A DNA stretch of 59,605 nt from a virus (lineage: Duplodnaviria; Caudoviricetes), in the IMG/VR virus record IMGVR_UViG_3300044615_000612, positions 1 through 59,605 of that record, one strand, 5' to 3'. A program made the position numbers and the translations under genes. This document shows, piece after piece, positions 1 through 59,605 of the stretch (position 1 is its first letter; the number at the start of each line of letters is the position of its first letter). The notes beneath the pieces were generated by a model, which saw only the letters and a list, made by a program, of their open reading frames with translations, had not been told where the DNA came from and did not search any database.

Positions 1-236
1 GCCGCAGCAAGGAAGAGTTCCAGGCAGACGGCAACCGCGGTGATCTGGTGGCCTATGTGCCATGGGACTGTGATCACATTGCCAATGCCCGCCTCATCGC
101 CGCTGCGCCGGAGATGCTGGCTGCCCTACGGGAACTTGTCCACTATGACGAAGGCAGTAGTGAGCAGGGGTCTTACGGATACGAAGTTCTGAGTCGATGC
201 AAGTCAGTCATTGCCAAAGCAGAAGGGAGGGAGTGA
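1..236 (+). CDS. 3' part of TPGPW...ARLIAAAPE-family small phage protein (full copy at 59155-59487)
   Basis: ANARLIAAAPEMLAAL motif; lies within the terminal repeat. Confidence 0.8.
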   Translation, partial: RSKEEFQADGNRGDLVAYVPWDCDHIANARLIAAAPEMLAALRELVHYDEGSSEQGSYGYEVLSRCKSVIAKAEGRE

Positions 237-354
237 TGGGCATTACCAATCCGTCTGCCGCGTGCGAATTGCACAGTGCGTTGGCTGACATGCTGGAGGA
301 GTATGAATACGACACCGAATGGCATGAGCGGTCCGGGATGAACGCCCGGTCACA
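1..354. repeat. Terminal direct repeat / circular overlap, left copy
   Basis: Matches 59252-59605 except at positions 128, 204, 212, 254, 322, 330 and 344. Confidence 0.95.
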
Positions 355-463
355 ACGCGACATCATTCTGCGGGCGAAGCAGGCTATCGCTCACTTCACT
401 GGAGAGCCAGTGGCGCCGTGCTACTGGGAGGCCGGGGACTACGAAGAACCGGAGGATGCGTGA
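236..463 (+). CDS. Hypothetical early protein (MGITNP...)
   Basis: ATG in a TGATG overlap after GGAGG SD. Confidence 0.75.
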   Translation: MGITNPSAACELHSALADMLEEYEYDTEWHERSGMNARSQRDIILRAKQAIAHFTGEPVAPCYWEAGDYEEPEDA

Positions 464-774
464 TGGCACATACACCTGGACCGTGGGAGGTCCACCATTG
501 GGGTGACAACGAGGGCGACATTCACGGCAGCGACGGCAAGGTGGTGTGCGTGATGCGTGACGGTGCCACGCCACAAGAGGAGGACTGGGAGGGCGATGCC
601 CGCCTCATTGCAGCGGCACCGGACCTGCTGCACTGCGTTCTGCTGCTTGACTACGCCTGCCATCACGGTGATCGCAAGTGCCTGGAGGCTGCGGTGGCGA
701 AGGCTAAGACACTCATAGCCGAGGCCGGGCAGAAGACTGCCGAAGAGGAAGAGGACGAAGAGGAGGACGAGTGA
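463..774 (+). CDS. TPGPW...ARLIAAAP-family small phage protein with acidic tail
   Basis: MAHTPGPW and DARLIAAAPDLL motifs; paralogue of 59155-59487. Confidence 0.8.
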   Translation: MAHTPGPWEVHHWGDNEGDIHGSDGKVVCVMRDGATPQEEDWEGDARLIAAAPDLLHCVLLLDYACHHGDRKCLEAAVAKAKTLIAEAGQKTAEEEEDEEEDE

Positions 775-1022
775 TGCCGAACGCAATGCCCTACCACTAC
801 ATCCAACTGTCGATCGTCATGCGTGACTGCGTTGACCCGGTCGATGCCGTGCGTCAACTGGGTCGCCTGATGCCCCACAACCCGGACGAAACGACCAAAC
901 ACATGGAGTCATGGACTGTGGAGCGGATCAGCGGCACGGACTGCGTGGAATATGACCGCACCACCCACTCACGGGAACTGGAACTGGAACAGGTAGTGCA
1001 ACATGCAGAAGGGAGGGAGTGA
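774..1022 (+). CDS. Hypothetical early protein
   Basis: TGATG-coupled ORF with SD. Confidence 0.7.
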   Translation: MPNAMPYHYIQLSIVMRDCVDPVDAVRQLGRLMPHNPDETTKHMESWTVERISGTDCVEYDRTTHSRELELEQVVQHAEGRE

Positions 1023-1375
1023 TGAGCCTTGACTGGACTACAAACCGCTGCGATCCGCCTCTGCCCAAGGACGATGAGGACAGGCATGCCAGGGACATGC
1101 TGGTGTGGTCGGCCCTCGCCGTAGACCTGGGGGAGATCACCAAGAAGAACGTGGACGAGTGGGTATGGCGGATGTTCTACCAGCGGAAGACAACCGAGGC
1201 GATCTACATCCCGGACAAGACGACGCCGGCCGAGGTGCGGCGGATGGTGGAGCGGTGGGTGGGGCTGGGCACAAACGTCCTGACCCTGAGCCGCAAGCAG
1301 TGGCTGAAGAAGGTGACCGAGATCATGGCGAATCGCAACACAAGGGAGGTGGCAGATGCGGTACATCATGCATGA
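1022..1375 (+). CDS. Hypothetical early protein (MSLDW...)
   Basis: TGATG-coupled ORF with SD; protein-like composition. Confidence 0.75.
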   Translation: MSLDWTTNRCDPPLPKDDEDRHARDMLVWSALAVDLGEITKKNVDEWVWRMFYQRKTTEAIYIPDKTTPAEVRRMVERWVGLGTNVLTLSRKQWLKKVTEIMANRNTREVADAVHHA

Positions 1376-1625
1376 TGAGGGCTATGACCTGCGGGCAATG
1401 CTGCCGGACTGCCGGGGCAAGACCAAGCTGGAAGTGCGGCTGCTCTCCGGTGAGTTGTCCGCCCTGTTCAGCCTGCCAGAGTCGGTTGCGGTGCGGGCGT
1501 TGGTGCGGGCGTGCGATGTCCAGTTCACCGACTTCGGTGCGGTCATCGATGACGATGCCGTGGCACTGCGGCCTGCCGTGAGATTCCGGAAGGAGATTGT
1601 CAGACGCACTACCTCCAACGTATGA
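1356..1625 (+). CDS. Hypothetical protein
   Basis: GGGAGG SD 6 nt upstream of ATG 1356. Confidence 0.65.
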   Translation: MRYIMHDEGYDLRAMLPDCRGKTKLEVRLLSGELSALFSLPESVAVRALVRACDVQFTDFGAVIDDDAVALRPAVRFRKEIVRRTTSNV

Positions 1626-1626
1626 T
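1597..1626 (+). promoter_or_regulatory. Putative sigma-70 promoter
   Basis: TTGTCA-N18-TATGAT. Confidence 0.55.
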
Positions 1627-1660
1627 TCCGATACGTGGGAGGTTCGCCTCTCCGTGGTGG

Positions 1661-1709
1661 CCCCTGCCGGGGAAAAATAGCGTAAGTACCCGGCAGGGGT
1701 TTTTTCTTG
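1661..1709 (+). terminator. Intrinsic terminator
   Basis: 11-bp stem CCCCTGCCGGG/CCCGGCAGGGG followed by TTTTTTCTT. Confidence 0.75.
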
Positions 1710-1738
1710 TACACTCCCGCACCTGTACGGAGGTACAC

Positions 1739-2104
1739 ATGCCCTGTGAATGGGGGCATCACGTGTGGATTGACCGGCCGTCATCCATGCGCCCCGGTTG
1801 GATTGCCACCTACTGCCGTGAGTGCAGGAAGTTTTTGGGACGACGGCCGGAGGACATGGGCTGGGCCATGCCGAAGCAACGCGGACCCGGAGGGACTTGG
1901 GCAGATGAAGACCATAGTTCACGTCAACCAGCACAAGATCAGAAGCAACCAGAAGACAGGCGAAAGGCTGCCCGTTCTCACGGTGAAGACCTACTGCTCC
2001 AACCAGTACGCACACCGGGTGAAGATCGACGGCCCTTGCGTGGTGGTGTACAGCCCGGACAGGCCTTTGTCCTGCGGGGCCAGGGTGTGGATCGAAACCG
2101 ATAG
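1739..2104 (+). CDS. Hypothetical protein, possible Zn-binding (C/H...CRECRK); 3' half overlaps next gene
   Basis: GGAGG SD upstream of ATG 1739. Confidence 0.45.
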   Translation: MPCEWGHHVWIDRPSSMRPGWIATYCRECRKFLGRRPEDMGWAMPKQRGPGGTWADEDHSSRQPAQDQKQPEDRRKAARSHGEDLLLQPVRTPGEDRRPLRGGVQPGQAFVLRGQGVDRNR

Positions 2105-2123
2105 CACTGTGGAGGTGGAGTGA
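1905..2123 (+). CDS. Conserved small phage protein (MKTIVHVNQHKIRSN...PLSCGARVWIET type)
   Basis: Recognisable motif set of a widespread phage hypothetical family. Confidence 0.8.
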   Translation: MKTIVHVNQHKIRSNQKTGERLPVLTVKTYCSNQYAHRVKIDGPCVVVYSPDRPLSCGARVWIETDSTVEVE

Positions 2124-2335
2124 TGCCACTCTCGGATGATCTTTTAGAAGTGTTTGACGCCTATGAAACGGCCCGGCAACGGCTGACCGAAATTGCACCA
2201 TGCCCCAAGTGCTGCCCTCCACGCCCGCCCGCTGTCCCTGGGGAGTACATCGTCGGTGGTGACATCCGGCTTTGCAGCAAGTGCGGTGGTGAAGGTTTCT
2301 TCATCGACTGGTCAGCCGAGGAGGAGGACGAGTGA
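2123..2335 (+). CDS. Small Zn-finger protein
   Basis: CPKC...CSKCGGEG; TGATG coupling. Confidence 0.7.
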   Translation: MPLSDDLLEVFDAYETARQRLTEIAPCPKCCPPRPPAVPGEYIVGGDIRLCSKCGGEGFFIDWSAEEEDE

Positions 2336-2574
2336 TGCGAGCGTTCCCAACTGACGAGTACATGGACGAGCAACGGGTAGGCCAGAACCCGGGCATGGAC
2401 CTGCGTGATTGGTTTGCCGGGCAGATTGCGGCGTCCATTGCTCTGTCCCAATGGCAGACAACTGAATCCAGTTACTACACCAACGACATGATCGCTCAGG
2501 AAGCGTATCTCCTGGCCGATGCGATGGTCCGATGGCGGCGCAAGTCAAGGAGCAAGGCCAATGCCAACGATTGA
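2335..2574 (+). CDS. Conserved phage protein (GMxLRDxFA...AYxxADAM type)
   Basis: GMDLRDWFAGQ and AYLLADAM motifs. Confidence 0.8.
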   Translation: MRAFPTDEYMDEQRVGQNPGMDLRDWFAGQIAASIALSQWQTTESSYYTNDMIAQEAYLLADAMVRWRRKSRSKANAND

Positions 2575-2752
2575 ACTGACCGACGAGCAGGCCGAGGAGT
2601 TGCGGGCTGTGATTGGCTATGAGTGCGACCGGCTGGATGAAGACATCAAGTTCGCTGAGAGGCTGGGCGGTGCCGACGATCCCAGCGCCATTCAGTATCG
2701 CCATGAGAAGTCTGTCATGTCCGACATCCTTAACCTACTGGAGATTGCGTGA
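2561..2752 (+). CDS. Hypothetical protein
   Basis: AGGAG SD upstream of ATG 2561. Confidence 0.65.
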   Translation: MPTIELTDEQAEELRAVIGYECDRLDEDIKFAERLGGADDPSAIQYRHEKSVMSDILNLLEIA

Positions 2753-2982
2753 TGCCTAAGAAACTAGCAGAGGCTGAGTGCTACATGGGACCGGGCGAGT
2801 ACACCTACCGCATCGAAGAGGTGTACGACAAGCGCATCGGTCAGATGATCTACGAACTCTACAGCACACTGCGGGCATCCGGGGTGTCGTCGCTGCTGGG
2901 TGAGTACAACACCAGGGAAGACGCACGGAATGGCATGCTGCGTTACCGTGAAAGGGACGTTGCCAAAGGGAGGGACCAGTGA
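2752..2982 (+). CDS. Hypothetical protein
   Basis: TGATG-coupled ORF. Confidence 0.65.
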   Translation: MPKKLAEAECYMGPGEYTYRIEEVYDKRIGQMIYELYSTLRASGVSSLLGEYNTREDARNGMLRYRERDVAKGRDQ

Positions 2983-3296
2983 ACCGCACATTCATAGTCA
3001 ACACCAATCCCATTGCTCCCATTGCATGCTGGGAGATCAGTCCGTGTGCCAAAACGCCGGACACGGAAGGAGGGTACGCGGTCGAAGCGTTTGAGACCAT
3101 GGCCGAAGCCCGGTCTGCCGTGGACAGGCTGGGTGGCACCACTTTCTGGGGCGTGTACGCACGGCTAAGTGATGACGCTATCGCGGCTGCATTGGGCCCA
3201 CCCGTGATACAGGTGTATCACCTGAAGGACTTCGATAGTTACGATGAGGCTGTTCGGCTTGTCCAGTTATTCAACGGAGTGAACGATGACGACTGA
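2979..3296 (+). CDS. Hypothetical protein
   Basis: GTGA overlap with SD. Confidence 0.65.
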   Translation: MNRTFIVNTNPIAPIACWEISPCAKTPDTEGGYAVEAFETMAEARSAVDRLGGTTFWGVYARLSDDAIAAALGPPVIQVYHLKDFDSYDEAVRLVQLFNGVNDDD

Positions 3297-3675
3297 AACC
3301 AAGGTGATGGGGTTTGGCCTGTGCGATTCGTCTGCGGTGCAGGCCGTGAGTAAGAGGCGTATCGGATCGCTGCCCTACGGCGTAGCCACGGGGTGCTGCG
3401 ATATCGGTGAGGCCAAACTGAAGGATGGCAGGCGTGTGCTGATCACGTGGGGCCGGAACATCACACCGGATGAGCAGTTCTGGTTTGCCCATAACAGCAT
3501 CCACTCCTGCGTCTGGATCGGTGCGGACGACGGTGGCTGTGAGTTGGTTCTGGGTGAGACCTTCGGCAGCAGCCCTTCCGAGGATTGGCTGTGGCTGGGG
3601 ATCCGCCTGGTGCGTGAGGAAGGTGACAACTGGACCCGCGTGGAGGCTACGGATGGCGACCCTGTTTATGACTGA
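3286..3675 (+). CDS. Hypothetical protein
   Basis: In-operon ORF, GGAG SD. Confidence 0.6.
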   Translation: MTTETKVMGFGLCDSSAVQAVSKRRIGSLPYGVATGCCDIGEAKLKDGRRVLITWGRNITPDEQFWFAHNSIHSCVWIGADDGGCELVLGETFGSSPSEDWLWLGIRLVREEGDNWTRVEATDGDPVYD

Positions 3676-3856
3676 CACGGATGTGGAAACCCTGGCCACC
3701 GTACTGAACGCGGAGGTGGCACGGGTGGAAGATCAGCTCACGGAATGGCGGCACTACCACCGCGTCCCGTCTGAGCATGAGGACAACCTGACCCTGTATC
3801 TGCATGACCTGACGCAGCTGCGAAAAACCCTGCCTGTTTTGGAGGACGCTGAGTAG
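3668..3856 (+). CDS. Hypothetical helical protein
   Basis: ATG overlaps previous stop region; amphipathic helices. Confidence 0.55.
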   Translation: MTDTDVETLATVLNAEVARVEDQLTEWRHYHRVPSEHEDNLTLYLHDLTQLRKTLPVLEDAE

Positions 3857-3909
3857 TCGATTCCAACCTGAACGTGGTACTGTACCCCTGTGCAGTACCG
3901 TCCACCCGG

Positions 3910-3946
3910 AGCCCGGGCGGCGTGTGCCGTCCGGGCTTTTTCTTTT
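3910..3946 (+). terminator. Intrinsic terminator
   Basis: AGCCCGGGCGGC-GTGT-GCCGTCCGGGCT then TTTTCTTTT. Confidence 0.8.
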
Positions 3947-3963
3947 CCCTGTAGGAGGTTCCC

Positions 3964-4689
3964 ATGAGTCTCGTAGTTCATGCCGGTGGTCATCATGTCG
4001 GCCGTGATGATCTGGATTCCCATCCGCTGCCCGCTGCCACGCTGACCCATCAGCCCGTGCCGCACTCCCGTGTGGTCGATCTGGTGGAGCAGACGATCCT
4101 GCAATCCGGCCTGCCCATCACCGACAGTTCCTTCGCCCTCGCCAACAAGGGCAACCGCATGTTCGGCGTGCTGACGCTGGCCGGCGGCACGGACTACGCC
4201 ACTGTCATCGGCATCCGCAACAGCCATGACAAGTCGTTCCCCGTGTCGTTCTGCCTGGGTTCCCGTGTGTTCGTCTGTGACAACCTGGCGTTCTCCGCCG
4301 AGGTGGTGGTGCGTACCAAGCACTCCCGGTGGGTGGAGGAGCGGCTGCCCCGCCTTGTCAACGAGGGCGTGGCAACGCTGATCGACAAGCGTGGCCAGCA
4401 GGCCAAGCGGATCGAAGCCTACAAGGCCACGGAGGTACGCGGACTGCCGCACCTGCATGACCTTGTGCTGCGGACGTACCGCTCCGGTGCCATGCCGGCG
4501 GCGGCCATCGCCCCGGTGTTGCGTGAGTACGACAGTCCCCGCCATGAGGAGTTCGCACAGCCCACGCTGTGGAGCTACTTCAACTGCGTGACCGAGATCC
4601 TGAAGGACTACGGCGACCTGACCGGCCGGACGCAGCGGCTGCACGGCGTGGTCGATTCGGAGTGTGCCAGCAGCATGCTGGCGGTCTGA
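3964..4689 (+). CDS. DUF932-family phage/plasmid protein
   Basis: IGIRNSHDKS, RVFVCDNLAF and TLWSYFNCVTE motifs; strong SD. Confidence 0.85.
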   Translation: MSLVVHAGGHHVGRDDLDSHPLPAATLTHQPVPHSRVVDLVEQTILQSGLPITDSSFALANKGNRMFGVLTLAGGTDYATVIGIRNSHDKSFPVSFCLGSRVFVCDNLAFSAEVVVRTKHSRWVEERLPRLVNEGVATLIDKRGQQAKRIEAYKATEVRGLPHLHDLVLRTYRSGAMPAAAIAPVLREYDSPRHEEFAQPTLWSYFNCVTEILKDYGDLTGRTQRLHGVVDSECASSMLAV

Positions 4690-4701
4690 TGTGTTCTCTG
4701 T

Positions 4702-4727
4702 GGGTGGCGGCAATGGGGCCGCCACCC
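4702..4727 (+). terminator. Stem-loop after DUF932 gene
   Basis: 10-bp perfect stem GGGTGGCGGC/GCCGCCACCC; weak U-tract. Confidence 0.45.
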
Positions 4728-4752
4728 TATTCCCCCTGGCAAGGAGTGAGCC

Positions 4753-5019
4753 ATGCTGCGGTTCGACGTTGGTGAGTTCATGGAAGCCTGTCGCATTGCG
4801 TCCGCCGACGGCGGTGGCGTGCAGGCTGTGGCCGATCTGCTGGGCATCAAGCTGTCGTCTGTGTACAGACGGCGGCACCAGCTCAAGAGGAAGGGCATTG
4901 CCACGCCCAAGCTCAGGCGCATTGCCGCTCGTCCCCGGGCGCAGCTGTGTCTGCCGGCCCCGGTCACGGTGGAGTACACTCCGCTGACCTTTACTATCGA
5001 AGTCGGTTGCGGCCAGTGA
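4753..5019 (+). CDS. Small HTH DNA-binding protein
   Basis: VQAVADLLGIKLSSVYRR helix-turn-helix pattern. Confidence 0.7.
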   Translation: MLRFDVGEFMEACRIASADGGGVQAVADLLGIKLSSVYRRRHQLKRKGIATPKLRRIAARPRAQLCLPAPVTVEYTPLTFTIEVGCGQ

Positions 5020-5058
5020 GCGGCGTGTTCGGAAGCGTTTTCCCCAAGTGAGGTTCCC

Positions 5059-5394
5059 ATGGAGTTCGATGACATCGATGCCGACACGTGCCAACACCAT
5101 GCTGCGTTGCAGGTGGCGGACGAGTTCCGTGAGCAGTTCCGCACCCTGTATGCGGGCATGTACCGCAGGAATGCGGCCATTGGCGGTGGTCTTTCCAACT
5201 TGGTCATGGCAGGCATGACGGTGGTCTGGTTGGAGTGCGTACACTCCCTCATGGGCTCGCCGGACAGTGAGTCTGCCATCGCCCTACTGCGGGACATGCG
5301 TCCCGACGACCGTGCCGTGGCGAAGGAGATGCGGATGGCAGCCCGTGATTTCCTGCGTCGTTCCCGTTGGCTGCCGAAGCAGAGGGCAACATGA
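5059..5394 (+). CDS. Hypothetical protein
   Basis: GAGG SD; in operon. Confidence 0.65.
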   Translation: MEFDDIDADTCQHHAALQVADEFREQFRTLYAGMYRRNAAIGGGLSNLVMAGMTVVWLECVHSLMGSPDSESAIALLRDMRPDDRAVAKEMRMAARDFLRRSRWLPKQRAT

Positions 5395-5756
5395 AGAAGT
5401 ACCAGGAATACATCATCGGCAGGTGCATCACGGAGCAGCCACCGGAGTGGGAGTTCAAGGTGTTCTATGTGCAGGTGGAGGAGCGTGACGGCAAGCGTGT
5501 TGTATGCGGCACGCCCATCGACATCACTGCATTGTCAGACGACGCAGCCGTGTCGGTCATTGAGCATGAGGGCTGCGACACAGACCCTTCCACGCTTGCC
5601 GACATCACACCACCGGAGGGCTGGCAACTCATGGCCCAGCATCCGCTGCCTGATGGCTACGTCCCTGAGTCGGCCGAGGTGCGTGATGAGCATCAGCGTC
5701 GGTGCCTGGAGGAGTTTCACACCAAGCACCCGCATTTCAGGAGGGACAATGATTGA
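5391..5756 (+). CDS. Hypothetical protein
   Basis: ATGA overlap with previous gene. Confidence 0.65.
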   Translation: MKKYQEYIIGRCITEQPPEWEFKVFYVQVEERDGKRVVCGTPIDITALSDDAAVSVIEHEGCDTDPSTLADITPPEGWQLMAQHPLPDGYVPESAEVRDEHQRRCLEEFHTKHPHFRRDND

Positions 5757-5817
5757 CTTCCTCATGGGTACGGCAGGAGTTTTCCTGATCTTCTGGGTTG
5801 TGTCGCGGAGGGACTGA
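5749..5817 (+). CDS. 22-aa single-TM micropeptide (MIDFLMGTAGVFLIFWVVSRRD)
   Basis: AGGAGG SD; fills the gap; TGATG-coupled to the recombinase. Confidence 0.5.
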   Translation: MIDFLMGTAGVFLIFWVVSRRD

Positions 5818-6590
5818 TGGGCAGGCTCTATGGCTATGTGCGGGTAAGTACCAACGACCAGGACAACTCAGTACAAAACCAGATAGCCCGCATCCAGGAA
5901 CTGGCAGCCAAGGAGGGCTTGCCACTGGAGCATGTCTACGTGGACGAGGACGTGACGGCACGCATCCCGCTGAAGGACCGGCCGCAGGGCAGGATCCTGT
6001 GGGATGTGCTGGATCCTGGTGATGCCATCGCCTTCAACAAGGTGGACCGTGTGTTCCGGTCCGTGGCCGATGCCAGTGCGACCGTTCAGATATGGCAGCA
6101 GCGGGGCATCCGGGCCATCATCATGGATCTAGGCATCGACCTGGCTACCCCCGCCGGCCGGATGTTTTTCCACCAGCTCGCTTCGTTCGCTGAGTTTGAG
6201 CGGGAGATGATTTCCCAGCGGACGAAGGAGTGCCTGCGGTTCCTCTACTCCCGCGGGACGCCTGTGAACCAGCGTCCTTACGGCTGGGTCCGGGACAAGC
6301 CTGGCCGGGGCGCGACGTTCGTCCCTTGCCAGCAGGAGCGGGACCTGGCTTTGCGCGTGGTGAAGTGGCGGGACGAGGGCCTTTCCCTGCGGCAGATTTG
6401 GAATCGCCTTTGGACGCTGCGGATCTGCAAGCCGGGGAAGCGGTGGGCGGAACGCGGGAAGGGGATTCACTACAGCCCTTACGACATCTCCGGTCTGGAG
6501 CTTGCCGCTCGGAAAGGATTCCCAATCGTTGGGCCGCATTCCTTGCTAGCCTCTCGGCGGCTATCGATGCAGACCGAATGTTCAGGTTGA
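5817..6590 (+). CDS. Serine recombinase (resolvase/invertase family)
   Basis: YGYVRVST catalytic Ser motif, KVDRVFRS, FAEFEREMISQRT, PYGW. Confidence 0.92.
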   Translation: MGRLYGYVRVSTNDQDNSVQNQIARIQELAAKEGLPLEHVYVDEDVTARIPLKDRPQGRILWDVLDPGDAIAFNKVDRVFRSVADASATVQIWQQRGIRAIIMDLGIDLATPAGRMFFHQLASFAEFEREMISQRTKECLRFLYSRGTPVNQRPYGWVRDKPGRGATFVPCQQERDLALRVVKWRDEGLSLRQIWNRLWTLRICKPGKRWAERGKGIHYSPYDISGLELAARKGFPIVGPHSLLASRRLSMQTECSG

Positions 6591-7017
6591 ACTCTTCGGC
6601 CATGTCGATGATGCGGTAGCGATTGACCAGCCGGGCCTGGGCCATGGCCTGATCCTGGATGGGCATGCTGTCGATCGCATCCTGGATGTGGTCGATCGAC
6701 TCCTCCTCGCGGGCGGCCGGGTCTGACATGGCTACCTGCTCGCCGGGAGAGCGTGTCAGCCGGCGGATGGCCTTGAGCTGGGCGTTCAAAATCGCCTGGG
6801 CGAAGTACCGTTTGGGGTACGGCAGCCGGCTGGCATCGTAGGTCCTGGCTGCTCGGCACAGGGCCAGGTAACCCTCGCCCTCTATGTCACCCAGCAACGC
6901 CTGCCTCTGCCACGGTGGTCGGTTGGCGAGGAAGTACTTAGCTGCGGTGACCACCATGTGGTGGTATTCAGTGACGAGCAACTGCTGCTTTTTGGAGAGC
7001 TTTGATCGCCGTCTCAT
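6145..7017 (-). CDS. Phage sigma-70-family factor (region 2 plus region 4-like); low-complexity 3' extension antisense to the recombinase
   Basis: DIEGEGYLALCRAARTYD...YFAQAILNAQLKAIRR and IQDAIDSMP...IIDMAEEFNL. Confidence 0.8.
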   Translation of the reverse strand: MRRRSKLSKKQQLLVTEYHHMVVTAAKYFLANRPPWQRQALLGDIEGEGYLALCRAARTYDASRLPYPKRYFAQAILNAQLKAIRRLTRSPGEQVAMSDPAAREEESIDHIQDAIDSMPIQDQAMAQARLVNRYRIIDMAEEFNLNIRSASIAAERLARNAAQRLGILSERQAPDRRCRKGCSESPSRVPPTASPACRSAASKGDSKSAAGKGPRPATSPRAKPGPAPAGKGRTSRPGQACPGPSRKDAGSQASRGSRGTAGTPSSAGKSSPAQTQRTKRAGGKTSGRRG

Positions 7018-7168
7018 GCTGGTCCAGCTTGGCCCGGGTTTCCCGGACCAGCTCTGGCAGGCCCTCCATAGCAGAAGCGATCAACGCCACCTTGGCGTGG
7101 ATGCTCATGGCCCAGGGGACCACGGCAATGAGTATTGTAATGAACGCCAGCAGCTGATCAGTGTGCAT
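6968..7168 (-). CDS. Small membrane protein (TM plus coiled coil), holin-like
   Basis: LLAFITILIAVVPWAM followed by heptad segment. Confidence 0.65.
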   Translation of the reverse strand: MHTDQLLAFITILIAVVPWAMSIHAKVALIASAMEGLPELVRETRAKLDQHETAIKALQKAAVARH

Positions 7169-7364
7169 GTGTCGCTCCGCTGGCGATCATGGAGACGAGC
7201 CCACTGGCTGCCGCCTCCGGTATCTTCTCGCGCCTGAAGTCGTCCATGATCCGCTTCACGGCGACACGCCACAGGCTTGGATGGTACTGATACACCCACG
7301 CCTCGCCCTCTCCGAAAGCGGTCAGCCTGATCAGCGTTTCAGGCTGCACTTCCCATCTGGGCAT
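7158..7364 (-). CDS. Hypothetical protein
   Basis: ORF tiles between neighbours; start uncertain. Confidence 0.5.
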   Translation of the reverse strand: MPRWEVQPETLIRLTAFGEGEAWVYQYHPSLWRVAVKRIMDDFRREKIPEAAASGLVSMIASGATHAH

Positions 7365-7612
7365 ATTGCGCATGTGCATGCTCCCCCCTTGGTAGCCGGG
7401 CAGTTGCATGCCGCACGCTCTGTGCATGGGCATGCCGTCCAGCCCTGGTTGTCTCCCGTCCTGATCTGGCCACTGCCCTTGCACTGCGGGCAGTTGGGCA
7501 GCGGGGGCTTAGGGGGCGCAGGCGTGGGTGCCATGTCGCTCAGGCTGTGGAGCGCAGCCTGGGTGGCGACGATGGCTGTGTACTGCGGCGTATGGTCTGT
7601 CCACCAGAACAT
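7331..7612 (-). CDS. Small Cys-rich protein (CxxCxGxG zinc motif, metallothionein-like tail)
   Basis: CPQCKGSG...CPC...CNC...CTCAIC...C; TGATG-coupled. Confidence 0.7.
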   Translation of the reverse strand: MFWWTDHTPQYTAIVATQAALHSLSDMAPTPAPPKPPLPNCPQCKGSGQIRTGDNQGWTACPCTERAACNCPATKGGACTCAICPDGKCSLKR

Positions 7613-8559
7613 CAGATCCTCCGTATCGATCCCAGGTCCGGCAATGCACGGGCCGGGAAGCCCTGCACATCGGAGTACGCCCAGCAGTCACCACTGCGGA
7701 CACAGGTGGCCCAGTCATCCACCTTGGTGACGATCATGCCCGGGACCTGGGGCGGGAACGACGCCGGCCAATCAGGCACGGGCGTATTCCATCGGCCCCA
7801 ACTATTGGCAATGAAGAACACCGTGAAGGGCCAGTGTTCCTTGGTGTCGTCATAGCCTACGGTCGCCATATCATGGGCCCAGCCGGGCGACACGCGGGCG
7901 TGGTAGTTCTGGGCGTTGGGCTTGTTGCTCCACGCGGCCATCTGCCCGGAGTGGATCCCATACCCATTGGCCAGTGCGGCCATGGCATCTTCTACCGTGC
8001 GGACATTGGCGATGGTGCCCACCTTGTTCCGCTTGCACAGCTCCTGCACGGCGGCTGGTGTGCCACCCTGCCGGCCCCACTTCGCACCCAGCCCACCGTC
8101 ATACACCGACAGGTTGGCGATGCCTGGGTAGTCTTCACGCGGGCAGAATCCCACGTCCCTCTCAAACATGCTGGCCCGGGCAGGTGACATGCCCTCACCA
8201 CCATGACCACGCGCCCCGTAGGTGGGCTCGGTTGCCGTGCGGGCAAACCATTCCTCCGCCTCGCCCTTCAGCAGCAGGCTGACGGCACGTTCACAGTCAC
8301 GCGCGCCGCGACTGCCGTGGGAAACACAGTCGCCAACCGATTGCCTTTCGCTGAACGCAGTCTTGTCCAGCTGCAACACGTAGCCCCAGAGCAACGCACG
8401 CTTGCCTGCTCCACTGGCGGGTGCAGTGAAGTACCGAACGGGATTGCTGGCCAGGAACTCTTCCCGGTCCTTCTCGCTCGGCACGTAGCCCTGGAATCCG
8501 CCGGCCTGGTAGGCACGGACCAGTTCCTCCGGGGAATCGAACAGCTCATCTGGCGGCAT
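7612..8559 (-). CDS. Papain-like cysteine peptidase (C1 family)
   Basis: QSVGDCVSH (Gln/Cys), AHDMATVGYDD (His), IANSWG (Asn). Confidence 0.88.
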   Translation of the reverse strand: MPPDELFDSPEELVRAYQAGGFQGYVPSEKDREEFLASNPVRYFTAPASGAGKRALLWGYVLQLDKTAFSERQSVGDCVSHGSRGARDCERAVSLLLKGEAEEWFARTATEPTYGARGHGGEGMSPARASMFERDVGFCPREDYPGIANLSVYDGGLGAKWGRQGGTPAAVQELCKRNKVGTIANVRTVEDAMAALANGYGIHSGQMAAWSNKPNAQNYHARVSPGWAHDMATVGYDDTKEHWPFTVFFIANSWGRWNTPVPDWPASFPPQVPGMIVTKVDDWATCVRSGDCWAYSDVQGFPARALPDLGSIRRI

Positions 8560-9037
8560 CGGCTATCCCCCGCAGGGCCTTGACCAGGGCCGATCGCTTC
8601 TCAGGGGCAAGCGCCACATTCTCTAGGCCGATGGCGTTCACCAGCGTGTCGTTGATGGCCACATCCAGGCCGACGTACTTGCCCTTCAGGTCGGTCTTGT
8701 CAAACGCCAGGTCCAGGCTGGCAGAGTGAATGTCCCTGAACTTCCCAACGGTGGTGACGTACTTGTCGTCTCTCTCCACCACGTCAGCCAGCGCCCGGTA
8801 GAACTGGTACACCATCTCCCGGTCGGACTTGCTCGCAGGCCGCATGGCCACTGCAACGGGTGGCATCTGCTTCGGAGCGGCTGCGGGCCGGAACACCAAC
8901 AGGAGGGCGGCGATCACTCCGATGGCGGCGCCGTGCTTCACCATCGCACGCATGTCCTGCTTCTGAAGCAGCGGCCAGAGGTACACCAGGGCCACAATGC
9001 CGGCCGCGACAACGGCTGCGATCTGCTGCAACGTCAT
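8546..9037 (-). CDS. Membrane-anchored protein (2 TM plus helical domain)
   Basis: Two N-terminal hydrophobic segments; ATGA overlap. Confidence 0.75.
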   Translation of the reverse strand: MTLQQIAAVVAAGIVALVYLWPLLQKQDMRAMVKHGAAIGVIAALLLVFRPAAAPKQMPPVAVAMRPASKSDREMVYQFYRALADVVERDDKYVTTVGKFRDIHSASLDLAFDKTDLKGKYVGLDVAINDTLVNAIGLENVALAPEKRSALVKALRGIADAAR

Positions 9038-9921
9038 AGGATCACCTTGCACTTTCCGTCCAGGATGGCAGCGGGATTGATGAGGCCCCAGCCGAAGTCG
9101 TTGTCATGTCCAGGCTGGCCCCTGTCCATGGAGGTTTGCGCCAGGATCTTCCCGGCATGGCGGGCTACATGCTCCTTGCCGCATTCACACACAGCCAGGG
9201 CCAGTACCCCAGCCACAAATGGCGCAGCCATGGAAGTGCCAGATAGAGTCGCATACCCGCCTCCAACCCAGCAGCTGGTGATGTGTTCCCCAGGTGCGGC
9301 AACGTCGATCTCTTTGCCACGGCAGGAGAACTCACACACGTTGCCATCCCGGTCAACTGCGCCTACCCCTATCGTATTGGTATAGGCTGCCGGATACGAA
9401 ACTTTCCCGCCGTCATTTCCGGCGGCGCAGACCAGGGCTACGCCGGCCCTGTACGCCTTCTCACACGTGAGCGCCAGCCGCTCAGAGGTAACAGGCGATC
9501 CCAGTGACAGGACAGCAATGCAACAGCCGGCCTCCACCGCATACTCCAGGGCTCGGACCACCGCATCCATGGAGCCGAAGCCTGAGTTGTTCAGCACCTT
9601 GCAGGAGATCACATCGACCTGAGGCGCCACACCCTTCATGCCGTGACGGGCGGCAATGATCCCTGCCACGTGCGTGCCGTGCCCGTTGGTGTCATACGGG
9701 CTCTCGTCCCGGGTGAAGTTTCTGTGTTCCTTCACCGCCCCAGCAAGGCCGGGATGGCCGGGCTCCACGCCCGTGTCGATCACTGCCACCCGCACCCCTG
9801 CCCCCTGGTGCTTGGTCCAGAGGGCAGGGATGCCATACGCGGAGATACCCCAGTCGCATTCCCCGGACGTGAGAGAATGGGCGACGGCCTCAACGCGGTA
9901 GGGTGGCAGGTGGACCAGCAT
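9034..9921 (-). CDS. Subtilisin-like serine peptidase (S8)
   Basis: VAVIDTG, NGHGTHVAG, AAGNDG, SGTSMAAP. Confidence 0.95.
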   Translation of the reverse strand: MLVHLPPYRVEAVAHSLTSGECDWGISAYGIPALWTKHQGAGVRVAVIDTGVEPGHPGLAGAVKEHRNFTRDESPYDTNGHGTHVAGIIAARHGMKGVAPQVDVISCKVLNNSGFGSMDAVVRALEYAVEAGCCIAVLSLGSPVTSERLALTCEKAYRAGVALVCAAGNDGGKVSYPAAYTNTIGVGAVDRDGNVCEFSCRGKEIDVAAPGEHITSCWVGGGYATLSGTSMAAPFVAGVLALAVCECGKEHVARHAGKILAQTSMDRGQPGHDNDFGWGLINPAAILDGKCKVIL

Positions 9922-10262
9922 CACCTGCTCCGGATCAGCTGAATCAACGCTGAGACGATTGGCACCACCACGCTGACCAGCACCGGGATGGGGATCCCGG
10001 CCGCAGCCTGGGCCGTGACCATGATCTGGTCCCCCTCTTCCTCACTGATCGCCTGAGCGGTAAACAGAGGGAACGTGTCGATCACGGGCAGGAGCGCCTT
10101 CGCCACGGCGTAGACGATCTCCAACCGCTCGGCCAGGGTCGTTACTTCAGACCACTGGGCGACGATCGCGGACAGCTCCTTCAGCACACCGACGTGGCTC
10201 AATAACCACTTGACGATCAGGAACTTGTCAACCACTTTGATCACCCCCTTTCCTACGTTCAC
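9921..10262 (-). CDS. Hydrophobic/membrane protein (start may be 10235)
   Basis: C-terminal TM IPIPVLVSVVVPIVSALIQLI. Confidence 0.65.
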   Translation of the reverse strand: MNVGKGVIKVVDKFLIVKWLLSHVGVLKELSAIVAQWSEVTTLAERLEIVYAVAKALLPVIDTFPLFTAQAISEEEGDQIMVTAQAAAGIPIPVLVSVVVPIVSALIQLIRSR

Positions 10263-10572
10263 ACGCTATTGCGACCACCGCGTGGCCGGCTATATCCATC
10301 AAAGTCTTCTGTCTATCTATTGCACTGAGGGGGCCCCGGAGCCGGCGGGTTTTTTCTCCCACCCTGGCGACCTGATACAGCCAGGCTGCGATGCCGTCCT
10401 GCTCCACGCCCAGGGCGTTTTCCAGGGGGTCCTGACGGCAGCCGTAGTACCCACGCTTCCTGGTCAGGAGGCGGTACAGCTCGTCGCAGATCGCCCGGTA
10501 CGGGTCGTCGCCGGCCGGCGGGATCCACTCTGAGTAGGGATCACCATTCGACTCCCCTCGCGGCCATGACAA
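10228..10572 (-). CDS. Nucleotide-modification-associated domain 1 (DUF1599-like) protein; start uncertain
   Basis: LLTRKRGYYG...RVGEKTRRL...TLMDIAGHAVV resembles KNxDYG...RxxDKxxRL...DTLxDLANY. Confidence 0.6.
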   Translation of the reverse strand: MSWPRGESNGDPYSEWIPPAGDDPYRAICDELYRLLTRKRGYYGCRQDPLENALGVEQDGIAAWLYQVARVGEKTRRLRGPLSAIDRQKTLMDIAGHAVVAIACERRKGGDQSG

Positions 10573-10879
10573 TTCGGCCGTACTCGGCCCAGAAGGTGTT
10601 GTGGTGGGGGTCCTCGTCGTCACTGCACAGGTCGTTTGTGCGGGCGTGCGCCCACTCCTCGCAGCAGGTGTCCAGCATCGCATCCAGTTCCAGATTGTCC
10701 GCAACACAGATTTTCCCCCTGTCTTCGTCTTCGTCGTAGTCGAAATACCCAAGCATCCCAGGCAGTAGGGCAGGGGATCGCAGATAACAGCGAACCGGGA
10801 ACCTAACCGGGAAGGTCCGCTGGGCCCACCTGCGGAACTTCCGCATGAATAGCCTTCTCCAGTCTGGTGATAAGGTCAT
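10541..10879 (-). CDS. Small zincin-like protein with degenerate metal motif
   Basis: DTCCEEWAHAR (HExxH replaced by EExxH) and downstream HHNTFW. Confidence 0.55.
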   Translation of the reverse strand: MTLSPDWRRLFMRKFRRWAQRTFPVRFPVRCYLRSPALLPGMLGYFDYDEDEDRGKICVADNLELDAMLDTCCEEWAHARTNDLCSDDEDPHHNTFWAEYGRIVMAARGVEW

Positions 10880-11174
10880 AGAGTCGCTCCAGCTGGACGG
10901 TGACGAGCCACTCCCTATTGCTCCGCTTGTGCAGGACCACCGGCACGTCGTCTCCGGACTCCGCAATTGCCTGCTCCATCCACGCCCGGACGGCCTCCCG
11001 CTCCACAAACTTCACCTCCCAGTGCAGTCCGGGAGCTTGAACCTCCAGGTCAGGTGAGTCCGGACCACCGCGGAACTGCACCCCACGCCTGGCCGGTAGA
11101 CCCAGGCATTCCTGGATTGCCTTGGCAGCCAACCGTTCTCCACGCTTCCCCTTGTCACGCTGTGATCTGCCCAT
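10803..11174 (-). CDS. Holliday junction resolvase-like PD-(D/E)xK nuclease
   Basis: SQRDKGKRGER...SPDL...WEVK. Confidence 0.85.
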   Translation of the reverse strand: MGRSQRDKGKRGERLAAKAIQECLGLPARRGVQFRGGPDSPDLEVQAPGLHWEVKFVEREAVRAWMEQAIAESGDDVPVVLHKRSNREWLVTVQLERLYDLITRLEKAIHAEVPQVGPADLPG

Positions 11175-11269
11175 GGCACGCCCCAATCGTATTCGTAATC
11201 AATCGTTATGCGCTGAGTTTCGCGTATGAGTGGGGGCGTGATACACGGACCGTAGAAACACACGTTCTC

Positions 11270-11332
11270 AAAAACGACCCCGGCGGGGTCCGCGTGCCGG
11301 TTTATCGGTCCGGTGCGTGCCCGCCGGGATCG
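11270..11332 (-). terminator. Long GC stem-loop terminator
   Basis: Minus strand CGATCCCGGCGGG...CCCGCCGGGGTCG followed by TTTTT. Confidence 0.65.
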
Positions 11333-11339
11333 CTGTGGC

Positions 11340-11615
11340 TCATTCAGTCCTGATAAACAGGGGGCCATTGGGACCGACATAGGCGCCCAATGTGTTGAAC
11401 GACAGGTACTCCTCCGCCTCTTCGTCTGACATGCCCTGGTCCATCAGGATCTTCACGCACTTGGCCAGGTCATACACGGCCACGGTAGGGCTGTGATGGT
11501 TGGCTGTGATGCCGATCAGGGCGCCGTCGAAGCCGTCAGCCATCAGGGCCTCCGGGTTCTCTTCTGCCAGCTGTTCTTCCATTAGCTCGCCCCAGTCTCC
11601 GCGTGGCGCTATCAC
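11340..11615 (-). CDS. Conserved phage protein (ADGFDxAxIG...EEAxEYxxFN type)
   Basis: Recognisable motif set. Confidence 0.8.
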   Translation of the reverse strand: MIAPRGDWGELMEEQLAEENPEALMADGFDGALIGITANHHSPTVAVYDLAKCVKILMDQGMSDEEAEEYLSFNTLGAYVGPNGPLFIRTE

Positions 11616-12010
11616 GGCTGGCGACCTCCTGTCAGGTTGCGGTCTCGTTCATCCAGGTAGAACTGCGGGATCGGCTTCGGGTCATACCCCAGGTGGACCT
11701 TGCGTCTCAGACTGGCCAGGAATGCTGGGTCATAGTTTTCAGGGTCGGTCTCCTGCTTGGCCTGTAACAGGTGAGCCTTGGTCAGGTCCTGGTAGTTGCC
11801 GCACCATCCACCGCTATGGAGGACGCAGTGGCACCGCTCGCACAGTGTCAACAGGTTCCGACGGTCATGCTTGCGGCCGGCTCCCTGCTGAAGGTGGTGG
11901 ATCTCCATGCGCCTCCTGCCGTCTGACTCAGGCCACCAGCACACGGCACAAGACCGATGCTCGGCCGCCCATGTAGCCAGCTCCTGTCTGTCTGCTTTGC
12001 TCAGTCCCAT
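11612..12010 (-). CDS. HNH endonuclease
   Basis: CAVC...EIHH...NLLTLCERCH. Confidence 0.85.
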   Translation of the reverse strand: MGLSKADRQELATWAAEHRSCAVCWWPESDGRRRMEIHHLQQGAGRKHDRRNLLTLCERCHCVLHSGGWCGNYQDLTKAHLLQAKQETDPENYDPAFLASLRRKVHLGYDPKPIPQFYLDERDRNLTGGRQP

Positions 12011-12309
12011 GGGCAGCCCTTGGGCTCGCCCTGCTCGGCACGGAGCCGGTCGAAATCCGCCCCCTTGAAACGCCCGGTGGTCGGCTTACGCTTCCGCCTC
12101 TTCTTCTGGGCCTTGGCTTTGGCCAGCCAGGCGTTGGCCACAGCCTCCTGGCACACCGCGGCGTCACGGCCGCTCCGGGATCGACGGTCGATCTCCTGGA
12201 CAACGCAGTCCGGCACCGGGCTCATGGTGTTGGCCGCCCACAACAGGTAGGAGACCGGCACTTCAGACGAATCAAGGCCCTTGTGCCGGCCGAAGTCCAT
12301 CCTTGCCAT
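12001..12309 (-). CDS. DUF3820/QSregVF-like small protein
   Basis: MDFGRHKG...VPVSYLLW motif; strong SD. Confidence 0.75.
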   Translation of the reverse strand: MARMDFGRHKGLDSSEVPVSYLLWAANTMSPVPDCVVQEIDRRSRSGRDAAVCQEAVANAWLAKAKAQKKRRKRKPTTGRFKGADFDRLRAEQGEPKGCPWD

Positions 12310-12589
12310 GCGTCTCCTCCTCCAGTGCGGACCCCTTCCCTGCTGAAAAGGGGTAGGTGCCCTTCTCAGTGGCCAGGTGGCAGCAGGTCACGCCTTATCT
12401 GCGGGGTCTTCTCAGCTAGGACCAGGACGTAGGGGTGCGCCGATCGACTACGGCTCCGTTGCCTGGGGTTTCGCGCGTGACAAACCTTCCTTGGTGCGGA
12501 CTCGCCGCTCCGGCATAGGCCGGCGTTCTTTAGGCTGGCGCTGTTTTGATTTCTTAGACGGTGCTAGGCGGCCAGAAAATGACGCACCG

Positions 12590-13195
12590 TCAATCAGCCT
12601 GGGCCTCGTAATACATCCCTGTTTCACGGCTCACATCGAAGGCCGAATCCTCCGACTGGTACGTGGAATCTTGAACAGTGTACCCACGTACACGCGGGTT
12701 GGGAAGCGCTCCAATGAAATACGCATCCCGCCAGCTGATCCGATTGGTGGGCAAGCAGGCCAGGTTGCCGTCATCCAGCGCCAGGACGTGCCCGCACTTG
12801 TTCTGGTCAGGCTGAAGCACCCAGCCAGGCTGCGTCCAGGAGTCTGGCAGCCAGTCAATGGTGAACAGATACACCCCATCTTCATCCCCGGAACGCATGT
12901 GCGCAATGCACTCATGGTCCCGCAGGTAGCTGAAGACGTGGACCTCTGGCGTGAACGTGAAGCAATCCCACAGCTGGCAGTCCCCTAACGGTCGCTGCGG
13001 GGCGTCAGGGTGCAGGGCCAGGGCGTGGATGGGCACGTGCCTGTAGTGGGCACCGCTCTTGAGCATGACGTGGAACGCCAGGGCCCGGCCTGGCACGGAC
13101 GACAGGCCGAAGGCATACGCCTCCTCTACGCCTTCGTTGGTGCTGATGAATGGGAGACGCACCCAACACTTGATGTAGGGGATGTCAGCGTTCAC
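12590..13195 (-). CDS. Conserved phage hypothetical protein
   Basis: GRALAFHVML...VPIHAL...QLWDCF...GNLACLPTNRI; GTGA overlap start. Confidence 0.75.
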   Translation of the reverse strand: MNADIPYIKCWVRLPFISTNEGVEEAYAFGLSSVPGRALAFHVMLKSGAHYRHVPIHALALHPDAPQRPLGDCQLWDCFTFTPEVHVFSYLRDHECIAHMRSGDEDGVYLFTIDWLPDSWTQPGWVLQPDQNKCGHVLALDDGNLACLPTNRISWRDAYFIGALPNPRVRGYTVQDSTYQSEDSAFDVSRETGMYYEAQAD

Positions 13196-13335
13196 TTGGC
13201 ACTCCATGCCAAACCTGCATTGGCTAGCGAATAGGCAAACCACGTGAGCGCCATGCCGGGATCGCCCTTGCGGTACTGCTCCCACGCAACCGTGAGGTAG
13301 ACGCAGGCGACGATCCAGATGAGGGGCACGCTCAT
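13192..13335 (-). CDS. 47-aa two-TM membrane protein (not in the ORF track)
   Basis: Hand translation MSVPLIWIVACVYLTVAWEQYRKGDPGMALTWFAYSLANAGLAWSAK. Confidence 0.7.
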   Translation of the reverse strand: MSVPLIWIVACVYLTVAWEQYRKGDPGMALTWFAYSLANAGLAWSAK

Positions 13336-13493
13336 GTTTGCAGCTCCTCGGTACTTACGGCTTTCTTCTGAGGTTTCGTCTCGGCACGCAGGCGTTCGAT
13401 CTCGTCGGCTGCCTCATCCATGAGGTCGCATGCCGGAGCGGCGTAGCGTGAGTGCGTCCATCGACGCAGGCGATCGACAATGTCGTCCTTCAT
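13332..13493 (-). CDS. 53-aa DIVxRLR...EAADEIERLR-type phage protein (not in the ORF track)
   Basis: Hand translation MKDDIVDRLRRW...DEAADEIERLR; GAGG SD. Confidence 0.7.
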   Translation of the reverse strand: MKDDIVDRLRRWTHSRYAAPACDLMDEAADEIERLRAETKPQKKAVSTEELQT

Positions 13494-13780
13494 ACCTCAC
13501 CCCAGATCGATATCAGCTTGCCGGTTGCGAGTTCTAGCTGTGCGCGGAGGTTGTTTATCTGCCTTGACATTCGGACGACCTCGTTGTTTCGCAGGTTCCG
13601 GAGGTCTGTCGTCAGCTGCTCCACCCTCTCCTTCAACGACTGCACCTCTAAATGCAGCTGCTGGACCTTCGATGCATTGCAACAACTGTTGGGGCAGCAG
13701 GATGGCCCGCAGCTCGTCGGCGTGTCGGAGGTATCGCTTGGGTGCGACGAGGGTTGGCACGTTGAACTTCCGCATCCCAT
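13490..13780 (-). CDS. Possible coiled-coil protein overlapping the tail of the upstream nuclease gene; true start probably near 13670
   Basis: Heptad segment LEVQSLKERVEQLTTDLRNL; ATGA-coupled to the next gene. Confidence 0.4.
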   Translation of the reverse strand: MGCGSSTCQPSSHPSDTSDTPTSCGPSCCPNSCCNASKVQQLHLEVQSLKERVEQLTTDLRNLRNNEVVRMSRQINNLRAQLELATGKLISIWGEV

Positions 13781-14162
13781 CCCAGATCACCTGCTCCTTC
13801 CAGTGTTCGTCTCGGTCCAAAACGCACAGCCACACCCACTCACCCGTCTTCTGACTGAGATACACCCACGCAAACGGTGTTGTGCCCTTGGCTAATCCAT
13901 TCAGGTCATCAACAAACACCGTGCCGTGCGGCCAATCACCGGGCTCGGTGAATGTCAGGTTCCTGAGCTTCAGTTCGATCTGCACTGCACCTACGCTGTC
14001 AGGGTTTGGGCAGTGGTCGGTCCTTGGGTTGTGGTTAGGCAGGACGATTTTCTTGCCGTGCGCCACTGACAGACCCTCGCCTCTCCTCTCGTCTACCCAG
14101 GAGCGCTCGGCGTGATGCGCGGATGCCAGCACTTCCAAGAACCGCTCTCTTGACCAGTTCAT
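13497..14162 (-). CDS. Putative PD-(D/E)xK-type nuclease
   Basis: AE...PD...IELK pattern; AGGAGG SD. Confidence 0.6.
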   Translation of the reverse strand: MNWSRERFLEVLASAHHAERSWVDERRGEGLSVAHGKKIVLPNHNPRTDHCPNPDSVGAVQIELKLRNLTFTEPGDWPHGTVFVDDLNGLAKGTTPFAWVYLSQKTGEWVWLCVLDRDEHWKEQVIWDGMRKFNVPTLVAPKRYLRHADELRAILLPQQLLQCIEGPAAAFRGAVVEGEGGAADDRPPEPAKQRGRPNVKADKQPPRTARTRNRQADIDLG

Positions 14163-14493
14163 TTCGCCTCCTGACCTCGGATGCCCGGGATCTCAGCTCA
14201 TCTGGCCACACCTCTTCCTCAGTAATGTCCTCCCAAAGCTCGGTAGAAAGCGGTTCACTCTCACGTAGTTCGACCACGCGCTCTAACACGCTGCGAACAT
14301 CCTTCACTGGCATGCCGAATGCCCTGGCAATGTCCAATTCGTCACGGCCTGGGTAATTCGCGCTCAGGACGATCAGCCGGTCGCGGCTTGGCAGCCCGTG
14401 GATCCGGAGCAGGCCGGTAATTCTGGCCCCCACTTCGCGGTTTAGACCTAGCTGGTAGTACACCGGCAGCGGTGGTTCCTTGTTGACGATCAC
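14035..14493 (-). CDS. Hypothetical HTH-like protein; start uncertain
   Basis: ELDIARAFGMPVKDVRSVL. Confidence 0.55.
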   Translation of the reverse strand: MIVNKEPPLPVYYQLGLNREVGARITGLLRIHGLPSRDRLIVLSANYPGRDELDIARAFGMPVKDVRSVLERVVELRESEPLSTELWEDITEEEVWPDELRSRASEVRRRNELVKRAVLGSAGIRASRRALLGRREERRGSVSGARQENRPA

Positions 14494-14624
14494 CCGCCGG
14501 TGCAGGTCCGGCGCCAGCGTCAGGGGCACGCCCGTAGAACCAATCCGCCACTCGTTGCCAAAGCGTCCTGCCACGCGGTTTCTCCCTGGCCGGAAACGGC
14601 CACGCCTCGTCCAACTGAAACACT

Positions 14625-16166
14625 TCACCCAGCTCTCGCACTGTCTCTGCGAGCAGCAGCCCGTCTGGACCGCTCGCGGTAGAAGAAGGATCGCTGCCAG
14701 GGCTGGAGCCATGGCTGCTGGATTGCCCATCCGATGTACTCATCGTCACACTCCCCCATGGTCCGGCCCGCGTACTTCCCACGCAGAGGTACGCGGTACT
14801 CAGAGATGCACTTCTTCCTCCCCAGTTCCACGTCGGTGGCGAACAGGGTGCCCGTGGCCTGGCCCTTCTGTGCCTTCAGCCCCTCTTCCAGGAGCTTGGC
14901 CTTACGCACGTCCTCGGCCGCCTGGGCAAGCAGGTCCAGCGGATCGTCGTCCTTCTCCTCCGCCAGCTGGCGGGCTCGGACGATCACCTCTTGGTGAGTC
15001 CCCTCGGCGGCGAACATGTCCACCGCGGTGCGGACGCTATGCGAGGCGCTGCAATCGGTTATGTCCACCACCTTGAACCACGGCTTGCCTGAGCCGGCGA
15101 TGGCGGCACGCCTCGCCTCCACGCTGGTGTGACACTGCTCGGAGTCCAGGCACCCAGACTCAGGCCGGGTGACTCTGCCGACGATCTGAAGCCAAAGCAC
15201 ACGGCTCTTGGTCGGTCTCCCCAGGATCACGGTGCGGGCGACGGGTGCGTCAAAACCCATGGTGGCGATCTGACAGTTGGCCAGCACATCCAGCTCTCCG
15301 CGTCGGAACTGGTTGATGATCCTGTTCCGCTCGTCTTCCGACTGGAGGTAGGTGTTGCCGGCGATCCACGCCGCCCTCATCCCGTACTGGGACGCGGCCA
15401 TCTCGGCATACGCCTTGGCACTGCGCACACCGGGCAGGAACGCCAGGGCAGGGCCCTCCCGCTCTTCACGGGTTGTCAGGCACAGCTGATGGAGCGGCCG
15501 GCTGCATCCCATGACCATGTCCAGGTCGGACGCGCTGTAGTCGCCGGCACTGACGCTGACCTGCCTCAGATCCAGATCAGTGCAGCGGACCAGCTTGCAC
15601 CTGGGGGGGACGCACCAGGCGTCATCGATGCCCGCCTGGAGGCCGTAGTCGAAGGCTGTGTGTTCGTAGAACTCACGGAGCGCGCGGCCGTCCATGCGGA
15701 AAGGCGTGGCCGTGAATCCAATGACCGTGGCCCCGTGATCCCGGAGGTCACGCAGCATGGCTAGGCACGGCTCGCTGAACTGCGTGTGTGCCTCATCGAC
15801 AATGACGAGGTCGAACCCGCGGAACCGCTCGTATCGCTTCTCGCCCCGTCCGCTCAGGAGGGTCTGGCGTGACGCCACCACCACCCTTCCGCCACCCAGC
15901 CACATGTCGGTCTGGGCTGCGAACTGCGCCATCTCTATCTCAGGGCGCTCATCGCACCAGCGGGCAAAAGTGTCCGCCCCCTGCCATGCCAGCTCACGCA
16001 TGGGGACGATCATGAGGATCCGTGCGTCCGGGTAGGTGTTCGCCAGATGTGCGAACATCACGGTCTTCCCTGACCCGGTAAACACGCTGCACAGCATGGT
16101 GCGGTAGTGCGGCATGGCCTCCACTACTGCATCAACGCACCGCTGCTGGTAATCCCTTACTCGCAT
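14625..16166 (-). CDS. Superfamily II (DExH) DNA helicase
   Basis: LRDYQ-like Q motif, TGSGKT, VDEAH, TATP, GFDAP, QIVGRVTR. Confidence 0.93.
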   Translation of the reverse strand: MRVRDYQQRCVDAVVEAMPHYRTMLCSVFTGSGKTVMFAHLANTYPDARILMIVPMRELAWQGADTFARWCDERPEIEMAQFAAQTDMWLGGGRVVVASRQTLLSGRGEKRYERFRGFDLVIVDEAHTQFSEPCLAMLRDLRDHGATVIGFTATPFRMDGRALREFYEHTAFDYGLQAGIDDAWCVPPRCKLVRCTDLDLRQVSVSAGDYSASDLDMVMGCSRPLHQLCLTTREEREGPALAFLPGVRSAKAYAEMAASQYGMRAAWIAGNTYLQSEDERNRIINQFRRGELDVLANCQIATMGFDAPVARTVILGRPTKSRVLWLQIVGRVTRPESGCLDSEQCHTSVEARRAAIAGSGKPWFKVVDITDCSASHSVRTAVDMFAAEGTHQEVIVRARQLAEEKDDDPLDLLAQAAEDVRKAKLLEEGLKAQKGQATGTLFATDVELGRKKCISEYRVPLRGKYAGRTMGECDDEYIGWAIQQPWLQPWQRSFFYRERSRRAAARRDSARAG

Positions 16167-16245
16167 CGCTCATCTCCAAGGCGGTGGCGCCGGGGGCATC
16201 CGCCCCCAGCGCCGCAATCCGTTCGCCCTAGCCGTCCCTGGCTGG

Positions 16246-16563
16246 TCAGAAGGCTTCGGTTCGCCCTCCCGGCGACCCAAGCAGCTGGAGGCTCTTCACG
16301 TCCACGCTCCACGCCTCACGCTTCTGACCGTCCTTTTCGTACTTCCGGCACCGGAGAGTGCCCGTGATCGCCACTGACTTGCCCCGGGTCAGGTACTCAG
16401 TCACCTTGCCCGGTCGCCACAGGTCGCAGTTGAGGAACATCGTCTCGTCCTTCCGACCGTTGACCGCGATTGCGAACGACGCCACCTCCGACTCTCCGAC
16501 TGCCTTCAGCTCGGCGTCCCTCGTCAGATTCCCCGTTCCCGTCCAGACGTTCAGGTTCTCCAT
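16246..16563 (-). CDS. ssb: Single-stranded DNA-binding protein
   Basis: GNLTRDAEL...FAIAVN...YLTRGKSVAITGTL. Confidence 0.92.
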   Translation of the reverse strand: MENLNVWTGTGNLTRDAELKAVGESEVASFAIAVNGRKDETMFLNCDLWRPGKVTEYLTRGKSVAITGTLRCRKYEKDGQKREAWSVDVKSLQLLGSPGGRTEAF

Positions 16564-17206
16564 GCGTCACCTCTGCGTACTTGGTCAGTCGATCCAACAC
16601 CGCCTGATCGCAGACACGCTCTGCGACTCTCAGCTCCACCCGCTTGAGGACACTGGCGATCTCCTCACCGCTCGTCGCCGCGTCGATCGCCGCCCGGGCC
16701 TTGGATTCGATTTCCATGCCACGGACCTGATTGCGGACAGGTCGCTGCTCCTGCCGCTGCGGCATCGTCTGCTCGCCGTCGTCGTCCTCCTCCGCCCAGC
16801 CACCGACCAAGCCAAGCAGCAGGTACTTCTTGGCGTAGGTGTAGGCACTGCCCAGTGACTGCATGTCCAGCTTGGGCTGGCCGCCCTTGTCCACGCCCAG
16901 GTAGAGCGGGCACAAAGACGTGACGAACTGACCGCTGCTGTGACGCAGCGTGCCCACTGCGATCCACTCGCCGTTCACCCGCGTCAGGCACACCTGCGGA
17001 AGGCTCAGGCCATTGGCGTTGAGAGGGCCACGCAGGGCCTCGCAGATGCCGCTGTACGTGAGATACCAGTACTTGCCGAACTTGTTCTCGCCGGTCTTCT
17101 CAATCGCCGGGTAAGCCGCCTGGGCAGCCACCAACGCCTTGACCAACTCAGACGTGTCTGGGCTGCATGTCAGCCCCGGAAGTGCGCTATCGATCACCAT
17201 GTCCAT
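16397..17206 (-). CDS. erf: Erf-family single-strand annealing protein
   Basis: ALVAAQ...LRHSSGQ...QSLGSAYTYAKKY...EDDDG. Confidence 0.88.
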   Translation of the reverse strand: MDMVIDSALPGLTCSPDTSELVKALVAAQAAYPAIEKTGENKFGKYWYLTYSGICEALRGPLNANGLSLPQVCLTRVNGEWIAVGTLRHSSGQFVTSLCPLYLGVDKGGQPKLDMQSLGSAYTYAKKYLLLGLVGGWAEEDDDGEQTMPQRQEQRPVRNQVRGMEIESKARAAIDAATSGEEIASVLKRVELRVAERVCDQAVLDRLTKYAEVTHGEPERLDGNGESDEGRRAEGSRRVGGGVVRNRGQRSEGRDDVPQLRPVATGQGD

Positions 17207-18065
17207 TCCTCCTAGTCCATGGAGGGAAGACCAACTCCCCCTCCTCTTCGTCCTCGTCACTGCGGTAGTAGCCCAGCTCACGGCGCAGGGCGATCTGGTC
17301 CAGCGTGCGAGCGATCTGCTCGCGGGCCTGCTCCACCAGATCAGTGGGCAACGTGTAGACGCGCACGCCAAACGGCTTGACCGTCTGGGCGAACACAAAC
17401 TTCAGCCGATGCGGAGGCCAGTCACAGGCGAGTGCGGCATCGGAGTACCAGGCGTCCTGCCAGAGATAGCCGTAGTCCATACAGGACCTGTACAGCTGAT
17501 CCCATGACGAGCTGGTGGTCTTGAAGTCCCAAAGGAACAGCTCGGTCACCCCGTCGGCCAATGCCTTGCGCTGGTGGCCGGCGGCGTCCGTGTGCCGGAA
17601 GGTGGCCTGGCAGTCCTGGGTGGCATCGAAGATGTCCACCACCACCGGGTGGCGGGCACAGTTGTCCAGGATCCGCTGGATCCGCCAGTAGTCCTCGGCG
17701 GTCACGTCCTGCTTGCTGCCAAGGTTGGCCTTCCACTCCAGGTAAGGCTTGCCCCGGCGGGCACCGTTCGACAGGACCTCGTCCGGCGGTACGGCGTAAA
17801 TGTCCGACAGGGGCACCCCGGCGATGCTGGCTGGGATAGCCCTATCTACGAGCGTCCCAAAGGACGTTCCGGCGTTCCCGCTGAACAGGGACTCGCCGTT
17901 GTCCAGGCACTCCTGGGCCAATCCTCCGCCCCGGTACACGGCATGGGCGTAGGATCTGGTGTAGTGGCCATCGTCCTGCCGGTAGGCCCGGTCGATGGCC
18001 TCTTGGTCCAGCAGCTGCCGGGTGCTTGCGTCCAGGCACCCCCCGGTGTAGTGTCCCCCTGTCAT
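17187..18065 (-). CDS. RecE/DUF3799-like PD-(D/E)xK exonuclease
   Basis: FGTLV...KALADG...WDFKTT...YGYLWQDAWY; adjacent to erf and ssb. Confidence 0.82.
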   Translation of the reverse strand: MTGGHYTGGCLDASTRQLLDQEAIDRAYRQDDGHYTRSYAHAVYRGGGLAQECLDNGESLFSGNAGTSFGTLVDRAIPASIAGVPLSDIYAVPPDEVLSNGARRGKPYLEWKANLGSKQDVTAEDYWRIQRILDNCARHPVVVDIFDATQDCQATFRHTDAAGHQRKALADGVTELFLWDFKTTSSSWDQLYRSCMDYGYLWQDAWYSDAALACDWPPHRLKFVFAQTVKPFGVRVYTLPTDLVEQAREQIARTLDQIALRRELGYYRSDEDEEEGELVFPPWTRRNGHGDR

Positions 18066-18260
18066 CGGATCACCCCCCGCAGGCGCCGCAGTGCGCTGCG
18101 AGGGCGGCCAAGCACCAGCAGGGTGCAGGCGTCGCCCAGCGAAATAGCCAGAGTGGCAAGCCGGACAAGAGGCCGGGAACAGCTAGACAACTGAGCTAGC
18201 TGCCCGGACCCCTTGACTGTCTGCCAGCTTGCTGAAAAGTCAAGGTAGGCACCTTCAGTC

Positions 18261-19085
18261 ATGACACTCCTCATAGACTACGCCCGCCGATACGCCCAAC
18301 GAGTCGGGGCTTCCCCCGGGTATTTAGAGCAGTTGGAGGTCTTCACCCAGCGTCTTCCTTGGCACGTGGAGGAGGTCACCACCGAAATGGTGGACTCCTA
18401 CTTGACTACCGCTCTAGCTAAATTGAGCCCCACTACAGTCGCCAACCACCGCAGATACCTTACAACCCTCATGACCGCCGCCAAACGCGACGGGCTGAAC
18501 AGTTGTACAGATCGCTTCCGCCGTGTCAAGGTTCCGCGTCCGGTTCCCAGGGCGTGGTCCCTGGACGAACTGCGTCAGCTGATTGCTGCTGCGAGACAGA
18601 CGCCAGGTCATTTCCGTGACCTCCCTAAAGCCGACTTCCTGGTCGCTTGGTTCCTATCCGGCTACGCGCTGGGCCTACGTGCCGGCGACCTCATGGCGAT
18701 GAGGTGGGCCGACGTGCGCGGGCGAAGAATCTATCTGCGGCAAAACAAAACGTCAACACCCCACGTCGCGGTTTTTACAGACGAGGCGTTAGCCGCGTGT
18801 CAGCGGCTTCCGAAGCGGCCCAGGATCTTCGGAGACTTCGCCGCGCAGAACACCATCCAGCAATGGGTCAAGGAATGCAGCGTCCGTGCAGGTCTGGACG
18901 GCACCACCAAGTTCCTGCGTCGCAGCTGTGCGACTTACGCCAAGGTCCATGGCATGAGTCCACAGGCCAAGCTTGGTCACCTCACGCCTGGGCTAGCAGA
19001 ACGCTGCTACGTCGATCAGCTCTTGTACGAGCAGGAGACGGGGGCCAACAGCGAGCCACTGCCAGCAGTGCTAGCCCACTCCTAA
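18261..19085 (+). CDS. Tyrosine recombinase (compact, 274 aa)
   Basis: GLRAGDL (Arg), QNKT (Lys), FLRRSCAT (HxxR position), LGH, RCYVD (Tyr). Confidence 0.85.
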   Translation: MTLLIDYARRYAQRVGASPGYLEQLEVFTQRLPWHVEEVTTEMVDSYLTTALAKLSPTTVANHRRYLTTLMTAAKRDGLNSCTDRFRRVKVPRPVPRAWSLDELRQLIAAARQTPGHFRDLPKADFLVAWFLSGYALGLRAGDLMAMRWADVRGRRIYLRQNKTSTPHVAVFTDEALAACQRLPKRPRIFGDFAAQNTIQQWVKECSVRAGLDGTTKFLRRSCATYAKVHGMSPQAKLGHLTPGLAERCYVDQLLYEQETGANSEPLPAVLAHS

Positions 19086-22000
19086 TGCAGCCAGCGGATC
19101 CAACTCATTCTGCCTAGCTTGCTCACGCCTGCGGCGTGACGCCTCAGCCTGAAGAATTCTGTACAACAAGTATTGCCGCGACTCTTCCGGGCTCAGTCGT
19201 TGGATGTCTTCTGGCTTGATCGATAGGTTCTCAAACGTGGACATGCCAGGGGCCTGGTCCAACAGCTGGTTGAGCGTGGTGCGTGCGGCCAGCCGCATCG
19301 TCCGGTCCTGGTCAACGTCCTGAAACTTGACGCCCGTGAGCGTGTTGATCAGGAACTTGGCCGCCTTCTCCGACGGGCTGATGCGGTCGTCCAGGTAGTT
19401 GCGGTACAGCCCAAGGGCCCTGGATCCACCAGGCGCGTTAGCGAGGAGCTGTTCCAGCGGCCGTCCCCACGGACCGATGCCTGCTTCCAGCGTGGAGTAC
19501 AGGTCACTCAGCTGCCGGCCTGAGTAGAACTGTCGGTTCAAAACCATTTCCAACGGCCCCTTCAGGAGCGGGTTGGACTGTCCAAGGATGTTGCTACCTG
19601 TCTTCTGGATCGCATCAGCGAACCGCCCGGCCAGCGTGTTGCCGACTCCTGGAGAGACAAGGTTTAGCAATCCCTCTTGCGGCAGGTCGATGTTGTCTAG
19701 GTAGCGTGTGACGCCGGGAGTCTGGAGTCCAAGAAGTGGAGTCGATGGATCGATGGCGATGGCCGTTGATTGCCGAAGATGCTCTGGCACAAATCGGTCA
19801 GGGCTTGGCTCGGTCAGCCGGTTCACCGCCCGGATCGATTGGCCCATCAGCCCGGCCGGCTTCTCGGTCAGCTCCTGGAAGATGAGCGGCGTGATGCCTC
19901 GCGTAAAACGGTAGAACGGGAAAAGCCGGGTGAGGTAACGGCGTTCAACCTCGGTGAAGTTCTCCGGCGAATACAGCACCTGACTGATGTCGGCTGTGCG
20001 CTTGGCAGCCAGCGGCGAGTCGCCACGGCGGATGCGGGTCAGGTAGCTGCCGACGCGGTTCATCGCATCGGTCATAGAGGCCGTGCGGTCCGAAAGGTCC
20101 AGCAGCATGTTGGGGTTTGGACCGGCGCCGCGTACTGAGTACGGGTACCACGTGCGGAACGCCGTGAGCGGCTTGTTGAAGACCCCCGTGAACAGCCCGC
20201 CAGCGCCACCCGGGAAGTTCTCCCGGTAGTTGAGGTTGCCCGCTCCCACGCCCAGCTCGTCCGCCACGCTCTGTGATGTGAGATTCACACCTCCGGCGTC
20301 AACTGACCACCTTCGGATCAACAACTCATCCAGCAACTGGTCGTCGCTTAGGCCACGGAAGCGTGGGCTGTTGCGGATCGGATCCAGAAGGCTTGGGTTG
20401 GCGGCGACCTCTTCACGGGCACGCTCGTACATCGGCGTGCCACGCAGCCGTGCAGGCAGGTTCCGGTAGTTGCCGCCCGCCACCTGGCCGGCGACCACCT
20501 GATCACGCAGCAGCGGATCGAATGCGCCCTGCGTGGCAGCGGCGAACTGCCCAGAGTAAAGGTCACGCATGTGCCGTGACGGGCTTGCCAATGCCAGGGT
20601 CTTAAACCGATCCGTCACCGCATCCCAGGCGGCCAGGAGCCCGCGGGCCTCACGCGGGGCACGGCTGCCGACAATCTTCTGGTTCCAGTGATCGATCACG
20701 TCCTTGGGGAACGAGACGTTTTGCAGTTGGTCCAGCGTGAGTCCTGCCCGGTCGGCCAGGATCTGAAGTGCAGGAATGGCCCCGCCCGCACGCTCGGTCA
20801 CATCGAAACCGCCTAGTGCCTGCAACGCCTCCATGGGCGTGTACGCCTGGCCACCAGGCACCAAATTGGCTGGCCTGTCGAATCGATTGGCCGGCAGGGC
20901 CAGCTGGTCCAGGAAGAGATTGGCCGTTGTGTTCCGCTGGCCCATGTTCCGGAGGTAGCTGGACAGATCGTTGCCAACGTCTCCGTACTTCCGCAGTCCC
21001 TGCTCGCCAGCCTGGAGCGGCGTGCGGCGCAAGCTGTCGGCCAAGTCAACGTATGCCGCCGCAACCGGGTCCGTGGCACCAGCCAGGAGATCGTTGGGAT
21101 CGATGCCGTCCCGGAGGTAGTCGAACGGTCCGACACCTTGCGGCAACCAGGCACGCTCTGTGCCGTCACGCATGGTGATGCGGGCGTTGATGGCCAGCCA
21201 ATCATCAATAATGGCCCGTGCCCTGGTGGGGCCGCTGTTGGCCGCGTCGCGGAGCGCCGCCTGGAGCCCGGCGTCGGCGTTCATCGCGTCCAGGACCCAC
21301 GTGGGGAACGCCCGGTTGTACGTCTCACGCTGGGCGAACGCACCCTGGCCAGTGTCGGCCACCGCAAACCCTCTGGGCGGGCGTGTAGGGCGAGGGGCGA
21401 ACCGTGGGTCCACTCTTGGACTGTCGATCTCTGCCAGCTGACGGGGTGCGTAACCGATCTCGTTGGGCAGCCGTGTCGTCTGGAACCGCAGGCCAAGTTC
21501 CTCGGCCAACCCCGGCTGGCGGTCGATGAGGTCGGTGATGGCCTGCACGTACTGCCGACCTGCATCGGAGGACAGGGCGTCTACGATGTTCTGCGGGATG
21601 CGGTCGCTCTGGTTTTCCAGCAGGTCACGCAGGCCGATCCGGAACTCAGGCGAACGGAAGATGTCCTCGCCTATGTCCCGTGCCGCTGGTACTTCGATCT
21701 CGGCCAACTGCCGGGCCACTTCCCGGGCGTTGCGCTGCTCGGCCTCCGTGAGTTGACGACCCATCCACATGCTGTCGGCGTCATCGAATCCCTTGACGCG
21801 GGAGTCGAACAACGCCTGCGCCGTCCGCATGGCCGGGCCGGTGTACGGGTTGGTGAAGAGCGAGCCGCGCAGTCGATCGGATGTGCGGGCGGCGAAGTCA
21901 CCGAATGTCTGACCATACAGGTCGGCCGCACCGTCACCGTATCCGGGAAACGAAACGCGGTGCGACCGGGCCAGAGGTGCATTCAGCAGTTCATCCGTGC

Positions 22001-22571
22001 CGCCGTAGGTTTCCCATGCCCGCCTGGCGGCTTCTACCGCTTGGTCATCGCCAGCGGATTCAATGAGGTTGAGCGGCGTGTTGCGGCGGAGATATTCCGC
22101 AGGCCCGCCAAACCCGGCGTTGCGAGCCGCCAGTGTGATGTCGTCTGGCGTGATGCCCGCCTTGGCTGCGGCCCGGAATGCTGCGGTCTTGGAGCCCTGG
22201 CCAAGCAATGCAGACAGGCCCAGTGACGCATAGGTCAATGGGTCCAGCAGGACCTCGGCACCAAGGCCACCAGCGAAGTTGCCCCACGTATCCTCTTCGC
22301 CGGCCAGGCCGTACTGACGCAGCAGCTCACGTCCTGTGACGCGGTCGTCGGACGTGCCGAACACTGACAGAGGATCGCCTGCCAGAAGACCTCGGACGAA
22401 CGCTCCGGGCGTGTCCAGCAGATATCCGAATGCCGAGAGCCCGCTGGCCCCCATGTTGGCCAGGCCACGGAGAAGGCCGTCCTTCTCCTCCGGCGGCATG
22501 AGGTCCTCTAGCCGCTCCGCCCCAAGCGTTCCATACGGATCGTAGATGTCGAAGAGGGGAGAGCGGGCCAT
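19071..22571 (-). CDS. Large internal virion/ejection protein
   Basis: 1166 aa; last gene of the structural block; LLDPLTY and LFPFYRF motifs typical of large podoviral internal proteins. Confidence 0.7.
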   Translation of the reverse strand: MARSPLFDIYDPYGTLGAERLEDLMPPEEKDGLLRGLANMGASGLSAFGYLLDTPGAFVRGLLAGDPLSVFGTSDDRVTGRELLRQYGLAGEEDTWGNFAGGLGAEVLLDPLTYASLGLSALLGQGSKTAAFRAAAKAGITPDDITLAARNAGFGGPAEYLRRNTPLNLIESAGDDQAVEAARRAWETYGGTDELLNAPLARSHRVSFPGYGDGAADLYGQTFGDFAARTSDRLRGSLFTNPYTGPAMRTAQALFDSRVKGFDDADSMWMGRQLTEAEQRNAREVARQLAEIEVPAARDIGEDIFRSPEFRIGLRDLLENQSDRIPQNIVDALSSDAGRQYVQAITDLIDRQPGLAEELGLRFQTTRLPNEIGYAPRQLAEIDSPRVDPRFAPRPTRPPRGFAVADTGQGAFAQRETYNRAFPTWVLDAMNADAGLQAALRDAANSGPTRARAIIDDWLAINARITMRDGTERAWLPQGVGPFDYLRDGIDPNDLLAGATDPVAAAYVDLADSLRRTPLQAGEQGLRKYGDVGNDLSSYLRNMGQRNTTANLFLDQLALPANRFDRPANLVPGGQAYTPMEALQALGGFDVTERAGGAIPALQILADRAGLTLDQLQNVSFPKDVIDHWNQKIVGSRAPREARGLLAAWDAVTDRFKTLALASPSRHMRDLYSGQFAAATQGAFDPLLRDQVVAGQVAGGNYRNLPARLRGTPMYERAREEVAANPSLLDPIRNSPRFRGLSDDQLLDELLIRRWSVDAGGVNLTSQSVADELGVGAGNLNYRENFPGGAGGLFTGVFNKPLTAFRTWYPYSVRGAGPNPNMLLDLSDRTASMTDAMNRVGSYLTRIRRGDSPLAAKRTADISQVLYSPENFTEVERRYLTRLFPFYRFTRGITPLIFQELTEKPAGLMGQSIRAVNRLTEPSPDRFVPEHLRQSTAIAIDPSTPLLGLQTPGVTRYLDNIDLPQEGLLNLVSPGVGNTLAGRFADAIQKTGSNILGQSNPLLKGPLEMVLNRQFYSGRQLSDLYSTLEAGIGPWGRPLEQLLANAPGGSRALGLYRNYLDDRISPSEKAAKFLINTLTGVKFQDVDQDRTMRLAARTTLNQLLDQAPGMSTFENLSIKPEDIQRLSPEESRQYLLYRILQAEASRRRREQARQNELDPLAALGVG

Positions 22572-24193
22572 TACATTGTGTATACGCCGTCTGGCATACG
22601 GCCTGGGTTGTTAAATCCTTCTGGCATTGGCGGCGGCACGTCCCCGGCAGCGCGTCTCGCGTCTAGGTATGCGTCAATCTGAGCCGGCTTGTAGTTCAGC
22701 TTTTCCATTTCTCGTCGGAACTCAGCCTCTCTTCTGGCCATGCTGCTGGGGCCTGGATCAAGGAACCAATGCCGGTATCTTTCTTGGACATGTCCGGCAC
22801 TAAGTCCCTCACCCATCTGCTCGCCACGCTGCTGCGACAGCCGGACGGCCGGCTCTCCAGTTATCCCGGCCATCTGAGCTTGCATGCGTGCAGCATCTAA
22901 CGGGTTCTCTCCGCCACCACGCAGGGCAGCGTTGGCCAGGTCGAACGCACGCTGCATGTTCATGGCCTCACGCATCGTTGGCGTCATGCCACGCAGGTCA
23001 GGAGCGAGACGCTGGGCAGCCACTGCGTTCTGCCATTCGTTGGAGTCAGGCCCGCCCATCTCTCGGAACGCCAGCTCATTGCGGAACTGCGGTGCCATGC
23101 GGGCTCGGCGGTTGGACTCTATGCGCTCACGCTCGGACGCGGCACGGGTGTCAGCGATCAGGTCACGGAGCTGCTGGGCGCTCTTGCCCTCTGCCTGTTC
23201 AGCAGTCAGTCCTGCACGTCCGCGAAGGCTACGCAGGAGACGATCAGTCCTCCGGCCCTCATACGCAGAGTCCATCTGCTGACGCAGGGCCTGGGTGAGC
23301 TGTTCGCCCTCCAAGCCGCCAGCCTGAAGTTCCGCCCGCGTCTGGAGCTTCACGTCGGGATTATCGCGCATCATGCGAGCGATTTCTTCGTCCCCAAGCT
23401 CTGTCTTGGCCCAGACTGTCTCTACGCCATAAGGGCCGTGCCGCTGTACGGCCGTGTACCCCTTGCGCCGCAGGTCAGGGCGGTCCAGGTTTTCGCTGAC
23501 TTCGCCGCGATCCACTCGCTCACCAACCCGCTTCTGCCCGCCAACGGCAATATCCGTAGCGCCCGGTGCGGCATTGGGCATGTACGCCCGCTCCAGGTAG
23601 GTGACCGATCCGTCCGGGGCGTACACAGGCACCCAACCAGAACCACGGCTGAAGCCCACTTTGGCTGCTTCGCGGTCAAACTCTGACCGCTGCATATCCG
23701 TAATTTGCTGCTCTGTCTTGCCCTGGTTCCGCAGTTCGTCTTTTTCGTCTTCAGTCAAGAGCCTGCGCCTGGAGTACTCGGCGGCCTCGCCCTGAGAACG
23801 AAACGGCTCACCGCCGCCATAGCGAGAGCCGAACTGCCGCGAGTCCATCAGGTCGCGCCCCGCCTGCTCAAGACGGGATCGCGGACGCTCACGCGGCGCG
23901 GCAGCCGGCATGGGCTGTGGTCCGGCCCGCCGTTCTGCCAGGTCTCGCTCGGCGTTTTGCAGCCAGCCGTCAAAGCTGGCGCGTCGCGCGGCTTCGGCCG
24001 GGCTCACAGGGGGCGGGCCGGACGGTGCGCTGGAGGGGGGCGGTGCGGCTGGCATGCGCTGCCCAACGGCTGCCATCGCAGCTGCGAGCATGTCTTCGTT
24101 CAGGAAGGCCCGCGCCGCCTCCAGCTCTTCAGGCGTAAGGTCTTCGTCGCTGGCAATCGGCAACGACGGCGCACCATCAGTCCTGGATCGCAT
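22571..24193 (-). CDS. Putative internal virion protein
   Basis: 540 aa, helical and charged; gene position. Confidence 0.6.
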   Translation of the reverse strand: MRSRTDGAPSLPIASDEDLTPEELEAARAFLNEDMLAAAMAAVGQRMPAAPPPSSAPSGPPPVSPAEAARRASFDGWLQNAERDLAERRAGPQPMPAAAPRERPRSRLEQAGRDLMDSRQFGSRYGGGEPFRSQGEAAEYSRRRLLTEDEKDELRNQGKTEQQITDMQRSEFDREAAKVGFSRGSGWVPVYAPDGSVTYLERAYMPNAAPGATDIAVGGQKRVGERVDRGEVSENLDRPDLRRKGYTAVQRHGPYGVETVWAKTELGDEEIARMMRDNPDVKLQTRAELQAGGLEGEQLTQALRQQMDSAYEGRRTDRLLRSLRGRAGLTAEQAEGKSAQQLRDLIADTRAASERERIESNRRARMAPQFRNELAFREMGGPDSNEWQNAVAAQRLAPDLRGMTPTMREAMNMQRAFDLANAALRGGGENPLDAARMQAQMAGITGEPAVRLSQQRGEQMGEGLSAGHVQERYRHWFLDPGPSSMARREAEFRREMEKLNYKPAQIDAYLDARRAAGDVPPPMPEGFNNPGRMPDGVYTM

Positions 24194-24194
24194 G

Positions 24195-25274
24195 TCACTT
24201 CCCCATCAGAATGCGTAACTCGGATTTCGTAATAGGCTTCTGCCCGCGGACGACCTCCAGTGCCCGCTGCGGATCTACTCCGGCAGCGTGCAGCTTGTCC
24301 CACCTGGCCTGGTCTTCGTTGGTCAGCTTGAGGCCGGTCTGATTGCGTGCGCCGCGGGGGATGTCCGGCAGGTTCTGCTTCCACTTGTACTGCCCTTCTG
24401 GACCGTCGGCGTAGTACTTGACCTCGGCGTCCGAAGCTTCTTGGATTGGGCCAAACGATTGCGCACGCATCTGCGCTACCATGTCGTCATCTGAGAACGC
24501 CGGCATCTCTTCTTCTGGCACGTCAATCTCAGGTGAGGCAAAGTCCAGCTTCTGCAATGGATCGGTCAGCATCCCGTCCATCATGGTGTAGCCACGCTCG
24601 CCAACAGAGGCGGGCTGGCTGTAAACGCTGCCGTCGTCTTCCGCCGGTACAGTCAACGGAATGTCCCGGACAGTGTCTGGCATGAAGTCGCCAGGAGTGT
24701 CGGCCTGATCAAGCGCGACAGCAGCACCAAGTCCAGCTGCGGCTGCGCCCAGACCGCCCATGGTCGCATTAAGGCCAACCTTGAAGGCCGCGTCATTGGC
24801 CATGTCGGCCTGGCCGCTGGCGATCCGGGCCTGACGGGCGGCTTCGATGTTCTGCTGGGCGATGTCGAACAGCTGCTGACGCTCGCCGCCGTAACGCTCG
24901 GCATTGACGCGGTCCAGCGTCCGCATGCGTTCGTTGCGACGAAGCATGTCCATCACGTCTTCGCCGCCCATGCCGGGATCCACGGCGCGGTTGTAGTCGG
25001 CTGCGTCTAGCATCCGCTGGACGGTGGGGCCAAAGAGCCCTGGATCGGCCTCACCGAACTGGCGACCCGTTGGGATTGGGAGTTCGATGTCCCGGAGTGG
25101 CTCCGGCTCCGGGCGGCCGAAGTGCCGGGCCAGCTTGACCTCCTCGGCGGCGCGTGCAGCGGCCATCACCGACGGGTCATTGGGCAGCTGGCGGAAGAAC
25201 CGCGCCATCTCCGGCGGTGTCCCCATCAGCTGGCGCACTTTGGCGACAGGGTCTCTGAGAAATGGATTGCCCAT
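24195..25274 (-). CDS. Putative internal virion protein with central Gly/Ala TM-like segment
   Basis: GGLGAAAAGLGAAVAL; gene position. Confidence 0.6.
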   Translation of the reverse strand: MGNPFLRDPVAKVRQLMGTPPEMARFFRQLPNDPSVMAAARAAEEVKLARHFGRPEPEPLRDIELPIPTGRQFGEADPGLFGPTVQRMLDAADYNRAVDPGMGGEDVMDMLRRNERMRTLDRVNAERYGGERQQLFDIAQQNIEAARQARIASGQADMANDAAFKVGLNATMGGLGAAAAGLGAAVALDQADTPGDFMPDTVRDIPLTVPAEDDGSVYSQPASVGERGYTMMDGMLTDPLQKLDFASPEIDVPEEEMPAFSDDDMVAQMRAQSFGPIQEASDAEVKYYADGPEGQYKWKQNLPDIPRGARNQTGLKLTNEDQARWDKLHAAGVDPQRALEVVRGQKPITKSELRILMGK

Positions 25275-25504
25275 CAGTCGTCCTCGTCTTCGTCTTCGTC
25301 CATCGGATCGATGGCGGCAGGCTTGCCACGCTTTTCTTCGGTCAGGTCGGCCAGGTCGTTCTGTTCCTTGTGGGCCTTGGCAGGCTCCGACAGCTTCTTG
25401 AGGATCTTTTCTTCTTCCCCCTCTTCAGCCACAAGCAACTGCTTCACAAGGCGCTTGAGCGCGCTGTTGGTCAGGTCATCCAGGTCGAAGTCGATGCGTG
25501 CCAT
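25274..25504 (-). CDS. Small acidic protein
   Basis: Coupled stop/start on both sides. Confidence 0.65.
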   Translation of the reverse strand: MARIDFDLDDLTNSALKRLVKQLLVAEEGEEEKILKKLSEPAKAHKEQNDLADLTEEKRGKPAAIDPMDEDEDEDD

Positions 25505-25917
25505 TATCCAAGTAACCCCCCAAGGAGTCCTCCTGCGAAGTTCATCACAGCCTGCTGACGTTGCAGTGCTGCCATCTGCTGTGCGTAGGAGTCCTGTTGT
25601 TGCAGGCCGGCTAGGGCCTGGGCTCGTTGCTCCTGTAATGACTGTCCCTGGAGGGCTAGGTTGGCGTTGTATTGCTGGTCGTCCATCTGCTGGCGGTAGG
25701 CGTCAGCGATTCCCTGAGAGAGGGCCTGGGCGGCGTTGATCCCGGCCTGGTTGCGTTGGGCACCGCCGCGGGAAAGCCCGGCTCGGTCCAGGCTCTTCAG
25801 CTGGAACCGCGGATCGCCCATGGCCAGGGCCTGGGCCATCTGCTGGTTGAATCCAGACTGCATCTGACCAGGGGTGAACCCTGCCGGCGGCGTCTGGTTG
25901 ACGAATACTTGGTTCAT
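25504..25917 (-). CDS. Gln/Ala-rich putative ejection protein
   Basis: Q-rich coiled coil ending FAGGLLGGLLG. Confidence 0.65.
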   Translation of the reverse strand: MNQVFVNQTPPAGFTPGQMQSGFNQQMAQALAMGDPRFQLKSLDRAGLSRGGAQRNQAGINAAQALSQGIADAYRQQMDDQQYNANLALQGQSLQEQRAQALAGLQQQDSYAQQMAALQRQQAVMNFAGGLLGGLLG

Positions 25918-25921
25918 TTGG

Positions 25922-26257
25922 TCACCGCAGGAGGTCGTTCAGGAGCGATCCCTGGAATCCCAGCATGGCCTGGAGCCTGCTGTTGCCCAGGTTCTGCTGG
26001 TTCTGCCTGTCCTGGGACAACTGCGTCAGTCCTGCCAGGACGTTCTGCATTTCTTCCTGCTGCTGCTTGGTGGCGTATGAGTCCTGCATCTGTTGGGCGT
26101 AGCGGCTCATGTCCACAGCCTGCCGCTGCATCATGCTGTTCATTACATCAGCATGGTTCTGGTTGTATTGGTACGGCAGGCCCTGCTGCTGGAATGCTTG
26201 CAGCGGCTGGGCTGTCTGCGGCGGAGCGTTCTTGAGCTGTGTTTGATATTGCATCAT
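25922..26257 (-). CDS. Gln-rich putative ejection protein
   Basis: Q-rich; C-terminus FQGSLLNDLLR resembles the neighbour's. Confidence 0.65.
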   Translation of the reverse strand: MMQYQTQLKNAPPQTAQPLQAFQQQGLPYQYNQNHADVMNSMMQRQAVDMSRYAQQMQDSYATKQQQEEMQNVLAGLTQLSQDRQNQQNLGNSRLQAMLGFQGSLLNDLLR

Positions 26258-28032
26258 CTGGCTCTAAGTCCTCCCACCATCATGCCGGGACGGGCGAGCG
26301 GGATGCGTCGCTCGGCCGCCCGCACGCGGTCGCGGTAAGCGCTGTAGTTCTGCGCGTAAGGCGAGCGCATCATGGCCGACTCACGGTCGGCGGCCTGCAT
26401 TGCACCCAGCCGCCTGGCTCGCTGGTATTCCTCTTCCGGCGTCGGCATGTATCGCTGCATGAAGTTATCAGCAAACTCCATGCCCGTCTGGTTGGCGCTC
26501 GCCATACCGGATCCGATCTGCGACGCCAGGTCTTTCAGCGCCCCAAGAGACGAGCCGTAGTCACGGCTCATGCGATCTCCAACGCCGCGGATGTCGGAGC
26601 TGCTCTGGCCGAATCCCTGGCGAGCAGCATCCAGGTACTGGCCGAAGTTTGTCGCCCCGCGGTCTACGTTCCTGTAGAAGTCGCCCATGCCAGTCCGCAT
26701 GGCACCTGAACCCTCGCGCCCCAGCGTCAGGAGGCCCATGAGCCCCTGGCCCATCATGTTGCCGTAGTCCTGGCGATAGAGGTCCTGCTGCCGATCCAGG
26801 CGGTCCATGGCCCTGAGATTTGCATCCAGTGCCTGGCCCCGCGTTTCGGCGTCGGCCCGGCCCAGGTCGGCCACCGCGGCGTTGTTGCTGTCCAGCAGGC
26901 TTGAGAGGGCGCTGGAACGATCCGCACCGATGCGGTTGCGCATGTCCATGCCCGCGGAGCCAAGCTGGCCCATGGCCGCTTCGTTGCCGCCCATCAGGTT
27001 GCGGGCCGTCCTGTCCCCGGCCCGTCCAATCTGACCCATGGAGTCGTAACCAAAGTCCATCAGCTGCCGACGGGCATCGGCGTCAATGCCGACCATGTCA
27101 GCCGTAGACATACCGCCCCCGCCGCCACCTCCCCCACCTCCTCCACCGCCACCGCCGTAAGACCCAGTGGCAATTGGCCCGCCAGGTCCTGAAGCTGAAA
27201 AGGTGTTGCCGATGCCACCGCCACCGCCGAACATGCCGCTGACCTGGCCGGCGACACCCATGGCACCCAGCCCACGGAGGGCGTTGCCCTGCATGTTGGC
27301 CAGAGCCCCCTGAGTACTTCCGACGGCGTTGCCAAACGCACCCTGGGTGGCCCCAAGAGACTGGGCCAATGCCTGTTGATTGGCGTTCTGCATCCCCATG
27401 AGGGCCTGCTGATCGGCCGCATGCGTGCCCTGGTACGCCCCCATGGCGCTGCCCAGCATGTTTGCCTGCGCCCCCTGGTTGGCGTTCTGCATGGAGGCGC
27501 GGGCGCCCTGGTTCGCCGCCTGCATGGACGCCAGGGCTTGCTGGTTGGACCCCTGCATGTCAGCCAACGACCGCTGGTATCCCTGCTGGCCCTGGCCCAT
27601 GGACAGAAGGGCCTGGTTACCCATGCCGCCGAACGACGCCAGGGCCTGGGTCCACATGTTCCCAAGCCCGGCCTGGTTGGCCTGGACGGCATTGCTCATC
27701 GCGGACATGCGGGCGGCCCGCTCGGCGGCCTGCGACTGGGCAAGATTTCCCAGGACGCCGCCGTATGCACCGTAGTTCTGGGCAAAGGCATTGCCCAGGT
27801 TGCTTAGGCCGGCGGACTGCTGACCGCTCATCTGGCCCAAGGCTGACCCAATGCCTGCGAGCCCGCCGGCCATGGAGCCGTAGTTGTTGGAGATGCCGGC
27901 CATCATCTGGCCTGGCAGCTGGAACATGGCCCCACGCGGATCAGGGAACTGCTGCGGCTGGGCCGGCATGTGCGTGACGCTGCCGCCCGGGAAGGCGTTG
28001 GTGATCCCGTGCTGGCTGATTGCAACTGGCAT
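26254..28032 (-). CDS. Gly/Ala/Gln/Met-rich pilot/ejection protein with hendecad repeats
   Basis: MQGSNQQALAS/MQAANQGARAS/MQNANQGAQAN repeats; poly-Gly; AGGAG SD. Confidence 0.7.
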   Translation of the reverse strand: MPVAISQHGITNAFPGGSVTHMPAQPQQFPDPRGAMFQLPGQMMAGISNNYGSMAGGLAGIGSALGQMSGQQSAGLSNLGNAFAQNYGAYGGVLGNLAQSQAAERAARMSAMSNAVQANQAGLGNMWTQALASFGGMGNQALLSMGQGQQGYQRSLADMQGSNQQALASMQAANQGARASMQNANQGAQANMLGSAMGAYQGTHAADQQALMGMQNANQQALAQSLGATQGAFGNAVGSTQGALANMQGNALRGLGAMGVAGQVSGMFGGGGGIGNTFSASGPGGPIATGSYGGGGGGGGGGGGGGGMSTADMVGIDADARRQLMDFGYDSMGQIGRAGDRTARNLMGGNEAAMGQLGSAGMDMRNRIGADRSSALSSLLDSNNAAVADLGRADAETRGQALDANLRAMDRLDRQQDLYRQDYGNMMGQGLMGLLTLGREGSGAMRTGMGDFYRNVDRGATNFGQYLDAARQGFGQSSSDIRGVGDRMSRDYGSSLGALKDLASQIGSGMASANQTGMEFADNFMQRYMPTPEEEYQRARRLGAMQAADRESAMMRSPYAQNYSAYRDRVRAAERRIPLARPGMMVGGLRAR

Positions 28033-28068
28033 AGTTTTCTCCTACATACAACTGTCCCGCTTTAGGCT

Positions 28069-28968
28069 TTAGCCAGCCAAAACCGTCTCCGAACCGGGCA
28101 CCCCCTCCACAAATTGGACATAATCCGCAGACCCGTACACGGGGATGAAGTTGACGGAAATCGACCCGTCTTCTCCGCAGGACGCCGTCACGGTTCCTCC
28201 CTTGAGATACGTCAGCAGGCCATAGCCAACCCGCAAGCGCTTGACGAAACTGATGCGCTTCGTCTGCCTCGGACCACCGGGCTCGCCTATGTAGATCACG
28301 GTGGTGACGCCCGGCGGCCCGGCAGGTCCCTGGAGTCCGTCCGCTCCGTCACGCCCGTCGGATCCGGGAGGCCCTGGTGGGCCAACGATACTGAGGCCAT
28401 CGGCGCCTCGCTCACCTGCTGCGCCGTCCGCACCGCGGTCCCCTCGGTCTCCCCTGTCGCCACGGTCTCCCCTCTCGCCACGGTCTCCCCTCTCGCCGCG
28501 CTGGCCGGGCGGGTTGTTCACAATGTTGATGATGGTGTCGCCAGCATTGTTGAACACGTCGCCCAGCCGTATGGTTCTACGATCTGAGAAATCGTAGAAC
28601 GCATCGCCGCCGTGGTTGTAGCTGAAGTCGTTGTATTCGTTGTAGGTGTTTGAGTCGCCGTATCGCGTGTTGTTGACGTTGTTAAACGTATTGTTGTTCA
28701 GGTACGTAAACTGATCGCCTTGGAAGTTGTTGTTGTTTGTGGTGCTATTGAAATTAAAAATGTCGCCGTAGTCCGACGTGTTCCAGTAGTCGCCGTTGTA
28801 GGTGCCACCACCGGTTGAAGGCGGCATCTGCGGGGAAATGCCTACGGTGCCGCGATGCTCCAACGGCTGATTGCAGTTGCCAAGAGCCTGCATCATTCCC
28901 CGCAACTGCTGGTCGCTCATGGAACCGCCAAGCGCCTTGGCGAGTGCCGGCATCAGATTGGTCAGCAT
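28069..28968 (-). CDS. Asn-rich, collagen-repeat virion protein
   Basis: N-rich tract followed by Gly-X-Y repeats. Confidence 0.8.
   Translation of the reverse strand: MLTNLMPALAKALGGSMSDQQLRGMMQALGNCNQPLEHRGTVGISPQMPPSTGGGTYNGDYWNTSDYGDIFNFNSTTNNNNFQGDQFTYLNNNTFNNVNNTRYGDSNTYNEYNDFSYNHGGDAFYDFSDRRTIRLGDVFNNAGDTIINIVNNPPGQRGERGDRGERGDRGDRGDRGDRGADGAAGERGADGLSIVGPPGPPGSDGRDGADGLQGPAGPPGVTTVIYIGEPGGPRQTKRISFVKRLRVGYGLLTYLKGGTVTASCGEDGSISVNFIPVYGSADYVQFVEGVPGSETVLAG
28433..28505. repeat. 9/18-bp tandem repeats encoding collagen GER/GDR
   Basis: CGCCACGGTCTCCCCT-type units repeated. Confidence 0.8.
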
Positions 28969-31883
28969 CAGCCCACTCCCTCTACCTGGGCGGAATAGAT
29001 CACCACTCCATCGCCGGAGGCTGTGGAGCTTTGTGTGCCAGCCATGGCAATGGCCATGTGCCTGTCGCCTCCGACGGCCCGGTCGTCACGCTTGCCTGCC
29101 ACATAGGCCCTGGCGAACCCGTTGGCAGCCCCCAAAGGAGAGCGGGCCTGCGACATATCCAGGGTCGCCTCGGTGCCGCCCTGCGTGGCGACGAATCCTG
29201 ACCCACGGTCCACGCTGATGGCGTTCTGGCGTGGCGTGGATGAGTTGTTGTAGTGCAGCGACAGGCCCAGGTTGTTGCTGCTTGGCGTGGGCTTGTAGAC
29301 CACGGCGACAGACCGGCTGGGCCCGGCATCCAATGGCAATGCGCCGGAGCGGTACTGATAGGTGATGTTGGATCCGCCGTCGGTCAGGCCGCTGTGCCGC
29401 ACCAGGCCGCCTTGGACCGTGGCCGCCACCTGGAGCCAGCGTCGGCCGATAAGTGAGAGAGTGGACGAGGTGTGTGCGACAGGGTGCTGCTCTTCCCACC
29501 ACGCCTTGGAGGCGACGCAATAGCAGAGAGCCCGCGTGGGCTCGGAGTCAGATGACTGGCAGTAGTGGAACCGCACCGTCTTCGTCAGGAAATCGGCTGA
29601 TACGTGGAACTTGTCGGCCTTGGTGAAGTCGATGATGTTGTCCCGCCAGTAGTCGTCTACGGCTGCGGAAATGGCCTCTTCTGTTTGGCCGTCAAACGCA
29701 TACATGCCGCTGGAGTCCACCAGGAAGGCGACCCCACCCATCACCGCCCAGCACCGTTCCTGAAGGATGCCACGGTACGAGGCCAGCGTGATGGACGCAT
29801 CGATGATCGGCTGCGACACATACATCAGCTTGTAGATGTGGGAAGTCTGAATGATCAGCAGTGAAGGCCCCAGCGGAATGAGCGCCTGGATGGTGTCTGC
29901 GGTGACGCTGTTTTCCTGGACCACCAGTTCGTTGTCTGCTGGGACGCTCTCCGGCTCATCGATCTCGGAGAACATCAATGAGTTGGGGCGCTGCCCCAGG
30001 ATGTCCTTGGCGTACCAGGCGCGGTCCTGGAACATGCAGGCGACTGCGTATTCACCAGGAGGAACCTCAAACCGCCGCGCGTTGATCTGCCCGGACGGGA
30101 GCGTCACCGGCATGAGGCCGTACATCTCCCGCTGGGTGTCGGTCAGGTCCACGTCGCTCACGGTGTCCAGGTACGTGCCGGTCCAGTTGGCGTCGGAACG
30201 CAGGATCTTGGCGACGCGGAACAGGACGGTGCGTTGGTCAGACGAGCTGCGCCACAGCTCCATACCCACAACCCGGTCGTCCAGGCCGTAGTGCGAGAAC
30301 GCCCAAGTCAATCCACCGGCACCGTCTTCGCACGTGACTTCCACCAGCTCTGAGATGGAGCTGTAGCATGGCCCGTTCTGGTTCTCCGGTGTGTCGTCGT
30401 AGTACCGCACGCAACAGTAGTACGTTCCACGCATCCGCTCACGGAGGGACGCCTGGGCCCTGGCTTCAGAGTTCGCCACATAAGCGGTTGGCGGAAGCGA
30501 GTACTGGCCTCCAGTGATCAGCGTGACAGACGACACGTGGCCGTCGGCATCGACTGAGGCTGTGGCCGCGGCATCGCTGGCTTCTGTGTCCAGCGGGTCT
30601 CGCTGGATAGTGACAAGCGGTGGAGTGAAGTAGCCCTGGCCAGAGTTGGCGACGGTCAGCGCCGTCACCTGATACCGCATTCGCACGCCAAGTTGCGCGC
30701 CAGTGCCGCCTCCACCCGTAATGGATGCCGTCACGCCGGTTGCCGTGGCGCCAGTGCCGCTGGCCAAGATGGAGATGCCGTCGATAGCACCGCGCTCATT
30801 GACCGACACACGGGCCGATGCCTGCGTCAGGCCCTGGGTGTTGTGGAACACCACCGTGGGAGACGTGGTGGCGTTCGACGTGTAGCCAGTGCCTCCGGCG
30901 ATCACGTCTAGGCTAGCAACCTCGCCAAGCAGGCCGGGCGTAAAGGTAGCTCCCTGGCCAACGCCACCGGAGATGGTGATTGTCGGCGTGGCCTGGTAGC
31001 CGTCTCCCACATCGGTAATGACCACGCGGTCCACGCGGCCCTGAATCACCACGGCACGGGCCTTGGCTGTGGTGGTAGGGGATCCACCAGTAAACGTGAC
31101 GGTAGGCACCCCGGCGTAGCCGGCTCCACCGCGGACCATTTGGACGGCACCGACGAATCGCCCAGACCCGGTCGATCCGGCGGTCATGGATGGTCCCACC
31201 GCAGGCTTGTTCAGCCCAATCGGACGGGCGTTGACCTCGGCCCCATATTCCGTAATGAGCGTGTCGCCGGCCTCGGACACCAGTGTGTCGCCTGCGACCG
31301 TCTCCAGGTCGCACTCGCCGTAGTCTGGCTTGGGGTACAGGATGTACCGGATGCCACGCCCCATGCCGTCCACGCCGTACACGTCGTTGTAGCGACCGGC
31401 GTAGAACGTCAGCGGCCGAATAGATCCCGTGTAGGCAAAAGCTCTAGCCGTAGCCCCTGAGCCGTTGTGGTAGAGCGTGGCGGCACCAGTCGTCGCAGCC
31501 GTCCCTGATACCACCAGCTGGGTGGCGTTAGAGAACTGCACCACGGAGGAGGTTGTGCCGCCGCTGAGAATGCTCGGCCAGGACGTGGAGCTGACCTCTG
31601 AAGCCAGCGTGACCGTTGTGGAGTTTGTGCCTGCGGTCACCGACTGAACGGTGACGCCTTGCGCCCGGGCGGAAATGGTCACCGTAGGGTTGCTGGTGTA
31701 GCCAGTCCCGGCGTTAGTGATGACCACGGACTGCACACGGCCGCCGTCGATGTGGGCAACGCCTTGTGCGCCTGTGCCACCGCCGCCTGAAATGGTCACG
31801 TCTGGCGGTGCGGAGTAGCTCGCACCGAACGTGCCCACGGATATCCTGATCAGCCCGCCGGCTGTGCGTGCTGCGATCTGCAT
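28968..31883 (-). CDS. Tail nozzle / DNA-stabilisation (P22 gp10-like) protein with inserted GxGYxxxPxVT repeats
   Basis: C-terminal FQDRAW...LMFSEIDEPES...AFLVDSSGMYAFDG propeller-type motifs; several GxGY repeats. Confidence 0.72.
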   Translation of the reverse strand: MQIAARTAGGLIRISVGTFGASYSAPPDVTISGGGGTGAQGVAHIDGGRVQSVVITNAGTGYTSNPTVTISARAQGVTVQSVTAGTNSTTVTLASEVSSTSWPSILSGGTTSSVVQFSNATQLVVSGTAATTGAATLYHNGSGATARAFAYTGSIRPLTFYAGRYNDVYGVDGMGRGIRYILYPKPDYGECDLETVAGDTLVSEAGDTLITEYGAEVNARPIGLNKPAVGPSMTAGSTGSGRFVGAVQMVRGGAGYAGVPTVTFTGGSPTTTAKARAVVIQGRVDRVVITDVGDGYQATPTITISGGVGQGATFTPGLLGEVASLDVIAGGTGYTSNATTSPTVVFHNTQGLTQASARVSVNERGAIDGISILASGTGATATGVTASITGGGGTGAQLGVRMRYQVTALTVANSGQGYFTPPLVTIQRDPLDTEASDAAATASVDADGHVSSVTLITGGQYSLPPTAYVANSEARAQASLRERMRGTYYCCVRYYDDTPENQNGPCYSSISELVEVTCEDGAGGLTWAFSHYGLDDRVVGMELWRSSSDQRTVLFRVAKILRSDANWTGTYLDTVSDVDLTDTQREMYGLMPVTLPSGQINARRFEVPPGEYAVACMFQDRAWYAKDILGQRPNSLMFSEIDEPESVPADNELVVQENSVTADTIQALIPLGPSLLIIQTSHIYKLMYVSQPIIDASITLASYRGILQERCWAVMGGVAFLVDSSGMYAFDGQTEEAISAAVDDYWRDNIIDFTKADKFHVSADFLTKTVRFHYCQSSDSEPTRALCYCVASKAWWEEQHPVAHTSSTLSLIGRRWLQVAATVQGGLVRHSGLTDGGSNITYQYRSGALPLDAGPSRSVAVVYKPTPSSNNLGLSLHYNNSSTPRQNAISVDRGSGFVATQGGTEATLDMSQARSPLGAANGFARAYVAGKRDDRAVGGDRHMAIAMAGTQSSTASGDGVVIYSAQVEGVG

Positions 31884-32149
31884 CAGCTCGGCCCCTGGGC
31901 GATCCGAACCACACCGTCACGTGACTGGTAGATGATCGATTCGGTGGGCGACGGGTAGCGGAACGAACGCCATATCCCAGACGTTGATCCCGTGTGCTTG
32001 CTGAACGACAGGGCGACCGTGCCGGGACGAACGGTCAGCTCGCCAGGCGACAGGACCTGGAGGTTGACCTGCGTGACCGCGGCCCCTGGCTTGATGCCGT
32101 ATGGGGAGGCATTGGTCACCAGGCCGGACCACTGATCAATGATGATCAC
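31883..32149 (-). CDS. Short protein resembling the N-terminus of gp10-like nozzle proteins
   Basis: WSGLVTNASP...VNL...GELTVRPG; GTGA start, TGATG stop. Confidence 0.6.
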   Translation of the reverse strand: MIIIDQWSGLVTNASPYGIKPGAAVTQVNLQVLSPGELTVRPGTVALSFSKHTGSTSGIWRSFRYPSPTESIIYQSRDGVVRIAQGPS

Positions 32150-33288
32150 GGTGAGCCTCCATCCACGCCGTCGGCCTGCGGAGTTGACCGCCAGCCGGAG
32201 AGGTCCCACATGACCCGCCTTGCCCCTGAGAGAGGAGCTAGTTGGTCGTTCTCCATCGCCAGGCGGAGGTCGCGCTGGTAGAGCGAGAACGCCTGGTCAG
32301 CCTTCTGGTTGCGGATCCGGGCTAGCCAGTACTCCGTGGCACTGTGGAGGCAGTTGGTCATCCCGGGGGGGAAGTCCACGGGGTCCGTGATCAGGTACTT
32401 GGCGGACGAGGCCGTGAGCGATGTGTTGACCGTCAGGCTGGTGGCGCTGGCGACGGCCGTAATCTTGGCCTCAGACACATATGGGTTGAGGCCGCTGATG
32501 GTCTCCGGGCTATCGGAGGCCGTGCCAATGCGAATGATCGATCCGACCATGGCGGAGTTGAACGACGTTCCCGTGCCAGTGACGGTGGTTCCAGAGGCAG
32601 TTACAGTCCCAGCCCTAGTTGCCGTCTCATGGCCTGAGTACCGTAGTTGCCGTGGTGAGCGACGGTAGGTGAAGTCGATCGTCTCCAGGCGGGCCGGGTA
32701 GCCAATAATCCTGATCGCCCAACCGCCAGTGATGTCGTCCCGCGTCACGGTCCAGTACGCCTGCGGGCCCTGGGCGTCCAGGACCCGTTCGATCTTCATT
32801 GCCTCGTCCTGGGACACGTAGCTGAATGCCGACCAACTGTGTTCGTCGATCGGCTTGTCCAGGTTGCGGAAGTCGGTTGGCAGCGGATAGAGAGTGCGGT
32901 AGAGCAGGGCGACCGTGGAGGTGCTGAAGTCCTCCGGGTAGGTCAGCGCACTGTCCAGCACCAGGACGCTAGAGCTGGTCCTAGTGGCCACCTTGGCGAT
33001 CACGTCATTGATGCGGATGAAGCAGTAGGCGGCGCCGGCCGGAAATGGATCGCCTACGGTCTTGGTGATCGTCCTGGTGGAGGCGACGAACGTGACCTCG
33101 CCCTGCCACGCCGGTTCAATGACCACGCGGCCGGTCTGCTGGTGGAACTCCCAGTCCTTGATCCAGCCCAGCTCTTGGTAGGCACGCTGCACAGCGGTGC
33201 GGATGTCCCTCTGCTCCGCATCCTGAGCGCCGCCACCGGATGTGGTGATGAGGTTCTCAACCAGATCGTAGTAGGTTTGGTATGGCAT
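32146..33288 (-). CDS. Head-tail adaptor / tail tubular protein A-like, with inserted Thr/Gly-rich beta domain
   Basis: AVQRAYQEL...W.F, YPLPTDF, GTVTASGTTVTGTGTSF; gene position. Confidence 0.68.
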   Translation of the reverse strand: MPYQTYYDLVENLITTSGGGAQDAEQRDIRTAVQRAYQELGWIKDWEFHQQTGRVVIEPAWQGEVTFVASTRTITKTVGDPFPAGAAYCFIRINDVIAKVATRTSSSVLVLDSALTYPEDFSTSTVALLYRTLYPLPTDFRNLDKPIDEHSWSAFSYVSQDEAMKIERVLDAQGPQAYWTVTRDDITGGWAIRIIGYPARLETIDFTYRRSPRQLRYSGHETATRAGTVTASGTTVTGTGTSFNSAMVGSIIRIGTASDSPETISGLNPYVSEAKITAVASATSLTVNTSLTASSAKYLITDPVDFPPGMTNCLHSATEYWLARIRNQKADQAFSLYQRDLRLAMENDQLAPLSGARRVMWDLSGWRSTPQADGVDGGSP

Positions 33289-33291
33289 TCG

Positions 33292-33600
33292 TCACCCAGC
33301 AACCACGCCCTCTGCCACGCCGACCTTCGCCACATACGCCATGAGCGCCCCCACCGCCGCCGCGAGGTCCGCGTCTGCCTCCGCTCCCGCGAGCAGGTCG
33401 CGCACGTGCAGCCGCACCGGCTCGGCCGGTGCCTCTTCGACGCCGGTCTCGGTGGTGCGGAAACGGACGAGTGTCACACGGGCTTCGGCTTCGCCGCCTG
33501 TCACGCTGGACAAGACGATTTCACGCACCCACAGCTTGTCGAACAGTTTTGCAGGCACGTCCAGCGGCTCGGCGCAGTACAGCGTGGGGATGTCAGCCAT
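33292..33600 (-). CDS. Small protein after the tail fibre (possible fibre chaperone)
   Basis: Gene position; GAGGAG SD. Confidence 0.6.
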   Translation of the reverse strand: MADIPTLYCAEPLDVPAKLFDKLWVREIVLSSVTGGEAEARVTLVRFRTTETGVEEAPAEPVRLHVRDLLAGAEADADLAAAVGALMAYVAKVGVAEGVVAG

Positions 33601-35425
33601 TGATCCTCTCCTCTAGTGCGGCGATGCGTGCGTTGGATTCTTGCAGTGCCTTGACGAGCAGCGGGATCAGCGTCTGGTACGCGACAGACAGATACTCCGT
33701 GCCCTGCTGGACAACGCCGTCTAGGTACGGCTGACCAGCCAATGCCTGTTGAAGGTCTTGTGCAATGAAGCCCGGCTGGATGCTTTGATCCTTGCTCCAT
33801 GATTCCTTGTAACGGAATGTCACGGGCCGCAGAGCCTCTATCACGTCGGTGCATGACGACAGCGGAGCGATGTCGTTCTTGATTCGTTCGTCGGAGCCGT
33901 TGACATACGCGCCAGCACCCCACACTCCGGTGCCGTTGCATTGGAGGTTGTATGCGCCTTGGTCGGTGACGCCGACGATGACCTCGCCCGTGCTATTGAC
34001 GCGAATGCGCTCGGCCGTAGCAGTTTCGTCATACAGGAAAAACTCACCGCCAAATCCGCCGCCGCGATACCCGCTCCCGGCGGTGCCGAAAATCCATGAA
34101 CGCGCACCTGTGCCGTCGTAATCGCATCGCACAGACGCCGACCCGGTGCCGTCCTGCTCTACGTGCAGCACGCCGTCGTCGGCGTTATTTGCCCTAATGT
34201 GGCACGGACTGGAAGGCGATCCCCCAATCCCCACATTCCCCGACGCATCAATCCGCACCCGCTCGCCAATAGCCGAGCCGTTCCACGTCGAAAACGCCAG
34301 AGACGACGCACCGCCCCCACCTGTGTTGATGCAATCTATTGCGCCATTTGGCGTACCGCCGACAGACGCTCCAGAGTCGGTGAGAAAGGAAATTCTGCAC
34401 GCATTGCTGGTCGCCAGTGACGCCGTGTTTCGCAGCACCATTTCAGGCCCGGTCGTCCCGCTGGCGGACTTGGAGATGATGACGTAGCCGCTCGCATCCA
34501 CGCGCAGCCGCTCGGTGCCATTTGTGACCCACGCCGCAACGTCAGCAGACGGGAAATACAGCCCCGTATTTGGATCGCCGCTCGGTGCCACGCTGCACGC
34601 TGAGACGCTGCCTGCGGATACAAGCAGTTGATTCTCTAGCGTGACGTTACCCGTCGCCCGCGCGATGGAGATCGGCGTGCCCAAAAAACTGCCAGCGTCC
34701 GACCATCGCGTGATCCAAAACGTGGAGCCGACGTTGCTGCCGCTCTCAGCGTCGAATCCCGGCCCAACCTCCCAGCGTGTGCTGCCGCTGGTCTGCATCC
34801 GCAGTTGACGGACGTTGCCTGCGACGGTGCCGGTGAGGACGGCCCCCGCCTGCCCGACGATCTGCCCCGCGAACGTGGCGGTCTGGCTTGTGCCGACGGT
34901 GATAGCGGACGTTCCGCCGTTGCTCTGGATGGTGACCGTCGATCCATTGAGGATCAGCGGCTGATACGAACCGACACCTGTGTTGTCTACGCCTTCGATT
35001 CGCGTGCCGTCCGTGCTGGTGTTGAAACGCACGCCTTTGGTAGCGCCATTGACGAGAAGCGACGTAGCGGAATCGCTGCTGTTTACCCGCGCGTTGCCCG
35101 TAAACGTAGGACTCGCCGTCGGCTGCACGGAGAGCGTGGTGCGTGCCGTCGCGGCGTCGGCGTCGTCCAGCAGGGTGCGAGCGAACGCCGTGCAGGTGAT
35201 CTCCTCCGCACTGCCGGCGCCGGCGGAGGAGCGGCCCAGCAACTTGTCGGTCGCCGTCACGTAGGGCGTGACATAGGAGAGCGAGGAGTATGCGGTGCTG
35301 CCATCACCCAGCTTGAACCGACGGGTATCCGTTTCAAACACAAGCTCCCCGGCCGCTGGCGTGGGGTTAGCCGACGCCACCGCAGAGGCGGTGCCACGCT
35401 TGTGCTTGATCTTGATGGTCATCAA
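33593..35425 (-). CDS. Tail fibre with Mtd-N/hyaluronidase-type N-terminus and C-terminal S74 intramolecular chaperone
   Basis: KRGT...NPTPAAGELVFETDTRRFKLGDG; ERxRxDASG repeats; SDERIKNDI...GFIAQDL...LIPLLVKALQE. Confidence 0.9.
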   Translation of the reverse strand: MMTIKIKHKRGTASAVASANPTPAAGELVFETDTRRFKLGDGSTAYSSLSYVTPYVTATDKLLGRSSAGAGSAEEITCTAFARTLLDDADAATARTTLSVQPTASPTFTGNARVNSSDSATSLLVNGATKGVRFNTSTDGTRIEGVDNTGVGSYQPLILNGSTVTIQSNGGTSAITVGTSQTATFAGQIVGQAGAVLTGTVAGNVRQLRMQTSGSTRWEVGPGFDAESGSNVGSTFWITRWSDAGSFLGTPISIARATGNVTLENQLLVSAGSVSACSVAPSGDPNTGLYFPSADVAAWVTNGTERLRVDASGYVIISKSASGTTGPEMVLRNTASLATSNACRISFLTDSGASVGGTPNGAIDCINTGGGGASSLAFSTWNGSAIGERVRIDASGNVGIGGSPSSPCHIRANNADDGVLHVEQDGTGSASVRCDYDGTGARSWIFGTAGSGYRGGGFGGEFFLYDETATAERIRVNSTGEVIVGVTDQGAYNLQCNGTGVWGAGAYVNGSDERIKNDIAPLSSCTDVIEALRPVTFRYKESWSKDQSIQPGFIAQDLQQALAGQPYLDGVVQQGTEYLSVAYQTLIPLLVKALQESNARIAALEERING

Positions 35426-36042
35426 TAGCTGCCGCCGTCCAACTCCGTCGCCCAGGAGATGGTGTCGGTGCTGGCCGTGTAGTACAGGACGCCGTTGCTG
35501 GTGCCGCCGCCATCCAGGGCGCTGATGGTGTTGGTGTCATTGGCGACCAACACAGTGCCCTTGGCAGCGGAAGTCAGGCCGGTGCCGCCTTTGGACACCC
35601 CAATGGACACGCCATTCCACGTGCCACTGACGTTGCCGCTGGCGGTCACGTCGGTGCAGGACAGGTCACCCGTCCCCAGGCTGATGTCCTTGTTGGCATC
35701 AACGATCAGGGCTTTGGACGCTGTAGCGGTGCCGGCCGTGACGCCGGCCAGCGTATTCAGCTCAGCCGCGGTGGATGTGACCGACGTACCGCCGATCTTG
35801 AACGTCCCGGACAGGTTGACTGTGCCGGAGAACGTGTAGGTGCCACTGGCCGTCTGCGTGGCCGTCAGGCTGAGAAACGCCCCAGGCCCGCCAATAGCCA
35901 GAACGGACGCACCGCCGCCGGATCCCTTGCCGATGTGCAGGATGTCATCGACTTCAGAGAACGCCAGCTCTGACTGGGCGAGCGTGCTGGGCGCCCCACT
36001 CGCACCGCCGGTCGCACGCCTCTTGATCCGCAACGTAGCCAT
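35422..36042 (-). CDS. Short tail fibre/spike-like protein
   Basis: LRIKR...GAPSTLAQSELA; TAAELNTL; SKGGTG; LDGGSY end. Confidence 0.75.
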   Translation of the reverse strand: MATLRIKRRATGGASGAPSTLAQSELAFSEVDDILHIGKGSGGGASVLAIGGPGAFLSLTATQTASGTYTFSGTVNLSGTFKIGGTSVTSTAAELNTLAGVTAGTATASKALIVDANKDISLGTGDLSCTDVTASGNVSGTWNGVSIGVSKGGTGLTSAAKGTVLVANDTNTISALDGGGTSNGVLYYTASTDTISWATELDGGSY

Positions 36043-36332
36043 TAGAAATCACCTCCGTTGACAACTTCCTGCTCTGGATAGTTACGCCATTTCCCTGACG
36101 AGTAACGCAGCACATCACCCGTTTGGACGCTGGTCAGCTCAAACTCAGTGATGTTGTCCAGGCTGGCGGAGGCGGTGTAGTACGGCAGGGCATTCCATGC
36201 CGTTTCACCGTCACCAATTTTGAACTGGTTGGTATCCAGTTCCAAACCGAGTTCGCCCGCCAGCAGGACGGGGTTGCGCTCTGTCCAGGTAACCGCGAGA
36301 CCCCGGCGGAGTTGAAGGCGGTTTCTGCTCAT
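36042..36332 (-). CDS. Mtd-N domain minor fibre protein
   Basis: LQLRRG...NPVLLAGELGLELDTNQFKIGDG...WNALPY. Confidence 0.82.
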   Translation of the reverse strand: MSRNRLQLRRGLAVTWTERNPVLLAGELGLELDTNQFKIGDGETAWNALPYYTASASLDNITEFELTSVQTGDVLRYSSGKWRNYPEQEVVNGGDF

Positions 36333-36347
36333 GGCGTACCCTGGTAT

Positions 36348-37439
36348 CTATTGCCCGCCATCCTCATTGCGGGCTGCGAAGTACCTGCGGACCCAGGCAC
36401 GCAGGCCGTCCGGGGCGGAGTCGGTCCACTCCAGGAGTCCGTTGTCCGCAACGCGGAGGTGTTCCACAGGATCGAATCCAGCGTTGATCACGGGCTGCCA
36501 GCGGTCCACGTATTGCCTGTCCTGACGGGTTCCGTGGAAGAGGTGAAACGCCTCGCCCTTCAGGGCTCCGATGTTCCCGCCCACCTTGCTCCAGGCCGTC
36601 TTGGCCCAGGGCTCGTAGTCACGCTTCATTGCCTCGCTCATCCGGCCCAGGCAACGGGAATGCTCCAGGCCCATCCATCCCTCCAGGCACATGGCGTCCC
36701 CGGAGCCGACGATGTGCTTGTCATAGAGAGGGAATATGGACCTCCTTGCCGCCCAGGCCCCGCCAGGGGAACTCACTCCTGCCCCCATGTATCGCTCTGC
36801 CATCGGCCCCACGCCGGCCAGGACCTGGACCACCGCACCGTCCTCGTCACAGCAGTGCCAGTGGTTCCAGAGCTGGACCACCGGATACTCAGCCAATGCC
36901 GCCATGGTCTTGGAGGGCCAGTCCCTGTCCAGGAACAGGATGTCGGCATCGATCCAGGCTATGTGCGTGAAGTCCTTTGGGAGGGCCTCCACCAGCAGGT
37001 TGATCAGCCGCTCCTTTTGCCAGATGGCCTGGCCATCCCGTGCGTGGATCTGGAGGAAGGCGTCGGTCGTTGGGAACTGTTGCCCAGGAAACGCTACCTC
37101 TGCATTGAAAACAGGCACACCGTGCCACTCCATGGAGTGCAGGAACCGCAGGTAGTTGTCCCTTGGCCTGGACCAGTTGGCTGGATTAAAGTGGCAGCAC
37201 ACAACCGCCAGCCTGCCGGGCCGTTTGGTCCTGGCGGCTCGCTTGGCCATGGCGAGGATGCGTGACACGGACCTCCGGGGCAGGCTGACGCCACGCTTCT
37301 CCGCCTCCTCGGCTATCCATGACTCCAGGACGGCGTCTTCGACGCGGTCTGCCTGGGCCGCGCGGGCCATCGCCACGCCGCTGCGCAATGGCGCACGCAA
37401 CAGCAGGCTGCCGATGCGGAGTAGCCGCTGGCCGATCAC
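36348..37439 (-). CDS. GT-A-fold glycosyltransferase-like protein
   Basis: WQKERLINL, AWIDADILF (DxD), GSGD, HLFHG. Confidence 0.75.
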   Translation of the reverse strand: MIGQRLLRIGSLLLRAPLRSGVAMARAAQADRVEDAVLESWIAEEAEKRGVSLPRRSVSRILAMAKRAARTKRPGRLAVVCCHFNPANWSRPRDNYLRFLHSMEWHGVPVFNAEVAFPGQQFPTTDAFLQIHARDGQAIWQKERLINLLVEALPKDFTHIAWIDADILFLDRDWPSKTMAALAEYPVVQLWNHWHCCDEDGAVVQVLAGVGPMAERYMGAGVSSPGGAWAARRSIFPLYDKHIVGSGDAMCLEGWMGLEHSRCLGRMSEAMKRDYEPWAKTAWSKVGGNIGALKGEAFHLFHGTRQDRQYVDRWQPVINAGFDPVEHLRVADNGLLEWTDSAPDGLRAWVRRYFAARNEDGGQ

Positions 37440-38254
37440 GTTCCGCCGCAGCAGTTGGGCACCACTCGCCAGCGTTGGCTGGTTGGATCGTAGCGCCCGT
37501 GAGCCCACTGGTTCTCGCCCAGTGAGAAGTTCACCCCACCCGGGCACAGGAACGCCGCAGAGTCGGTGCTGTGATTGTGGACGAACGTGACGTTGTTGAC
37601 TCCCACATTGACGAACGTGGCCCTGGTGGACCCGTCACGCACGGCGTTGGTGATGCCACGCAATTCGGTGTTGGTTGACGAGGTGAGGCGGTACACGTCG
37701 GCTACCGTGGAGATCACGGAGTTGCTGATCGTCACCGTGGCCCATCGCTCTCCTGTAGCCACGGCAGTGACGAAGTCTGTCACCGCGGTTGAGTTGTGAC
37801 TGTGCGACGATGGGGCGGCACCAATCGTTGTCGCGTTCAGACTGACCGCCCCCGTAAAGCCGTTGACCGACGTGACCGGGGCAGCCGTTCCGGCGACGAT
37901 AGCCACGGCGCTGTTGAAGCCGGTGATGTCTGCGGTCGAATGACTGTGAGACGCCAGGGCCGCGCCGATTGATGTGGCGTTGAGGCTCACAGCCCCAGTG
38001 ACTCCGTTGACCGACGCCACGGGCGATGCCGTACCGGCAACCACCGCCACTGCCGTGTTGAAGTTGCTGATGTCACCTGAAGTGATGGCTACAGCCCCCG
38101 TCCTCCCAGCGACCGAATGGACCGGACCAGACAGTGCCGCAATCGCCCCAGCCGTCACACGCTGGGTCTGCGTGTTGCCGGCGTTGTTGATGATCAGTAT
38201 GGCGTTTGGGTCTGCGGCACCGACCGGAAGCGAGGAGATTTTGATCGACGGCAT
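37436..38254 (-). CDS. Fibre protein with SVNGxTGAVxL and HxH repeats
   Basis: Three V.SV.G.TGAV repeats; HSHSTADIT. Confidence 0.8.
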   Translation of the reverse strand: MPSIKISSLPVGAADPNAILIINNAGNTQTQRVTAGAIAALSGPVHSVAGRTGAVAITSGDISNFNTAVAVVAGTASPVASVNGVTGAVSLNATSIGAALASHSHSTADITGFNSAVAIVAGTAAPVTSVNGFTGAVSLNATTIGAAPSSHSHNSTAVTDFVTAVATGERWATVTISNSVISTVADVYRLTSSTNTELRGITNAVRDGSTRATFVNVGVNNVTFVHNHSTDSAAFLCPGGVNFSLGENQWAHGRYDPTSQRWRVVPNCCGGT

Positions 38255-38255
38255 G

Positions 38256-38783
38256 TCACTTACCCTTCGGTCGATAGGAGTGCTTGGCGATGATCATCTC
38301 CCGTAGCTCTCCCGCCTTCTTGTTGGGATGGAGCTTGCGGTAGTGCCGCATGTCCTCGGCAATGATCTTCTCGGACAGCGGCGCCCGCTTGGGAGGAACA
38401 GGAATGCCCTTGTGGCTGACGATCCCCTCCACGGTCAGGTTGCGTTTCCGGGCCACGCGGACGATGTCGGCCGTTGAATCCACCCACGCCTCCGGGTCCT
38501 TGTGAGCCCGCTTGTCTGCAAGACCGCCCACGTACTGCTTGCCGGCCGTGCTGATCCCTGCCTCGCGGGCCTCGCGGAGCATGTGTTCCGCCATCAGCTT
38601 GGGCATGTCATCGAACTGCTGCTGGTTGTACCGGCCCTGGTTGAACGCCCGGTCCGTGCCCTTGGTGCCGGGAGGGCACTGGAGCGCACACATAGACGCC
38701 CACTTCTCGCCGTAGGGCAGGGCGGCCTTGTAGGTCCGCACCGCCTCCGGACCGGCATCAAGCACCTGCTGGGGGATTGGCAT
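38256..38783 (-). CDS. Hypothetical protein after portal
   Basis: In-operon ORF with AGGAG SD. Confidence 0.7.
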   Translation of the reverse strand: MPIPQQVLDAGPEAVRTYKAALPYGEKWASMCALQCPPGTKGTDRAFNQGRYNQQQFDDMPKLMAEHMLREAREAGISTAGKQYVGGLADKRAHKDPEAWVDSTADIVRVARKRNLTVEGIVSHKGIPVPPKRAPLSEKIIAEDMRHYRKLHPNKKAGELREMIIAKHSYRPKGK

Positions 38784-40740
38784 TCTGTTGCTCCTGCGGT
38801 GGAGGTGGAGGCGGAGGCGGCGGGACCATGTACCGTGCCACGTCGATGTCCATGGATCGTCCCCAGTCTTCCAGGAGTGCGTTGAACAGCTGCGGCTGCC
38901 CAGCCTGGAGCATGCCCTGCGCCACGGGCATCATGACCTGGAGGGCCTGGTTCATTTGTTCGACCTTGGTCCCCTTGTTGGGCTTCCTGGCGCTTCCAGC
39001 CTCAACGCGGTAGTCGAACTCACGGACGATCTCGTCCGGGCTTGCCGCCAGGACGTGCATCTGCCACGCACCCGCAGCCATGGGACCAAGCAGCGGGGCG
39101 ATGTCCTGCGGCTGCACCAGCCACCTGGCACAGAACGCCTCCTTGCGGGCCAGGAGGGACATGGCGTCTTCCAGCTGGTTCGCCATGTCGTCTGGCCGGA
39201 CTGATATCTGCTCACTCTTCACGGCGGCTTCTGCGGCTGACCTGAACTGATTTCTGGACATGCCGTAAATCAGCTCTGTCAGACCGACACGCCGGTCGAA
39301 CAGGTTGGTGACCTCGGCCACAATTTGGAACAGCTCATTCGGCACACCGGGAAGATTGAAGACGCTGATCACGTCATTCACCGAACGGCCGATCGCTTCA
39401 CTGATCTCTACGATCTTGAAGCCGGAATCATCGGAATCCAGGATCTTGGCTTTCAGGTCGTTGTCCGCGGCCTTGGCAACGCCGATGAGCGTCTGACTGG
39501 AGGTGGCGATCTTGGTGGCGATGAAGCTCATCGCATAATTGATGAAACGCAGCTCACCGATGCCTGGCTTAATGAGCGAGATGGGGTATGAATACCCCGG
39601 CTTGCCGTGCCACTGGAGGATGGTGCAGGGCCACCCGTCCGGCTCCACCCAGAACGGGATGGGCCACTGAGCCGCCTGGAACAGTCGCTGCGGCAGACCG
39701 CTCTCGTCCACCTCGTCCTGGATGATGTCCGGCGGCAGGTTCAGCGGATACGGCACGCCCTCGCAGACGACGATGTAGCAGAAGTCCCCCAGGGCGTCGA
39801 ACTTGCCACGGAGCTTCTGGTCCGCATCCTTCAGGCGATCTCCGAACCCCGTCTTACTGTAGATTTCCCAGTACGTGACGAGGTCGTTGGTCTTGCCGTT
39901 CTTCTTCTTGTTTTCGTAGCCCACCTCACGGCGGCGGCTACGTGAGTCATAGGACTCACTGTGGCCCTTCAGGTCTTCTTCCGGGACGCCGAACTTCTGG
40001 GCGACAAAGTCCCGTGAGTGCGTGCGTCGGCGGGCGATCCAGCGGATGTCCTGCTGGTCGTCTGCGTCCGGATCCCAGAGGACGGCGTCGAACGTCTCAT
40101 AGAACGAACCGGCGACACGGGTTTCCGTTCCTGGGAACTGGAACAACTCCGTGAACCAACACCCGGCCCCCTTGATCAGCGCCTCATCCACCACCTTGCG
40201 GCTGTGGTCCTTGAGGTGGAGTTCGTTGGGCGTGTAGTTCAGGTACTCCTCCAGGAGCTTGGCGATGACGCCACGCTTCTCAGAGAGGAACTGGGTCTGC
40301 TGGACCAGCTGCTGGTACATCTGCATGCCCGGATCAGGCATCATCACCGGCTGGCCGTCCGGGCCGATGACGGGCTGGCCGTCAGGCCCCATCTGCGGCA
40401 CGGGAGGTTGGGGAAAGATCCCCAGCATCTGCGGACTCACCATGGGGTACTGGCGAGCCGTGACGTTCCGCACCGGGTTGCGGTGATGGATGACCGCGCC
40501 GAAGAGGCGAACGGCCTCCCAGACCCGGTTGATGGTCATGCGGAAGGCCGGCGGTGCCAGGCCCTTCACAAACCCCTTGACGCCCCGCGTGTAGTCATTG
40601 CGGAACATCCAGGCGTTCTCGCCGTCATAGAACTGCATGGCCTCATCAGCGTCCTCCTGAAAAGGCCGTTTGTGTTCCTTGGCGAGTTCGATCTTTTCCA
40701 GCCAACCTTGGACGATTGGCCGGAGCGGGTGTTCTTGCAT
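38758..40740 (-). CDS. Portal protein
   Basis: 660 aa just after TerL; WDPDA, SAAEA, VEAGS motifs of P22-like portals. Confidence 0.82.
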   Translation of the reverse strand: MQEHPLRPIVQGWLEKIELAKEHKRPFQEDADEAMQFYDGENAWMFRNDYTRGVKGFVKGLAPPAFRMTINRVWEAVRLFGAVIHHRNPVRNVTARQYPMVSPQMLGIFPQPPVPQMGPDGQPVIGPDGQPVMMPDPGMQMYQQLVQQTQFLSEKRGVIAKLLEEYLNYTPNELHLKDHSRKVVDEALIKGAGCWFTELFQFPGTETRVAGSFYETFDAVLWDPDADDQQDIRWIARRRTHSRDFVAQKFGVPEEDLKGHSESYDSRSRRREVGYENKKKNGKTNDLVTYWEIYSKTGFGDRLKDADQKLRGKFDALGDFCYIVVCEGVPYPLNLPPDIIQDEVDESGLPQRLFQAAQWPIPFWVEPDGWPCTILQWHGKPGYSYPISLIKPGIGELRFINYAMSFIATKIATSSQTLIGVAKAADNDLKAKILDSDDSGFKIVEISEAIGRSVNDVISVFNLPGVPNELFQIVAEVTNLFDRRVGLTELIYGMSRNQFRSAAEAAVKSEQISVRPDDMANQLEDAMSLLARKEAFCARWLVQPQDIAPLLGPMAAGAWQMHVLAASPDEIVREFDYRVEAGSARKPNKGTKVEQMNQALQVMMPVAQGMLQAGQPQLFNALLEDWGRSMDIDVARYMVPPPPPPPPPQEQQNANPPAGA

Positions 40741-40754
40741 GGCAGGGCCCTGGG

Positions 40755-41084
40755 CTACTGCTTATTGCCCCGCAGCTTCTGCTCCAGCATCGCAACCCGC
40801 TCAGAAAGCTGGGCGACACGCGGATCCCGCGGGGCGTAGGTCCAAGTGCCAAACCGCCGCCACTCCGTGCTGTCGTCCAGGCGAGGGTCATCCCGGTGGC
40901 GGACGCTGGGCTTCTCCACCCCGCCGTACCCTGGAGACAGGGCCCAGAGGGTGAGCGTGTCCTGGCCCACCTTGATGACGAACGCCATCACCTGATCAGA
41001 CCCCTCATGGGCCTGATACAGCACCGTGTCGCCCACGGAGGCGGCCGGCATCTTCCAGTTCACTTTTTCGTCGGTCCCAGGCAT
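40755..41084 (-). CDS. Hypothetical protein between TerL and portal
   Basis: PxVGDTVLY SH3-like start; in operon. Confidence 0.65.
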   Translation of the reverse strand: MPGTDEKVNWKMPAASVGDTVLYQAHEGSDQVMAFVIKVGQDTLTLWALSPGYGGVEKPSVRHRDDPRLDDSTEWRRFGTWTYAPRDPRVAQLSERVAMLEQKLRGNKQ

Positions 41085-42757
41085 ACGTATCCCTTTCCGT
41101 CATCGCCCTGACGTTTCAGACGCTCGGCTCGCCATTTGACATACCACGGCTCAGGGCCTGGCCGGGCTGGCGGTTGGTGGTACTGCGGCTCATAGGCACA
41201 GAGGTATTCCAGGCATTGGCAGCTGTGGACCTCGCCGCGTGTGTTGGGCATGTCCGTGACGAACGGACCGTTGTTGGACTGCACCACCTTCTTCTTGTAC
41301 CGACGCAGCTCGCGGTACAGCTCTGGCACAGCGTTCTCCAGGAACTTCAGCTGAGTGCTGCCGTCACCGCGGATGTGCAGCATTTGCCGCACTAGGGCGG
41401 TTCTCGCCTGGATGTCGTCGGACCCGGGGACGAACTGGAACCCAGACATTTGTGCCCGGATGTTTCGTTCCCGGAGTTGCTCCGAATACAGGTCGCATGG
41501 CAGCCTGCCTGAACCAAGGTCCCTCAGTGTACCTCCGTGCATGTCCATGATGAAAGCGTAAAAGTGCTGCCCTTCGCACTTGGCTGCGAACGCCTCGCCC
41601 CAGATCAGGGCGTTGGCGTTCCGCAGGTACAGCTCGTCATAGACCAGGATGAACCGCTCGTCCGGAGGCACTGCTGCGAACACGCAGGCCATGACGGTGT
41701 GTCCTGGGTCGATCGATACGTAGCGCGTCCAGTCAGGCGGAACGATGCCGTCAGGCAGCTCCGATCTGGGGAGGGTATGGACCATGGTGTTGAACGACGG
41801 GTACATGAGGATGGAGTCCTGGGTGAACTCGCCCTCTGCACGCATCCGCAGCTCATCGACGCCCAGGGCTGACCACCGGGCGATGTTCTTTTCCTTTTCT
41901 TCTTTATCGATATGGTCGTTGTCCAAAAATCTCAGGACGAACTTCTTGATCTGCGGGTTTTCCTTACCCTCCTCGGCCTCCTTGTCTGCCCGCTCGCACA
42001 GTCCCAGCAGGGCGTCGTTCTTGGAGTGCGGCATGGCACTCCACACCAGCCGGCCCTTACGGTCAGCCAAACGGGCCTGCATCTCACCCACCCAAGAGGG
42101 ATTAGAAATATCCTCGTCCAGATGCACCAAATCGGCCTGAAAACCCTGGGGTGGCTCACCCTCAGAGGAAAAGAAGTTGACCGTCCATCCATTGGTCAGG
42201 ACGACACGCTGGCAGTACCCGGCGTTCTTCAGCACCCATGACACGTCTTCGACCAGTCTGGGTGGCACCAATGGTGGCGCTGGCTTCGTCTCGGCTCGGC
42301 GGGCGGCGTCCTGGCCAGGGCGGTACGCACGCCACTCGCCCGTCTCCAGGTCCTTGATGATCCGGAACGCACCGGCCTTGAAGAGCATGGGGTAGGCCAC
42401 CAGGCCGATGTGCGGCCAGTTCCGGCCCACCACCACTAGGTTGCCGCCCTCCTTGGGGTACTTGTCGAACGGATCAGTACCCGTCAATGCACGGGCGTCC
42501 TCTACGAACGTGGAGAGCGATTTGCCGGATCTGTTCCCGCCAAGCACTATCCGCTCAGACGCCATGCTGGCGTGCATCTGCTGCTGAAGCGGCATGGGCT
42601 CATACAGCCTGAGCGCTTCGATCTTCCGACTCTTCAGCTCCGCCTGGACCTCTTTGAGGTGGCCAAGCGTGTGCTGGGTCACGCCGGGGACGACCGGCGG
42701 CTTAGGATGGTCCGGGACCTTCCGCGGGTGCGGCTTCACTGAGGACCTCCACTGCAC
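41060..42757 (-). CDS. terL: Terminase large subunit
   Basis: GGNRSGKS Walker A, VHLDED Walker B, SIDPG nuclease motif. Confidence 0.92.
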   Translation of the reverse strand: MQWRSSVKPHPRKVPDHPKPPVVPGVTQHTLGHLKEVQAELKSRKIEALRLYEPMPLQQQMHASMASERIVLGGNRSGKSLSTFVEDARALTGTDPFDKYPKEGGNLVVVGRNWPHIGLVAYPMLFKAGAFRIIKDLETGEWRAYRPGQDAARRAETKPAPPLVPPRLVEDVSWVLKNAGYCQRVVLTNGWTVNFFSSEGEPPQGFQADLVHLDEDISNPSWVGEMQARLADRKGRLVWSAMPHSKNDALLGLCERADKEAEEGKENPQIKKFVLRFLDNDHIDKEEKEKNIARWSALGVDELRMRAEGEFTQDSILMYPSFNTMVHTLPRSELPDGIVPPDWTRYVSIDPGHTVMACVFAAVPPDERFILVYDELYLRNANALIWGEAFAAKCEGQHFYAFIMDMHGGTLRDLGSGRLPCDLYSEQLRERNIRAQMSGFQFVPGSDDIQARTALVRQMLHIRGDGSTQLKFLENAVPELYRELRRYKKKVVQSNNGPFVTDMPNTRGEVHSCQCLEYLCAYEPQYHQPPARPGPEPWYVKWRAERLKRQGDDGKGYVCLGPTKK

Positions 42758-43244
42758 GGCTGACAGGCAGGGCCTTGAGCGTGATGGCCGTCTCCATCAG
42801 GCGCTGCCGCAGTTCCTCCTCCAGCTCGTCTTCGGTCCACACCGACAGAGGCTTCTTGGCACCGCCCATGGCTGTGTTGGCGTTCACCAGCCGCACCAGC
42901 GTCTCCAGCATCTTCGTCCGATGAGCCCCCCCAGGAGGCGAATCGTAGTACTGTTTCATGAACACATTGCCGAAACCACGCACGCCGCCGAAGTACTCCA
43001 GAAGGACTTCGATCAGCTCGGCACTGTGGGGGATCGTTGACCCGCCCAGCCTGGCCGCCTTGCAGAACACGTCCACCGCGTCCTGCTCTATGGCGTCCAG
43101 CCGCGAGTCCTTCTTCTTCTTGCGGCGTTTTCGTTCGTAGGACGACCGGCACGTCTTGCATTTGGGGTGCATCCTGCCATCGGCTGACCGATGGAAACTG
43201 GTCTCTGGCAGCTCCTGCTTACATTCGATGCAGGTCTTCTTCAT
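42702..43244 (-). CDS. Putative terminase small subunit with N-terminal Zn finger
   Basis: CIECK...CKTC; TEDELEEELR tail; directly upstream of terL. Confidence 0.55.
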   Translation of the reverse strand: MKKTCIECKQELPETSFHRSADGRMHPKCKTCRSSYERKRRKKKKDSRLDAIEQDAVDVFCKAARLGGSTIPHSAELIEVLLEYFGGVRGFGNVFMKQYYDSPPGGAHRTKMLETLVRLVNANTAMGGAKKPLSVWTEDELEEELRQRLMETAITLKALPVSRAVEVLSEAAPAEGPGPS

Positions 43245-44623
43245 AGCTTGCAGTGCCAGACGTTCCCGTTAACCACTGGCACCAAGCCGCAATCAGCCAC
43301 CGCCCGCTTCACGCCATCGAATGCGTGGTAGTCATGGCCCGCCAGGATGTGCTTGGCCTTGGGCTTCCAGGCCAGGATGTCCTGCTTCACCGATTCGTAG
43401 TCATGCTCGGCATCGATGTAGACGATGTCGAACTGGCCGTCCCGGAACTTGGCTGCGGCGTCAGGCGACTTGGCCTTGACGGCGGAGATGTTCATACCGG
43501 CGGTGTTGCGCTGGAACACCTCAAACGGCGCCCCGGCCTGGCCGTCATACTGCTTGCAACCATCGTCGTTGGAGTTGCCGCCCCACGTATCCACGCAGGT
43601 CACATGTGCCGCCCCGGACTGGGCCATGATGATCGCACTGCGGCCAGCCCATGAGCCGACTTCCAGCACCACCGGCTTGCGGCGATGCTCGTCGCGGAAC
43701 TTCTGCACCAGTGCAGCCAGGGCCTCGGCATCCGACTGCGGCAGGTCCATGCCCATGTCGTTGAAGCTCTTGGGCAGCCAGGTTGGTTCCGGGAGATCCA
43801 CCAGCTTGGTGACGCAGCCGGCCTCCACCGCACCGCGGAGTTTCTCCGACACATGGGCGGCGGTTATGATTACAGGCTTGCCAACGCACTTGGGCTTCCA
43901 GTGACCAGCCCAGGCGTCCCAGTTGCAGAACACCGGGTTGTAGCCCAGCTTCTGGACGCCGACGAGCGACAGGTCCCGCGTCATCGTCACGTCTTCGGTG
44001 CTGGCCTTCTCTGCGGCGTAGCGGTCCTTCCACTCGTAGTAGAACCACGGCTTGTCCGCCTCGGACCGCGGCTCGGTCACGTCAAAGGCCCGCATGTCGT
44101 ACATGATCAGGCCGGTGGGTAGTGCAGCGCACTCCTGGATGCCGGTCATGTTGTGGCCGGTGTTCCGGTCATACATCTCCAGCTGGTAGTCCGGATTGGC
44201 GTGTTCCGACTGCATGTTCTGCCAGCGGAACACGTACACGCACTCCGCCGGAGGAGGGCCGCAGTAGGGGGCCCCAATCACACACGGCCCCTTGAAGTAG
44301 TGATTCACCAGGAAGTCGAAGCTGCTGTGGAAGAACGGCTTCGCCCCTGGCTGGCCGGCGTTGATGTCCGGCTTCATGTCGGAGTCCACCATCACCAGCA
44401 CATCCAGCCCGTAGTCCCTGGCCATGAGGACGGCCCGGTTGCGGGTCATGGTGATGGGCGTGTCAGACAGGTTCCAGATGCGGACCTGTTCGATCCTGTC
44501 GGACTTGGACAGGTCTGCGACCAGCGGCACCATCCACTCTCGGATGTCAGGCACCTCAGAAGAGATGCCGCCGTTGCCGCCGTAGGAGAACGTACAGAAT
44601 CCGACGCTGAACTTCTGGTGCAT
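43241..44623 (-). CDS. Glycosyltransferase - SAM methyltransferase fusion
   Basis: RNRAV...MVDSDM...PTGL...TED (GT-A); VLEVGSWAGRS...FDIVYIDAEHDYE...GHDY (Methyltransf_24-like). Confidence 0.85.
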   Translation of the reverse strand: MHQKFSVGFCTFSYGGNGGISSEVPDIREWMVPLVADLSKSDRIEQVRIWNLSDTPITMTRNRAVLMARDYGLDVLVMVDSDMKPDINAGQPGAKPFFHSSFDFLVNHYFKGPCVIGAPYCGPPPAECVYVFRWQNMQSEHANPDYQLEMYDRNTGHNMTGIQECAALPTGLIMYDMRAFDVTEPRSEADKPWFYYEWKDRYAAEKASTEDVTMTRDLSLVGVQKLGYNPVFCNWDAWAGHWKPKCVGKPVIITAAHVSEKLRGAVEAGCVTKLVDLPEPTWLPKSFNDMGMDLPQSDAEALAALVQKFRDEHRRKPVVLEVGSWAGRSAIIMAQSGAAHVTCVDTWGGNSNDDGCKQYDGQAGAPFEVFQRNTAGMNISAVKAKSPDAAAKFRDGQFDIVYIDAEHDYESVKQDILAWKPKAKHILAGHDYHAFDGVKRAVADCGLVPVVNGNVWHCKL

Positions 44624-44680
44624 GCCTGGGCTCCAAGGGGGAGCCGTCAGTGTACGGGCGGCCAGTATGTCGGTGCAAAC

Positions 44681-46957
44681 CTACCGCTTGCGGCGAGTGG
44701 GCGGACCCCAGGTGTTGTTGTTGGACGGCGACCTATATGCCCCGCCTATCCTCGCCCCACCTGTTGCCACTGGGTCGGTGTACGGATCGTACAGACGCTG
44801 CCCCGTCACCGGATCTCGTCGCTCTCCTGGCCGTGTAGTGTCGCTGCCGATTACTCCTGTTCCCCGCGGATCGGTGTACCCATCGTAGATGCGGAACCCG
44901 CCAGACTCTCGCCAGCCTGGGCCGCTGGAGCCTGGAGAAGCCCGGAGCGGCTTGGGCGTGTCATCGTCTTCAGTTTTTGACGTGCCACGCTTCGTCCCAG
45001 AAGTGCGTGTCGGAATTGGCGATGCCCGGCCAGGTGCAAACGTCTCCCGGACGGCGCCCTCCTCGTCTAGTTCGATAAGCCCCTGGCTGCGCAGGAACTC
45101 TATTGTGGAGGGCTGGTCTGTTGGGGCCGCACGCTCGGCCAGCTTCTTCTGGTCGAACAGTGACCGCAGCTCGGCATCTGAGTACGCACGCGGACCGCGG
45201 GGGCCGACGGTGTCATAGCTAGGAATCTTTCTCATCGGCTCTGGTCCTAGCCGCTCTATGGCCCTGTTGAAGGCATCCACGTAGCCGGCGCCTCCACGCA
45301 TGTCCTGGGCCATCATCTGCATAAGCGATTGTTCTCTTGCGGCTTTGGCTGCGTCACTGGCATTGCCTTCTGTTAGGTGCCGCCAGGAATTGGCGAAGTT
45401 AGCCCGGTCCTCCGGACTAGCGTTCGCGATGTACTGCCGGAACTCCTGGTCATCCTGCGCAGTCATTTGCTGGCCCGGAGGGATCGGTTGCGCTGCACCG
45501 GGACGTGGCAGGCCGGGGCCGCCGGAGCCCGGAACAGGCAGCCACCCCTCGGACCTGCTACCCTCGTTCACCTTTTGCCACTTCATCCCCTCCGGCAGCG
45601 GCTGAGTCGGGTTGTTTTGCCACGGCAGGCTGTAGTTGACTCCAGGGATCGGCTGGGCAGCCCCTGGAGTTTGCATTCCAGCACCGCCTAGCCCACGCTC
45701 ATTTAGGTACTGCCGCTGTAGTGCTTGCTCCCGGAGACGCTCGCCTTCCGGACCACGGTAGTCGGCGGTGATCCTTATTGTTTGCCGCCACTGCTGATAT
45801 CCGGGGTCTTGCGATAGATCGACTTGGGAGAGTTGCTGGCTTGGAGGGATAGGCTGTGCTGCGCCTGGAGGTGGTAGGCCGGGTCCTGGCTGGTCCCTGT
45901 CGTCAATCATGTCGCCGTCTCGGTCACGGAAATCCTGTGTTCGCATCGAACCAGGAGGTGCGTTAATTGACCCGCCGTAGCCTGGGGCAAATGAGCTGGG
46001 CTGACCTCTTTCGGCCAGTTTGCCACCAAGCTGGTAAACTCCGTTTGGCCCGCCCTGGCCCGGCTGTTGGGCCGCCAATCTTGCTAGGTTTTCTTGCTCG
46101 GCGGCGCCCTCCGGAGTATTGCGCAGCCACCACTCGTAATGTAGCTGTTCGTCTCTTCGGAGTTCGTCGGCTTTTACAGTTAGTTGCTGTTTATCTTGCG
46201 GTGTAACGTAAACTGTTCGCTGTGACAGCGAGCCCTCATTCAATACATGCGGAACGAGCCCCCGGGCGGGTTTGTCTGACATGGCGGGCGTCCCGGCAGG
46301 GCGATAGCCTTCTGGCATTACAGGAGAGAAGGCCGTTGGCGGGTGCATCGGCGGAGACGCAGGCTGCTGCGGGCTTCGGAAAGCGGGCCAGTACTCCCCG
46401 TTTGGGCCAATTGGGAGGTCGGTCAACGGCTGACCGTATGGCAGGCCAGTGCCGGGGTTGATTGGACGCTGCACAGAAAACGCCGGCTGTGTCGCGTACA
46501 TCGGCGGCGCCGACTGCTGCCCTAGTTGGGAGAGAAGCTGGTCCTGGAACCCTTGTGGCGGAGTGAATCCGTACTGGCCGAACATGCCCATCAGAGCATC
46601 CACGTTGCCAGTGGCAAACGGATTGCCTTGATAGCGACCTTCCTTGATGTTGTCGGCGGCCTGGCCCCATGTCGCCCCAAGTTCAACTGGCTCCGGACGC
46701 CGGCCACCCATGACGCCCTGGTTGTACTGGGCCTGGTTCTGGAGGAACTGCTGGACGAATGCGTCCTGCTGGTTCTGGTACGCCTGAAGGCTTGGCATGG
46801 AGCCGAACGGCGTCTGTACGCCCTGCTGCCTCTGAAACGCGCTCATGTTCAGCGGCGCGGATTGCGGTTGCGCGTCATAGCCGGGCGTGTTTGGACGCTC
46901 GCCCTTGCGGGACGTGAAACCCATGAATGGGTTGGACTGATTGCTACGTGTATCCAT
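44681..46957 (-). CDS. Long Q/P/G-rich, largely disordered putative virion protein
   Basis: AGGAG SD; repeated GAAQPIP; DRDGDMIDDRD. Confidence 0.7.
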   Translation of the reverse strand: MDTRSNQSNPFMGFTSRKGERPNTPGYDAQPQSAPLNMSAFQRQQGVQTPFGSMPSLQAYQNQQDAFVQQFLQNQAQYNQGVMGGRRPEPVELGATWGQAADNIKEGRYQGNPFATGNVDALMGMFGQYGFTPPQGFQDQLLSQLGQQSAPPMYATQPAFSVQRPINPGTGLPYGQPLTDLPIGPNGEYWPAFRSPQQPASPPMHPPTAFSPVMPEGYRPAGTPAMSDKPARGLVPHVLNEGSLSQRTVYVTPQDKQQLTVKADELRRDEQLHYEWWLRNTPEGAAEQENLARLAAQQPGQGGPNGVYQLGGKLAERGQPSSFAPGYGGSINAPPGSMRTQDFRDRDGDMIDDRDQPGPGLPPPGAAQPIPPSQQLSQVDLSQDPGYQQWRQTIRITADYRGPEGERLREQALQRQYLNERGLGGAGMQTPGAAQPIPGVNYSLPWQNNPTQPLPEGMKWQKVNEGSRSEGWLPVPGSGGPGLPRPGAAQPIPPGQQMTAQDDQEFRQYIANASPEDRANFANSWRHLTEGNASDAAKAAREQSLMQMMAQDMRGGAGYVDAFNRAIERLGPEPMRKIPSYDTVGPRGPRAYSDAELRSLFDQKKLAERAAPTDQPSTIEFLRSQGLIELDEEGAVRETFAPGRASPIPTRTSGTKRGTSKTEDDDTPKPLRASPGSSGPGWRESGGFRIYDGYTDPRGTGVIGSDTTRPGERRDPVTGQRLYDPYTDPVATGGARIGGAYRSPSNNNTWGPPTRRKR

Positions 46958-46965
46958 GACCACTC

Positions 46966-48072
46966 CTACCGTGCGTAGATCGGCTGCGGTGCGACGCCAA
47001 TACCACCGCCGCCCCAACCGATAATGCGTTTTGATCCGTCAGGGTTGTAGTTGCGATGCCAACTTTGGGCCTGCATCGCATTGGGCCCCCAGAAGTCTGC
47101 AAACGTCACGCCGCCTGGGAACGGGTTGTATCCCGGTTGGTTTTGCGGAAGGCTGGCCAATCGCTGACGCTCTGCTTCGGCCGACGAATCGATTTGCTGC
47201 ATGCGTTGGCTGAATTGTGACCGCATATTATCTGGTAGTGCAGAAGACACTGACTGCCTAGCAGATGCCGCATCTGATGCGTAGCCGTTCATAACCAACC
47301 GATCAGCTGCTGATTGGGCCACGTCCATCAGGTTCTCGCCAGGCCCGGCTCGTCGCAGCATGTTCCTGGCTGTATTCCCAGCCCAGTCACGCTGCTGAGA
47401 TCCGGCTGGCGTACTTGCCCACTGCTGGGCTGCGGCATCTACGCGCTGCTGGTAGCCACTGTCGCCCGTCGATGACTGATACGGAGTCCCCGCGCTGGCG
47501 GGAGGAATTAGCTGGGCCCGTCCCATGGTCGGCATCGGACCGCCGGTCTGCGGCCCCATGACGCTGTCATATGTGGGGAACGGGCCGCCCGTCGGAGGGT
47601 TGACATAGTTGCTGGAACCCTGGCCGCTCATCCAGTCGTCATAGGTTGGGAATGGACCGCCGGTCTGAGGCTGGGATGGTGGAGTAGATGGCTGCGTCAC
47701 GCCAGGAGAAGTTGGCGTCGGTCCGCCGGTTTGTGGCTGGCCTCGCATCCAATCGTCATAGGTTGGTATTTGGCCGCCCTGCTGCGATGACGTACCGCCA
47801 CCGGAAGACTGAATTGGCTGGGCCTGACCCATGGTCGGCATTGGTCCGCCGGTCTGAGGCTGGCCACCGTAGGCAGGCATGCTCGCCGGCTGCGGGCGTG
47901 GAGTGGCTGGCCGGCTGCTGGGGGCCGGCTGCGACTGCTGGTTGTAGATGTTGAACGTCGGTGCCTGCTTGGCCTGGCGCACCTGATTGCCGTAGGGGTC
48001 CATCTGCCCCTGGGCCCGCAGTTGATTCTGGCGACCACGTGATCCAAAACCGGCATGCCCAAACGCGCTCAT
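46966..48072 (-). CDS. Q/P/G-rich repeat protein
   Basis: Repeated QTGGPxPT and PTYDDWM. Confidence 0.7.
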   Translation of the reverse strand: MSAFGHAGFGSRGRQNQLRAQGQMDPYGNQVRQAKQAPTFNIYNQQSQPAPSSRPATPRPQPASMPAYGGQPQTGGPMPTMGQAQPIQSSGGGTSSQQGGQIPTYDDWMRGQPQTGGPTPTSPGVTQPSTPPSQPQTGGPFPTYDDWMSGQGSSNYVNPPTGGPFPTYDSVMGPQTGGPMPTMGRAQLIPPASAGTPYQSSTGDSGYQQRVDAAAQQWASTPAGSQQRDWAGNTARNMLRRAGPGENLMDVAQSAADRLVMNGYASDAASARQSVSSALPDNMRSQFSQRMQQIDSSAEAERQRLASLPQNQPGYNPFPGGVTFADFWGPNAMQAQSWHRNYNPDGSKRIIGWGGGGIGVAPQPIYAR

Positions 48073-48221
48073 CGCTCGCCCTGCTTGTTGGTCATGGAAT
48101 CAGTGCCCACGCCATACCCATGGAGCATCCTGAGCCGCTCGGCATCCATCTGGGGCTCCGCCTGTCGCACCTCATTGATGAGCTGCCGGAGGTAGTCCAG
48201 GTTGGGTATGGCTGCGTCCAT
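48069..48221 (-). CDS. 50-aa hypothetical protein (not in the ORF track)
   Basis: Hand translation MDAAIPNLDYLRQLINEVRQAEP...; ATGA-coupled to the next gene. Confidence 0.55.
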   Translation of the reverse strand: MDAAIPNLDYLRQLINEVRQAEPQMDAERLRMLHGYGVGTDSMTNKQGER

Positions 48222-48225
48222 CTAC

Positions 48226-48264
48226 AGAAAAAGCCTCTGACCCAGTCGCCCAGGTCAGAGGCTT
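48226..48264 (-). terminator. Intrinsic terminator after capsid/decoration genes
   Basis: 12-bp stem AAGCCTCTGACC/GGTCAGAGGCTT followed by TTTCT. Confidence 0.8.
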
Positions 48265-48293
48265 CCCCCTAGCCCCAGAAGGGCGTGAACGGT

Positions 48294-48884
48294 TCAGACC
48301 CCGCAGTTGACGATCGCCAGCACCGCGGAGCCGGTCGTTGCACCGGCAGAGCAGGCGATACCGATCACACCCAGGCCGTTGTTTCCAGCAGCCGTGGTCG
48401 CCGCACCAACGCCGCTCGGCGTCACGCGGCCAGCCGTGGTCGCACCGGCCGTCGCAGCGGTGATCGCCGCGAGCCGGTCGCCCACCGCCACCTCAGTACC
48501 GGAGAGAGCGTGAGCCACCTCGGTCGGACCGGAGACGGTCACCCAGAACACGTCGTTGGACGCCACCCCGGAAGCCGGGAGGAACTCGTCAACGACGCCG
48601 ACACGCTCCTCATTGGTGACGGCCGAATAGCCGTCCACCTCGGAGAACACCGCCGTGCCGGCCGTGCCCACCCGGAACCGCACCACCCGCTTCGGCAGCA
48701 GGGCGCCACCGGAGCTGTTGCGGACGGCGATGCAGGTCTTCAGCCGGTTGCTGCGGATCGCACCCGTCGAAGGGTTCACGTCGGGAAACTGCTTCACGCA
48801 GCCCACCCAACCCGTACCATCGGCAGTGGACGACACGCCCAGGGTCTGGCCAAGAGCGAACGGCGGATCGATCGTCAGAGACAT
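48294..48884 (-). CDS. Capsid decoration/cement protein
   Basis: Follows MCP; GVVD...FWVTVSG; Ala/Gly/Thr-rich. Confidence 0.72.
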   Translation of the reverse strand: MSLTIDPPFALGQTLGVSSTADGTGWVGCVKQFPDVNPSTGAIRSNRLKTCIAVRNSSGGALLPKRVVRFRVGTAGTAVFSEVDGYSAVTNEERVGVVDEFLPASGVASNDVFWVTVSGPTEVAHALSGTEVAVGDRLAAITAATAGATTAGRVTPSGVGAATTAAGNNGLGVIGIACSAGATTGSAVLAIVNCGV

Positions 48885-48903
48885 GCGACTCACTCCTAAC
48901 GGG

Positions 48904-50016
48904 TCAGGCGTAGTTCTTGAACTTGATGAACGACCTGGGCGACTTGAACTTCATGTTGCCCAGCGTGGAGACACAGTAGCGATACGATTGGGTGACCTCG
49001 TCGTAGAACGGCCCCTCGCTGTTATACATCTGCGACTCCATGTTCAGGAGTTCGATGTTGCCGATGGCGAGGCCGTATCCGGTGTCCGCCGGGACCGCGT
49101 ACTCCGTGCCCACTTCCACGCCGTCGATTTCGACGGTGTTGAAGCCGAACGACCGCAGGCCGTTCTCGCGGGAGACGATGACGCGCTCCTTGGAGTCCTG
49201 CTTGTTGAGGAAGTCGATGTAGAGCTTCCGGTCCAGGACCACCAGATCGATGGCGTCTTCCTTGGTGTCGTTCCGCTTGGCGTAATGCAAGCCGGCCCGG
49301 ATCGCCTTCACACAGTTCTCCGCCCAGGTGGCAGAGCTGCCGCCCCAGAACGTGGACGTGTAGTTCACCAGGATGGGCGAGTAGAAATCGTACTCGCTGT
49401 CCGCCTTGCCGCCCGGCCACGTGCCGGTCAGCTGCGAGCCGCCGTAGTAACCCAGCTGGGTGTTGAGCCCGGCGTAGGTATCCGACGGGTAGGCAAACGG
49501 GTCCGCAGCATTGGCCGAACGCTGGGTGCCATCGGTCACGTGGAGCGTGCCGTTGTTGCCGAAGAACGACTCCAGGCCGTGATACCGAAGCTCGTTGCCG
49601 CTGGCATTGCCGTCATTCCAGACCTCCTGCGAGAGGTACTGTTCGATGGAGGTGAGGAGACGGCTGGCCATCTTGCCGGCCACGTTGACCAGGGCGCTGG
49701 TGCCTCGGTTCTCCAGAAGCTCCTTGCGGTAGATCATGTCCGTGGCCTGATAGCCCCGGTACTCAAGCTCCGCTTTCTTCCACAAATTCTGGCGGCTGAA
49801 GGAGCGAGGAGTCTCGCCGTTGTTGCCCTGCGGCTGATGCAGCCTATAGGACACCTCCCAGTCGAAACCCCTTCCGGCCATGTTCATCCGGATGTTGCCG
49901 CGACTTTCGATGGCAGCGAACACCATGTACTTGCGGAGGGAGGCAATCTCCTCCTCACGCAGGTGGTTGACGATCGTCGTTGCAATCGACCGGGCGAAAT
50001 CAGTGGACGAAGGCAT
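48904..50016 (-). CDS. Major capsid protein
   Basis: 370 aa after scaffold; WNDG...GL, GFNTVEIDG motifs; strong codon bias. Confidence 0.85.
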   Translation of the reverse strand: MPSSTDFARSIATTIVNHLREEEIASLRKYMVFAAIESRGNIRMNMAGRGFDWEVSYRLHQPQGNNGETPRSFSRQNLWKKAELEYRGYQATDMIYRKELLENRGTSALVNVAGKMASRLLTSIEQYLSQEVWNDGNASGNELRYHGLESFFGNNGTLHVTDGTQRSANAADPFAYPSDTYAGLNTQLGYYGGSQLTGTWPGGKADSEYDFYSPILVNYTSTFWGGSSATWAENCVKAIRAGLHYAKRNDTKEDAIDLVVLDRKLYIDFLNKQDSKERVIVSRENGLRSFGFNTVEIDGVEVGTEYAVPADTGYGLAIGNIELLNMESQMYNSEGPFYDEVTQSYRYCVSTLGNMKFKSPRSFIKFKNYA

Positions 50017-50030
50017 CGCTTAGTAACTCC

Positions 50031-51053
50031 CTAGATGGACCCGTCTTTGACCAGCTGCGCCCGTAGACGCTCCTCAAAGCTCATCTTCGACTGCGGAACC
50101 CGCGGCTCCGTAGCCCCGCCGCTCCTGCTCGGCGCGCGTGTCGCACGCTGTCGCAGGAACTGCATGTTCGATTGGGCCTGCGGCTCCACCGGAGGCGGCT
50201 CCGGCTGGGGCGGAGGCGCCTGCGGCGTGGCGAACATCTGCTGCACCTGCTGATAGCGGAGATTCAGCAGATCACGCTCCAGCATGCTGGTTGCGTACTG
50301 CCATCTCCCTTCAGCCGTGGCGATGCCCGCCTGCGCGGCCTGTGCGATGTAGCCCCGGATGGCCTGACCCTCTGGGGTCACCTGTCCGTTGCCGTCGTAC
50401 AGCCAGTCGGAGTTCTGCTGCTCCAACGACTGCACGTAGTTTTGTGCGGTGTATTGACCCAGCTGCTGCTGAACCAGCTCCTGGGCCTTCTGCTGGGCGA
50501 TCGATTCGATGAAGGGCTTCAGGGTCCCTTCAGGATCGGTGACGAACTTCTTGGCGAAGTTGGCCGTGTACGCCTGGTACGCCCTGATCTGAGCCTGGGC
50601 GTCGATCGGTGCATCCTGGGCGATGACCTCGCGGCCGGTCTCAGGATCCCGGACGATGTACTGACGCCATTCGTCCTTCACCTGCGGAGGGTCCCACCAC
50701 TTGGGCTGGGCGGGAGCCTGCTGCTGGGTGGCCTTCTGCTGGGCCTGCCACTGCCGGTACTGCTCGGCGTTCTGCATGTACTCCAGGGTCGCCGGCATCA
50801 TGGACTGATACTGGCGGAGCTGGCCCTGGGCGTCGCGGTAGCCCTGCATCGACTGATACAGGGTGCGAGCGATCGTTACGTCATCGGCTCCGTTGAACTC
50901 CGGCAGCTGCTTGAAAGCGTCATAGACGCTCCCGGCCGGCTGGGCCGATGCTTGCGTGGGCTGCGAGTTGTCAAAGGACTGCTGCGGTGCCGCACTCTGC
51001 GGCGCCGACTCCGGAGCTTGCGACTCCGGCGACGGCATTGCGTCGTCGCTCAT
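50031..51053 (-). CDS. Capsid scaffolding protein
   Basis: Disordered acidic N-terminus, helical Q-rich body, C-terminal helix MSFEERLRAQL; upstream of MCP. Confidence 0.75.
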   Translation of the reverse strand: MSDDAMPSPESQAPESAPQSAAPQQSFDNSQPTQASAQPAGSVYDAFKQLPEFNGADDVTIARTLYQSMQGYRDAQGQLRQYQSMMPATLEYMQNAEQYRQWQAQQKATQQQAPAQPKWWDPPQVKDEWRQYIVRDPETGREVIAQDAPIDAQAQIRAYQAYTANFAKKFVTDPEGTLKPFIESIAQQKAQELVQQQLGQYTAQNYVQSLEQQNSDWLYDGNGQVTPEGQAIRGYIAQAAQAGIATAEGRWQYATSMLERDLLNLRYQQVQQMFATPQAPPPQPEPPPVEPQAQSNMQFLRQRATRAPSRSGGATEPRVPQSKMSFEERLRAQLVKDGSI

Positions 51054-51128
51054 CTCTTTCCTTTCAGGTGGCCAGGGGGTGCCTGTGGAAAGAGTGCCCG
51101 TGGTCTGCGGATCGCAAACCGATTTTGC

Positions 51129-52067
51129 CTATGGCGACGTGTACTGCCGCAGCAGCTCGGAGGTGATCGCCTGTTTTTGCCGCTGTTGAGCGCCGTCCGG
51201 GGCGAGCATGCTGCCCGCTGCGAACGGGGCTACAAACGCTGCGCCACCGCCAACGTCTTCGGCAAAAGCCCGTGGCAACTGCCGGATTGCCTTGCCGGCG
51301 TAAGGCACAAACGGATCCGTGGCCGTACCCAGGACGAGCCCGCCAAGGACGTGCGTCCATGGTGAGGCATCAGGGAACGCCCGTTGCAGCAAGTCCGTTT
51401 CGTCTACGGTCGTCAGCTCTGGTGGAGGCCGATAGTCTTCGCGGCTCACGTCGTAGAGGGGCCGTGCACGCTCCGCGGCAAGGTAGTCGTCGTAAGCCCG
51501 CAAATGCGCTGGCCGGCGGCCGACATAAGCCGTGAGTGGGTAAGTCAGGCCATCCACTGCGTTGGAGAATTGCGCAGCCGCTTCTGGGCTTTGGGCAGGC
51601 TCGCCCATGGCGGTAAGGACCTGATCGGTTGCCATCTGGCCAGCGCTCATCAGTGCCTGGAAAGGAGCCATGACAGCACCCGTGCGTGACGCACCGGACC
51701 ATGGCGGAGCCATGCCTGCGGAAAATGTGTCGGACCGGAGCTGGGACGTGTCCATCCCAGACCACCCCAGGCGGCCCTTCACGTCCTGCCTGAGATCGGT
51801 TGGAACTCCCCGGAGGGCCTCTTCAACTCCGTCGATGATGTTGGCACGCCGCTGGTCACGCTGCCACATCCCTTGTGGCTTGACGTACTGGGGCGACCAA
51901 GAGTTCAGGAAGTCGGTGCGGTACGGATACTGCTCGGCTATCGCAGCCGCCGTTGGGCGAGGATGCTCCGGCAATGAGGCATTGGCGGCCTCGTCCCGCA
52001 GCTCGCGGATGCGGGCTGCAATCCGCATCGCCTCTTGCAGGACCATTCCATCACGGCCCGGCTCCAT
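51129..52067 (-). CDS. Putative internal virion protein
   Basis: GGLVLGTATDPF hydrophobic segment; TGATG coupling. Confidence 0.65.
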   Translation of the reverse strand: MEPGRDGMVLQEAMRIAARIRELRDEAANASLPEHPRPTAAAIAEQYPYRTDFLNSWSPQYVKPQGMWQRDQRRANIIDGVEEALRGVPTDLRQDVKGRLGWSGMDTSQLRSDTFSAGMAPPWSGASRTGAVMAPFQALMSAGQMATDQVLTAMGEPAQSPEAAAQFSNAVDGLTYPLTAYVGRRPAHLRAYDDYLAAERARPLYDVSREDYRPPPELTTVDETDLLQRAFPDASPWTHVLGGLVLGTATDPFVPYAGKAIRQLPRAFAEDVGGGAAFVAPFAAGSMLAPDGAQQRQKQAITSELLRQYTSP

Positions 52068-52531
52068 CAGCCCACCTGCCTGGCAGTGCCAGTGAGATCA
52101 ATCAGCAACGGACTCATGGGAGAGGAGAGTTCCTGAGCCTGGCGGGCCATGCGGACTCGCTCCAGCATGGACTGAGCCCGGATCTGTTCGATGTCCTTCT
52201 CATGCTCCATGCGACGAATCTCCCGGAGCTGGGAGACGCGGGACTTCATCTCGTCACCGATGGCGTCGTTTACGTCGTCCGCGGCCTTGGCCAGGACGCC
52301 TGCCTGAACGTCAGGTGTAATGACAGGGACAGGAAGACCGACCTGCGGAATGTTGAACGCGGCGCGGGGTCTCGCCTGCTGGTTGGCCTGGTTGTTGGCT
52401 GGGCGACGTTGCTGACCCACGGGAGCCAAGGGATTGGCCGGGATCTCGTCCCGCTTTTCCTTGGGCTGATCGCCAAACTGCTCGGCAAAGCCTCTGCGGA
52501 TCGACTCCTCCAGAATCGCATTCAGGTCCAT
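52067..52531 (-). CDS. Hypothetical coiled-coil protein
   Basis: TAATG coupling. Confidence 0.65.
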   Translation of the reverse strand: MDLNAILEESIRRGFAEQFGDQPKEKRDEIPANPLAPVGQQRRPANNQANQQARPRAAFNIPQVGLPVPVITPDVQAGVLAKAADDVNDAIGDEMKSRVSQLREIRRMEHEKDIEQIRAQSMLERVRMARQAQELSSPMSPLLIDLTGTARQVG

Positions 52532-52938
52532 TAGGTCTTCCTCTTGGCCTTCCAGCAGGCCATGCGTACCAGGGCACGTCCGGCAGTGCGGATGAACGGC
52601 AGGCCACGCTTCTTGGCCGTCTCCTCCATCACGTCCACTATCTCTTCAATGTGCTTCACGGCCTCGTCTGGACCCCATTCGTCCATCTGGCGGGCCATCT
52701 TGTTGCACTTGCAGGTAGGGGAGGCGTGGATCCCCATGGTGGACAACATGGCCTTCAGCTCTGTGCCTGGCCCGGGGTGGGGTGCGTACTTGGCCCGTAT
52801 CCTCTGGAAGTGATGCTCCGGCATCTCCAAGTGGGTGTCGGAGACCTTGGTGGCAAAACGCAAGACCTCTTCCGTGTACCCGGGCTTACGGGAGGTGGCG
52901 GCCTGTTCCAGCTTGGCTATGGATATGAGGTGCTTCAT
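52531..52938 (-). CDS. GPGTELK...CxC...MDxWG-type protein, partner of the Cys-rich protein
   Basis: GPGTELKAML...TCKCNKMARQMDEWG; ATGA overlap. Confidence 0.72.
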   Translation of the reverse strand: MKHLISIAKLEQAATSRKPGYTEEVLRFATKVSDTHLEMPEHHFQRIRAKYAPHPGPGTELKAMLSTMGIHASPTCKCNKMARQMDEWGPDEAVKHIEEIVDVMEETAKKRGLPFIRTAGRALVRMACWKAKRKT

Positions 52939-53609
52939 GGCGGATCGTCTGCTGATTCGCAACAGGCACCAGGGCACAGGAACGGATTCAAAGCTCTACC
53001 GCTGCCAACGCAACAGTAGTAATCCGAAGTGCCTTCCGGAGAGCCAGCGTAGGCTCGCCCAGGGGGGCATACGTTTGCGCCGCCTGGCTCAAAAGGGAAC
53101 AGTTCGACACCACCGGGGTCCTGGCACAGGTCATTTACGCAACAGCGACAGGGTCCGCAGTCTGCGTCTGTCGCGCATGACTCTGGACACTCGCCGCACA
53201 CGCCATCGTTACAGCACTGACCCTCTGGGCAGTCCTCGTCGGACTCGCACTCGCACGGCACGCACTCCTCGTCTACGCAGCATTCGCCCTCTGGGCAGCA
53301 CACACCGGCACAGCAGGTCTCGCCAGGGTCGCAGCAGACTGCCCCAACATCACCTGGACAACAGGTCTGATCGTTGTTGCAGCACACGCCCTGGCCGTCG
53401 TTGCAGCAGTACTGGGCCTCGGTGCAGCAGACCTCTGACTCACCAACCCCTATTTCATAGACAGTGCAGCACTCCCTGGGATTCTCACAGCAGACCTGGG
53501 ACTCTCCTGTGCCGCAGCACACGTCCGGGTCCTTGCAGCACACCTTGTTGCCGTCAGGGCCGCAGCACTCGCCATCCAGCTTGACGCAGCAGCAGGTGCA
53601 GCAGGGCAT
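52935..53609 (-). CDS. Extremely Cys-rich acidic protein (CC-doublet repeats)
   Basis: About 51 of 224 residues are Cys; coupled on both sides. Confidence 0.8.
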   Translation of the reverse strand: MPCCTCCCVKLDGECCGPDGNKVCCKDPDVCCGTGESQVCCENPRECCTVYEIGVGESEVCCTEAQYCCNDGQGVCCNNDQTCCPGDVGAVCCDPGETCCAGVCCPEGECCVDEECVPCECESDEDCPEGQCCNDGVCGECPESCATDADCGPCRCCVNDLCQDPGGVELFPFEPGGANVCPPGRAYAGSPEGTSDYYCCVGSGRALNPFLCPGACCESADDPP

Positions 53610-53878
53610 TACCAGCTCCAGTTGCAGGACCAGTAGCCGGCCGTGAGCTTGTCGGTCTTCTCGTCACAGTTGTGACGGGCTTTGAAGTTGGCCCTGCGGC
53701 CTTCATCTCCATGACCGCCACCGGAGCCGTCCCGGTAATGGCCCATGGAGGCATCGCCAAACCGGACGATCCGCTCCTCGTCGCCCACCTTGGCGCGGAC
53801 GACGAACTTCTTGCCACCCTGCGTGTCACGCACGGGACGGTTGGGGATCAGCCGGCGGATGTTGTCTTCACTTGCCAC
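53609..53878 (-). CDS. Conserved small basic viral protein (VRFG...RRxxFxARH.C...YWS type)
   Basis: KKFVV...IVRFGD...RRANFKARHNC...AGYWSC; GTG start. Confidence 0.78.
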   Translation of the reverse strand: MASEDNIRRLIPNRPVRDTQGGKKFVVRAKVGDEERIVRFGDASMGHYRDGSGGGHGDEGRRANFKARHNCDEKTDKLTAGYWSCNWSW

Positions 53879-54020
53879 TGAGCTTGTTCCACTGCTTCTG
53901 GTCCGGATAGCCCTTGTCACCCGGCTTGGCCGGAGCTTCACCACGCTCACGCTTGGCGTGGATGTTGGCCCACAGACCAGGCCGCAGCTTGCGGATCTTG
54001 TCTCCGTTTGGGTCACTCAT
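53868..54020 (-). CDS. 50-aa PGLWANIHAKR-type phage protein (not in the ORF track)
   Basis: Hand translation MSDPNGDKIRKLRPGLWANIHAKRERGEAPAKPGDKGYP... Confidence 0.78.
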   Translation of the reverse strand: MSDPNGDKIRKLRPGLWANIHAKRERGEAPAKPGDKGYPDQKQWNKLSGK

Positions 54021-55014
54021 CGTTCACCTGCGGAGCCAGTAAAAACGGCAGAGACATAAACATGTTCCGCCTGTATCGGTACTCTGGGTCCAAGGCAGAC
54101 AAACCGCTGTGCCGGACCGACGGCAGCGGACTGTCAGCGCTGCTTCCAAAATACGCAACACTACGCGGCGACTCGTCACCAACCAGGATCCCCTGGTATC
54201 CCATCTGTTTCATTTCTGGAATCAAGCTGGCCGCCTCGTTCCACTGACCGTACATGGGATGCGATTCTTCTAATCTGTCGTAAGGATACGCCGATCCTCC
54301 GCGTTCTATCGCCCTGTAACGGACGGCCGGCAGCCGATACCACGCTTCGTCGCTGGCATCCTTACCAGGCAGCTCAACACCCGTCCTTTGAGATGATGCT
54401 AACCCATTGTCTCTGTCGGCTATGAAAGCGTGCCATTGATATTTATTGTCCGATCCGCCCAGGCGGTGCAGTCTTCCCAGGAGTTCGTCCACGTCCATAG
54501 GACGCGGAGCCCGGTCCAGGCCGGCGACATGGCGTGCGCCCCATAGCGGGTAAACGGCGTATGGGTTTTGCGCCGCGTTTTGAGCCATGTCCGGCGTGAA
54601 CGACGTGTACACAAGTCCGTTGCGCGATCTCCCTAGAACAGAAGCCTTCCCAGGGTCGTCCCAGCGGTACATCGTCTGGCCAGGCATAAACCCCAAGGCG
54701 TAGGCTCGCTGTTCACGCCCGGACGGTGACATGTCCAGCTGTCCAGAACGGACGCGGTCAATCACGTCCGCTGTCACGTCATGGGCAGCAAGAAAATCTA
54801 GATACTCCTGCGTTACCCCTTCTTCTGCCACGGATCTGGCAAGCTCATCCATGCCAGTCTGATAACTGCTGCTGTTGACTCGCCTTGCCTCCGGATTCAT
54901 GCCGGTGACCGAAAGTGCGTCTAGGACTTTGTGCCTGGTCACAGGCGGCAATGACCTGGCGCGCGCCCCTGCAACTGGCAGTAGCCGTCTGATGGAAGCG
55001 GCGAAGTCAGCCAT
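54013..55014 (-). CDS. ART-PolyVal-like ADP-ribosyltransferase
   Basis: REQRAYALGF...MYR...VYTSFTP...VYPLW...MGYQGILVGDE...SALDP follows the ART-PolyVal motif order; candidate R-S-E triad. Confidence 0.62.
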   Translation of the reverse strand: MADFAASIRRLLPVAGARARSLPPVTRHKVLDALSVTGMNPEARRVNSSSYQTGMDELARSVAEEGVTQEYLDFLAAHDVTADVIDRVRSGQLDMSPSGREQRAYALGFMPGQTMYRWDDPGKASVLGRSRNGLVYTSFTPDMAQNAAQNPYAVYPLWGARHVAGLDRAPRPMDVDELLGRLHRLGGSDNKYQWHAFIADRDNGLASSQRTGVELPGKDASDEAWYRLPAVRYRAIERGGSAYPYDRLEESHPMYGQWNEAASLIPEMKQMGYQGILVGDESPRSVAYFGSSADSPLPSVRHSGLSALDPEYRYRRNMFMSLPFLLAPQVNDE

Positions 55015-55039
55015 TGCACCCTACGCCATCTGAGGCCGG

Positions 55040-55093
55040 TCACTCATCGTCTTCATCCGGCCAGAAAAGGAACCAGTAGATGTCTTCGCCCAT
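55040..55093 (-). CDS. 17-aa micropeptide MGEDIYWFLFWPDEDDE
   Basis: ATG immediately follows the upstream TAA. Confidence 0.35.
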   Translation of the reverse strand: MGEDIYWFLFWPDEDDE

Positions 55094-55723
55094 TTACTCA
55101 GTGTCCTGAGACAGGGCATCCAACCACCAAGGCGACGTTGCCAATCCGGTAGCGAGCCCAACACGCATGGGCGTGCGTGGGTCGTCGGCAACTCGCTGGA
55201 CACCATGCAGCAAGCCGGCTATCCGCGCCGCAGCGTCCTTGCCCTGGTCTGCGTAGGACCTCTGGTAGGCGTCCCACGGCACATCAGCAAACGGCCTGCT
55301 ACCGCCGGCCATGCGGGCGACCATCTCATCCGCCACCAAGCCAAGGCCAGGAACGCGGTCCAGAGCCGCCACCGCACGTGACTGCCAGGGCATGCCGTCA
55401 ACGCCCAACATGGCGGCGCGGTTGTAGCCATGCATCACCTCATGGCGACGCACATTCCTGTCACCAACCGGATACACCACCGCACCGATGGTTCCTTTGT
55501 CCTGATAGATTTCAGGACTGTGAACGAAGAGCCCTTCCCAGCCGTCCGCCTTCAGAGCATCCTCGGCGTACTGGACCAGAGGGTCTGCGCCGCTCTGCAC
55601 GGGATGGGCCATCGGCTCTAGGGCCCGGTACTTGAGTTCGCCAGCGTCCAGGGACCTGTACGGCAGGTCCACCATCGCACGGCGGGCGGCCAAGAGCTTC
55701 CGGATGCGGGAGGCTGGGTCCAT
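55094..55723 (-). CDS. Zincin-like metallopeptidase
   Basis: RRHEVMHG (HExxH) and downstream ADEMVAR. Confidence 0.65.
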   Translation of the reverse strand: MDPASRIRKLLAARRAMVDLPYRSLDAGELKYRALEPMAHPVQSGADPLVQYAEDALKADGWEGLFVHSPEIYQDKGTIGAVVYPVGDRNVRRHEVMHGYNRAAMLGVDGMPWQSRAVAALDRVPGLGLVADEMVARMAGGSRPFADVPWDAYQRSYADQGKDAAARIAGLLHGVQRVADDPRTPMRVGLATGLATSPWWLDALSQDTE

Positions 55724-55737
55724 GCGGACTAATGCCC

Positions 55738-55909
55738 AACCACGCCGAACCGGGGGCCGAAAACCTGCTGGGAGCGAGGACGGGGGCAATAGGCACCCCC
55801 ACCTATACAAGCAAGAAGTTGAAAATCGATTTAGGGGCATCCCCACCCCTACAAGCTTCCAATTTAAATTCGGCTAGGGGCCGGCAAACGGGAACCACGC
55901 CGAACCGGG
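55738..55909. repeat. 17-bp direct repeat AACCACGCCGAACCGGG, two copies
   Basis: Exact copies at 55738-55754 and 55893-55909. Confidence 0.8.
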
Positions 55910-56320
55910 ATGTGGGAAAAAATCCAGGAGGGGATATGACAAATGACTGATTCGACGATTGGGGGGGGGCCGGGGGGCGTCTTGGCCACCCTCCGATCCA
56001 CCACCCCCTCGCCGCCCCGGTCCGGCGGCGTCCGGGCTGCTCATCGCCCCGGGCCGCAAGCCTCGGCGGTGCAAGGGGTTGCGCGTCTGCCGACGTTCGT
56101 ACGGCGATTCCCCCCTTTTGGGCCGCGTGGATGCGGCGGTGGCGGGCGGGATCGGCCGCGTGGCGTGGCGTTGTGCCGTGCATCTGCAACCTTCGACCCG
56201 GTGCCGATGGTCGCGGGGCGGTGCCGCGCTTCCCCGTTGGGGCATGCTGCGGCGTGTTCGGTGGGGCGGGTCATCCCCCGGGGCGGCGACAGTGCGCGCC
56301 CCGGGGGCGTTTCCCTTTGG

Positions 56321-56968
56321 TCAGGCCTGCCACCACGGGCGTGGCTCGGCTGCGGGCCGGGCCGGGCGGTCTGCGGCCCGGGCGTACTCTGCTTCAAGGT
56401 CAAACGGAAGCCCGCGGTGTTCCGTTCCGTCCCCGGGCTGCGCTGGCGTGCCGCGTGTCGGCGGTGCCGTTCCCGGGCCGGTGCCGATGATGCTCGGCGT
56501 GGTGCCGGGTTCATGGACGGCGGCGGTTGGTCCGATCCCCTGCGACGCCAGAACGGCATCTAGGGCGCTTTCCGCTCCGGCGGCACGGGTTGCTGCGGCG
56601 CGTTGGAGACTGCCCCAGCCATCGGCGGTCGCGGCCAGTTGCAACGGCGTGAGGTTGGCGGACCGCTCACGGTAGACGGCCATCGTCGCCATTTCCACGG
56701 CGCGTGTCTGCTCATCGCCCCGGGTGCGCTGGGCGCGTGGCATGAGGCGAGCCCACCCGTAGCGTCGGCATGCTCTTACCTCCCATGCGGCGGCGATGCG
56801 GGCCGATGCGGGGCAGCGTTTGGCGTGGTTCCGGAAGAGAATCCGATCCAGCGCTGTTTGGGCTAGATCGTCTGCGGTGCTGGGATCGTATCCGGCTCGG
56901 ATCGCAGCCCCGTAGATGATCCTGCGGGCTGCGTTCCATTCTTCGGCGGTGGTGTTGGGGTGGTTCAT
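56321..56968 (-). CDS. Protein with ECF sigma region-2-like N-terminus
   Basis: AAIRAGYDPSTADDLAQTALDRIL resembles AEDLxQE; promoter and SD upstream. Confidence 0.55.
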   Translation of the reverse strand: MNHPNTTAEEWNAARRIIYGAAIRAGYDPSTADDLAQTALDRILFRNHAKRCPASARIAAAWEVRACRRYGWARLMPRAQRTRGDEQTRAVEMATMAVYRERSANLTPLQLAATADGWGSLQRAAATRAAGAESALDAVLASQGIGPTAAVHEPGTTPSIIGTGPGTAPPTRGTPAQPGDGTEHRGLPFDLEAEYARAADRPARPAAEPRPWWQA

Positions 56969-57017
56969 GGTTTCAATTCTCCGGGGTGTTACATGCCTAG
57001 CGTTGGCATGTACTGGG

Positions 57018-57045
57018 ATTGTAGCAGGGTGTGAAACAAAGTCAA
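57018..57045 (-). promoter_or_regulatory. Strong sigma-70 promoter with extended -10
   Basis: TTGACT-N16-TACAAT with TGn; inverted repeat ACATGCC-N7-GGCATGT at 56991-57011 just downstream. Confidence 0.75.
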
Positions 57046-57296
57046 CGTCTGCGTCTCTTGGCCGGTGTATACGGTCTGCGGTTGGCGGGACACTCCCAGC
57101 GGTAGCGCTGGACGACCTGTAAAGTGTCATTGTCGGTAACGGTGACATAGGCCACGGTGGCCTTTGTATAGGCTCGCGTGACGTTCGCCACCCAAGCGAC
57201 GACTGCCGGTAGGCTTTCGTTCTGAGCGTGACGATAGAGCGACGATATCGGTATGCCGTGAGTGCGGGTTTCTGCGATGATCTCGGCGGTGAACAC
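57042..57296 (-). CDS. Hypothetical protein
   Basis: GGAG SD, GTG start. Confidence 0.5.
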   Translation of the reverse strand: MFTAEIIAETRTHGIPISSLYRHAQNESLPAVVAWVANVTRAYTKATVAYVTVTDNDTLQVVQRYRWECPANRRPYTPAKRRRR

Positions 57297-57360
57297 TGTG
57301 CGATTCTCCGGGGCGGTTGCCCCTCCCGGGCCAATTCCCGGGAGGGGTGGGGCGTGACGC

Positions 57361-57624
57361 TCATTCCTTCGATGCGAGCCGGCCGGCGTTCTCACTAAGA
57401 AAGGACCGCAGCGCCGGGGTGGCTTCGATGAGCGCTTCCCATTGGCTGCGGTAGAGCGTCGTAGGCCAACGGCCGAGACCGTAGACGCTCACGGCTCCCT
57501 TCTCTGACACCTTGAAGGTGATGCGCTTCACACTGGCAACGGCGGCGGCTGCCTTGGCTGCCTCCAGTTCGGCTCGGAGGGCGGCAAGTTCAACGTCGCG
57601 TGGGTCGGGAATCTGCTTCGGCAT
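57361..57624 (-). CDS. Conserved small protein (KVSEKGAVSVYGLGRxPxTLY type)
   Basis: Recognisable motif; N-terminal coiled coil. Confidence 0.8.
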   Translation of the reverse strand: MPKQIPDPRDVELAALRAELEAAKAAAAVASVKRITFKVSEKGAVSVYGLGRWPTTLYRSQWEALIEATPALRSFLSENAGRLASKE

Positions 57625-57674
57625 GGTATCGGCTCCGGGGTGGTAACTGCGGGGCCGTCGATCGGCCCCCCGTG

Positions 57675-57725
57675 AATAGTTCACCGCGGCACCCCAAAAA
57701 TTTTTCCGGGTCGCGGTGAACTATT
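57675..57725. promoter_or_regulatory. Palindromic control element between divergent operons
   Basis: Perfect 14-bp IR AATAGTTCACCGCG/CGCGGTGAACTATT around AAAAATTTTT. Confidence 0.7.
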
Positions 57726-57877
57726 TAGGGGCGACGAAAATCGGCCGGTTCGGTCGGTCGCCCCCCAGTGCCATGCCCTCCGGGGCTGGTATTTGGGTGC
57801 GGGCAGCGCAGGGGCTTTTGCCCCGTGCGGACAGCGCATGGGCTCTCTTTCCGTGCGGACAGCAATGGAGGTTTTCC

Positions 57878-58759
57878 ATGTACAAGGTTGCGCAGATTCT
57901 CCAGCCCGGTGAGGGTAATGCCAAGATTTCCCACCATGGCACTGACTACAAGGTCTTCACCATCTCACTGGCATCGTCTGACAGCTCTGGACATAACACC
58001 TGTCCACGGGCTTTGAAACGCTCTGTCATGGAGTGGATGCTGGATCAGGGTAAGGACATTCATGACATTGCCGCCTATGCCAATGCCCGTGGGTTGTCTA
58101 CCTGTTCTGGCCCCTGTGTCACCTGGGAGGCAGGCCATGGCAGGACTGACCATGTGCGTCAGGCCAGGGTCAACCTGACCAACTGGTTGTTTGAGAATCC
58201 CCGGTCGTTCAAGGCGTACCTGCTGCGCCAGATGACCAGCCTGACCAAGTACCACTCTGACGCTGAGATCGCCTGTCGGCCCAATGTCGATAGCGATGTC
58301 AACTGGCTGGCACTGGTGCGGGAGATGTTCGACTTCCTGTGGCGGTTCTGGGACTACACCAAATGCTCTGAGCGGCTGGGCAATGTCCCCTCCAACTACC
58401 ACCTGACCTACTCCGTCAACGACGGTACGCAGGCCAGGGACTGGGACAGGGTCTACCGCACCAACTCCAACATCGCCGTGGTGTTTGACTCCCTGTGGAA
58501 CCCATGGGGGTCCAAGTTCGGCTACCTGCCTGCCACCTGGACTGACCCGTTTGGCAGGGTCTGGCCTGTGGTGGACGGCGACCGGCAGGAACTGCGGTTT
58601 CTGGACCCTGTCGGCGTCTGCGTTGGCCTGCGTCTCAAGGGTGACGAGGACAAGCGGGACGATGCCTGCGAGACCGACTTCGTTGCGCCAGTGGGCATCA
58701 CTGGCTTTGACACCATCCATCCGGCCGATGCCCCGGTCGGCCATTACCTGGGAGTGTGA
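57878..58759 (+). CDS. GP88-family protein
   Basis: TCP...CSGPC, RPNVDSD, FWDYTK, NYHLTYS, NIAVVF, VDGD..ELRFLDP...VGLRLKG. Confidence 0.85.
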   Translation: MYKVAQILQPGEGNAKISHHGTDYKVFTISLASSDSSGHNTCPRALKRSVMEWMLDQGKDIHDIAAYANARGLSTCSGPCVTWEAGHGRTDHVRQARVNLTNWLFENPRSFKAYLLRQMTSLTKYHSDAEIACRPNVDSDVNWLALVREMFDFLWRFWDYTKCSERLGNVPSNYHLTYSVNDGTQARDWDRVYRTNSNIAVVFDSLWNPWGSKFGYLPATWTDPFGRVWPVVDGDRQELRFLDPVGVCVGLRLKGDEDKRDDACETDFVAPVGITGFDTIHPADAPVGHYLGV

Positions 58760-58761
58760 GC

Positions 58762-58935
58762 ATGAACTACGACTGGCTGGGTTATGGACTGCTACTGAAG
58801 TTTGACAACGGCACCGTCTTCCTTCAGGGGGACGAGGCATCTGAGTTGTACGACCAACTAGAGGAATGCAGCAGCGTAGAGGAGTTTGGGTTGCTGATTG
58901 GTGACTACGCGGAACTGGCCGAAAAGGAGGACTGA
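58762..58935 (+). CDS. 57-aa acidic protein (not in the ORF track)
   Basis: Hand translation MNYDWLGYGLLLKFDNGTVFLQGDEASELYDQLE...; GGAG SD. Confidence 0.7.
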   Translation: MNYDWLGYGLLLKFDNGTVFLQGDEASELYDQLEECSSVEEFGLLIGDYAELAEKED

Positions 58936-58936
58936 C

Positions 58937-59155
58937 ATGTACGACGTGCTATCCCCTGACGGTTTTTCTATAACGCCTGACGAGGTCTACCCGGATCTGG
59001 AATCGGCCCATGCTGCGGCGGTGGCATTTGCCGAGCGGTTTCAGTTTCAGGGCTTCTACAGCACTGCTAGGCGGGAGCGTATCCCGCTGACTGACATTGC
59101 GGGCAGGTGCCGCATTGTTGAGGTACCGGACGACTACTTGGAGGAGGATGAGTGA
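58937..59155 (+). CDS. Conserved small phage protein (VLSPDGF...QGYYS type)
   Basis: AGGAGG SD; MYDVLSPDGFSI. Confidence 0.75.
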   Translation: MYDVLSPDGFSITPDEVYPDLESAHAAAVAFAERFQFQGFYSTARRERIPLTDIAGRCRIVEVPDDYLEEDE

Positions 59156-59487
59156 TGAGTCACACACCAGGACCGTGGCACTACCACTACGCCACTGCGG
59201 TTGGCGAGGAAAGCGAGGACGGCGACTACAACGCAGCATTCGGAATCACCAGCCGCAGCAAGGAAGAGTTCCAGGCAGACGGCAACCGCGGTGATCTGGT
59301 GGCCTATGTGCCATGGGACTGTGATCACATTGCCAATGCCCGCCTCATCGCCGCTGCGCCGGAGATGCTGGCTGCCCTGCGGGAACTTGTCCACTATGAC
59401 GAAGGCAGTAGTGAGCAGGGGTCTTACGGATACGAAGTTCTGAGTCGATGCAAGGCAGTCATCGCCAAAGCAGAAGGGAGGGAGTGA
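59155..59487 (+). CDS. TPGPW...ANARLIAAAPE-family protein
   Basis: Both motifs present; TGATG coupling. Confidence 0.8.
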   Translation: MSHTPGPWHYHYATAVGEESEDGDYNAAFGITSRSKEEFQADGNRGDLVAYVPWDCDHIANARLIAAAPEMLAALRELVHYDEGSSEQGSYGYEVLSRCKAVIAKAEGRE

Positions 59488-59605
59488 TGGGCATTACCAA
59501 TCCGCCTGCCGCGTGCGAATTGCACAGTGCGTTGGCTGACATGCTGGAGGAGTATGAATACGACACCGAATGCCATGAGCAGTCCGGGATGAACACCCGG
59601 TCACA
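59252..59605. repeat. Terminal direct repeat / circular overlap, right copy
   Basis: 347 of 354 nt identical to 1-354. Confidence 0.95.

Follow-up and report, generated by a model that had tools for sequence, protein, structure and literature searches.

Why should four neighboring genes of an uncultured phage, coding for otherwise unrelated proteins, begin with nearly the same few amino acids? The question is raised by record IMGVR_UViG_3300044615_000612, analyzed here over a stretch of 59,605 nt (the window) with 83 predicted proteins (18,508 aa). The phage is a podovirus with a P22/SU10-like portal. Its clade is uncultured: the window's major capsid protein (MCP) has no tblastn match in 50,697 phage records, and the only similarity to cultured phages at the DNA level is a 77-nt stretch, in cyanomyoviruses, of the LWANIHAKR core of one of the four genes. 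The window was compared with 27 related uncultured phage loci, the first 24 of which were used for gene presence counts, and with the complete relatives G001, G003, G004, and G005.

The four genes are consecutive open reading frames on the minus strand. From high to low coordinates they encode a 209-aa HExxH (zincin-like) protein (55094..55723; MDPASRIRKLL, with IRKL at residues 7-10); a 333-aa protein of unassigned fold class (54013..55014; MADFAASIRRLL, IRRL at residues 8-11); p50, an IRKL leader followed by a basic LWANIHAKR module (53868..54020; MSDPNGDKIRKLR, IRKL at residues 9-12); and p89, an IRRL leader followed by a VRFG...ARHNC module (53609..53878; (M)ASEDNIRRLI, residues 7-10), whose GTG start overlaps the end of p50. 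A sequence-only reading of the window had singled out the N-terminal IR[RK]L that these neighbors share, and this stands: all four copies among the 83 window proteins are in these genes, each starting at residues 7-9, where 0.41 copies would be expected from composition in the 83 proteins and 0.026 within positions 2-15. An unbiased scan for three-residue patterns in the first 16 residues, applied to the window alone, gave nothing significant (null maximum count 4-5); the strength of the case lies in position, adjacency, and relatives rather than in a pattern scan of this kind. As to the start codons, the ATG of p50 has an in-frame TGA two codons upstream of it, and that of the 333-aa protein an in-frame TAG three codons upstream; relatives of p89 (L005 4145, L011 3876) have a stop codon directly before the same GTG or ATG; and the start of the HExxH protein rests on the codon model and by a terminator-like hairpin at 55851-55832.

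The motif recurs across the clade. A census of the window and the 27 loci covered 525 proteins, which fell into 157 families when clustered with the first 14-20 residues left off. Strict IRxL occurs at residues 5-15 in 14 of these families, and 13 of the 14 belong to a variable island that lies upstream of the genes for scaffold and capsid; about one occurrence would be expected from composition. The idea of a portable peptide on unrelated proteins is thus borne out well beyond the window. Three of the complete relatives, G001, G003, and G004, have IRxL at residues 7-11 in island genes alone (4, 3, and 3 genes, respectively); their remaining N-terminal matches belong to an early family (MIR at residue 2), apart from a single one at residue 15. 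The fourth, G005, lacks tagged island genes although its scaffold and MCP are the same, so head assembly can do without the tag system. Motif copies are strongly terminal: 49 of the 86 in the clade are in the first 16 residues, which make up 6.9% of all residues, 28 are in the last 55 (22.8%), and 9 are mid-protein (70.3%), with the reservation that the loci are related and the copies therefore non-independent, family counts being the fairer measure. By families, the C-terminal motif is present in 13, and several copies are the very last residues of the protein. C-terminal copies did not figure in the sequence-only reading.

Some members of island families lack the strict motif, which is present in only two of nine members of the YHGSPH family and two of five of a 346-aa family. 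A second flavor, AGRxIAxLLG, is often carried by larger proteins and keeps I-x-x-L on other families; N-termini of the AGRxIAGLLG type also occur on metagenomic homologues of both the HExxH and the 333-aa families, which are unrelated to each other. The residues before I-R-x-L are usually acidic or polar. A chance origin of the motif is rejected on the combined grounds of window statistics, complete relatives, family census, and terminal bias. A general signal for translation of late genes is likewise rejected, as the N-termini of the MCP and the scaffold do not carry it.

Comparison with the closest relative, L002 (99% MCP identity), shows where the tagged genes are exchanged. Homologues of the HExxH and 333-aa proteins are lacking from the first 24 related loci, L002 included; relatives of the HExxH protein turned up in three further clade loci in a later profile scan. 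Breakpoints of the mosaic coincide with the leaders. At the first junction (55713..55754, minus strand), where the first island gene has its ribosome-binding region and opening codons (MDPA), 42 nt are 97.6% identical to L002, after which the window continues with the HExxH gene and L002 with an ART-PolyVal-like gene. At another (53849..53997, minus strand), the 149 nt from the IRKL of p50 to the IRRL of the next gene are 97.3% identical, and beyond it on the downstream side the two are unrelated. The suggestion that the tagged set is swappable is supported by these absences and breakpoints.

They also raise the possibility that the shared 5′ sequence is a mere recombination linker left by cassette exchange, encoding a peptide without function. 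The identity blocks (55754-55713 and 53997-53849) do end exactly at leaders, and the window p89 and the L002 DUF6321 gene share the same sequence as far as IRRL and diverge after it. The amino acids, however, are conserved at the peptide level: I, R, and L stay constant while their codons vary synonymously (Ile ATC/ATT; Arg CGC/CGG/AGA/CGA; four Leu codons, CTC/CTG/CTA/TTG). A linker at the 5′ end would not account for the C-terminal copies in 13 families, nor for the retention of I-x-x-L by the AGRxIAxLLG flavor on other families, and we consider this explanation quite improbable. In the reading favored below, the leader DNA, being shared among cassettes, also doubles as a homology patch for cassette exchange.

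What the motif is attached to bears on its possible role. The sequence-only reading expected effector enzymes, which does not agree with the tagged set as a whole: most of its members are small basic modules (pI 9.4-10.1). Three of the tagged small families are of this kind: LWANIHAKR, phrog_7595, and DUF6321. The p50 core (pI 10.1) matches six PHROG families (E 3e-10 to 7.5e-4), and p50 is present in nine of the first 24 related loci. The other small window protein, p89 (pI 9.4; five of the 24), belongs to phrog_7595 (E 1.3e-15); DUF5754 (PF19058) was considered for it and dropped, at 17.4 bits against a cut-off of 27.4. DUF6321 (PF19846) is absent from the window and accounts for tagged 88-91-aa proteins of the relatives; in L002 (2704-2976) it scores 81 bits (cut-off 28.5), with the match beginning at residue 21, past the leader. 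Outside the clade the three modules are untagged, and lie inside larger phage proteins or beside the capsid gene. Untagged homologues of the small-family cores were found in P-HM1, HTVC008M, a Manatee Spring podovirus, P-SCSP1o, and HTVC115P, supporting, by a check proposed in advance, the view that the leader is appended to the core. The Manatee Spring podovirus, which matches p89 over its full length, was considered as a relative and rejected, being unrelated as well as untagged. In P-SCSP1o the gene order is MCP, DUF6321, LYANIHAKR, tail tube, and in HTVC115P, too, DUF6321 and LYANIHAKR genes adjoin the MCP gene, within the structural module. Modules of all three kinds are found in the genomes of hundreds of cyanophages and pelagiphages, currently annotated only as hypothetical. 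A literature search returned no paper mentioning DUF6321, and no cyanopodovirus virion proteomics for the small modules; the available portion of PMC9860041 contains no mass spectrometry.

The two larger of the four proteins are more enzyme-like. The HExxH protein has 35 homologues, and H94, E95, H98, D132, and E133 are invariant in all 36 sequences. Its AF2 model (pLDDT 84.8) has an N-terminal helix at 3-15 and places HExxH in a helix at 89-105, which together with the invariant downstream acidic residues D132 and E133 as third-ligand candidates constitutes a zincin signature. None of the 36 members matched Pfam, the family profile had no match among PDB sequences, and the model had no Foldseek hit at E <= 0.001; a wide VIA-align search was weak throughout (Z <= 4.5), with several zincin peptidases among the whole-model matches at Z 3.2-4.1. 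The motif, enriched and recurrent in relatives as it is, has a different standing in this protein. Its IRKL aligns with the family core helix "[IL]RAMLAARR," modeled at pLDDT 88-93, and so belongs to the fold here; a separate leader is found upstream in most relatives. The IRKL noted at this N-terminus is real, but its earlier description as a tag needs correcting.

The 333-aa protein ends in LLAPQVNDE and has 12 homologues, with IRRL, IRSL, IAGL, or VRRL at their N-termini; none of the 12 matched Pfam. Its earlier label of "ART-like" (ART-PolyVal, PF18760) is only a lead. The nearest Atlas clusters carry ART-PolyVal (score 0.88); hhalign of the family against the relatives' ART-PolyVal-like family gave a probability of 0.3%, and the AF2 model is poor (pLDDT 56.7), an uninformative fold search matching its helical N-terminal part only (Z <= 6.5). 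Among the relatives, island proteins have ART-PolyVal matches below threshold (E about 5e-6), and island proteins also match phrog_873, of the head and packaging category.

Looser versions of the motif had been noted on other late proteins, with mixed outcome. The copy in p154 (52531, EES-IRRG) is not conserved in relatives, and the protein at 25274 (AK-VRQL) has no homologue by BLAST. In p312, a head-module protein (51129..52067, minus strand), the N-terminal copy is not conserved; the family does keep a C-terminal IRQL, which lies about 48 residues from the C-end in this and a sister family (four of five and seven of seven members). Another is p50b, a conserved protein of 50 aa encoded downstream of the capsid gene (48069..48221, minus strand; NLDY-LRQL-I, residues 8-15). 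It is present in 22 of the first 24 related loci and in all four complete relatives, [YF][LI]RxLI is kept in all relatives seen, and in L047 it has a 10-residue match to the leader of an island protein. It is possibly a core member of the tagged set.

The head genes themselves follow the island. A 340-aa scaffold-like protein (50031..51053, minus strand), encoded directly before the MCP gene, is conserved throughout the first 24 related loci (incomplete at the locus edge in three) and matched nothing in Pfam or PHROG beyond a chance Mei4 match. The 370-aa MCP (48904..50016, minus strand) matches the phrog_9953 major head protein (E 1.1e-9), and 24 related loci bear it. Profiles of the two gave chance matches only, or none, against PDB sequences. 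By inference, either could be the receptor of the tag.

The reading that we favor, at a probability of roughly 0.55, is that I-R-x-L is a portable terminal docking peptide that loads accessory proteins into the procapsid. It would mark fast-changing accessory proteins encoded at the start of the head-morphogenesis operon, for the most part small basic modules with a few enzyme-like proteins. The tag would bind one common procapsid component, whether scaffold, inner capsid face, or portal; bound proteins would be enclosed in the head, and would later exit with the DNA.

A more serious contender than the linker, though still unlikely, is a real docking motif whose partner is outside the capsid: a chaperone or regulator, a host protein, or a phage protease, either the HExxH protein or the S8 subtilase that the phage encodes (9034-9924). 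Terminal bias and peptide conservation indicate a docking motif and not its partner, and the link to the capsid is one that we infer. Set against this, the tagged genes are in the head-morphogenesis operon, directly before scaffold and MCP, and the same modules are in the structural modules of other podoviruses. For a protease in particular, no conserved cleavage site follows the motif: none of the residues after it is conserved, and family cores begin 1-4 residues on. The motif could also be a signal for degradation or timing that keeps potentially harmful accessory proteins at a low level within the cell that makes the phage. The protein ends where it sits are also the usual place of degrons; most tagged proteins, however, are small basic modules rather than enzymes, and with late co-transcription alongside head genes, protection of the host would seem to bring no obvious benefit. 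This appears very improbable.

Loading of the procapsid has precedents. Internal proteins of T4 share only a capsid-targeting sequence, which directs them into the scaffolding core (PMC3012670). As described there for IPI-III and Alt, a short N-terminal peptide is the sole common part of diverse, fast-evolving proteins, which are basic and include an enzyme class. A hypervariable locus is a further trait of T4-type systems, and the island is one, with its HExxH and 333-aa genes absent from the first 24 loci and its mosaic relationship to L002. The present phage is of a different type, a podovirus with a P22/SU10-like portal, and it also uses the motif at C-termini. Searches of 39 window proteins against Pfam, and of 14 against PHROGs, revealed neither a prohead protease nor a cleavage motif, so a T4-like course of loading followed by tag removal is unsupported. 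In P1, the first 30 residues of DarB suffice to send a reporter into the head; the Dar proteins are described in the same paper as having no common consensus (PMC9024508), unlike the single motif in 14 families here. Polyvalent-protein domains have been proposed to be packaged in heads and injected (Iyer et al. 2017, PMC5512222). The island resembles these and MuF effectors in having ART-PolyVal-like proteins (in relatives), a zincin-like peptidase, and small modules near packaging genes; domains in that account are strung together covalently or fused to MuF or portal, where here they are separate genes, each tagged.

Encapsulins suggest a more specific version of procapsid loading. Their targeting peptides, of 10-20 residues, are carried by unrelated cargo and attach to an HK97-fold shell from the inside, where they contact the N-helix and P-domain (PMC11664910). 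Both systems have short terminal peptides on unrelated proteins, capsid binding being only a candidate feature here; Family 1 encapsulin peptides differ in being almost always C-terminal. An unclipped hydrophobic-basic peptide of 4-6 residues, at either end of a protein, might similarly dock directly on the HK97-fold capsid protein, at its inner face or around its N-arm, or on the scaffold at the site that the capsid N-arm binds; as a specific mechanism this is rather doubtful.

If I-R-x-L is a head-loading signal, capsid-targeting peptides are recurrent rather than peculiar to T4 and P1, and this solution to loading needs no protease and works at either end of a protein. A tag of 4-10 residues that loads foreign proteins into a simple shell of scaffold and capsid would be a useful tool. 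The LWANIHAKR, DUF6321, and phrog_7595 modules would gain a function, as packaged cargo. Should the encapsulin-like version hold, phages would have their own equivalent of encapsulin cargo loading, phage capsids and encapsulins would be directly linked in function, and the small basic modules of hundreds of aquatic phages would be a general class of capsid-internal, DNA-associated cargo.

Four consecutive minus-strand genes of the window, a complete record of an uncultured virus (59.6 kb; CheckV 100%) that encodes a P22/SU10-like portal, a scaffold-like gene, a phrog_9953 capsid gene, and a tail fibre carrying the domains Mtd_N and S74, begin with the same short motif, I-R-[RK]-L, as the sequence-only reading had stated. 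The motif starts at residue 7 in an HExxH protein (55094-55723) and in p89, which has a GTG start (53609-53878), at residue 8 in a 333-aa protein (54013-55014), and at residue 9 in the 50-aa protein p50 (53868-54020). The four genes open the block that leads into the scaffold and capsid genes. For p50 and the 333-aa gene, in-frame stops a short way upstream fix the start; for p89, the start is supported by a stop directly preceding the homologous GTG or ATG in relatives. In the window gene set (83 proteins, 18,508 aa), IR[RK]L is found four times where 0.41 would be expected, each time at the N-terminus of one of these genes. When all three-residue patterns within the first 16 residues of the window's proteins were scanned without bias, the motif did not stand out (null maximum 4-5), so that the window alone is suggestive only through position and adjacency; it is the relatives that supply the decisive evidence.

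The capsid protein (48904-50016) has no match among 50,697 phage records and matches 24 IMG/VR loci at 68-99% identity; an HExxH-family profile adds three further loci of the same clade. None of the first 24 related loci has a homologue of the HExxH gene or of the 333-aa gene, not even L002, which shares 99% capsid-protein identity with the window. At the same site, with a Cys-rich gene and the scaffold gene downstream, relatives carry different genes that start with the same peptide: a 74-aa family (MA[ST]EDNIRRL), a 114-aa family (M.PE[ED]RIR[MQ]L), DUF6321 proteins ((M)ASEDNIRRL; Pfam 81 bits, the match beginning after the leader), proteins of 346 aa (MAGVSDIRRL), 115 aa (MDDYGNKIRSL), 295 aa (NKIRRLLG), and 305 aa (DADFIRQLI), and two ART-PolyVal-like proteins (IRAL). 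In a census of the window and 27 loci (525 proteins, clustered into 157 families with the first 14-20 residues omitted), strict IRxL at residues 5-15 was found in 14 families, one of them being a stray from the 114-aa family and another the conserved p50b family, encoded close behind the capsid gene; this count misses the 333-aa family because the gene caller picked a later start. The motif at residues 7-11 is restricted to genes of this variable island in three complete relatives, and another (G005) has the same head genes and no tagged genes. A DNA-pattern scan also picked up one more tagged family, a 143-aa ORF in IMG/VR contig L089 (MTAEDNIRNLV...), whose H..HGS..G..EH pattern resembles HD-type hydrolases. 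The window's own Cys-rich protein (52935-53609, minus strand; 224 aa) is acidic (pI 4.1) and extremely rich in Cys, with CC runs. Encoded between the tagged and the head genes, it has no Pfam or PHROG match; in L018 (3445-5961) its counterpart is an 838-aa open frame.

Could the motif be a feature of the DNA and not of the protein? Its I, R, and L are invariant, but their codons are variable (ATC/ATT; CGC/CGG/AGA/CGA; CTC/CTG/CTA/TTG), and the remaining position is R, K, Q, M, S, or A. The pattern IR[RKQASM]L has 86 copies, 49 of them in the first 16 residues (6.9% of all residues) and 28 in the last 55 (22.8%), several being the very last residues; just nine are in the middle 70%. A second leader flavour, AGRxIAxLLG, heads proteins of three unrelated families (HExxH, 333-aa, and 470-514-aa), both from metagenomes and from the clade. 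Codon variety, use at both ends, and the second flavour argue for a docking motif at the peptide level and against a translation signal or a scar of recombination alone. Mosaic breakpoints do fall at the leaders: window and L002 share blocks at 55754-55713 (97.6%), 53997-53849 (97.3%), and 53612-50001 (95.5%), with unrelated cassettes between them, so that the leader DNA, being shared, probably also steers the exchange of cassettes. A recombination linker and nothing else is improbable, and so is a degron.

Not every copy is an appended leader. In the HExxH protein (confident model, pLDDT 84.8; H94, E95, H98, D132, and E133 invariant in 36 sequences), IRKL lines up with [IL]RAMLAARR, the core helix of the family, and the model places it within helix 3-15 (pLDDT about 90). 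In this protein alone, therefore, the N-terminal IRKL is present as proposed but belongs to the fold; most family relatives have a separate leader and Pro-rich linker upstream of the core helix. Fold searches found no solved structure that is clearly related; whole-model rows to zincin peptidases reach no more than Z 3.2-4.1. ART-like is a tentative label for the 333-aa protein: the protein has no Pfam match, hhalign against the ART-PolyVal-like family gives a probability of 0.3%, and the structure model is poor and its fold search uninformative; the one pointer is a lead in the Atlas, to clusters that carry ART-PolyVal, with MuF fusions among them. Unrelated large island proteins, these two among them (C-termini at 55094-55130 and 54013-54050), share a tail of hydrophobic GLLAP.A.. 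followed by two or three terminal acidic residues, as do proteins in L005 (2503-3354), L046 (6065-7609), and L011 (1459-2499); the tail may represent a second element for docking.

p50, p89, and the DUF6321 proteins are basic (pI 9.4-10.1), and in phages outside the clade their modules occur without the tag. Some are embedded in larger phage proteins, both by PHROG coordinates and in P-HM1 (436 aa), HTVC008M (134 aa), and P-SSM4 (461 aa); others are small genes within structural modules. The T7-like cyanopodovirus P-SCSP1o has the order portal, scaffold, MCP, DUF6321, LYANIHAKR module, tail tube (Prochlorococcus phage locus L049, untagged modules at 2501-2919), and in HTVC115P (L048, 2513-2764) the capsid gene is followed by DUF6321, a domain present in 525 phage records. 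In cultured marine podoviruses, untagged DUF6321 and LYANIHAKR are neighbouring small genes right behind the MCP gene, annotated as hypothetical.

Elsewhere in the window, the capsid genes are followed by two long proteins of low complexity, rich in Gln, Pro, and Gly (368 and about 760 aa; 44681-48072, minus strand), for which no family was found. A full-length subtilase (9034-9924, minus strand; Peptidase_S8, E 2.7e-51) adjoins a membrane-protein-like gene. The record ends carry paralogous or repeated genes (48-236 and 418-774 vs. 59152-59487; HTPGPW..., ...VPWDCDHIANARLIAAAPEMLAALRELV), perhaps through terminal redundancy, perhaps as members of a gene family.

Terminal capsid-targeting peptides are a known kind of system. 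Head loading has support from earlier work on T4 internal proteins with the capsid-targeting sequence alone in common (PMC3012670), P1 DarB, whose first 30 residues are enough for capsid targeting (PMC9024508), polyvalent-protein domains near packaging genes, for which packaging was proposed (PMC5512222), and encapsulin cargo, which uses terminal peptides on an HK97-fold shell (PMC11664910). This motif, this clade, and two-ended, protease-free use were not found in the set of papers searched. The case differs from T4 in three ways: neither a head protease (39 window proteins against Pfam, 14 against PHROGs) nor a clipping site turned up, either end of a protein can bear the motif, and leaders come in two flavours. 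Loading of the tagged proteins into the head is somewhat favoured (probability about 0.55); docking on a partner other than the head is rather unlikely. The capsid N-arm (DFARSIATTIV) bears a weak likeness, by eye, to the AGRAIAGLL flavour (R-x-I-A-x-x-hydrophobic); if this is real, leaders could mimic the N-arm. In the best reading, head loading, this virus would follow the logic of T4 although it is of another kind: a short terminal peptide would bring a variable assortment of accessory proteins into the procapsid.
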